A DNA stretch of 42,205 nucleotides from positions 1 to 42,205 of the forward strand of contig NW_021835182.1 of assembly GCF_006345805.1 (NCBI RefSeq), in the 5' to 3' direction. The notes under the pieces were generated by a model. That model was not told the origin of the DNA. It did no database searches and saw only the letters and a list, made by a program, of their open reading frames with translations. Shown here piece after piece: positions 1 to 42,205 of this stretch. Position 1 is the stretch's first letter, and the number at the start of each line of letters is the position of its first letter. The position numbers and the translations under genes were made by a program. Source of the DNA: Octopus sinensis (Eukaryota).

Positions 1-48
1 CTTGTTTGTCCCCTCTGTGTTTAGCCCCTTGTGGGTAGTAAAGAAATA
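1..48 (+). mobile_element. 3' tail of the Nin/Deu-like-core tRNA-derived SINE, cut by the window edge
   Basis: CTTGTTTGTCCCCTCTGTGTTTAGCCCCTTGTGGGTAGTAAAGAAATA matches the tails at about 7429-7476 and, reversed, at 8296, 9446 and 36145. Confidence 0.85.
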
Positions 49-1481
49 TAATATTATGTGTATATTGCACATGTAAGGATGTATACACGTGTTTATATCT
101 CTATGTTGTATATATGCATGTGTGTATGCGTATGAATATATATGCGTACAGTGTGGTGTACTTAATACATAATGTGTAATGTGTGTACATAATATACATA
201 TGTACATTTGTGTGAATGTTTATGTAAATAGGTATGTGTATATATCAAAAATCTAACAAAAATGCAACAAAGGGAAATATTACGAAAGCATAAATAGTAA
301 ATTTGCAGCTTAGTCCTCATGAGTCAACGTTGAAAAGATCATTACAATTTTGCGCCTTTAATGTTGATATTGTTCCCTGTTGGCGGTGCCAGTGGCAAAA
401 AAGACACTGGTGATAACCAACAAATGTGCAGGACAATGACGAAAAGAAACACGACAAATAAAAACATAACTATACAACAAAAGCAGCCGCGCGGCAGCAA
501 GACATTGACGGAGTAACGCCAAAGGAAATGAAAATGTCGTGTAGGAATGGAGACTAGAGAAGGATAGACAGAAAGTTAGAGGGGAGGAAAAAAGTAAAGT
601 ATTAGGGAGGGAAAGAGAAAGAGAAAAAGAGAGTGAGAGAAGGCAAAAGAGAGACACAGGAAGAGAAAGCGACAGAAATAGAATTATTTTGGTGTTTATT
701 TTCTATTTGAATTTCTGACGGAACCAGGACATTTTTAACTAAGTGCCCTTTTATGTAAGATACTATCTCAAGAAGACGTAGGTTTTCGATGCGTTATTCT
801 GAGTTTCACATTCCCCAAATATACAAACTACCGAAGAAAGAAAGGGTCTTGAGAATATATTGCAAAAATATTCGAAAACACAATGAAATAATGAACAGTC
901 AACAATGCTTCAAGATTTGATAGTTACTACAAATGTGTCCTACATTCATTTATTTATTGCTGTGTGCAGAAGATATCCTTTCGTTGACGCTAGTTCATAT
1001 CCCTCACCGCACTTTCACTTCCAATGCTAGCGAAAGATAATTGTTGTTGCTATTTTTTGCTTCCGTTTTTGCTAAAGTTGCATTTCTTCCAGATTTTAGA
1101 TTTTCAAATTAGCACTCTGTATTTTTAAAACCATGCTTGTTTGATTGTCGTATGTTTTTGAAGTCTGTCTTAATATTTGCAAAAGTTCGGGCTGCGTAGT
1201 TTAAATATTGAGACTACCAGCAACACTATTGCTAGCATCTCTTGCCGCTGCAACCACAAATGAACACAACAAACGACGACCGCTCCGTAATATAAACACA
1301 GCAACAAGGTTTAGAGGATATTTTTGTCACTCCAGGAAATGAGTCGGATGTTTAAATGTCTCGAAATCATTTTACTGTTGGTAAAAGAAACTAAGAAAAT
1401 AAAATACAGATTTCAATCAGTGATTCTCAAAAAAAAAAACAAAAATAAAAAACAAACACCTTCTCAGCAAACATCTGTGTT

Positions 1482-1688
1482 GGCGGCAAGCATTCAGCTG
1501 AGCAAATAAACTTTGCGACATTTTTTCGCACCTTTGTGTTCTGAGTTCAAATCCTGCGTGGGGTAGTCTTTGCATTTTATATCAACGACGTCGATAAAAT
1601 AAACTATCAGTCACGCACTGTGGGGCGCTGATATCGATTAGCCTGTTCTTTCCAAAATAACTGGCCATGTGCTTAAATTAGATACATT
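1482..1688 (+). mobile_element. Degenerate Nin/Deu-like-core SINE
   Basis: B-box-like GTTCTGAGTTCAAATCC followed by a decayed CTTTGCATTTTATATC..GTCGATAAAATAA core and a TGTGCTTAAATTAGA tail. Confidence 0.6.
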
Positions 1689-1713
1689 TAACAATAGCAA
1701 TAAGAATAATAAC

Positions 1714-1810
1714 ACTTTCTATTATAGGCACAAGATCTGAAAATTTGAGGGAGGGACCTAGTCGGTTATATCGACCCCAGTGCTTAACTGGTACTTATTT
1801 CATCGACCTC
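1714..1810 (-). mobile_element. 3' fragment of Nin/Deu-like-core SINE
   Basis: ATCGACCCCAGTGCTTAACTGGTACTTATTTCATCGACC is shared with other copies; flanked by (TAA)n and (GAT)n. Confidence 0.7.
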
Positions 1811-2336
1811 TACGGAAAATGATGATGATGATGATGATTTTTTCATTAGCCACAGCGGCAAAGAGAGTCGACAATTTGTGTGAGTGTTTACATAAAAGAT
1901 GAGGAGAAAGAGATGGAAAAGCAATAGTGTTGCTGGTAGTCTCAATATTTAAACTACACAGCCCAAACTTTTGCAAATATTAAGACAGACTTCAAAAACA
2001 TACGACAATCAAAGAAACATGGTTTTAAAAATACAGAGTGCTAATTTGAAAATCTAAAATCTGGAAGAAAACAACAATTATCTATATATATATATGGTAC
2101 TGCCCCAGCATGACCGCAACTTTAAAGCTGAAACAATTTAAATTTTAAAAATATTTATATCTAATATGCGCGTGCGCGCACACACACGGACCCCTAACTT
2201 CTACTCCCTCTACCCCACTCGATGTTCCCCGTTTTTTTGACAGACTTCTCTGCAGTATGACACTTCCGCTAAAACAGATCATCAAAAGTTCACATATACA
2301 TTTCGGCTATATGCTTCAATATATACATGTATGTGT

Positions 2337-2382
<46 letters not shown>

Positions 2383-2546
2383 TGTGCGAGGAAATAGAAT
2401 CATTATATAACACACACATAGATGACACACAATACACGTACACTCACATACGCACATATATACGCACTTGAAATTCCGTGCAAGGATGTTGACACCTATG
2501 TGTGTATGTGTTTCGCCCTCTTTTATTTATATTTATGTAGATGTAG

Positions 2547-2581
<35 letters not shown>

Positions 2582-2940
2582 ATGGGCTAGTGGGTGTCAT
2601 GGTGCACCCTGCTTGTGATTTACTTCTTTGGGTATTTTCATGTAGCCCTGGGTCTAACAAGTCAGAGAGCTGATGTTGCCAGCACAAAAATCTGGGACGG
2701 AAGATAACCCCATGGAATTTTTAACCATACCCACTTTTTCCGCTTGAGGCAGAAAATTAAGGGTATGGAAAATTTAAACAGCTCTAACTTTGCAACTCTT
2801 GACCAAAATATTTCAAATGACTACTTATAATGTTTGCCTGGTCAAGATCTACAGGTTCATGCAAATGATAAGCAAATTGCTTCTGTAAAAAGGTCAATAG
2901 AGGTCAAAAGGTCGCAAACTTTGAACTTTACCTATAATCT

Positions 2941-2971
<31 letters not shown>

Positions 2972-3078
2972 ATTATATATATATATATATATATATACGA
3001 TATTATATATATATATATATATATTATATTTAAATATTTGTGTGCAAGATTTTTTATGTGAAGTCGTGTGTTGAAACG

Positions 3079-3320
3079 GATATTGTTATATTTCGGAATG
3101 GTCATATTGCCATTTTAGCCAATAAAACACACGCACTATATATTTGGTGTTATTTTGCTTCAGTGTTATTTATTTTTTACATTAATCTTAATCTGGCCGA
3201 AATAAGATTAAGATTAATGTAAAAAATAATTAACCACTGTGAGCAAATAACACCAAATATATAGTGCGTGTGTTTTATTGGCTAAACTGGCAATATGACC
3301 ATTCCGAATATAACAATATC
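3079..3320. repeat. Near-perfect palindrome / fold-back element (about 116-bp arms, 10-nt loop)
   Basis: 3079-3194 is the reverse complement of 3205-3320 with a few mismatches and indels. Loop GGCCGAAATA. (TA)n tracts on both sides. Confidence 0.92.
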
Positions 3321-3321
3321 A

Positions 3322-3360
<39 letters not shown>

Positions 3361-3403
3361 CTTACATACAGACTCATCCATATCCTTTTCTTTATCTTTG
3401 CAG

Positions 3404-3547
3404 GTCCATTAGCCACTGTGCTATTGTAACCGGTTCTCCTTCGGATAGTCGCCATATTAGGAGGTATTATTCTGGCAATCGGTTTCCTCATTACCTCTAA
3501 TGTCAACAAGATAGAATATCTTTACGTGAGTTTCGGACTTATAGGAG
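3404..3547 (+). CDS. SLC16/MCT monocarboxylate transporter, internal exon (TM3-TM4 region), with an in-frame TAA in this assembly
   Basis: Acceptor tctttgcag|GT, donor GGAG|gtaagt, 144 nt, phase 1/1. Reads (G)PLATVL..RIVAILGGIILAIGFLITSNVNKIEYLYVSFGLIG(G), a typical MCT segment. Phase matches the exon at 23067. TAA at 3427-3429. Confidence 0.88.
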
Positions 3548-3605
3548 GTAAGTAGTTTGTTGATTAACTTAGAAACACTCGCTTGCAACACGCGCCACAA
3601 AAACA

Positions 3606-3651
<46 letters not shown>

Positions 3652-3655
<4 letters not shown>

Positions 3656-3790
3656 AGAGTTCACGAAAAAAACAAAAGCCGAAGACAGGTGGTGTACAAA
3701 ACAAACAGATGTATTAGTATAACGCTCAGGAATAGAAAAAGTCGTTTACGTTTCCAGCCTACGCTCTTCTACAGAAAGGAACACAGAAAA
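3652..3790 (-). mobile_element. Short interspersed repeat abutting (TA)n, possibly a Penelope-like terminal repeat fragment
   Basis: Non-microsatellite block set between (TA)n and poly(A)/(CA)n. The minus strand carries a degenerate hammerhead-like motif, CTGTAGAAGAGCGTAGGCTGGAAACGTA. Confidence 0.4.
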
Positions 3791-4149
3791 AAAAAAAACA
3801 CGCACAGACAGACACACACACATATATATATATATAAGGAAATTGATGCTGAGAAATTGGTGCCGATAAGGTTACAATTAGGTTATCTGTTATGTTCACA
3901 AAATATCCTATGATTATGATTGTATTCATTAGTTGTCTGTGGTGGATAGGCTGTGCACCCAGTAGACGTTTCTACTGAAGCACATTACAACCTCATAGCC
4001 TAACTAAAGATCAACTTCTAGAATTTGTTGTCTTATGTCAATGTCAGAAATCAATGTAATTCTCATTGACAGCTCCGTTACAAATACGAAACATTCAAAG
4101 GTTTGTCAGGTAATCTTTGGAGAAATATTTGATTATCTTTCATATTTTA

Positions 4150-4535
4150 TCTTTTACTTGTTTCAGTCATTAGACTGCAGCCATTCTGGGGCACCGCATT
4201 GAAAAATTTTTTGTCGAATGAATCGATTTCATTACTTTTCCATTTTATAGCCGAACCGCTAATTTACGCGGACGTAAACACACGAAGTGAGAGGAAGTGA
4301 GGGACAAAAACAGACACGAAGACACATACATTGATATATATATATATATTATATATATATATACACACACATGACGTGCTTCTTTTAGTTTCCGTCTACC
4401 AAATCCACTCAAAAGGCTTTGGTCGGCCCGAAACTATAGTAAAAAAACGCTTGCCCAAGATGCCCCGCACTGGGACTCAACCCAGAACAATGTGGTTTGG
4501 AAGCTAGCTTCTTACCACACCGCCACGCCTGCGCC
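4150..4535 (-). mobile_element. tRNA-derived SINE (family 2, internal (TA)/(TG) tract)
   Basis: Minus strand head GGCGCAGGCGTGGCGGTGTGGTAAGAAGCTAGC..GGGTTGAGTCCC, body CTTGGGCAAG..GGTAGACGGAAAC, tail ATGACTGAAACAAGTAAAAGA. Same family as 26376 and 30640. Confidence 0.85.
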
Positions 4536-5292
4536 TGACTTTTAATATCAGAATTGAACACACAACTGGCATAATAGATTTAACTTTAAAAGAAGTCCTT
4601 ATATTTTCAATCTGTTTGATAAATTCAATTTAGAATAATTTACGAAGCTAAAAAAAAAAAAGGATAGGATGAAAGGCAAAGTTGACCTCGGCGAAATCGG
4701 AAATCATAAAATAGGCAGCCGGAAGAAATGTCACTAAGCATTTTGTCCGACGTGTTACCGATTTGTGTGCAATATGGTAATGTGGAGGGAGTTCGATTTT
4801 GGTATAGATTGGCTATTACAAATTGGAATATTATGCAAATTTGATGCAAACATATGCAAACGCAGATGAAAAACTGTCTGTATTGAATCAATGGCGCCCA
4901 CGTCGACTGTGGAGAGGGAGAGAATAAAATTTGAATGTTTCGGGACGATTCTTGTAATCAAAGCCTTTTATGGTATTCATTTTTATGCCCTTTTATTTTA
5001 TTTAATTACATATTTATGAATTTTTACGATTGTCTTCTTAGATGCCTCCATTCCCTTGATACTTCTTATCGCTGCCGTTTGGTGGCGCTGCTGTTGGTGA
5101 TAATGTTTTGTTTTGCTTTAATGTTTGGTTTTTTGTTTTCTGTTTAATGTTTCGACTTTCCTAAAAAAAGGTTGGTTTCCCTCCTGGGACCCAACTTCTA
5201 TTTTTATTGACAGTCTGTATTGGGGATGAAATTTAAGTATATATTGGTAACTATATCTTCAAACATCTGCCATTATGTCTATATATGCATAT

Positions 5293-5377
<85 letters not shown>

Positions 5378-5872
5378 GCACACACATACGTATGTATGTA
5401 TGTATAGAATTAGTATATTTTTTATTGTTCTTTAGTTGGCAGAACATTACAAAGGTGACTCAGGGCCAAGTGTTCAGACATATTTGAGAAGCGTCATGCA
5501 CGAAACTTTCACCCCTTAAAGTTTCATCAGAAACATTTAAGCATACACTCAGGGAGGCAATTACCAATGGGAAAACAAATGTATGGAGGGTGGAAATCCA
5601 CGGGCTCCCACTACAAATAAAATTGTACGCATTTTCTTTTCACATTAGTATTCGCCATCCTGTATGTAATGCATACATGTTTTTGTTTTCTCAAATAAAC
5701 TGCACTTCACGTTTGAGGATCTAATGGAACTGTAAGGTATTAGTTAGGCATTCAACCATGAGTCCAACACATAGTGGAAAGAGCAGTAAGCTAATTAAGT
5801 TCAAAAGATAATCCGTTATTCCTTTGGCATTTCTTTTCTTATTCTCACCCTGTACCCGTCTAACACCAAAGT

Positions 5873-6253
5873 GGAGGCGCAATGGCCCAGTGGTTAGGGC
5901 GGCGGACTCGTAGTCGTAGGATCGCGGTTTCGATTCCCAGACCGGGCGTTGTGAGTGTTTATTGAGCGAAAACACCTAAAAGCTCCACGAGGCTCCAGCA
6001 GGGGGTGGTGATCCCTGCTGTACTCTTTCACCATAACTTTCTCCCACTCTTACTTCCTGTTTCTGTTGTACCTGTATTTCAAGGGGCCGGCCTTGTCACT
6101 CTCTGTGTCACGCTGAATATCCCCGAGAACTACGTTAAGGGTGCACGTGTCTGTGGAGTGCTCAGCCACTTACACGTTAATTTCACGAGCAGGCTGTTCC
6201 GTTGATTCGGATCAACCGGAACCCTCATCGTCGTAACCGACGGAGTGCTTCCA
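5873..6253 (+). mobile_element. tRNA-derived SINE (family 3), apparently full length
   Basis: A-box TGGCCCAGTGG and B-box GGTTTCGATTCC in a tRNA-like head, followed by about 300 nt of body. Its tail motif GTGTCTGTGGAGTGCTCAGCCACTT recurs at about 14690 and 31377. Confidence 0.85.
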
Positions 6254-6270
6254 GTCTACACCAAAAGATT

Positions 6271-6594
6271 CCCTTTCGGTCATAAATGACTATAGGATTC
6301 CACCTAGAAATTCCCCCCCCCCCCCGAGGCCAAGTCCAGGCAAGGTTGTTTATAGAAGACCAGCAGTCGCCGGTGCATACCAGCTTCCCCTTTCCATGCC
6401 TCCGATGTTTTCCAAGAGAAAGGCAAAGGCCAAGACATCTTGGCACCAGTGACGTTGCAACTCATTTCTACAGCTGAGTGAAATGCAACAACGTGAAGTG
6501 CCTTGCTCAGGAGCACAACAGACAGTCCGGTCCAGGAATCGAACTCACCACCTAATGATTGTGAGACCAATGCTCTAACCACAGTGCATGCGCC
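6271..6594 (-). mobile_element. tRNA-derived SINE (family 4), tail-to-tail with the previous copy
   Basis: Minus strand TGTGGTTAGAGC (A-box-like), GAGTTCGATTCC (B-box) and CCTGAGCAAGGCACTT core motif. Confidence 0.8.
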
Positions 6595-7118
6595 TTCTCT
6601 CTGTCTCTCTCTCTTTCACATACACACACATATGCATATTCGCAGACATGTGTAATGTGGTGTATATGATGCATTATACAGATCCGAACAACCCGAACAC
6701 ACATCTGCTTTACTTTTACTGCAGTCATCCTTCAACCATCATCACCATCAGCACTAGCACCAGCACCAGCAATCCCTTACACCATCGACAGTAATTCTTT
6801 AACTACCACCACCACCACCGCCACTACAACCACCATCTCCGCTTGACGTGCGTCATTTAACACCGTTTAGCACCATGCAAAACCATTTTAAATGTGGGAC
6901 AACTTCCAATAAAATACGAGCAGATGGTTAATTTGCTTTTAAAAGCCTTCTTCCCCACCCCGGCAGCATCCTCTCGCCACCATCTGCTCACTTTTTTTTT
7001 TATTGATCAGAGCTGAATTATTAAAGATTATAACACTTCTCAATGGTAAAAATGATTTTTACATTATTAAATCGGCCAAATGAGCTTTTAGGTGAGGTGT
7101 TGGTATTATTGTCACTTC

Positions 7119-7153
7119 AAATTATCATTATTATTATTTTCATTATTATTGTT

Positions 7154-7239
<86 letters not shown>
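7119..7239. repeat. (TTA)n microsatellite
   Basis: Direct reading; explains the poly-Ile ORF at 7043..7270. Confidence 0.95.
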
Positions 7240-7248
7240 CCTATTGCT

Positions 7249-7642
7249 GGTGAGCTGGCAGAAACGTTAGCACGCCGGACGAAATGCTTAGCGGCATTTC
7301 GTCTGCCGTTACGTTCTGGGTTCAAATTCCGCCGAGGTCGACTTTGCCTTTCATCCTTTCAGGGTCGATAAATTAGGTACCATTTACGCACTGGGGTCGA
7401 TATAATCGACTTAATCCGTTTGTCTGTCCTTGTTTGTCCTCTCTGTGTTTAGCCCCTTGTAGGTAGTAAAGAAATACGTATTTCGTTTGCCGCTATGTTC
7501 TGAGTTCAAATTCCGCCGAGGTCGACTTTGCCTTTCATCCTTTCGGGGTCGATTAAATAAGTACCAGTTACGCACTGGGGTTGATGTAATCTATTTATCC
7601 TCTCCTCCAAAACTGCTGCCCTTGTGGCAAAATTTGAAACCA
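7249..7642 (+). mobile_element. Nin/Deu-like-core SINE, dimeric (head plus two bodies, 184-nt period)
   Basis: Head GGTGAGCTGGCAGAAACGTTAGC, B-box GGTTCAAATTCC. Core CTTTGCCTTTCATCCTTTC.GGGTCGAT occurs twice, with units starting at 7294 and 7478. Confidence 0.9.
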
Positions 7643-7665
7643 TGATTACCATTCTCATGATTGAA

Positions 7666-7872
7666 GGCGTCGAGCTCGCAGAATCATTAGTGTGTCGGCT
7701 TAGCGGCATTAATCTTCTGGCTACTTGCGTTCCGAGTTCAAATACCGTCAATATTTTTTTTTCATCCTTTTGGGGTCGATAAGATAAAGAACCATTTAAG
7801 TAATAAGGTTGCTGCAATCGAATAAGCCCACCCCGCTAAAAACTGATGGCCTTGTGCCAAAATTTGAAACCA
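7666..7872 (+). mobile_element. Degenerate monomeric Nin/Deu-like-core SINE
   Basis: GGCGTCGAGCTCGCAGAATCATTAG head, TTTCATCCTTTTGGGGTCGATAAG core, CCTTGTGCCAAAATTTGAAACC tail. Confidence 0.75.
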
Positions 7873-8295
7873 TTCTTAATTAGGCAAGAAATCGACATGT
7901 AATCAAAGAAATCATTATTATAACGGGAATAATTATTTAACCATTTAACTAAATACTAAATAAATAGTTAGCTAAATATATAATTTAAGAAACAGTTAAT
8001 TGAATAAAGACTTTCTTAGAAAATCTAAACTATATCCTGTGTAGAGTTTATTTCCATTGGCATAATTTACAAAACTGTTTGAAATATAATATGAACGAAA
8101 GTTATGAGTAAGGTTATTAGTAACACTGTATGCGTGTATGTGTTGCTTGTGCATAGCGTTTGGTGGTGGGAGAGATCTGAATGACTATGGAGGAAGTGAG
8201 ATTGTCGTCATCGCCGAGGTGAATGTCGTCGGCAGCGCTGTCGTTTAATCTTTTATCATCTTTGACACATTAAAGTGTTTCTTAGACTTGATACT

Positions 8296-8646
8296 TATTT
8301 CTTTACTACCCACAAGGGGCTAAACACAGAGAGGACAAACAAGGACAGACACACGGATCAATTCGATTACATCGACCCCAGTGCGTAACTGGTACTTATT
8401 TAATCGACCCCGAAAGGATGAAAGGCAAAGTCGACCTCGGCGGAATTTGAACTCAGAACGTAGCGGCAGACGAAATACCTAGTTCTTTACTACCCACAAG
8501 GTGCTAAACACAGAGGGGACAAACAAGGACAGACAAATGGATTAAGTCGATTACATCGACCCCAGTGCGTAACTGGTACTTAATTTATCGACCCCGAAAA
8601 GATGAAAGGCAAAGTCGACCTCGGCGGAATTTGAACCCAGAACGTA
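8296..8646 (-). mobile_element. Nin/Deu-like-core SINE, headless tandem dimer (184-nt period)
   Basis: Units start at 8296 and 8480 on the + strand; same body and tail as 7294-7477. Confidence 0.9.
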
Positions 8647-8670
8647 GAGAGAGAGATATATATACATATA

Positions 8671-8862
8671 CAGGATGCGGCAAAAGACCCTCCTGCATTT
8701 TAGCGTTAACAAATGTTTCAACAGCAAACGCCCAGTGTGCACCAGTCCAATGCATGATAATAAATAAAGCAAACGGAAGTAAAAGATTAGCAAGGTGAAG
8801 ACACCATTACAATCTGTCTAACATCACTAGTGCCAAATGGGAGGGTTTTCTGCAGAACCCTG
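8671..8862. mobile_element. Tc1/mariner-type MITE
   Basis: TA|CAGGATGCGGCAAAAGACCCTCC ... GGAGGGTTTTCTGCAGAACCCTG|TA: imperfect TIRs of about 23 bp with TA on both flanks. Confidence 0.75.
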
Positions 8863-8885
8863 TATATACATACACACACACACTC

Positions 8886-8922
<37 letters not shown>

Positions 8923-8954
8923 ATATATATATGTTGTATATTTATATAGTTATA

Positions 8955-9000
<46 letters not shown>

Positions 9001-9005
9001 CTATC

Positions 9006-9039
<34 letters not shown>

Positions 9040-9259
9040 GAGGGTGCGGCTGACGTAGCGCCCTTTTGTATTTGAGTTTTCTAATTTCTAATTGAGTTTC
9101 CTTTTCATTTCCTAAAACTTCTGTGATTTTTTTCATTAGTTTATTATTCGTTTCTTTAAGTAATGCAATAAATTTGTGTTCAATAAAAAATTACTTAATA
9201 AACATATATATACCATAAAAGTTGTTAAATGCGAAAGACGTCACTTCTGTCGCATCCTG
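9040..9259. mobile_element. Older Tc1/mariner-type MITE
   Basis: Left end GAGGGTGCGGCTGACGTAGCGCCCTTTTGTATTTGA versus reverse-complemented right end CAGGATGCGACAGAAGTGACGTCTTTCGCATTTAA. Confidence 0.6.
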
Positions 9260-9350
9260 TTTGATTTATGTTAACATATAAAAAGGAAATACGTGTATTT
9301 ATGTATATAGATGTATGTATATATGTATTATACACATATATGTTTGCACG

Positions 9351-9381
<31 letters not shown>

Positions 9382-9445
9382 CACACACACACCACACACA
9401 CACACACACACGCACACACACACACATGTACACATATTCTATAAC

Positions 9446-9610
9446 TATTTCTTTATTGCCCACAAGGGGCTAAACATAGAGGGGACAAACAAGTACAGAC
9501 AAACGAATTAAGTCGATTACATCGACCCCAGTGCGTAACTGGTACTTAATTTATCGACCCCGAAAGGATGAAATGTAAAGTCGACCCCGGCGGAATTTGA
9601 ACACAGAACG
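9446..9610 (-). mobile_element. Nin/Deu-like-core SINE, single headless unit
   Basis: Same body and tail as 8480-8646. Confidence 0.85.
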
Positions 9611-10178
9611 CAGCACATATATATTCTATAACATTCACATCGCCAATTAACCAGTCCATTCCATTCCGTACACGACCAGTATATTTTAATTCTTGTTCTT
9701 CACAAAGTACAAAAAACACCACTTAGGCTAGTGTAAATATATTTATTCCCATTATTGAGATATCATTCAACGATATTTAACCTAATTTACCATATTTTAA
9801 AACTGTTACTTTAAGTTCTGGTGTTGTATGTTGGAGATAAAGCTAGAGGGAGGGGGAGCTTTATATTTACGAATCTTGTTTCATGAATAAGAAAACCGTC
9901 TGAAAGACAAATATAGTAAAACAAAAACAGTGTGAACGTCTACACACACACACACACACACACACACAACATATATATACACACACACACACACAACATA
10001 TACACACACCGCACACACAATACACGTATGTATTACATAACGTACATATATTTTATATAAAATATACATAATAAAGGCACTTTATGTAATATATATATGT
10101 GTGTGTTTGTGTGTATTTATATATTACATGCATATATGTATGTAGGTATACAAACACACGCACGCGTTTGTATTGGGT

Positions 10179-10209
<31 letters not shown>

Positions 10210-10424
10210 GCAGATTTTGACAATAATTTTGTTGATTTAACCCTCCTCTCCCGTTTATAAAATTAGTTTTTCATTTGGTTTCTCATTTTTTTTTAAGGTG
10301 TTTTCTTTTTCATTTTCCAATTTTATTTTGCTGCATTTTATTTTCTGACACTTTATAGTTTCTACCTCGATAGTTACAAAAATAATACGAAACAGAACAG
10401 ACTAAAAAAAAAACACACACAAAC

Positions 10425-10464
<40 letters not shown>

Positions 10465-10962
10465 GGGGGAGGACTCACAGCCAAATTGTTTGGTAGTAGA
10501 ATGAGATTAAATTCTCACACATAAAATAACACATCATAGAAGATACGAACAAATAAAAGAGAGAGATCTATTCTATTCAAAATTCTACTTGGCCTGCATG
10601 TGTGTGTGTTACTTTAAGATGAGCAGTGCTGGTTAGGTCTTTCTACTATACGCTACTTTGTAACCAACATGGCGGCTCTCCCCAAATAAGCGAGTCAGAC
10701 AAACAAACGTAACGTACATCTCTGTAAACCCAAAACAAACAACTGAATTAGGAATTGCTCAACGATGTTTATTTCTCACCGACACAGAACACGCTTCTCA
10801 TGTTAGTCACATTAAGTATGGTGGCCATTTAGGTTACTACCGTTTACAGTCTATCTTGAATAAGCCAGACCGGAAGATGTATCACACCGCCATTTTAGAA
10901 GCATCAGTCTTGGGTCGGTACTTCATTCACGTATAAATCTCATAGTATGTTATCAATAATGC

Positions 10963-11014
<52 letters not shown>

Positions 11015-11072
11015 CTATCTATCCATCCATCCATCCATCCATCCATCCATCCATCCATCCATCCATCCATCC

Positions 11073-11126
<54 letters not shown>
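10963..11126. repeat. Compound (TATC)n(CATC)n(TATC)n microsatellite
   Basis: Direct reading; a similar compound repeat lies at about 32158-32262. Confidence 0.95.
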
Positions 11127-11127
<1 letters not shown>

Positions 11128-11271
11128 GGTCTGTCTGTGTTTATATAAGTGCGTACGTATATATATATGCATGTGTGTGTGTGTGTGAGTGTGTGTGTGT
11201 GTGTGTGTGTAACAGTTTGTAAAGAACCTTTTTTATCTGGAAGCGTCGAAAGTGTTTCGTATTCTACAGAC

Positions 11272-11425
11272 AAGGAAGTAACATTTCGAACGCACCACAG
11301 CCATCAAAACAGTAGAAAGATTGGGTATTCCCCACGTGCTGGTAACTTTTTCCTTCTCATAAGGGTAAATACCCAATCTTTCTACTATTTTCACGGCTAT
11401 AGTGCGTTCGGAATATTGCTTTCTT
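11272..11425. repeat. Imperfect inverted repeat (about 58-bp arms)
   Basis: 11272-11329 pairs with 11368-11425, including AGTAGAAAGATTGGGTATT / AATACCCAATCTTTCTACT. Mismatches are almost all transitions. Confidence 0.85.
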
Positions 11426-11439
11426 AGCTTTCTTATCTG

Positions 11440-11479
<40 letters not shown>

Positions 11480-11752
11480 GCGAGAAAGAAGCAACAAGAA
11501 TGGATAAGTTTTTAGTACAATTTCCAAAGTTCATTTAATGAACTTTGGAAATCTGTTTATGTTACTTAATTATCTACATTACTTCATGAGTATAGCCTCA
11601 ACCACCAAGATGTCTAGAGAACTCACATGTATTTTAGCTGATGAGTACGGGACACGTTTATATGCTGCAATTTTTGCAACTTTTAATAAAGCCTGTCCTT
11701 GTATGAAACGATTGTACTAAAAACTTATCCATTCTTGTTGCTTCTTTCTCGC
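11480..11752. repeat. Perfect 42-bp inverted repeat enclosing a 31-nt palindrome and a hammerhead motif
   Basis: 11480-11521 (GCGAGAAAGAAGCAACAAGAATGGATAAGTTTTTAGTACAAT) is the exact reverse complement of 11711-11752. 11521-11551 reads TTTCCAAAGTTCATT-T-AATGAACTTTGGAAA. Confidence 0.95.
11632..11722 (+). ncRNA. Type I hammerhead ribozyme (minimal stem III, Penelope/retrozyme-like)
   Basis: Stem I TTTTAG/CTAAAA; core CTGATGA (11638-11644); stem II GTACGGGACA/TGTCCTTGTAT with a long structured loop; GAAA (11705-11708); stem III AC-GATT-GT; cleavage triplet GTA (11714-11716). Confidence 0.75.
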
Positions 11753-12380
11753 TTATAATCACCCCACATTACTGTATTGTTAAAACCGTATAGTTTTTTG
11801 GTGCATCTAAGTTAGGTACCATTTTCAAGTAAATTCATTTAAATTGACTTGAATCTTTATTGCTTTTTATATATATATATATATATGGAGATAGTAAAAA
11901 AAGTGTCTTGTTTACAGTTTCTGTGATTCCTTTTCCGTCGTATGTAGGGACTTTCGCTTGTAACGGCATGTTTCGGAATCCGGTGTATTTATAATTTTTT
12001 CCGTGAACGGATCTGATTTTTGATTCTTTAAAGTACTTGTGACGTCTTATTTTTCTGGTGCTTAAGTTTGTCGTTATGCCTGGTTGGCTTCCCAGTGGGG
12101 AACGGTCATCAGCCGTTCCAGTTGGTTGATTCTCTTAAAGGGTCAGCTTGTTGTAATTGCCGAAGTTCGGTTTTGAGGTAGAATTTCATTGGACTAGAAT
12201 TAAGTGACGTCAGCAACTGGTGTTTGTATTGTACTCTTGTATGGTGATTTTGAGTTGCGGTTTCGAAACCCGCATGGAAAACTGTTAAATTATGCCTGTT
12301 GTATCTGGTTGCTTTTGTTTTTTATTTTCTTGGAGAAATTAGGTCTTTTTTCTTTTTCTCTGCGGCGTTTTTTCTTCTTT

Positions 12381-12714
12381 CTAAAGGATATTCACCTGTG
12401 GTTTATATTTTTTAATGAGCATGTTTTCCTTATTTAAACGGAATTGGGTTGAAATGTTTCCGATGCATTAATAGAGAGGGAAAATTTGGTATTTCAGATT
12501 TATGTTTGCAAAGCATTGGTCTAGGCTTACGGGAATTTTCCTGGTCGTGGGGTCGCAGATTTGTTGTCTGTGAACCGTTTGTCTGTCCCTCAAGGTCAAA
12601 CTAGTTTTACTTGTGTACTCTCCACCACACCATCCACATTTGAGAACATAGATTAAGTTCTTCGAAGCAGAGGTGAAGTGATTTTAATATGGTAAAATCT
12701 TAACCTGACTTAAA
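12381..12714 (-). mobile_element. Penelope-like element remnant, C-terminal GIY-YIG endonuclease (pseudogenised)
   Basis: Manual translation: SKNLIYVLKCGWCGGEYTSKTSLTLRDRQTVHRQQICDPTTRKIPVSLDQCF..KYQIFPLY*..RLNKENMLIKKYKPQVNIL*. Shows the NLIY..C..C...Y, R.R..H, KE...I and P..N pattern of PLE GIY-YIG domains. Absent from the ORF track. The presumed 3' region continues to (TA)n at about 11887. Confidence 0.85.
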
Positions 12715-13896
12715 TTTGTATGCTGATCCCTCTAAGAGGAAGATGCAAGTCCCGCAGTTAGGGCGGTTGCACTTTTTGACTAGTGGGGTTGTATTTTTGG
12801 CGGGTAATTTGGCGCTAGTCCCTGCACACATTTCTCATCGATCACTACTGACACTACTGAATTTTAACAAGATTATCCACAATTTTCATATTATTGAATG
12901 TTATGAACATTTAAATCATATTTCATATTATTGAAACTTGTAACCATTGAAATTTTTAAACATGTTTTTCTAATTCATTATTTGAAATTTTTACCATTGA
13001 GAAACAAAAAGTATTGTTGAAACTAGTTTTGTATGTATGTGTGTATGTGTGTAAATAAATTTATTCAAAAACAATTACAAGTCTTTCAAACTTAGGTGCA
13101 TTTTCAACAACAAATTTTCTTATATTTTTTCCTGCATGGGAATACATCTCCTCCTCTGTTATATATATAACGATATATTCATTCATAAACTCACATGTGT
13201 CCCTGTAAACGTATCTAATAAAGCTCTATGTAAACATAATCTTCGGCAGCTGTAAACAAATTAAATTTATGTTAATGAATTCTTAATTATTTCTAATTAA
13301 TTATTCTATTTTATTTAACCACATGCAGCAACACGCTTTATTTAGAGTCATCACATATAATAACAAAATATGTAACAAAGTCCACTTATCCAAACGTATC
13401 CACACCATTTTGTTTATATTTTAATATTTTATTTCCCAGCGTCGAAGCTCCTATGTAATTTATTTATTTAACTGTTTATATTTTACTCAGACATGTATGG
13501 ATATTTTGACGTATGTCCCAGAGGAGAGTGGTTACATTTTCCATAATCCAGTCCTAACCCTAATGAAGTGTTATCCGTATTAAATCTACTGTATCTGTTG
13601 TGTAATCGTAAAATGAGAAATATAGTTATTACGTGAGCAATAGGATCTATATAGGTCACTAAGTCACTCACAAAACATTATGTGTGCGATAATACAGTAA
13701 CCTTGTTTTATGTTCTATCATTTTTCGAAATCTTCAAATACATATTGGGGCGAGTCTTCGAGGCCGGAGTGTCATTGAACAGAGAGAAATTCCGTACATC
13801 TGATACATTTTTCTGGTGTAAAATACGTTTAGCAGCTCATGAAGTGGGGGAAAATTAGATACCAACAGTATATAGACAACGCTGAAATGAGACAAT

Positions 13897-14374
13897 GGGG
13901 TGCGGTTGTGTGGACACTGACGATTTGGCACGACTTTTGATGTCAGTACATTTTGGCAGCCGATTTTGGTGTCGTTACTTTTTGGCACTGGAAGCAAACA
14001 CACACACACACACACACACACCACACACACACACACATACACACACACACAAATGCAGAAATATATATACATACAGATAGAAATAGTGAGGGAGACGGTG
14101 AAGAAGAAAGAGAGAGACTGTACAATTCATAAATTAGACACGATTGACATAAACACTTTCCATCTCACACACATAAAGAGAGAAAGGGGTAGATAGACAG
14201 AGATAGAGGGGTAGAAAGAGAAAAGAAGATGAAAACAGAGAGGGAGAGAGACGGAATAGGAGTGAACGAGAACGAGAGAAGCGTTAAAACGTCTGAGGTC
14301 AAATAGGTCAGTGTCGAATCTACGGCGCCAAATAAGCATCGCCAAAACAGCTGTGCCAAAACGTTTCATACTCC
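13897..14374. mobile_element. Possible foldback-type DNA element with repetitive inverted ends
   Basis: The left end has iterated TTTGGC(A)-like motifs (13910-13990) and the right end has iterated GCCAAA-like motifs (14281-14374) at roughly 15-nt spacing. The middle is microsatellite. Confidence 0.4.
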
Positions 14375-15076
14375 TATAGTAAACTCCAGTTATTCTAGTG
14401 ATCAGCTCTAGGTCTGTAAGGTGCGATAAAAATGCTTTGTAGCAATATTTCACTCACTACCTATCAGCAATTCACCAAGTGTATTTACCTACAGCAAATT
14501 TGGAGGATTAGAAATTATCATTTTAGTTTAGTTACTAACGAATTAATGAACAACTATAATCTCGAGTTGACCTAAAGCCCTTCAATGAAATTATGTGGAT
14601 GAAAACTGCATGGTAGCGCTCCTGATGATTGTACTTGTAATTCAAAAGGTACAGCTTTGTCATCGCGTTAATTCTGCTTGAGAGTACAAGTGTCTGTGGA
14701 ATACTCAGCCATTTATACAGTAAGCCTTAGTGTTTAAACAGGCCATATCTGACCCCAAATATTAACTCTACGATATCATTTTAAAAATTAACTCTACGAT
14801 ATCATTATAAAAATTAACAGTTAGCTCATCAAAATCTCAACGCTGTAAGATAATGCAGGATTAATTCAAAGCAATGTGAATAACAAAAAAAATACATTTG
14901 ACAGAATAATGTGAAAGCTAAAAACTTAATGCGGAAGCAAGTAAAGCAATTGATTTGGACAAGTGAATCTTCTTCGTCGATCAACGGAGATCCACCACCA
15001 TTTTCACTTTAACCAGATCTTTTTTCGGTTTTGCTTTGTGAACTTTTCGTTCTTTTTGCCGGGAGATGTGTAAATG

Positions 15077-15139
<63 letters not shown>

Positions 15140-15560
15140 CGTCTGTATGTTTGTGTGCGTTTGCGTGTAATGGTACCCTTAATTAATCAATTGGCCATTC
15201 CCATGACGGCAATAACGGGTCTTAGTGTTACTGAGTTAATTCTTCAGGAATGGCCAGCTACCGCTGCTAGACGCAAATTTCGATGTAACAGCAACCGACT
15301 AATTATTATATTATTTACATGGAGTTTCAAGTCCCATCTGACTGTGAACACAAACTTTGGCTTCCTTGGATAGAAGAACTTGACACTAATTAATGAACCA
15401 ACCAGGTTTATCCGGTTCCTAACTGTAACGATTTGATGGTTCGGCAAGTGGAACTGAAATTGAAGATTAAATATCCTGTCTACCGGTAATAATAATAATA
15501 ATAATGATAATAATAATAATATAATAATAATAATAATAATATAATAATAATAATAATAAT

Positions 15561-15772
15561 CCTTTCTACTAAAGGCACAAGGCATGACATTTTCGGGGAG
15601 GGGACTAGTCGATTACATCAACCCCAGTGTTTCAATGATACTTAATTTATCGACTCCAAATTGATGAAAAGCAAAGTCGACCCCGTCGGAATTTGAACTC
15701 AGAACGTTAAGACGGACGAAATGCCGCGAAGCATTTCATCCTGCGTGCAAACGATTCTGCCAGCTCGCTGCC
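15561..15772 (-). mobile_element. Nin/Deu-like-core SINE, monomer with (TTA)n tail
   Basis: Minus strand GGCAGCGAGCTGGCAGAATCGTTTGC head, GTTCTGAGTTCAAATTCC, GTCGACTTTGCTTTTCATC core; adjoins (TAA)n at 15487-15559. Confidence 0.85.
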
Positions 15773-15775
15773 ATT

Positions 15776-15814
<39 letters not shown>

Positions 15815-15819
15815 ACTAT

Positions 15820-16225
15820 TAGTACAAGGATGGCGGACGAGAGTACATTACATTTACAAAGCGCAAAAACGAAGGAAGTTTACTTAAAAACAAATACCAG
15901 AAAACAATTATGGAAAACAGCATATAAAAGAGGGGAATTGAAACATCCACAATAAGGGGTCGCTATCTGGGGTCAAAGAGAAAATTCACATACTTTTGAT
16001 TCCCCCTTCATTGCAATGCTCTCCGGGTCAATGGTGTGCTCTGGGAGGTTGGCCCTTTCGCTGAGCCCATTCATGCCAACTTTCGCGCCCCCCCCACCTC
16101 TCGGCAAATTTACTGCTGAGCTGTACGTACGTCTTAATTCTAAATATCCTCCTCTCGTAGTGGTAAGTGAAGGAGTTAATGGGGCAGCCTGGACGAAGAG
16201 GAGTATCCCTTTTCCAAAATAATGC
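15820..16225 (-). mobile_element. Possible heavily degraded LINE 3' end (L1/Tx1-like)
   Basis: GC-richer block ending in a T-rich UTR-like tract and a trinucleotide tail on the minus strand. The family assignment is from loose recall only; there is no clean reading frame. Confidence 0.3.
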
Positions 16226-16562
16226 AGAATTTAAGTTACGACCTCAGGTGAAAGAAACTCTTTGTTAAATATTAAATTCTCGACGTGACATTACGAGAAC
16301 GCAAAATCAATATTCGACAGATTATGGAAGACAATAAAATTGATATACAATAATAAGACGATTGTTTAATAAATTGAAGGGAATTCTAGCAATATAATTA
16401 AAAAGTAACTAGTAAATATTATTAGTACGATAAAAGAACAGATAGATATTTATTACTAAAAATCTACGAAATAAGAGACCGTAAAAATAGAGAAAATAGT
16501 ACTACTACTACTACTACTACTAATAATAATAATAATAACAACAATTATTATTATTATTTTTA

Positions 16563-16611
<49 letters not shown>

Positions 16612-17348
16612 GATAACAAACTTAAATTAAATAAAGTACTTAGAGATAATATTTACGAAATATAGGGATTGATATGAAGAAAAAAATATGAACGATATTA
16701 AATTTCAAAAGTTTAGAAATTCGAAGATATAAGTAAATATTTTAACAGAATCCATAAAAAGTATGGAAGACAATGAAAATAAATTTAATATAAATCAATG
16801 GAACAGTTTTGTAAGATGACAAGGGAGATTTATTAAGATATTAAGAAATAATTATTAGATAATTTTGGTGCAAAGAGAGGAAATTCATATACTTGTTGAG
16901 ACAGAATTTACAAAATGTAGAGTTTGATATCAACAAGAAAAATATTAAATTAAAGATTAAAGGTTCAAATATATAAGTAAATAGCGAATAGGTTATAATG
17001 GAAGATAAGATTAATATTATCTAGTATTGTAGATTAAGATAGATTAAAGCATAGAAGGTAAGTATAAGGAATAACAATATTAATATGCATACATTAAATA
17101 TTCTTTAAAATACATAATTATAGTTATAATACAGGTAAATACGCAAAAAAATATTTTTATACCTAAATATTGTATAAACATTATTAATATCTAAAAAATG
17201 TCCAAATATGAATCGTTATTGTATTCAAAGAGGTGGGACTCACTATATAAATAGTTAAATACAATTACTATGGTTATGGTTATAAATAATAATTACTAAT
17301 AAGAAGTGAAACTACCAATAAGCATAAGGCAATAGAAAAATAATCATA

Positions 17349-18014
17349 TACCACCACCATTGTTACCACCACCACAACTACAATCAGCAGCGTCTCCACC
17401 GTGGCCATCATACCTGTTTCAAGTATTTTAATATCATCCCCTTACCTTAACCTCAAATATCAAAGGTCTACAGTGGAGAACACACTATAACCACCAATAC
17501 CACTACCACCACTACCATCATCATCATCACTACAACAACCAACACTGCTAGCCTCTACATCACCAACATCATCATTATCATCACCACCGCCATCATCGTG
17601 AATATTAACGTTATTCTTCGCATCATCATCATCATCATCTTCATCTTCATCATCATCATCATCATCAACATCATCATCATCATCTTCATCATCATCATCA
17701 ACATAACCATCATCATCATCAACATCATCATCATCATTTTCATCATCATCAACATCATCATCATCATCATCATCAACAACAACATTAGACGCAGCAGCAA
17801 CGTATTCTCTACCATTATAATCATTTTGTTATCATCATCATCATCATCATCATCATCATCGTCATCGTCAAAACCAGCATCACTACATCATCGTCATCCT
17901 CCTCCAAGACCACCACCACCACCACCATTATCGTCATTATTGTCCCTATAATTATCAGTCATCATAATCATCATCAACATTATCATCATCATCATCATTG
18001 TAGTTGTCGTCGTC
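17349..18014. repeat. (CAT)n/(CAC)n low-complexity tract
   Basis: Direct reading; explains the poly-Met, poly-Ile and poly-Ser ORFs. Confidence 0.95.
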
Positions 18015-18307
18015 AAACTTATCAATTACAATATTTTCAGGAAATAAAATTTCCCAAAAATTCTACAAGGCTATATTTAAGAAAACTCAAGTATTGTTGA
18101 CGCCATATTCCCAGAAGGTATTGCATTATGGGCCAGTCATGAAGATCAAACAGAAAAATCAACTTTATTGCTTAAACACACTGACACGTCTTTTTTTAAA
18201 CACGTCTACACAAAATTTATATAGACGCAAGCTGACACATACACGCACATCGTTATATACGCACTATACATTGACACGCTGGATTCGGTTACTCACACTT
18301 GCGAAAG

Positions 18308-18311
<4 letters not shown>

Positions 18312-18394
<83 letters not shown>

Positions 18395-18535
18395 TATATA
18401 TATATATATACTTATATATAATATATATACATTATATATATATATATATATAATATACATATATATAATATATATATACCTTATAATATATATATATAAT
18501 ATATATATATATAACATATATAATAATATATATAC

Positions 18536-18574
<39 letters not shown>

Positions 18575-19162
18575 TATAATAATATATACATTTATATATA
18601 TACATATATATAATATTATATACATTTATATATATATATATACATATATATAATATATATATACATTTATATATATATATTACATATATATAATTATATA
18701 TACATTTATATATATATATATACATATATATAATATAATATACATTTATATATATATATATATACATTTATATTATATATATATATACATTTATATATAT
18801 AATATATACATATATATAATATATATATACTTTATATATAATATATCTATACATTTATATATATATATATATATACATTTATATATCTATAATATATATA
18901 TATATACATTTATATATATATATATATATCATTTTATTATATATATTATATATATATATCATATATGTATATATTATAATATACATTTATATATATGTAT
19001 ATATTATATAATATATATATATACATTTTATATCTGTATATATATATATATACATTTATATATATTATATAATATATAATATTATATATACATTTATATA
19101 TTATATATCTAATTTATATATATATATATATATACATTTATATATATATATATATATACATT

Positions 19163-19193
<31 letters not shown>

Positions 19194-19232
19194 TTTATAT
19201 AATATATATATATCTATATATAATATATATAC

Positions 19233-19270
<38 letters not shown>

Positions 19271-19497
19271 TATATATCTATATATATATATCTATATATA
19301 TATATATCTATACATTTATCTATATATATATATATATATACCTTTATATATATATATATTATATACCTACATTTATATATCTATATATATATCTCTATAT
19401 ATATTACATTTATTATATCTAATATATATCACCTTATCTATATATCTATCTATATATACCTTTATATATATATATATCTATATCTATGTATATATCC

Positions 19498-19531
<34 letters not shown>

Positions 19532-19933
19532 TTATATATGATATATATATATATCTATTCTACTCCGATAATATATTTATATTTTATCTTATCTCTATAT
19601 AATATTAATATATATACCTTTACATATCTATATATATATATACTTATAGATATACATTTATACATTTTATATAATATATACATTTCTATATATCTATATC
19701 TAATATCTTTATATTATATATACTATACTTTATATACTATATACATTTATATCATATATATATATATTATATATATATAACATTTATTATATATATACAT
19801 TCTATATATATATACATTTATATCTATATATACATTTATATATATATCTATATATCTATTTATATATCTACTACATTTATATATTTATATATCTATATAT
19901 ATATATGATCCATTTATATCTTATATATATATA

Positions 19934-19965
<32 letters not shown>

Positions 19966-20038
19966 CTTATTATATATATATCTTATCTATATATCTATAT
20001 ATCTATATATATAAAAAATATATGTATATATATATATA
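18312..20038. repeat. About 1.7-kb degenerate (TA)n array with recurring TACATTTATA units
   Basis: Direct reading; explains the YIYI ORFs. Confidence 0.95.
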
Positions 20039-20827
20039 GGCATCGATATTTTCTTTCATGCTGGAAAGATAAAAATACATTATACCTAAATAAGTATGTG
20101 TAAAGAAAGAGAAAAAGAGAGAGAGAGAGAAAGGGGAGACAGACAGACAGAAACAGCGGGTGGAAAAGCGAGATAGATTGACAGATACACACATACATAT
20201 ACTCACGTATGTTTGTGTGCATGTATAAGTATTATACGTATTTAAATATATGCATAGACGCGCTCACACGCAGACGCAGACACAGACACACACATTGATA
20301 TGAAAAGCTATTATTTCATTTTATATTCCGCCCAAGCTGCCTCAAATTCTAAACGCTTTTCTATTCTTACATCTTGACAAATAATTAATTGTAGACGAAA
20401 GCTTAGAAACGTAAGAAAGACACACAAACATAGAGATACATGCATAAATGTGTGTGTTTGAGTTAAAATATGTGTAGGTATATGTTTGTATGCATGTGTA
20501 TATATCTGTCTATAGATATAGTTATCAATATATCAATACGTGTGTGTGTGAGTATGTAAGTTTGTGAGTGTGTGTGTTTGTGTGTATGTATCACTACGTC
20601 GTCCAGACTATCGAATGTTGCTATATATCGCTGGTCACAATGCACTTCCTCGCACTGTTATAACTTTCGAATGATAACACCTCGCTTGCTAGGCGGGCAG
20701 GCCTATTTTCTCCATCATGGAGCTATGTAAAATGAAGTATCTTGCTCAAGAACACAACGCACAGCCGGTCAGAAAACCGAAACTATGATATTGCGATCAT
20801 CTGTGCAACGACCAAATCATACGCGCC

Positions 20828-20862
<35 letters not shown>

Positions 20863-21099
20863 TATATGTATGTGTCGTGTTCCGGCTTAATTTGCCGACT
20901 CTTTATGTCTCCTATTTTCAGGAACAGCTTGATATACTGGTGAACAATCAATAACATTGTAGAGCATAAAGATTAAAATTGTAGTTGAGAAATAGGTAAC
21001 TGACGTGGTGGACGGTAAGCAATTTGAATATTGGAAAAGAATTACCTGTATCTTGAAGAATTACCTGTATCAAAACACTGACAATCATGACTGAACACC

Positions 21100-21543
21100 C
21101 ACTGATAACCCACGGAGGGTGATTCGACGATTTCCCCTCACAGCTGCACGCACATCTGCGATGTTTTTCTCAATTCTGTTGATTGCGGGACTCCTAGAAC
21201 GCTCGTCAATATCGACATTTTTTCGGTCATCTTGAAAACGTCTGAACTACTCGTACACTGTGTGCGACTAAAACACTCCTCTCCATACACTTTCTACAAC
21301 TCTCTGTAGGCTTCTGAACAGGTATCGCCATGACAAATTTATCTCTCATGGTCAATGCGACGATCACACGCTACACACTTTCCTTTCAAGCACTACTGTA
21401 AACAGCAGGAGTGAGTTAGAACGTGAAAGTTTAGTGTGCATGCAAAGCAGAGTTCGAACTCAGTCTGTGCCAAGCCGTTTCACTCAGCATACTTTAGCTT
21501 CGTTACTATGGCAACAGTCCGGATACTTATTGATCAGACCTAG
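21100..21543 (-). mobile_element. Mariner-family transposon, 5' remnant (TIR plus HTH region)
   Basis: Minus strand TA|CTAGGTCTGATCAATAAGTATCCGGACT TIR. Disrupted translation GDTCSEAYREL*KVYGEECFSRT..VYE*FRRFQDDRKNVDIDERSRSP..NIADVRAAVRGNRRITLR, a mariner N-terminal HTH pattern. Confidence 0.85.
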
Positions 21544-22194
21544 TATCTGTCAAATTTAGCCCAAACACCCTGTTGTGTGTATACACACACACACACACAC
21601 ACATACACGTGTGTGCCTGTTTGTGTGGGGTTTGTGGATACGTGTTTACGCACACACACACACACACACACACACTCTCTCTCTCTCTCTCTCTCTATCG
21701 GTTACAGTGAACTCGACTCCGGTAGAATATATAGGAGCAATACTTCAATAATACTTTCCTACGCACAACAGCCCCATTCATCCCGTAAGAACATATGTAT
21801 TTATATATGGTTGTGTGTATCTATGTGTTTGTGCGTGATTCAGTGTTGTGTGTGTGAGTAAATTTGTGTTTTTGTTTAAATACTTTCAAAGGAAATACAT
21901 CAAGGAAAACAAACCACAGCCCGCTTCCGGATTAAACACTTCCGAATATATTGCTTATTTTTCTTTTGGAGCGCCTGTATTTTTCTTTCAGGTTTTTTTT
22001 TTCTTTTTATTACTCCATTTTTTTTTATTGTTGTATAGAAAAATAAGGGGCTATGCCCTTGGCATTGAGATTTGTGGGAGAATAAGGGAGAAGCTATCGT
22101 GAGACAGGTTATTGAGCCCTAACGTTCGCAACAGAAGGGGTTGCAGTATCACTGATGGCATGCACTGCTTTCTCACTCAATAATAATGATGATG

Positions 22195-22239
<45 letters not shown>

Positions 22240-22264
22240 GTAATTTCAAAATAATAATAATAAT

Positions 22265-22910
22265 GATGATTTAAAACTGTTCGCGAAAACAGAGCCTGAA
22301 ATGGAGAGGCTGGTTGAGACTATGCAAACGTGCAGCAAGGATATAGGGATGGAATTCAGTATCTCGAAGCATGCAGTGCTTACTCTGAAGCGGGGGAAAA
22401 GAGTAAATTGTAGGGTCATAGAATTGCCAAACGGAGAGAGAATGGATGGGTAACAAGTACTTTGAGATCATAAAGCTGGAAAATATCTTGAAGAAAGAAA
22501 TGAAAAACAAGGTCGTCACTGCATGTTTCAAGCGCCTTAAACTGCTCTTGAAATCAAAACCCAACTCAAGGAGCCCTGTGACTGTCATCAAGATATGGGC
22601 AGTTGCTGTAGTCCGCTATAGTGCACCCATCCTGAAATGGGTTCAAGCAGAGATTAACCAATTCGATCGCACAACCCGAAAGACAATGACAATGCACGGT
22701 ACCTTCCACCCCAAGGCTATCCATGAAGAGAGGTAAAGGAGGGCGTGAGCTGATTAGCGTATGGGAATGCATCAGCGGTGAATGAAGAAACATGGCAGAA
22801 TATTTGGTAAACAGCAAACAAGACCTGCTACAGTATGCTGCTAGAGCAGAAGGAGTTAACAAAATTGGACTTGAGAGTGCTCATGAATTCCAATCAAGAA
22901 CAGCCAAAGT
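22265..22910 (+). mobile_element. Dong/R4-clade non-LTR retrotransposon fragment (end of RT and thumb), frameshifted
   Basis: DDLKLFAKTEPEMERLVETMQTCSKDIGMEFSISKHAVLTLKRGK, then KYFEI..WAVAVVRYSAPILKW..DRTTRKTMTMHGTFHPKA..KGGRELISV. Starts directly after (TAA)n at 22179-22264. Confidence 0.85.
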
Positions 22911-23066
22911 TATTCTGTCGTTTGTTCATTCTTACATTCTTTCACTTTTTTTATTCTTTCACTCCCCTATTCTGTTATATTCGATTATAACTTCACATAA
23001 ACCAATACCCATTTATTTCAATGTGATTTTACTGACATCTTGTTTTGTTTTTTTTTTCATTTTCAG

Positions 23067-23310
23067 GGGTAGGCAGGTCTTTCGTATATACCCCAAGTGT
23101 AGTGATAGTCACCATGTACTTCAACCACGCCAAGAGTACGGCCTATGGTGTGGCTAGTGCCGGAAGTGGTCTGGGAATGTTAATTGTTCCACCAATATTG
23201 CAGCTTCTCTTCACCAAACATGATTTCTACAGTTCCATGCTGATGCTGATGGCGGTGGCGTTGTTTCTGTGTGTCGGTGGCAGTCTCTATCGACCACCTC
23301 CTTTCACTCC
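23067..23310 (+). CDS. SLC16/MCT monocarboxylate transporter, internal exon (TM4 end to TM6)
   Basis: Polypyrimidine tract plus ttttcag|GG acceptor; donor CC|gtatgt; phase 1/2. GVGRSFVYTPSVVIVTMYFNHAKSTAYGVASAGSGLGMLIVPPILQLL..LCVGGSLYRP matches the MCT YF..(K/R)..A.G.A..G motif and the L.RP end of TM6. Confidence 0.93.
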
Positions 23311-23476
23311 GTATGTATAACATTTATGTCATGCAATTTGCAATTCGTTGATATATATTTATCAATAACAAAAGTACTCCATCTAGTGAGGGATGAATAT
23401 TATATAATAAACACAACATATGATTTTTATGTGCTACTATTAGTTTCATGTGCTGAGAACATGCCAGTGTTTCAAA

Positions 23477-23679
23477 ACACGTCTGGTGTCTTTGCACAAT
23501 CATCGGACGCTGCCCAATTGGCATAACGAACTAAAAATGGGACGAGAGAAAAGACGATAAAAAAGTATGTATAAAATGTGGAAGGTTGAAAAACCGGAAA
23601 ACGAGTGGCTTAGAGCCTATGGTAGTTCGTTATGGCATGTGGACAGTATCTGACGATCGTACTGGAACACCAGACGTGT
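23477..23679. repeat. Imperfect inverted repeat / MITE-like element (57-bp arms)
   Basis: 23477-23533 pairs with 23623-23679 (ACACGTCTGGTGT/ACACCAGACGTGT and CATAACGAACTA/TAGTTCGTTATG); (TA)n on the right. Confidence 0.8.
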
Positions 23680-23682
23680 GTG

Positions 23683-23729
<47 letters not shown>

Positions 23730-24360
23730 CTTACGGTGAAAGTAAATAAAGTTTGCTTTAGAAGCGTTGAGATGTATTGAAAGATACAGAAATAATTTAT
23801 TCTCAAATGCATACTAATACAATAGCATGAACAGAATAAACTATCCATATATTGCAGAAAAATTCATATATTAAGTTCAGGAATAATTCATGAGCGTTTT
23901 TTTTTTTTCAAATTTAATTTCTTTCCTTTTTTGCACTATGCACGTTTCCGGTAAAAAAATTATTTTTTGAAATTCTATAAATTTTGGCCATTTTTTCATA
24001 TATACATACATTATATATATGTATATTATATATATGTATATACATTATATATATACGTATATACATTATATATATATACATTATATATATACACATTATA
24101 TATATACATACATGTGCGTGTACTGGTTTGTATATATTCTCTCCTCTCACTGGCGCTTCCTTTTCTATTTTACTCTCCTCTGTCTCCTTTCGTCTTTCAG
24201 TTACACCTTAGTGGGACACTATATATGTGTCTGTGTGTGCATGTGTGTATGTGTGTGTGGGTGCTTCTGTCCCTTTTTCGTGTGTGAGTGCGTGAATGTA
24301 TATTTGTATATTATATATGAGTATTTCCATATTACGTATGAGTATTCGTATTTTATATAG

Positions 24361-25289
24361 AGAGAAGATATGTTTACGAAGCAGTCCGGAGACAGATCGA
24401 CTCTCAAGAACACAGAGTGAAGATCCAGATAAATACTCACCTGCACCGTACCATGACATCGAACCTGGAACGCCATCTACAATTCTTTCTATGGATACCA
24501 CGGAGATGACCACCACAACGACGGTAACCACGCTTCTGAAGGAAACCCAGCAAGACGTCAACGAAAATCTACAAAACGACCGACAGCTTCTGGACCTTCA
24601 GGAGTCGGTGGAACCAGACTCACGATTTCGTAAAAAACTTTGTCATATTTTATGTTGTTGTTGTAGTAACAGTCACCGGCGACAACACCATCATAAGCAA
24701 ATTCGGTCGAAATCGAAGTCGAAATCGAAATCAAAATCGAAATCGCTTTCGGAAGACGACTGCGAATGCTGTAATTGTCACAAAAACAGGACGATGAAAC
24801 AAAATCGCAAAGTTCTTATAGACTTGACTCTTTTAAAAGATCCTATGTTTCTAATATTTGGCACAAGCCTTTGTCTTTTCACCCTAGGCTCGCAGTCGTC
24901 TGCTGTGTTTGTCCCAGCACTTGGCAAGGAAAAAGGTTTAGATAATATCAAAGCAGCATATTTGATATCGATTCTTGGCGTTACCGATGCAGTAGCAAAG
25001 ATCTGCGCTGGGTTTTTACTTGATCACAAACCTTTGCAAAAATACCGGCGTTTTTTATACAACCTCAACGTTTTTCTAATATCAATTCTCATCATATTGT
25101 GTCCATTTATGGAAAATTTTACCGGATTTGGAATCCTTTGCGCCGTTTATGGTGTATTAAATGGAATTAATGTGTCTCAGAAAGCAATAATGCTTTCAGA
25201 AATTCTTGGAGAGGAAAATATTTCCAGTTCTTTCGGACTTACCATTTGCTTCCAGGGATTAGGTGCTTTAAGTGGACCCCCTCTATCGG
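24361..25289 (+). CDS. SLC16/MCT monocarboxylate transporter, large exon (central loop and TM7-TM11)
   Basis: Acceptor ttttatatag|A completes the phase-2 codon CC+A; donor TCGG|gtaagt (phase 1). Encodes LIDLTLLKDPMFLIF..AAYLISILGVTDAVAKICAGFLLD..SSFGLTICFQGLGALSGPPLSG, the typical MCT C-terminal half. Confidence 0.95.
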
Positions 25290-25492
25290 GTAAGTTATAA
25301 CCTTTGTGTTCTCATTGTCTCCTGCAGTAATTTATTGTTTCACTTCGATCGCCCATTGTTTTGATTATGTCCATGTCAACCTATCCACCATTTATAGATG
25401 GGAAGAATCCCTCGTGGGTCGAGAATGACGTTAAACTTATGCTAGTGGATGTTCTTTGGCATAACGACAACAACACACATATTCATACACAC

Positions 25493-25588
25493 AAATCGGC
25501 CATCTCATACACACACAAATCGGCCATCTCATACACACACAAATCGGCCATCTCATACACACACAAATTGACCATCTCATACACACAC
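25493..25588. repeat. 24-bp minisatellite, 4 copies (AAATCGGCCATCTCATACACACAC)
   Basis: Direct reading; the fourth copy is diverged. Confidence 0.9.
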
Positions 25589-26091
25589 ATATTCTACAAC
25601 ACACGTATGCATACACATACAACCACCAGCCATGTCACAAGCACACTCCTCTTGTAGCACATGCAGTCACCAGAGACATAAACACACCAACACTCTCTCT
25701 AAATCTCACACCACACACACTTCAGCCACAACATACATACATCCACACGATGTAAACACATACATACCATTCCCCTCACATACAGACACACATTCTGATT
25801 TTTGCAGTTTAAGGTAAGTATGAATCTCAGAGCAAAACGTCTTAAAGAAGGTGAACCGAGACAAGAATTGCCATTCGTTTTGGTTAATACCATCGATTAA
25901 TGTGACTTGAAGTAAAGGAGAATAAAATGTTTTACTCAGAAATACCATGATTTGAACTCTTGAATCATGAATTGTTAGTCGAATGCTTTAGCTACTCTGC
26001 CATTGGAGAGGAGCTCTGGCCTGAAGATAGATTATTGAGTTAAAGTTTTCTCTCCTCTACTATTTTTCTCTCACTCACTCACTCACACACA

Positions 26092-26122
<31 letters not shown>

Positions 26123-26375
26123 ACTTCATCCCCTTAACAGTATCGGAAGCCCTGTCAAAGGTTTATAGGCATATCCCAACCTTCATTCCTTGGTTAAGTC
26201 ATGTAAACACCTCTCCTTATATAAATAACCCAAATTTCATGACTTAAAGACACTGTATGAAGCGCCATATCTAGAAAACTGAAGTGGGGTTGCTCGACTA
26301 AAACCCATCTAGGCAGTGCCCCAGCATGGTCGCCGTTCAACAACTAAATAAGTAAAAAATAAAAGATAACAAATA

Positions 26376-26792
26376 GACGCAAGTGTGGATGTGTGGTAAG
26401 AAGCTTACTTCCCAACCACATGGTTCCGGGTTCAGTCCCATTGTGTGGCATCTTTGGCATGTGTCTTCTACTATGGTCTCGGGTTGACCAAAAACGTCTG
26501 AGTGGTTTTGGTTGACGGAAACCGAAAAAAGCCCGTGGTATACATATATATATATATGTGTGTGTGTCTGTGTGTGTGTTGTGTACATGTCTGTTTGTGT
26601 CTGTGTTTGCCCCCACCACCGCTTGGCACCGATGATGGTGTGTTTTCGTTTTGAAATTTCGTGGTTGGTCAAAATACACCGATGGAATAAGTACCACGCC
26701 TTAAAAAAGTACTGGGTCGATTCGTTCAGCTAAAAGTTCTTCAAGGCGTGCCCCAGTATGACCGCAGTCTAATGACTGAGACACATAAAAGA
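26376..26792 (+). mobile_element. tRNA-derived SINE (family 2)
   Basis: GTGTGGTAAGAAGCTTACTTCCCAACCACATGGTTCCGGGTTCAGTCCC head, internal (TA)/(TG), tail GCAGTCTAATGACTGAGACACATAAAAGA. Confidence 0.85.
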
Positions 26793-26813
26793 TGAAATAT
26801 AAGATAACATAAC

Positions 26814-26857
<44 letters not shown>

Positions 26858-27217
26858 ATATATATATATATATACTTAATTTGTTTTGTATGCATTCATA
26901 TGTCTAGAGTTTATTGGGTGGTATTAAATTTATGGCGTATAGAAATGTCTAGGTATTTTATTTATAGAGTTTAGACTTTATAAAGCCGTATCATGTGTTA
27001 CAATATATCCATTTATGATGCATGGTTAATACTGGTCGTTGTTGAATGAGGTGGAATAATGGAAATTTATGTCTTAAGAATCGTGTCGTTTATTTGGGTT
27101 GCAGTAATGGAGAATATTATAACTTTGTTGAGTAGCGTAACACATATGGGAAACTGGAAAATGTCGCAATAATAATAATAATAATAATAATAATAATCAT
27201 AATAATAATGATAATAA

Positions 27218-27385
27218 TCCTGTCTGCTAAAGGAAAATGGCCTGAAATTTCGTGGGGAGGGGCCTAGTAGATTACATCAACTCCAGTATTTCACTGGTAT
27301 TTAACTTATCAACCTCGAAAGTACAGAAGGCAAAGTCGATCTCGATGGAATATGAATTCTGGACGTAAACACGAACGAAATATAA
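27218..27385 (-). mobile_element. Degenerate Nin/Deu-like-core SINE fragment with (TTA)n tail
   Basis: GATTACATCAACTCCAGT..CTGGTATTTAACTTATCAACCTCGAAAG..GGCAAAGTCGA matches the 15561 copy. Confidence 0.7.
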
Positions 27386-27386
27386 C

Positions 27387-28413
27387 TTCTGGATATCCTG
27401 CAACTCTTCCGTCGGGGCTCCTTGATTAAGTTGGTGAGTGCTGCCATAACCTTTGCTTTCAGTTCATCTTTGGTGTTACAACTGCGCTCCACACATAATA
27501 ATCAAGGAGGTTGCAGCCTGGGGAGTTAGGTGACCAAATGTTAGAGGTGGTGTGGTCACAGAAATTGTCTTACAGCCATAACATAGGGTCTTCCAGCAGT
27601 CACCCTCTTGACCCAGGGCAGCACTACCTCCTCCAGGCACTTGATGTAGGTCTCCGTGTTGAATTTGAGGCCGTGTGGGAAGTTGAATGGAGGCATAGCG
27701 TCGCCATCGCTAGTGATCACTCCAAACACCATGATGTTGACTGGATGTTTGGTTTTTATCAATCAAGGTACATGTTTTGGTGACACGGAAAGCCAGCTGT
27801 TGTTCTTTCTGTGTGTTCACCATCTGATCCTTGCAGAAAATTTTTTAGTCTGAGAAAAACCCAAGCATGTTCGGTAGCATGGTCTTTCCTCTTGTCCTCG
27901 ATGGCTTGGGATAAAAATTGGCCCTTTCTCTTCTTCTATGAGGAATACCGGATGTCTTCATGCACCTCACAAGAAACTCAGACACTTTCATGTTCCTGGC
28001 GATGGACCTGATTGACTTGGAGGGATAGTTGTCAATCATGGTCTGGATCTTACGAACAAATTCAGGAGTTCTTTTCTTATCAGAACGATCAGAGTGAGTT
28101 TTCCAAGCTGCCGTACCTTCGTAATCATCATTAGACTCATCCAACTCTTTCCGAATCCTCTGCACTGTCCTCAGATTGACACTCAAACACTCTGAAATGT
28201 TCGTTTTGGAGCTTCCGGTGCGAATGCCAAGAAGTACAGTATGTCGTTTCCAGATTTCTGGCAGAGTGAATTGCGTTATGATGCTGTTTTTCTTACAAGA
28301 CGATGCCCAACTGACTCTACAATACTATGTACCCGACAAAATCAAAAACAAACAATGCACATGCACGAAATTAAAAAATATATAAAATGGCGACAATTTA
28401 CCTATCGCACCCT
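27387..28413 (-). mobile_element. Tc1/mariner-superfamily transposon (probably DD37D/maT-like), transposase pseudogene
   Basis: Fragments VNLRTVQRIRKEL..PSKSIRSIARNMKVSE, KHPVNIMVFGVITSDGDAMPPF.FPHGLKFNTETYIKCLEEVVLPWV, IWSPNSPGCNLLDYYVW and CNTKDELKAKV. The third catalytic motif ends in D. TIR-like TAGGGTGCGATAGGTAAATTGTCGCC at the right end beside (TA)n. Confidence 0.9.
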
Positions 28414-28754
28414 ATATATATGCACGCGTATATATGTGTGCGTGTGTGTATGTATATATATATATATATATAATATATATATATATATACATGACACCCT
28501 TCTACTTTAAATTTTCTTCATACCCACTTCCTCCTAATTCAGGCATATCTGATCGATGTTCTGTCTGTAATCTTCAAGAGGGCAACAGCTGTTGTGGACT
28601 GGGGAATTGGAAGGTAGGTAGCGAGGGGTAGGAGTTGAAGGGACCAGAGTAACATCATTAGTCTCTGAAGTTTGTTGGAGTACGGTTGGTTGGCTGTTTG
28701 GTTTAAGGTATGGTGATAGGGGTATGTGTGAATTTGATAAATGTGTGTGTGTGC

Positions 28755-28795
<41 letters not shown>

Positions 28796-28922
28796 TAAAA
28801 TAAATGCATATAGAGATTTTTTGTTTGATATAGGGAATATTCCGTCTATCTGTATACACCTGTGTATTATAATCAGGCTGATGTGTGTGTGTGTGTGCGT
28901 GTGCGTGCGTGCGTGTGCGTGC

Positions 28923-28969
<47 letters not shown>

Positions 28970-29199
28970 TATTTATGGATATATTTGAAGTGGTCTTAAA
29001 TCTGTATTGAAACCAGCAGGCAACATTTACTAAAAACACGTGTATGTGTATACATACATATGTGTGAGTGTGTGTTTCTCTCTCTCTCTCTCTCTCCGTC
29101 TCTCAGTCTCTGCATGTATATGTGTGTGTGTGTGTGTGTGTGCGCGTGCGTACGCGCGTGCCGTGCGGCCTTATCTGTTTTTTAGTTCATATATACCTA

Positions 29200-29520
29200 G
29201 ATGTATTTATGTATATGTGCATGTATTTATATGTATATATATGTATTTATGTATATGTGTATGTATTTATATGTATATAAATGTATTTATGTATATGTGT
29301 ATGTATTTGTATGTATATATATGTATTTATGTATATGTGTATGAATTTATATGTATATATATATATGTATTTATGTATGTGTATTTATGTATATGTGTAT
29401 GTATTTATATGTATATATATATATGTATCTATGTATGTGTATTTATGTATATGTGTATGTATTTATATGTATTTATGTATATGTGTATTTATGTATATGT
29501 GTATGTATTTAGGTATATGT
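29200..29520. repeat. Minisatellite of about 20 bp (TATGTATATGTGTATGTATT)
   Basis: Direct reading; degenerate. Confidence 0.85.
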
Positions 29521-29799
29521 GTGTGTGTATAGGTATGCGTGTGCACTCGTATATACATATGTGTGAATGAATGTGGTGAAAGAGAGAGAGAGAGAGACTG
29601 TGTGTATGGGCATGTGTATGTGTGTAGTGGTGGGGTATATAATATAGTTTTGCTAATAAAAGAGGAAAGAAGAGTTCCAGATGTAGGGGAGATTAACTAT
29701 AAATATAGCTTAGAGAGTCTAGAAAAGTTGACCCCATTATTCTAGTACCTTAGTTACCACAGGTAGGAGTGGAGGAGGAGGAGAGAGTAAGTGCACTGA

Positions 29800-30575
29800 G
29801 GTAGTGATGATGGCAGTGGTGGTGGTGGTGGTGTTCGTGGTGGTAGTGGTGGTGTTGGTTTTAATGTGAATGGTAGTGACGGCGGATAAGGTGAGAGTGG
29901 AAGTGGCATTGTTAGTAGTAATGGTGGTAGCGCTAAGGTTTTGTGGTGGTACGGATGGTGTTGGTTCAGGTACGAATGGTGGTAGGGTTGTTGTTGATGA
30001 TGGTGGTGTGGTGTGGTGTTAAATGCTGAAGCTGGTGAGAGTTATGCAAATAGTTGCGGCGGCGGTGTTGATGATGATGATGATGGTGGCGGTGGTGGTG
30101 GTGGTGGGGTGGTGGTGGTGGTGGTGGTGGTGGTGGTGGTGGTGGTGGTGGTGATGGTGGTGGTGATGGTTGCAATGATGATAGTGGTGGTGGTGGTTGC
30201 AATGATGGTGGTGTTAAATGTTGAAGCTGGTGATAGTTATGCAAATAGTTCCGGCGGCGGTGTTGATGATGATGATGGTGGTGGTGGTGGTGGTGGTAGT
30301 GGTAGTGGTTGCAATGAGGATGGTAGTGGTGGTGGTTGCAATGATGGTGGTGGTTGCAATGATGATGGTGGTGCTGCTTCTGCTCCTCTCAATTTTGGTC
30401 ATAATAGTTGTTGATGGTAGGGGCCATGTTAATGGTAGTGGTGGTCGTGGTGGCGGCGGTGTTAATGGAAAGAGTGAATGATTGTGTCATCGGAGTAGTG
30501 GGGGCGGCGGTTGTGATTTTAATGGTAGCTATCTCAGGATTTACTCGTAGAGACGGTGGTAGTGGTGATGGCAGT
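29800..30575. repeat. (GGT)n/(GAT)n low-complexity tract with an internal duplicated block of about 75 nt
   Basis: GTTAAATG.TGAAGCTGGTGA.AGTTATGCAAATAGTT.CGGCGGCGGTGTTGATGAT occurs at about 30018 and 30212. Confidence 0.9.
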
Positions 30576-30639
30576 GATTAAGCCGACATCGATTCAAATA
30601 CGTTCCAGGCGTGACAATCCCGTCTTTTAGTCAGATATA

Positions 30640-30961
30640 GGCGTAGGAGTGGCTGTGTGGTAAGTAGCTTGCTTACGAACCACCGGGTTCAGTCCCTTGT
30701 GAGTGGAAACTGAAAGAAGCCCGTCGTATATGTGTATATATATGTATGTTTGTATATATGTTTGTGTGTCTGTGTTTTTCCCCCCAACATCGCTTGACAA
30801 CCGATGGTGGTGTGTTTACATCCCCGTAACTTAGCGGTTCGGCAAAAGAGATCGATAGAATAAATACTAGGTTTACAAAGAATAAGTTCTGGGGCCTATT
30901 TGCTCGACTAAAGTCGGTGATCCAACATGGCCACAGTCAAATGACTGACACAAGTAAAAGA
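30640..30961 (+). mobile_element. tRNA-derived SINE (family 2) with internal deletions
   Basis: GGCGTAGGAGTGGCTGTGTGGTAAGTAGCTTGC head, GGAAACTGAAAGAAGCCCGTCG body, ATGACTGACACAAGTAAAAGA tail. Confidence 0.85.
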
Positions 30962-31159
30962 GTATAAGTATATCTAGGACATTATGCTTCCTCGCCGTCA
31001 GTGATATTGGTAGCATTTCTCTCTCAATGGAATCTTGATAGAAGCTAACTGTAGGATTTGATTTGAGGGAGATTTTTTACCGGGGAGAGTGATGACGTAA
31101 CGGTTCACCGATGTGTGTGTATGTATGTGTTTGTATGTATGTATGTTTTTTAAGAATAG

Positions 31160-31405
31160 CTCTGAAGTTCGCTTCGTAATCACTTGATTCCAGGTTCAAT
31201 CTCCCAGCGTGACATCTTTGTCAGGTGTCTTCTGCTATAGCCTTGGATTGGCCCATTGCCTTGTCAGTGGAATTTGGTAACCGGAAACTGTGTGGAAGCC
31301 TGTTTGATGTATTGTACTTGTAAATCAAATATCCAGTCTTTTTACACATTGTATCACTGTGGACAGCATCAAAAGGTCTGTGGAATACTCAGCCACTTAA
31401 CACAT
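31160..31405 (+). mobile_element. Degenerate tRNA-derived SINE (family-2-like body, family-3-like tail)
   Basis: CCAGGTTCAATCTC, GTGTCTTCTGCTATAGCC, GGAAACTGTGTGGAAGCC and TCTGTGGAATACTCAGCCACTT. Confidence 0.6.
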
Positions 31406-31789
31406 CTGTGCTCGATAATAATACAGTAAGAGAAGTGGGAGTCGACTTTGATCGAAAAACAGTCATAGTCATCGCGAAACTGACGCCAGATCACTCGTCA
31501 GCGACATCAATCATAACATCATCGCCATCATCATCATAATCATCATCATCATCGTCATCGTCGTCATCATCATCATCATCATCGTCGTCGTCGTCGTGTC
31601 TTTGTCATCGTCGTTGTCATTAAGAAAGAGTTAATTACTTGACCTTAGAAAAATATCCAAAACTACAGCAAAATCAAACGAAAGTCACAAAGAATCGCTC
31701 CTAAAACTGATGTACATTTCAAGTATAAGATTTGAACTATAGGATTCCTTATCGCCTCGTGTATGTGTGTTATATATATATATATATAG

Positions 31790-31822
<33 letters not shown>

Positions 31823-32043
31823 ATATATATTCATCAATCATTCTATCTGTTCTCTCAGTTCTCTCCCTCTTTCCCTCCTCCTAATCTCGCTCTCTGTCAA
31901 CCGATCAATCAATCAATCTTTTATAGAAAATAAGCGAATTTCATCGTAGAACTGGTACGAAAAGCATTCCACATGTTATATGACTCAACACCCAATAAGC
32001 ACTAAATATATATACTGTGTATGTGAGTGTGTGTGTGTATGTA

Positions 32044-32096
<53 letters not shown>

Positions 32097-32195
32097 GCAC
32101 GCACATATATCTCTCTCCGCCTGTGTCTATTATACATTAATCTCATTAATTTTACCTCTATCCATCCATCCATCTATCTATCTATCCATCTATCC

Positions 32196-32263
<68 letters not shown>

Positions 32264-32625
32264 GTTTGTCTGTCTGTCGTTCTATCTATGTGTGTATGTA
32301 TGTATGTATGCTAGTGTTTACGTCTCTATGCTTTGTAAGCGCTCGCGCATGTGTGTGGTGTAGAGTCAGTTCCTTTTACCAAGACCTGCTTTGGAAATCA
32401 ATTAGATTATTTCCTTATAGACCAGAAACCGTTCATTTCCCTGGCTCCTCTCACCCTTTCTCCTCTCTTCCATTCTGTTACCCAATTTCCAGGGTTCCAC
32501 ACACAACCTGTTCCTATATTAAACTCAATTCTGCCAATAGAATTCTGCAGCAATTTCTAATTTGTCAACTGGACAATGTAATTCCGTGACCATTAACTCA
32601 GCACCAATCATGTACAGCCAAAACG

Positions 32626-32665
<40 letters not shown>

Positions 32666-32759
32666 ATATATATATATATGTGTGTGTATATATATATATA
32701 TATATATAATATATATATATACATATACACACACACATATATATATATATATATCTATC

Positions 32760-32819
<60 letters not shown>

Positions 32820-32911
32820 CATGGATATACACAATTGTACACCCTTTCCGTCTCTCTTGCTCTCTATTCACACGTACCCACATACAAACTTAGATGTATG
32901 AATGTGTGTGC

Positions 32912-32967
<56 letters not shown>

Positions 32968-33446
32968 ATATATATGTATGTATGCATGTATGTATGTATA
33001 TATATATGATTTCCAACAATGTGATTACAATATATATTCTATTTATCATCACACATAGGTACGGTTAAATGCTAACCGTATAGAGAGCCGATAAAGAAGA
33101 AGGTTTATGAGAGAGAAGCCAGCGTCTGTAACCACGCCAATAATATTTTAATAATATTCCATTGGGACCGGCTTTGAGGGAACACAGAGTCACTACTTAA
33201 TTTGAAAGTTTATCGTAAACTACTTAGAAACTGAAGTACTCTGTTATTAAATCGGTTTTATTGATGTAATATCGAATGTAGCTAGGATTATTTTAGTTTT
33301 TGACCGAGAAATAAAATAAGGTAGACGATTACAGCGAAGAAAGTTAATTTATTTCAATTTAAGATGCTGTTTCGATTATTATATTTTCAAGGTTTTGAAA
33401 TTTGGTGTTATTATCTTAAGAAATTTTCTCACTCTTATATTTTTGT

Positions 33447-33790
33447 TTGGCACAAGGCGAACAATTTTAAGAGGAGGGCATTAGTTGATGTCATCAACCC
33501 CAGCATTTGACTGGTACTTTACCGACCACGGAAGGTCTTTTCTGGAAGACAATGTCGGCCTCGGCAGAATTTGAATTCAGATTGTAAAAAGCCGAAACAA
33601 ATAGCGCAGAAGATTTCTTCAGATGCTCTAACGATTCTGCTTTCTCGCCAAAGAAACAAAATCAAGGATTTGAGGGAGAGGGATTAATCAATTAGATCGA
33701 CTCTGAAAGGATAAAAAGCAAATTTGGCCACGGCAGGACTCGAATTCAGAATTTAAGCTGTCGGAGCATATACCGTCGGTTATTTTCTTC
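33447..33790 (-). mobile_element. Two adjacent degenerate Nin/Deu-like-core SINE copies
   Basis: GGCACAAGG..CATCAACCCCAGCATTTGACTGGTAC..CCTCGGCAGAATTTGAATTCAGA, followed by a second more decayed copy from about 33665. Confidence 0.6.
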
Positions 33791-35425
33791 AGTGTTCCAC
33801 TGATTTACCCTGACACTCCTCGGCTCTTCAAACACTTGTGATATTCCACCGCTCTTCAAATCATTCTGCTCCCCCCCCCCCACCCGAATGCTGTCAAAGT
33901 CAGTCACAGCTGGACACCAAGTGTTTGATAATATTATATTAAATAACCCGATAGATCTTATGAGACCAATTTTATGGAACTCGAATGAAATAGTTGTAAA
34001 ACGAAAGGAATCAATCCGTTCAACGATGAATTCCTTGAAATACGACAATCTTCTAAAAAGCTAAAGTTACCTCCCAGAAGATTATCGCGAAAGCTTGAAG
34101 AATTTACATGGAATTGAGCGAAGCCCATTTTAAAAGTAGATATTTAAAAGTTCGCTTTCAAGTATGAAACCAAGTAAAATGTACATTTATCAAGAGCTGT
34201 AAGGGTGGGGCTGAAACCATGGTCAGATGGAAATAGATATTGGACCGAACAAATGACAAATAGTATATTTCTTCTCTTAGGAAAAGAGCAACCGAGGGAG
34301 ACACTAGGTGGTTCGTTGGATTTTCCCGACATAGTAACCAAACCTACCTCAAACTATATCATAAATCATCTAAAAAAGATACGCAAAATACATTAGATAA
34401 CTTGCTCTTAGATGAGCTGGTTCTGAAAATAAGTTGCAATAGTTGCAGCTGTGGCGCTTTTGATTACAACAATGCCAGTGTGAGGGCGGGTCAGGAATAG
34501 GCAGATATATTTTAAATCAACGTTTTGATGGGTTTTTTTATTTGTTCAGCCACGTGACCAGGTCACGAGGGCACACTTATGTGTTTTCAATTCATAAACG
34601 AAATGAAAAAAAAAAATACAACAATCATATCGAATGGCAGACAACTCGAATTATAGCGGTGAGATAACGTTCTACTGATCTTATATACGTCACATGCTTC
34701 TGTGTAATAATAAACGGTATTATCACGCATCAAAGGTACTTTTAGTGTATCTTCTATGTATGTGTGTATACATGCATGTGTGTGTGTGTGTTCAATCGTA
34801 ACATTAAACGTTTACCCTGAGTCTGTCGCCAATTTCAATATGAAATAAAGATCCTTGTTTGAAATGGCATCTGAAGAATGCGAAAATTTTAATTAAAGGA
34901 TGTAGTATCCAGTTATATGCAGATACACCATGAATGTATATTTGTGTGCGTGTTGTGTATGTAATATATATGTTAGTGTTTTTCTTGTGTGCGTTTGTGT
35001 GAAATACACATACACGTAAATATATGTAAACGAAAAATCTATTCTGTCTAGGGTTTGGAGTTACCTTTTACCGTTAAGAGTAATTTGGCAGAAGAATTAC
35101 TTCCTTGCAAAAGCATCATCCCGATTTCTTGCTCGCTTGTTTTAGTACTTGCGTGTATATTTGTATGCACATATGTGTACATATGTGTACATGTATGTAT
35201 ACATATATGTGTACGTATATCTGCCTGTCTGTATGTAGTCAGGGTGCTGTTTTTACGCGTCATACTTTTAGTTACATATTAAATATTCTAAACACACACA
35301 CACACACACGTATATATATAATATATATATATTTATATATGTATGTATATATATATATATTTATGTATGTATATATATATATATTTATATGTGTATGTAT
35401 ATATATATTTATATATGTATGTATA

Positions 35426-35477
<52 letters not shown>

Positions 35478-36007
35478 ACATATCTCTATGAAGCGTTCTT
35501 CGTGATATATAATAGCGTTTCACATTAAAAACAACAACAAAAAATAACTAGAAAAACTAGAATGGAAAACTTCTTTTAGCTCAGATTATCCTGGCAATTT
35601 GAAAGCAAAATCTCCCTAAAGAATTGATAAGGTCTTAAGTCCTATTAAATCTGATAGTCAAAGATTTTTGTCTACTGGTGAAGACAATTGGTAAAAGGAA
35701 TGTTCAGGTTTCGCTCTTGTTACGTATCATCGTCTATCTGTACTTTCATTGCTGTTGACCCGAAGATTTAGTCAAACACTTTATTATAAAAGTATAAATT
35801 ATAATAAAGTCTCTGGTTTTATTCTGCTCTCGGATATATTACTCAGTAAATTATTCAGATATCTCGAGTAACAGACGAAAATTGGACAAATTATGCTTAA
35901 TACCTAATTGTAGGTGGGATATACACGGATCCACATGAAGTTCTAAGTAAAACAGCAATTCCTCCCATTTTCTCTTTCTCTCATTTGTTACACACACACA
36001 CACACAT

Positions 36008-36582
36008 ACGGCAGACTTTCAGATTCCTCAATTAAATTCATTCACAAGTCTTTGGTCGATCCGAGGCTATAGTAGAAGACATTTGCCGAAGTTAACATGC
36101 GGTGAGGCTGAATCCGGAACCATGTGATTGAGAAGCAAGCTTCTTATTTCTTTACTACCCACAAGAGGCTACACACAGAGGGGACAAACAAGGATAGACA
36201 AACGGATTAAGTCGATTATATCGACACCAGTGCATAACTAGTACTTATTTAATCGACCCCGAAAGGATGAAAGGCAAAATCGACCTTGGCGGAATTTGAG
36301 CTCAGAACGTAGCGGCAGACGAAATACCTATTTCTTTATTACCCACAAAGGGCTAAACACAGAGGGGACAAACAACGACAGACAAACGGATTAAGTCGAT
36401 TATATCGACACCAGTGCATAACTGGTACTTATTTAATCGACCCCGAAAGGATGAAAGCAAAGTCGACCTCGGCGGAATTTGAGCTCAGAACGTAGCGGCA
36501 GACGAAATACCGCCAAGCATTTCGCCCGACGTGTTAACGTTTCTACCAGCTCGCCGCTTCTTACTATACAGCTACGCCTGCT
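36008..36582 (-). mobile_element. Family-2 SINE (5' part) interrupted by the insertion below
   Basis: ..GGAACCATGTGATTGAGAAGCAAGCTTCTTA (to 36146) resumes as GCTTCTTACTATACAGCTACGCCTGCTCC (from 36556), matching the uninterrupted copy at 4501-4535. Confidence 0.8.
36145..36557 (-). mobile_element. Nin/Deu-like-core SINE, dimer with head (184-nt period), flanked by GCTTCTTA direct repeats
   Basis: Units at 36145 and 36329; head 36510-36557; TSD-like GCTTCTTA at 36139-36146 and 36556-36563. Confidence 0.9.
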
Positions 36583-37159
36583 CCACGCCTGTGCCACATC
36601 TGCGCGTAAATATATTTCCTGTAAGGTGTTTATTTGAGAATAACGCTCAAAAATACAGAAATATTTGTTTCAACACAGTTTCTTATCGACAGATAAAACA
36701 ATTATGCGATGTGTATGTGATGTGCTTAGACTTGCGTGCGTCTAGATGTGCATGTCTGCGCGTGCGTATAAGTATATACAGTTTTGATGTATTGAATACA
36801 ACACTGTCCCACCGATCTAATTTGGACGCAAAATGTAATCGATAGCAGAATGTAATCGATAAATTATTACTGATTAAAGTCAATACATGGTATTCATCTC
36901 CATGATAAATATGAAACTATTGAGAAACATAGCGTCAAAAACTTGTGAAAATACGTCTTGAATATTTGGACCACGTCCTGTTTTTCTGTAGACCGAATTA
37001 GCGATTTGGTTGGTGAACAAGCGTCAGTAAGATGCAACGGTAATTGCCATTTGCTACCTCATAAACACAACGCGGCTTGTGGCTGGTCACGGTTTCGAAC
37101 ATACCAAGATACGAATTAAGCGAAATAAAAACAGAAATATTTGCCTATATATATATAAT

Positions 37160-37298
37160 ACAGTGTACATTTAAACACATTAAGAGGTTTCCATCATAGG
37201 ACTCCCTTACGCTAAAGTCCAAACCACTAATTAGGGTTCTTTCTAGCGCAAGGGAGTCCTATGATGGAAATCTCTTAATGTGTTCAAATGTTCATTGT
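37160..37298. repeat. Inverted repeat (55-bp arms, 29-nt loop) next to (TA)n
   Basis: 37160-37214 pairs with 37244-37298, including TTTCCATCATAGGACTCCCTT / AAGGGAGTCCTATGATGGAAA. Confidence 0.9.
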
Positions 37299-37671
37299 AT
37301 TTTATATGAATAATATATCGTCTATTGACTAATTTTTCTATACGCTAGGCCACTGGTAGTAAGAATTTCTAAAATCTTTATTAACCTGATATTATTAATT
37401 ATATATATATATAGCGGATCTATTTTTAGTGCAAGAGTCGACCACATAGTGGTTACTCTCTTATATTTACGTATAAAATTTATTGTATTCCTGGTTTTTA
37501 TGCACAAGGCCACTTGGTGTTAAATGGATGTACTATTAAATTAGTATCCAATTTTCTCACCCTTATTAGTTGATTGTAATTATACTACATTTAATTTTTG
37601 ATGTATTATCTGTTTCCGTGAATTTTGGCGGACTGTGGCGGGGGCACTTGGAATTATATATATATATATAC

Positions 37672-37717
<46 letters not shown>

Positions 37718-39519
37718 ATATATATATATATATTATATCATAATAACACTATATGGTCAAAGATTTTTCCACGGGAACTTAGTTCAATTTGAAAACTCCA
37801 CCAGAATGGACGCAAGCGCTAATATATGATATAAGTTATATAATGTATAAAAACATGTAATATACATATAAATATCTGTAAATATAAAACCATCCGAATT
37901 TCTGAGTACCTCATTTCTTCTAATATAAAATACCTGTACATCATCTCCAAACCTACTAATATAAATATATATATATATACATATGTTAAAGTAAAAATAT
38001 TTCCAGTAGACTCAACTGTGGTAGAAGACACTGGCACTGGAGTATTAGGATTAAAGCTCGTGTCTGAGTATAACATACTCCTATTGACCGATACCTACAT
38101 GGTGGAAGTCGACTGGTGACCGAGTAAGATCATTTCTTAAACTCATTTAATTCCAAGAAACACTTTACGTTTGGTTTCCTTATCGCTAATGACATCTCGT
38201 ATGACTCTTCAGGCCAACAAGTCATGACTTGCAAGTCATTCGCATTGATCACATACATACATACATACCAACATGTATGCGTACATATATATATATATAT
38301 TATATATATAATATATATATATATACACGCACACATATATAACTATATAAACATACATATTTGTATTGTAGACATATATACCTGCGTGCATACAAACATA
38401 TATACAAAAATGCGTGTATCTGTACACGAGCATTCAAACACGTTCACAGTGTTTTATAGATAACTGGAATAGTAACAGATAGATGATGATAAGTTGAGAG
38501 AGAGAGCGGGGAGAGAAACAGGGGGAGGAAGACAGAGACAGTAGCAGAGAGGAGGAGGGGAGGAGGAAGAGATAGGCATAGACACTATCGTAAAAGAAGC
38601 AATTAATTGGACCGGAATAATTTTGGTTTAAAGCTATGATAGTCTTGATAAAAGGTCCTGGAGGGGGGGGGGGCACGGAGTTGTGAAGGTAGGGGTCGGG
38701 TGGTATTAGAATCATGTGTCCTGTCACTTGTAGCGGGAGCAAGGAGGATGTTCCTTCTGTATAGAGGGGCTGTAAAATGAGCGAGATAAGGGTGGGAGAG
38801 AGGGGAGAGAGGAGGAGGAGGGTTAAAGGGGTGAAAGAAACAATGTTGTTTCACATATCGTGAGATTTTATTTCAATTTTTATGATTCTCATTTAACTAG
38901 CATCTATCCATCCATCCATTCATCCACCCGTCCGTCCACCCACCCGACATCCCATCTGCGCCCCCTCCTCATATAGATCTCAGGGAGAAAGGAAAACAAA
39001 CAAGAAAAGATAATCCATTGATAGCATTCCTCTTTATCTTTATCTTTATCATCATCACCATCTTCATCATAATCATCGTCATCATCGTCATCATCATCAT
39101 CATCGTCGTCGTCGTCGTCGTCATCATCATCATTATGGCATGTTATTGTTATTGGTGGATGTGTTGCTGTCGAGAAAGGGGTGGATTCTCACTACCCACT
39201 TTTATAAGCCTACACACACACACATGTACAGACACAGATATACACACACCATACGCAAACACAAACACGTGCACGCACATACACACACACGCACATCACA
39301 CACACACACACACAGAGTTTCATCTCCTCTTCATTTCCTGTAGACTCGACATTGCGGTCTTAACAGTAAATTAAGGCTGATGCCGAAGCGAGATAACTAC
39401 CCAAACATACACACATACACACACACACACGTACACACACATACACACACACACACGTACACACACATACACACACACACACGCACTCACGAATAAATAC
39501 ACATATAAAAATACATGCA

Positions 39520-39552
<33 letters not shown>

Positions 39553-39636
39553 TTCATTGCTTGTAGGCATTAACCCTCATTTCTCTTCATACCCATACGC
39601 ATATACATGGTGTATATATTAATTATTAGTACATGC

Positions 39637-39671
<35 letters not shown>

Positions 39672-40920
39672 TCTCTCTTTAGTCACACGCGCACGCGGTA
39701 ACACGACACATATGTACTCCACAGGATACATGAGAAATATTCTTAGAGATGTGTGTGAGTATATATATGAGTATATATATAAGAGTGTATAAAGATATAT
39801 ACACAAAGACCCATGGCATATATATGGCTATCTATTTATCCATGTATTTCTCTCTCACTGTATATATATATATATATATATATAATTCATATTATCTAAT
39901 ACATATATATATATACATATATATATATAAACATATAAATATATACAATATATATACATATATATATAATTCATATATATACATATATATATATATATAA
40001 TATATATTATATATATATATATAGTATATATACTACATATATAAATAAATATATAATATAATACATATATATATAATATATACATATATACATATGTATA
40101 TATATAATTCTAAATATATATATAATTCATATATATAATCCTATGCTGATGGTAATGGTAGGGGTATATTAATGATACTTGTGGTAGAGAATAGATTTCT
40201 TGTGGTGATGGTTGTGCTGGTGATGATGATACGTTTGGGGTTATGTGTGTGCGCGTGCATGTGTGTATTGTGTATGTGCCTGTCGAAGAATGGTTATTGG
40301 AAGTCCTGTGTGTGTGTGTGTGTGTGTGTGTGTGATTTCCGTGTGTAATTGAGTCCTGCTGCGAGATGTAGGTTATCACTGAATGAGAAGATAAAAATCA
40401 AGAGTCAGAAAGGTGAAGACATTCCCCAACTATCAGGGATCATTTGTGCTTGACATTTTCTCTGATCCCACAATTTCTTCTCACAGTCTCGACCCTCTTC
40501 CTTAAACGTGTCATAATTATATTATTACTACCATATCACCTCTCACTTTCACCCTGTCCCGCTTACTTTAAGGTATTTATGTGGCCCCTAAAACACAGTT
40601 TTCTTCAGTTTCCCGTTTATCGCTTTCCTCTCTTCTAAATTTAGACGTTTCCCAGAAAATCGCTGGCCTCCTTTTGAAACAAAAATTCCTTCTCTTCTGT
40701 TCAAGTTTTCTCCTTTCTATCTCATTCTTTCCTCATTAAATTCACTCTCTCTCTTTCAATTACGGCTCTCCCTTTTCAATCATATTTCTCCCCTTAAATC
40801 ATTCCTACCGTCTTTATTTAGTTACCCCCTGTCTTCCACCCTCCTTATTTTTAAAGAAACAATTGAGACCCAACTGCTTAAAAATACCAACTTAACATGT
40901 TGTATGTATGTATGTATATA

Positions 40921-41238
<318 letters not shown>

Positions 41239-41581
41239 ATTTGGGAGCAAAGACGATGAACGATTTCTTTTGCATACACTCGGAAAAACAATGACGACAC
41301 TTTAAACTCTATTATAGCCGATGAAACTAACGTGGTTATCCGTATAGCATAACACACGGTCACATGAAGAATCGCATTTACCAGGAAATCCCGAGTAGAG
41401 AAACCACAATGTTAATATGCTCTACGTGTTGAGTACGCTTTCTTAAATCCCAAAACGTCCAGAACAACTGGCGCAAAGGAAAATAGTTCCACCGTGCCCT
41501 ATTCAGAATTGCATCGCAGTTTTATCGCAATATCGACCACACCATCAGATGCTGTTATATACCGCTGCTCACAATGTGCTT

Positions 41582-41825
41582 CTAGTTCTGTCTTGATTGT
41601 GCCTTTCTTTTCCATCTTGATCTAAGTTTATTTAACTAAATCGTCTTCCCATCGTCGTGGGGCCTTCCAAGTGGCCTTTTTCCGATGTCTTGGATACTAT
41701 TGCTTGACAGCTACACGGATCCAACTGTTGTCTGTTGACCTTTAAACATGTCAGGCCCAGCGCAACTTGTTTTAGGTACTCTACGATCACATCGTTCTCT
41801 TCGCTCCATTCTCGAATTATCTAAA
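41582..41825 (-). mobile_element. RTE-like LINE, 3' coding remnant
   Basis: Disrupted translation IIREWS..DVI..KLRWA*HV*RSTDNSW..YPRHRK.RPLGRP.RRWEDDL..WKRKAQSR matches the WAGHV.R..D.RW..RP.GRP..RW.D C-terminal signature of RTE-type elements. Confidence 0.8.
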
Positions 41826-41853
41826 GACAGGTTCCATCTTTTGTCCTATAACC

Positions 41854-41919
<66 letters not shown>

Positions 41920-42205
41920 CACACAAACGCAAACTATAGCCATCACATCACTTGCAAGCGAGTATTACCCAGTAGCTTCTGCCCTGTTTTCACTGATTGC
42001 TTTAGGTGTCTATGTAGCTGTGAATTAGCACAGACACCCTCTCGACTCTCCTACCGTTCGACCCAGCAGCACATCAGAGATGAGACAGCTTTTAGGAGAG
42101 GGATCTGCGCAAAACTTTCAGCTGGGTAGACTGGAACTGTCTTAATATCATAGACAGAATGCACCAATAGATCCAGGATTCGAAATTCACGACCTTATGA
42201 TCGTG

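Follow-up and report, generated by a model that had tools for sequence, protein, structure and literature searches.

Introduction

Penelope-like elements (PLEs) carry hammerhead ribozymes whose role has been called unclear (Craig et al., 2021, PMC8557442; Frangieh et al., 2024, PMC11167929). For PLE hammerheads of the palindromic-stem-III type, monomers do not cleave and dimers do so only weakly (Cervera and de la Pena, 2014, PMC4209133). In Poseidon of Anolis, hammerhead cleavage is protein-assisted and dispensable for insertion in vitro, and the tail of the element lies between two reverse transcriptase (RT) start sites (Frangieh et al., 2024, PMC11167929). The Hydra clade of PLEs is defined by the diagnostics RWK, DKT, a CxCX5C linker and a GIY-YIG domain with CxxC and CxH (Craig et al., 2021, PMC8557442). 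Self-cleaving hammerheads are also found in the 5'-UTRs of chrysoviruses and fusariviruses, where they promote cap-independent translation (PMC13725137).

The motif analyzed here lies in an intron of Octopus sinensis. It resembles the minimal PLE hammerheads in that it is of type I, resides in a pseudo-LTR (pLTR), has a palindromic helix III and is predicted to act as a dimer; as in that description, the motif mostly stands alone in a truncated copy or is paired with one on the opposite strand at a distance of 100–700 bp (Cervera and de la Pena, 2014, PMC4209133). The helix II called "larger than usual" there has 6–8 bp, whereas the one described here is a multi-segment domain of 60 nt. Non-LTR retrozymes likewise contain a type I hammerhead and are related to PLEs, but they are short tandem repeats without an ORF, whereas the copy studied here is probably a truncated autonomous element (PMC7229834; bioRxiv 10.64898/2026.07.22.740005).

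Intronic hammerheads raise a further comparison. The conserved intronic hammerheads of the amniote type are single-copy, are kept at an orthologous intron and have a stable helix III for monomer cleavage. The octopus motif differs from them in having more than 1,000 near-identical copies and a 2-bp stem III.

The hammerhead and its insertion

The whole stretch analyzed, hereafter the window, comprises 42,205 nt (assembly GCF_006345805.1, contig NW_021835182.1, forward strand). Its relevant features, with the evidence for each in brackets, are as follows.

3548–23066, plus strand: 19.5-kb intron of an MFS/MCT-type transporter gene, holding the insertion in sense (tblastn of protein P0001, splice sites)
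11442–11478, no strand: (TA)n microsatellite, left flank of the insertion target (sequence; paralogues flanked alike)
11480–11521, minus strand: inverted pLTR piece, exact reverse complement of 11711–11752 (42/42 identical; predicted pairing about 1.0)
11520–11552, no strand: fold-back palindrome at the 5' truncation junction (sequence, self-match)
11534–11868, plus strand: sense 3' pLTR fragment of a 5'-truncated Hydra-type PLE (paralogue identity, ORF linkage)
11632–11637, plus strand: hammerhead stem I, 5' strand TTTTAG (sequence, covariation)
11638–11644, plus strand: hammerhead core CTGATGA, i.e., CUGAUGA, C3–A9 (sequence)
11645–11704, plus strand: helix II domain of 60 nt, closed by G10.1-U11.1, with an apical hairpin at 11664–11680 (folding, covariation)
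11705–11716, plus strand: core GAAA (11705–11708), 2-bp stem III with GATT wobble-palindromic loop, U16.1 (11715) and A17 (11716) (sequence)
11717–11722, plus strand: hammerhead stem I, 3' strand CTAAAA, completing a 6-bp stem (sequence, covariation)
11728–11740, plus strand: 13 nt able to pair with the sequence around the ORF start codon in full-length copies, the partner being missing from the truncated window copy
11753–11868, plus strand: "tail" between the two preferred insertion 3' ends, part of the 5' leader of the element (ends of 56 copies)
11869–11886, no strand: (AT)n microsatellite, right flank of the insertion target

A sequence-only reading of the window had proposed a type I hammerhead with intact core, 6-bp stem I, extended stem II and 2-bp stem III, and every listed element was found to be present. 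Helix II is built of 4 bp, a bulged U and 6 bp, followed by TTTAT/ATAAA and TGCAA/TTGCA pairings. The 10.1-11.1 pair is G-U, not G-C, and cleavage is predicted after A17, at 11716/11717. The octamer of stem III, ACGATTGT, is fully self-complementary when G-U pairs are counted and could form an 8-bp duplex of −5.8 kcal/mol, which agrees with the dimer-type palindrome suggested in the same reading. When both strands were scanned, the hammerhead geometry occurred once in the whole window.

The fold of 11625–11730 alone was no better than that of shuffled sequences (z −0.71), and helix II folded alone gave a z of −1.8 against shuffles. In the isolated monomer, the predicted probability was about 0.4 for stem I and 0.015 for stem III; all folding energies in this work are nearest-neighbour estimates at 37°C. 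An Rfam search of the window returned no hammerhead at the gathering threshold and none among 28 weak matches, which agrees with the earlier description of the motif as unannotated; it is probably missed on account of its long helix II.

A search of the octopus genome itself (2.72 Gb) yielded 1,586 candidates, and the 40 that were scored are 96–99% identical over 11534–11830. The copies end in (TA)n, have variable 5' truncation points and are often accompanied by an inverted partner. Among 56 copies selected by BLAST, the 3' end lay at 11757 in 16 copies, at 11876–11878 in 39 (a count that includes AT microhomology) and elsewhere in one. Measured from the cleavage site, these ends fall at about +36/+41 and +152/+162. 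The two preferred ends thus delimit a tail of about 116 nt, compared with 30–40 nt in the described Hydra PLEs (Craig et al., 2021, PMC8557442). Both are 3' of the cleavage site, which means that the template RNAs ran through an uncut site. This arrangement is like that of Poseidon, in which two RT start sites 3' of the ribozyme define the tail and templates span the uncut site (Frangieh et al., 2024, PMC11167929).

Other repeat remnants were observed in the window. Immediately 5' of the insertion, at 11268–11429, there is a long imperfect inverted repeat (74% identity) with weak matches to miRNA models, probably a remnant of another repeat. On the minus strand at 11887–12830 lies an older, broken Penelope-like fragment with a CNRPNCGTC zinc-finger linker and a GIY-YIG-like stretch (513 candidates, 74–85% identity), which we take from its motif to be Neptune-like. 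A minus-strand CTGATGA at 12112 was rejected as a hammerhead; it is the conserved hairpin loop of the older element and lacks GAAA. A helix-turn-helix fragment resembling a DNA-transposon transposase occurs on the minus strand at 27845–28324 (weak Pfam HTH matches below the cut-off).

Genomic abundance and covariation

The pattern core-N48-68-GAAACGATTGTA matched the genome 1,222 times and the reversed control not once. Further patterns with a helix II of 36–68 nt gave 6,203 matches versus 12 and 3,001 versus 4 in the reversed controls, and a helix II of 67–97 nt with a looser stem III gave 8,877 versus 141. About 19,000 pattern matches with a 36–97-nt helix II were obtained in total; for a 6–35-nt helix II there were 5,471 versus 24. 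Closer examination covered only the pattern matches inside fetched loci.

Stem I, which no pattern required, averaged 3.3 bp in 116 distinct motifs forming 32 sequence clusters, against 0.94 bp with swapped flanks (maximum of 2.03 in 2,000 swaps). At least four stem I pairs were present in only 14 of the 32 cluster representatives, and many of the older-family copies listed have a broken stem I. The proximal helix II averaged 3.9 against 1.15 at the cluster level. In 22 hand-picked alignable sequences, 92.8% of the cells were paired, compared with 26–50% in slid controls; two-sided change was found in 6 of 19 pairs, and the apical 7-bp hairpin was 93.5% paired. The two-sided pair count was equalled in 36 of 500 shuffles, a figure that is not a probability because the 22 sequences are related. 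Unaided RNAalifold recovered the proximal helix II and the apical hairpin, and did not recover stems I and III.

Within family A, one apical pair was C-G in 48 cases, U-A in 23, U-G in 15 and C-A in none, although overlapping loci may repeat copies. Private changes in this family, with shared variants set aside, were no rarer in the core than elsewhere (core 2/672; 5' flank 43/4,868, of which 28 are in two shared columns). Across the 32 clusters, the 10.1-11.1 pair was U-U in 11, A-U in 6, G-U in 5, G-C in 5 and another combination in 5, a looseness also seen in published Hydra motifs (Craig et al., 2021, PMC8557442). G10.1-C11.1 is therefore rare here relative to the minimal PLE hammerheads (Cervera and de la Pena, 2014, PMC4209133), and U at 11.1 is shared with several published Hydra families, whose type I hammerhead likewise lies near the 3' end (Craig et al., 2021, PMC8557442).

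Across families, covariation is thus seen in stem I, in the proximal part of helix II and in the apical hairpin, the test among paralogues that the sequence-only reading had proposed. The hammerhead motif occurs far beyond chance despite its unremarkable fold when taken alone.

The parent element

Walking upstream at two loci (L031 and L032) revealed a reverse transcriptase, an Asn-rich linker, a Cys motif, a GIY-YIG-like C-terminus and a 1.5-kb 3' UTR with a sense hammerhead. At three others (L094, L095 and L096), two hammerheads stand about 4.6 kb apart with the ORF between them. The full-length layout is pLTR (hammerhead), 209-nt leader, RT/GIY-YIG ORF, long 3' UTR and pLTR (hammerhead), with the ATG of the ORF 209 nt 3' of the first cleavage site.

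The ORF shows the traits of the Hydra clade: RIRWK (RWK) and ADKTG (DKT in place of DKG), a linker CKCRIKSKC (CxCX5C) followed by NVIY..YIG, recognized by motif only and lacking the linker motif in L228, and a C-terminus CQLC..E..N..CVH (CxxC..E..N..CxH). Insertion into (TA)n, partial tandems, the inverted 5'-truncated copy and the tail are also traits of this clade. Pfam matched none of four ORF pieces to a family, so the assignment of RT and endonuclease rests on motifs and on similarity to proteins P0003–P0006. In a quick ORF tree without an outgroup, the relatives include two loci (L249 and L285) whose hammerheads match the published Penelope-1_NV and Hydra-1_aMil by eye.

The element shares RWK, DKT, the CxCX5C linker, GIY-YIG with CxxC and CxH, and (TA)n targets with the Hydra-clade PLEs (Craig et al., 2021, PMC8557442). 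The unit differs in its length of 4.6 kb, with an Asn-rich linker and a 1.5-kb 3' UTR, from the less than 3 kb typical of described Hydra families, which is a trait of those families and not a diagnostic. The published octopus family Hydra-1_Obim is different, with a 2.5-kb unit, a 7-bp stem II and another ORF (Craig et al., 2021, PMC8557442).

Besides a PLE origin, the sequence-only reading had allowed for a retrozyme, and the window motif could in principle be the monomer of a non-LTR retrozyme, a small tandem repeat giving rise to circular RNA. A type I hammerhead with a palindromic stem III would suit such an origin, and a separate tandem family with units of about 598 bp and a long helix II is present in the genome. 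The window family, however, is dispersed, with variable 5' truncation and inverted partner copies, and runs without a break into an RT/GIY-YIG ORF. No tandem unit exists at the window locus either, and a retrozyme is extremely unlikely. The PLE half of the proposal was borne out by the linkage of the copies to an RT/GIY-YIG ORF with flanking hammerheads. We therefore regard the motif, with considerable confidence, as the type I hammerhead of the 3' pLTR of a 5'-truncated Hydra-type PLE copy, which probably works as a dimer in tandem transcripts of the element and is predicted to be inactive in the intron.

In the life cycle proposed for this PLE, two ribozymes of a tandem transcript would associate through their palindromic stem III and cleave in dimeric form. 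Dimer or protein-assisted cleavage would free unit-length RNA, possibly circularized. Two RT start sites within the leader domain would set the ends of the tail, as suggested by the Anolis element.

Several related loci deserve mention. At four places (L170–L173, G000:C29), an identical Hydra-element 5' end including the leader forms the N-terminal part of the ankyrin-repeat protein P0002 from the database, which is either an artificial fusion in the gene model or the result of exonisation of the element. A lineage with an 85-nt helix II and a leader of more than 480 nt (L226, L227, L237 and L324) has intact ORFs of 947 aa and is likely to have been active recently. The tandem arrays with units of about 598 bp (L321:1206-5990 and L322; G000:C1:18221705-18225984 and C1:36727731-36731395) contain a type I hammerhead with an AT-rich helix II of 69–76 nt and a GTAC palindrome, and are likely a non-LTR retrozyme family.

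The host intron

The sense orientation of the motif within an MFS/MCT intron, as previously claimed, is supported by exon homology and GT/AG splice sites: the flanking plus-strand exons lie at 3404–3547 and from 23067, GT is at 3548 and AG at 23065–23066 (by homology), and the downstream exon has an MFS_1 match. Exon 3404–3547 contains two compensating one-base shifts leading to an in-frame stop relative to P0001, which may be an assembly error or a damaged allele.

The ribozyme might cut this intron co-transcriptionally, alone or in trans with a transcript of the abundant family, and thereby affect the host gene. The sense orientation, the intact core, the youth of the copy (96–99% identical to its paralogues) and the thousands of potential trans partners in the genome speak for this possibility, but the window contains a single hammerhead and the copy is undistinguished from others. 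Moreover, the inverted piece at 11480–11521 covers the cleavage site and the 3' strands of stem III and stem I. In the fold of the whole insertion, it pairs across the cleavage site with a predicted probability of about 1.0, placing the site inside a 42-bp antisense duplex, and the probability of stem III falls from 0.015 alone to 0 in context. Forcing the hammerhead fold would cost a predicted 18.6 kcal/mol in the whole insertion, compared with 7.0 kcal/mol in the sense copy alone. In a growing transcript, the predicted probability of the antisense duplex is already 0.85 at 11722. Within the pre-mRNA of the MCT gene, the cleavage site would thus be captured by the 42-nt antisense piece 5' of it before the hammerhead folds. 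In 8 of 24 sequencing runs, none of them recorded as RNA and some only guessed to be so, all data were contigs, which show neither ends nor strand; some of these contigs bridge the cleavage site, and one run yielded nothing.

Because the hammerhead is a lone monomer facing a 42-nt antisense to its cleavage site, cutting of the intron is unlikely; the predicted folds indicate that the window hammerhead probably does not cut it, and an effect on the host gene by this route is improbable. A cut within an intron need not block splicing in any case. The position in the intron is likely incidental, since the hammerhead lies within the end repeat of a very common element. The proposal that the intron harbors a separate RNA system cutting the pre-mRNA was accordingly not upheld, given more than 1,000 near-identical copies, a single hammerhead in the window and a site buried in the predicted duplex.

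Length of helix II

The helix II domain was 51–85 nt long throughout the four deep ORF lineages examined, compared with about 11–27 nt in the published Hydra table (Craig et al., 2021, PMC8557442) and 10–29 nt in 50 non-octopus hammerheads found in 78 metagenome loci of related ORFs. The length is not wholly unprecedented, as the published table of PLE hammerheads includes one plant motif with a long loop 2 (Craig et al., 2021, PMC8557442). The stem II that had been called unusually long is indeed so beside published and non-octopus Hydra hammerheads, but it is the common form in its own genome. In the quick ORF tree without an outgroup, ten own-genome ORFs with 51–85-nt domains were separated from 23 others at a branch with an SH-aLRT of 100; shared host ancestry alone would equally give this split.

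A very abundant family with a short, 16-nt helix II (L318–L320 and L326; G000:C1) has the same GATT/AATT stem III and forms opposite-strand pairs. No link to an ORF was found at the loci of this short-helix family (L318–L320, L325 and L326).

It is almost as probable as not that the length of helix II reflects tolerated growth, that is, AT-rich duplications in a loop pointing away from the core, with pairing kept only for core folding and the extension itself functionless. Such growth would concern the extension only and is compatible with a PLE ribozyme. It would account for the wide variation between families, whose helix II measures 16, 23, 26, 37–44, 51–60, 69–76 or 85 nt, for the small duplications visible in some of them and for the fact that short-helix families, too, are abundant (5,471 matches); moreover, only 15 of the 32 representatives have a helix II that outperforms its shuffled versions (z below −1.5). 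On the other hand, the 7-bp apical hairpin persists across families through changes on both sides of its pairs (93.5% paired), pairing survives in each of the three variants shared within helix II of family A, and the length of 51–85 nt is maintained in all four deep ORF lineages examined. The latter findings suggest that the long helix II may be a structurally maintained extension.

Natural type I hammerheads can therefore have a helix II of 50–97 nt. Since short-stem descriptors and Rfam miss the window motif, ribozymes are likely to be greatly undercounted in genomes of this kind.

The leader and the predicted start-codon helix

In lineage A, a stretch of 13 nt at +11 is perfectly complementary to the sequence around the ORF start codon. 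Lineages D, E and G each use matching sequences of their own for this duplex, and a cross-lineage pairing matrix is block-diagonal. The duplex was beaten by only 0–57 of about 650–700 background windows in 12 of 13 copies. Lineage D was weaker, with 14–57 of 700 background windows as good, and the helix was not detected in L222, where 269 of 700 were as good and the first Met looks altered. Lineage G and the copies L228, L238 and L170, examined only once the idea had been formed, agree with it and show changes on both sides of pairs (C-G to U-A in L228 and L170). The 14 leader copies represent four deep lineages and are not independent cases.

At least nine Watson–Crick pairs running through the AUG were found in 8 of these 14 copies; none of the 22 metagenome copies reached this number, and 4 of the 249 internal ATGs did. 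With G-U counted, all 14 have at least eight. The median predicted probability that the AUG pairs far upstream was 0.99 here versus 0.13 in the metagenome copies, with one low value (0.19) in L232. A second helix just 5' of the AUG has 8–11 complementary pairs in 11 of 14 copies, with sequences differing by lineage. The ORF starts 186–263 nt 3' of the cleavage site, and more than 480 nt in one lineage. This position differs from that in Poseidon, whose ORF begins inside the ribozyme (Frangieh et al., 2024, PMC11167929), in that the start codon stands downstream, behind a structured leader.

Two candidate explanations were rejected. Release of the AUG by cleavage did not agree with folding, in which the AUG was paired at 0.93–1.0 with or without the upstream ribozyme in four of four leaders; this result speaks against a simple switch. 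A spliceosomal intron in the leader, suspected from L095, was dismissed as the candidate AG is missing in L187, L179, L186 and L170. In the non-octopus Hydra leaders (L240–L317), a GCTC..GAGC hairpin is shared after an AT-rich stretch 3' of the hammerhead, near the (TA)n copy ends, and is possibly a conserved RT start structure.

According to these predictions, the leader would fold into a domain closed by the AUG helix and holding both RT start points, which would likely limit or gate translation. The enlarged, covarying helix II and the AUG-enclosing leader are well supported as structures. A literature search turned up neither long-helix-II hammerheads in cephalopod PLEs nor a start-codon helix in PLE leaders, with subscription papers, Repbase entries and bioRxiv supplements outside its scope. 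A self-cleaving ribozyme 5' of an ORF start is also known from the chrysovirus and fusarivirus 5'-UTR hammerheads (PMC13725137) and the R2 HDV-like ribozymes. The viral hammerheads differ in having a long helix III, a helix II of 6–8 bp that is called "long" there and monomer action (PMC13725137). The passages of that source on viral ribozymes mention no start-codon helix. The octopus leader may have a translational role.

Biological significance

The window locus is ordinary, being one dead copy among thousands. The inverted end left by PLE insertion provides a ready-made antisense lock, which may explain why sense intronic copies are tolerated. The covarying start-codon helix is a concrete structure that ties the ribozyme region to the starts of translation and reverse transcription. 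As a tentative proposal that we consider rather unlikely as a whole, the octopus Hydra sub-clade might have evolved a ribozyme–leader module, in which a 50–85-nt helix II and a covarying leader that locks the AUG and encloses both RT starts would let the RNA alternate between the roles of messenger and template, or would allow the 5'-OH product to be translated without a cap. If true, this module would offer a directly testable handle on the long-standing question of the purpose of PLE hammerheads.

Follow-up and report, generated by a model that had tools for sequence, protein, structure and literature searches.

A perfect 42-bp inverted repeat over an intronic hammerhead motif in Octopus sinensis as a probable footprint of Penelope-like insertion

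In the Octopus sinensis contig NW_021835182.1, a hammerhead ribozyme motif lies in the sense direction within an intron, and one arm of a perfect inverted repeat runs across its cleavage site. An earlier note, made from the window alone (the whole stretch of DNA analysed here, 42,205 nt), asked whether the other arm is a built-in off switch for the ribozyme. The question is thus how such a repeat arises and whether masking of the cut site is its function or its consequence. We conclude that the cassette carrying the motif is very probably a short, recent, 5'-truncated Penelope-like element (PLE) insertion in (TA)n, in which the arm was likely made at insertion and blocks the hammerhead as a predicted side effect.

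Direct sequence comparison confirmed the perfect 42-bp repeat: 11480-11521 and 11711-11752 are complementary in inverted orientation at 42 of 42 positions, and the match reaches 47 nt if one mismatch is allowed. The palindrome said to follow directly on the left arm is also present; its reported 31 nt are the core of a 33-nt palindrome (11520-11552, one unpaired centre) that overlaps the arm by 2 nt. The (TA)n tracts described on either side of the cassette exist as well, and a target-site duplication is illegible in them; the right tract does not touch the arm but is separated from it by the 116-nt tail of the element. The cassette (11479-11868) derives from a young PLE with Hydra-clade protein motifs, of which it is a copy truncated at the 5' end. 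Parsed against the parent, it consists of an inverted copy of 11711-11752, then an inverted copy of 11537-11552, then a forward copy from 11534 (Table 1). The inverted repeat is two copies of one transposon segment and not a chance pairing, and because the cassette parses as inverted pieces followed by a forward copy, the palindrome is the centre of an inversion or fold-back, with no separate module. The junction between arm and palindrome falls on a 2-nt AT overlap and occurs a single time in its own genome.

Table 1. Features of the cassette and of the flanking host exons (positions in the window)
Feature	Position	Strand	Remark
Upstream host exon	3403-3549	+	homology; in-frame stop
Left (TA)n target tract	11442-11478	none	
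Junction C	11479	+	untemplated by parent; found at 692/925 such ends
Outer piece, inverted pLTR copy (of 11711-11752)	11480-11521	-	starts at the family's fixed internal site
Inner piece, inverted copy (of 11537-11552)	11520-11535	-	~158 nt of arm missing before it
Palindrome, fold-back centre of the insertion	11520-11552	none	
Forward copy, 5'-truncated, pLTR/3' end of Hydra-type Penelope-like element	11534-11868	+	
Type I hammerhead motif, dimer type	11632-11722	+	predicted cut after 11716
Right arm of 42-bp repeat, ordinary element sequence	11711-11752	+	
Tail of 116 nt on one side, bounded by the two fixed ends	11753-11868	+	
Right (TA)n target tract	11869-11886	none	
Downstream host exon	23066-23302	+	homology

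Other repeats were seen in the window. Just left of the (TA)n tract, 11272-11425 form an imperfect inverted repeat with 58-nt arms (84% complementary) and a 38-nt spacer. An older dispersed repeat at 11890-12900 is 75-83% identical to many loci, and its relatives carry an inverted piece of their own end; this may be a PLE-type family of greater age. At 8291-8647 and again at 36145-36511, one repeat occurs as a 184-bp tandem dimer, which we take to resemble an octopus SINE. An ORF at 27848-28324 on the minus strand weakly matches a helix-turn-helix domain (HTH_23, E 5.5e-4, short of the cut-off) and is perhaps a transposase fragment.

The forward copy belongs to a large family. The 2.72-Gb genome contains 1,698 candidates, and 40 scored copies match 11534-11866 at 97-99%. 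Forward copies all stop at one point on the right, where (TA)n begins, and are truncated to different extents at the 5' end; the one in the cassette has 3 differences from its closest relatives. The tail leads into an ORF in a tandem copy, and locus L079 has the tandem organisation pLTR-ORF-pLTR. YRDD, DKT and VIY...YIG motifs, read by eye in L031 and L079, identify this parent ORF as a reverse transcriptase (RT) with a C-terminal GIY-YIG, which supports the PLE origin that had been suggested for the cassette. Pfam and PDB searches of the parent ORF gave nothing significant, and 93 protein relatives were found at E<=1e-20. Three of these relatives (P0007, P0057 and P0087) are annotated publicly as GATA zinc-finger or kinase-like host proteins.

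Hydra-clade criteria require an RWK motif and a change from DKG to DKT, and the parent has both. L031 contains the CxCX5C linker, CxxC and CxH; L079 is without the third linker Cys. The parent unit is ~4.6 kb, with a frame break in the Asn-rich part of the copies examined. Members of the Hydra clade are generally <3 kb with a single ORF, which the account in PMC8557442 presents as a tendency and not a rule. By its motifs the family appears to match the Hydra type, a placement with which the length disagrees. The Neptune clade was considered as the identity of the element and dropped for Hydra on published clade criteria. A long Asn-rich stretch separates RT and endonuclease in L079 (~1600-2600) and L031, comparable with that described for Adineta Penelopes (PMC3846280). 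We also observed a sister family (L175-L189), ~83-90% alike, with the same two ends and tail, an arm start one base further in and a fully palindromic loop III. At L170, L171, L172, L173 and L015/L016, whole insertions including their TA tracts are tandemly duplicated 2-5 times.

Inverted arms are a general property of the family. Across the genome, the succession of (TA)n, a single base and the arm occurs as an exact match at 925 ends, and 939 copies continue across that point into the 116-nt tail; reversed controls gave 0 of either. On contig C1, the 63 arms all share one start position, 36 nt downstream of the predicted cut. Their lengths run from 34 to >1,500 nt, with a median of at least 373 and 3 of 63 at <=50 nt; nine stops at 373 nt are probably an alignment break against the reference, nine more are limited by sequence extent, and the lengths of both sets are lower bounds. 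With the start fixed 36 nt past the cut, nearly any arm must cover the cut, and no selection is needed; 61 of the 63 do so. An own hammerhead core is present on the other strand in 46 of the 63. Within 8 kb, an exact-match forward partner in the correct orientation accompanies 62 of the first 100 listed arm ends, with spans of 75-6,431 nt (8 of 62 no longer than the cassette); the other 38 have no exact-match partner. The search requires 24 nt of arm and shorter arms are invisible to it; forward copies L011, L017 and L020 showed no arm within the flanking DNA examined.

Within a locus the arms differ by 0.9 per 100 nt, versus 4.7 between loci, in a comparison of 39 loci (61 were given, 40 had both arms in view and 1 was dropped). 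Thirty-four of these show no mismatch across 42 nt, and the subfamily markers are concordant in 32 of 32 cases. The two arms of a locus are, to judge from these sequences, copied from one source at insertion. The earlier note had explained the absence of mismatches by recent origin or homogenisation. Since perfect arms are the norm, homogenisation is unnecessary; recent origin is supported. Arms in two pieces also occur at L070-L072, and the smallest insertions (L088 and L089) have lost the ribozyme core and kept the arm. The fold-back centre of the cassette recurs at one other locus, the independent L012, with an uninterrupted 215-nt arm; the two differ at 11 positions. Descent of the cassette from L012 is unlikely, L012 being the most distant among the 29 top matches over the forward copy.

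Insertions of PLEs are described as carrying an inverted 5'-truncated copy and a one-sided tail of 30-40 bp (PMC8557442), with palindromes at the inverted junction for which self-priming was proposed (PMC3846280). One PLE protein has been shown to cleave and extend both target strands, with reverse transcription starting at two internal sites bounding the tail (PMC11167929). The two fixed ends of the octopus family fit this two-start-site scheme. Four observations form the basis of our insertion model: the two fixed ends 116 nt apart, variable inner junctions, matching arms within a locus and a coding parent. The element endonuclease would cut both strands of (TA)n, and each 3' end would prime reverse transcription on element RNA, at the tail end for one strand and, for the other, at the internal site that lies 36 nt beyond the ribozyme cut. 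Head-to-head joining of these cDNAs via microhomology or fold-back may follow, with self-priming as an alternative. In the cassette they would have met at ~11535, and ~158 nt of left arm would have been skipped or later deleted at the AT microhomology, leaving the 42-nt arm and the palindrome. In pre-mRNA of the host gene, pairing between the arm and the cut site would be expected.

The base between (TA)n and arm is unexpected. It is C at 692 of 925 ends, where the sense-strand T of the parent would give A. We considered and rejected a variant parent carrying G at this position, as the ordinary T is present in all of the first 100 listed of the 939 read-through copies. Only 12 arm ends are joined without an extra base. 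The most frequent tail-end junction, seen in 37 of 67 contexts, likewise puts C first in the cDNA, there opposite a templated G, and the sister family begins its arm at a templated G. A further 318 'TA-CGAG' ends were kept apart from the 925; they are mostly from the sister family with a different template there, as in 17 of 20 regions examined, 4 of which were chosen as tandems.

PLE reverse transcriptases are the closest relatives of telomerase. We propose tentatively, and with rather less than even confidence, a 'dC first' rule: the RT of this Hydra-type element would put C directly after the (TA)n primer at both sites, whether the template is G, as at the tail end and in the sister family, or U, as at the internal site of the present family, by untemplated addition or by telomerase-like CG slip-back, and each insertion would record two start events, 116 nt apart, from two cut strands. 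A search for repeated CG slips gave a single match, an end with a doubled CG, which lends weak support to slip-back. We found no report of an untemplated first base in PLEs, and the junction C may be a new detail; the supplements of PMC8557442 and PMC11167929 could hold the family or junction bases. The family offers some thousand young insertions whose two ends are exact to the base, together with a coding parent and copies without arms as controls, which makes it a natural dataset for PLE RT initiation.

The ribozyme motif has the type I hammerhead core (CUGAnGA, GAAA, NUH) and all three stems. Stem I pairs 11632-37 with 11717-22 (6 bp) and is followed by CUGAUGA (11638-44); stem II pairs 11645-54 with 11694-704 (~10 bp, opening with G-U) and is followed by GAA (11705-07); stem III has 2 bp and a self-complementary GAUU loop, next to the GUA triplet (11714-16). 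As described earlier, the right arm lies over most of the stem III loop (three of its four bases), the GUA and the 3' strand of stem I. An Rfam search of the sequence gave 0 matches at the gathering score, the hammerhead motif included. Among 150 family copies, stem I is intact in 138 and helix II opens with G-U in 145; two common variants (87 and 56 copies) and a sister-family variant keep the self-complementarity of loop III.

Folding predictions, in which energies ignore tertiary contacts, Mg2+ and proteins, put the cost of forcing the hammerhead fold at 19.4 kcal/mol with the arm versus 5.4 in its absence. When the transcript stops shortly after stem I, the costs are 10.8 and 6.7 kcal/mol. 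The expectation that the arm duplex outcompetes the ribozyme fold is therefore upheld as predicted physics, and the ribozyme is likely masked in read-through RNA. The companion claim, that transcripts starting inside the cassette stay active, is doubtful: an armless monomer is predicted to be in the ribozyme fold with P ~1.5e-4 (~1 in 7,000). The loop III self-duplex is predicted at -5.8 kcal/mol. Metazoan PLE hammerheads are described as inactive as monomers, needing dimers and cleaving poorly (PMC4209133), and the hammerhead of PAc cleaves once PAc protein is present (PMC11167929). With or without the arm, a lone ribozyme of the dimer type is probably close to silent.

Other origins of the short perfect arm were weighed against insertion. 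One is that it came from a ribozyme-cleaved template, where reverse transcription ran off at the cut and then jumped; the arm does end 6 nt from the cut, and the arms of L088, L089 and L157 also end near it. Run-off, however, would stop at 11717, and the arm goes 6 templated bases beyond the cut. Junctions number 3 and 8 at two positions at the cut, versus 5 at a control position (two of three adjacent positions were searched), and these ~11 junctions compare with 1,983 read-throughs, or <1 in 100 arm or copy ends. There is no peak of arm or copy ends at the cut and no sign of cleaved RNA among the templates, and we regard this origin as very improbable. Perfect arms, an internal palindrome and TA flanks would equally suit a MITE-like element with the 42-bp arms as terminal inverted repeats, but the element runs on past its right arm, arm length spans ~50-fold in the family and the cassette sequence corresponds to the 3' end of an element that encodes an RT, which leaves this reading with practically no chance. 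A MITE with fixed terminal inverted repeats common to many copies is ruled out by the single occurrence of the arm/palindrome junction. A non-LTR retrozyme, built of non-coding tandem hammerhead units, was also considered; the cassette is a single partial unit of a coding element.

The off switch remains to be set against insertion alone. In its strongest form, arms arise mechanically and host selection spares sense-intronic hammerheads mainly if the arm masks the cut. The cassette is sense-intronic, and by prediction the arm makes the ribozyme fold 14 kcal/mol more costly, with a penalty of 4 kcal/mol even when the transcript is just past stem I. Retrozymes are described as depleted from introns in Xenopus (10.64898/2026.07.22.740005), and armless copies exist as a control class. 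Coverage of the cut, however, is near-automatic given the fixed arm start, the armless monomer is already predicted to fold so rarely, and no trace of cleaved RNA is seen among the templates. The copy is too young to show conservation, its host exon carries a stop in the assembly, and the 42-nt arm with its junction was found once in the genome. A built-in, selected switch is thus unsupported, and we consider selection of this kind unlikely. Masking is most likely a by-product of element insertion, and as a switch the layout matters little because it is the known footprint of Penelope-like insertion. A comparison of genic orientations had been proposed as the test; since 46 of 63 arms bring their own hammerhead core, most insertions, whichever way they lie, place an antisense arm ahead of a sense hammerhead, and that test is blunted. 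A literature search for an intronic masking effect found nothing on point among the papers listed.

The sense-intronic position itself holds by homology. Colinear plus-strand exons of an MFS transporter, the two in Table 1 and a third at 24359-25255, flank the cassette, which lies in sense within a 19.5-kb intron of this single-copy gene. The transporter is presumably SLC16-like. Further exons of the gene are on C21 and C10933. The stop in the upstream exon lies between apparent compensating +1/-1 indels relative to P0005 and reflects an assembly error or a pseudogene. A search for an empty-site allele found no second copy of the locus in its own genome, and no contig spanning the insertion was obtained from four DNA-type runs. 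With gene annotation, the family would allow a direct test of hammerhead tolerance in sense introns.

Compared with known systems, the insertion resembles those of EN+ PLEs (PMC8557442, PMC3846280) in its inverted 5' copy, the palindrome at the inversion junction, the one-sided tail, the (TA)n target, the pLTR hammerhead and the tandem read-through into an ORF. Unlike the 30-40 nt described there, the tail is 116 nt; the arm of the cassette is internally deleted, and most family arms begin with an untemplated C. The ribozyme shares a 6-bp helix I, a 2-bp helix III, a palindromic loop 3 and a long helix II with the dimer-type type I hammerheads of metazoan PLEs and retrozymes as described in PMC4209133. 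It differs in opening helix II with G-U where those have a conserved G-C, and in being a single copy with no tandem partner in the intron.

PAc, a Poseidon element of the green anole studied in vitro (PMC11167929), is from another clade and has start sites that lie near each other within the ORF; untemplated first bases are unmentioned in the main text. Like the octopus family it has two fixed RT start sites bounding the tail, an AT-rich target and no trace of RNA ending at the hammerhead cut. Set beside the Hydra clade as described in PMC8557442, the parent is unlike in its size (~4.6 kb and not <3 kb), in the Asn-rich insert that separates RT from endonuclease and in a 3' region of 1.5 kb; it is like in its RWK, DKT and CxCx5C linker, its C-terminal GIY-YIG, the CxxC and CxH that replace CCHH, the hammerhead and insertion into (TA)n.
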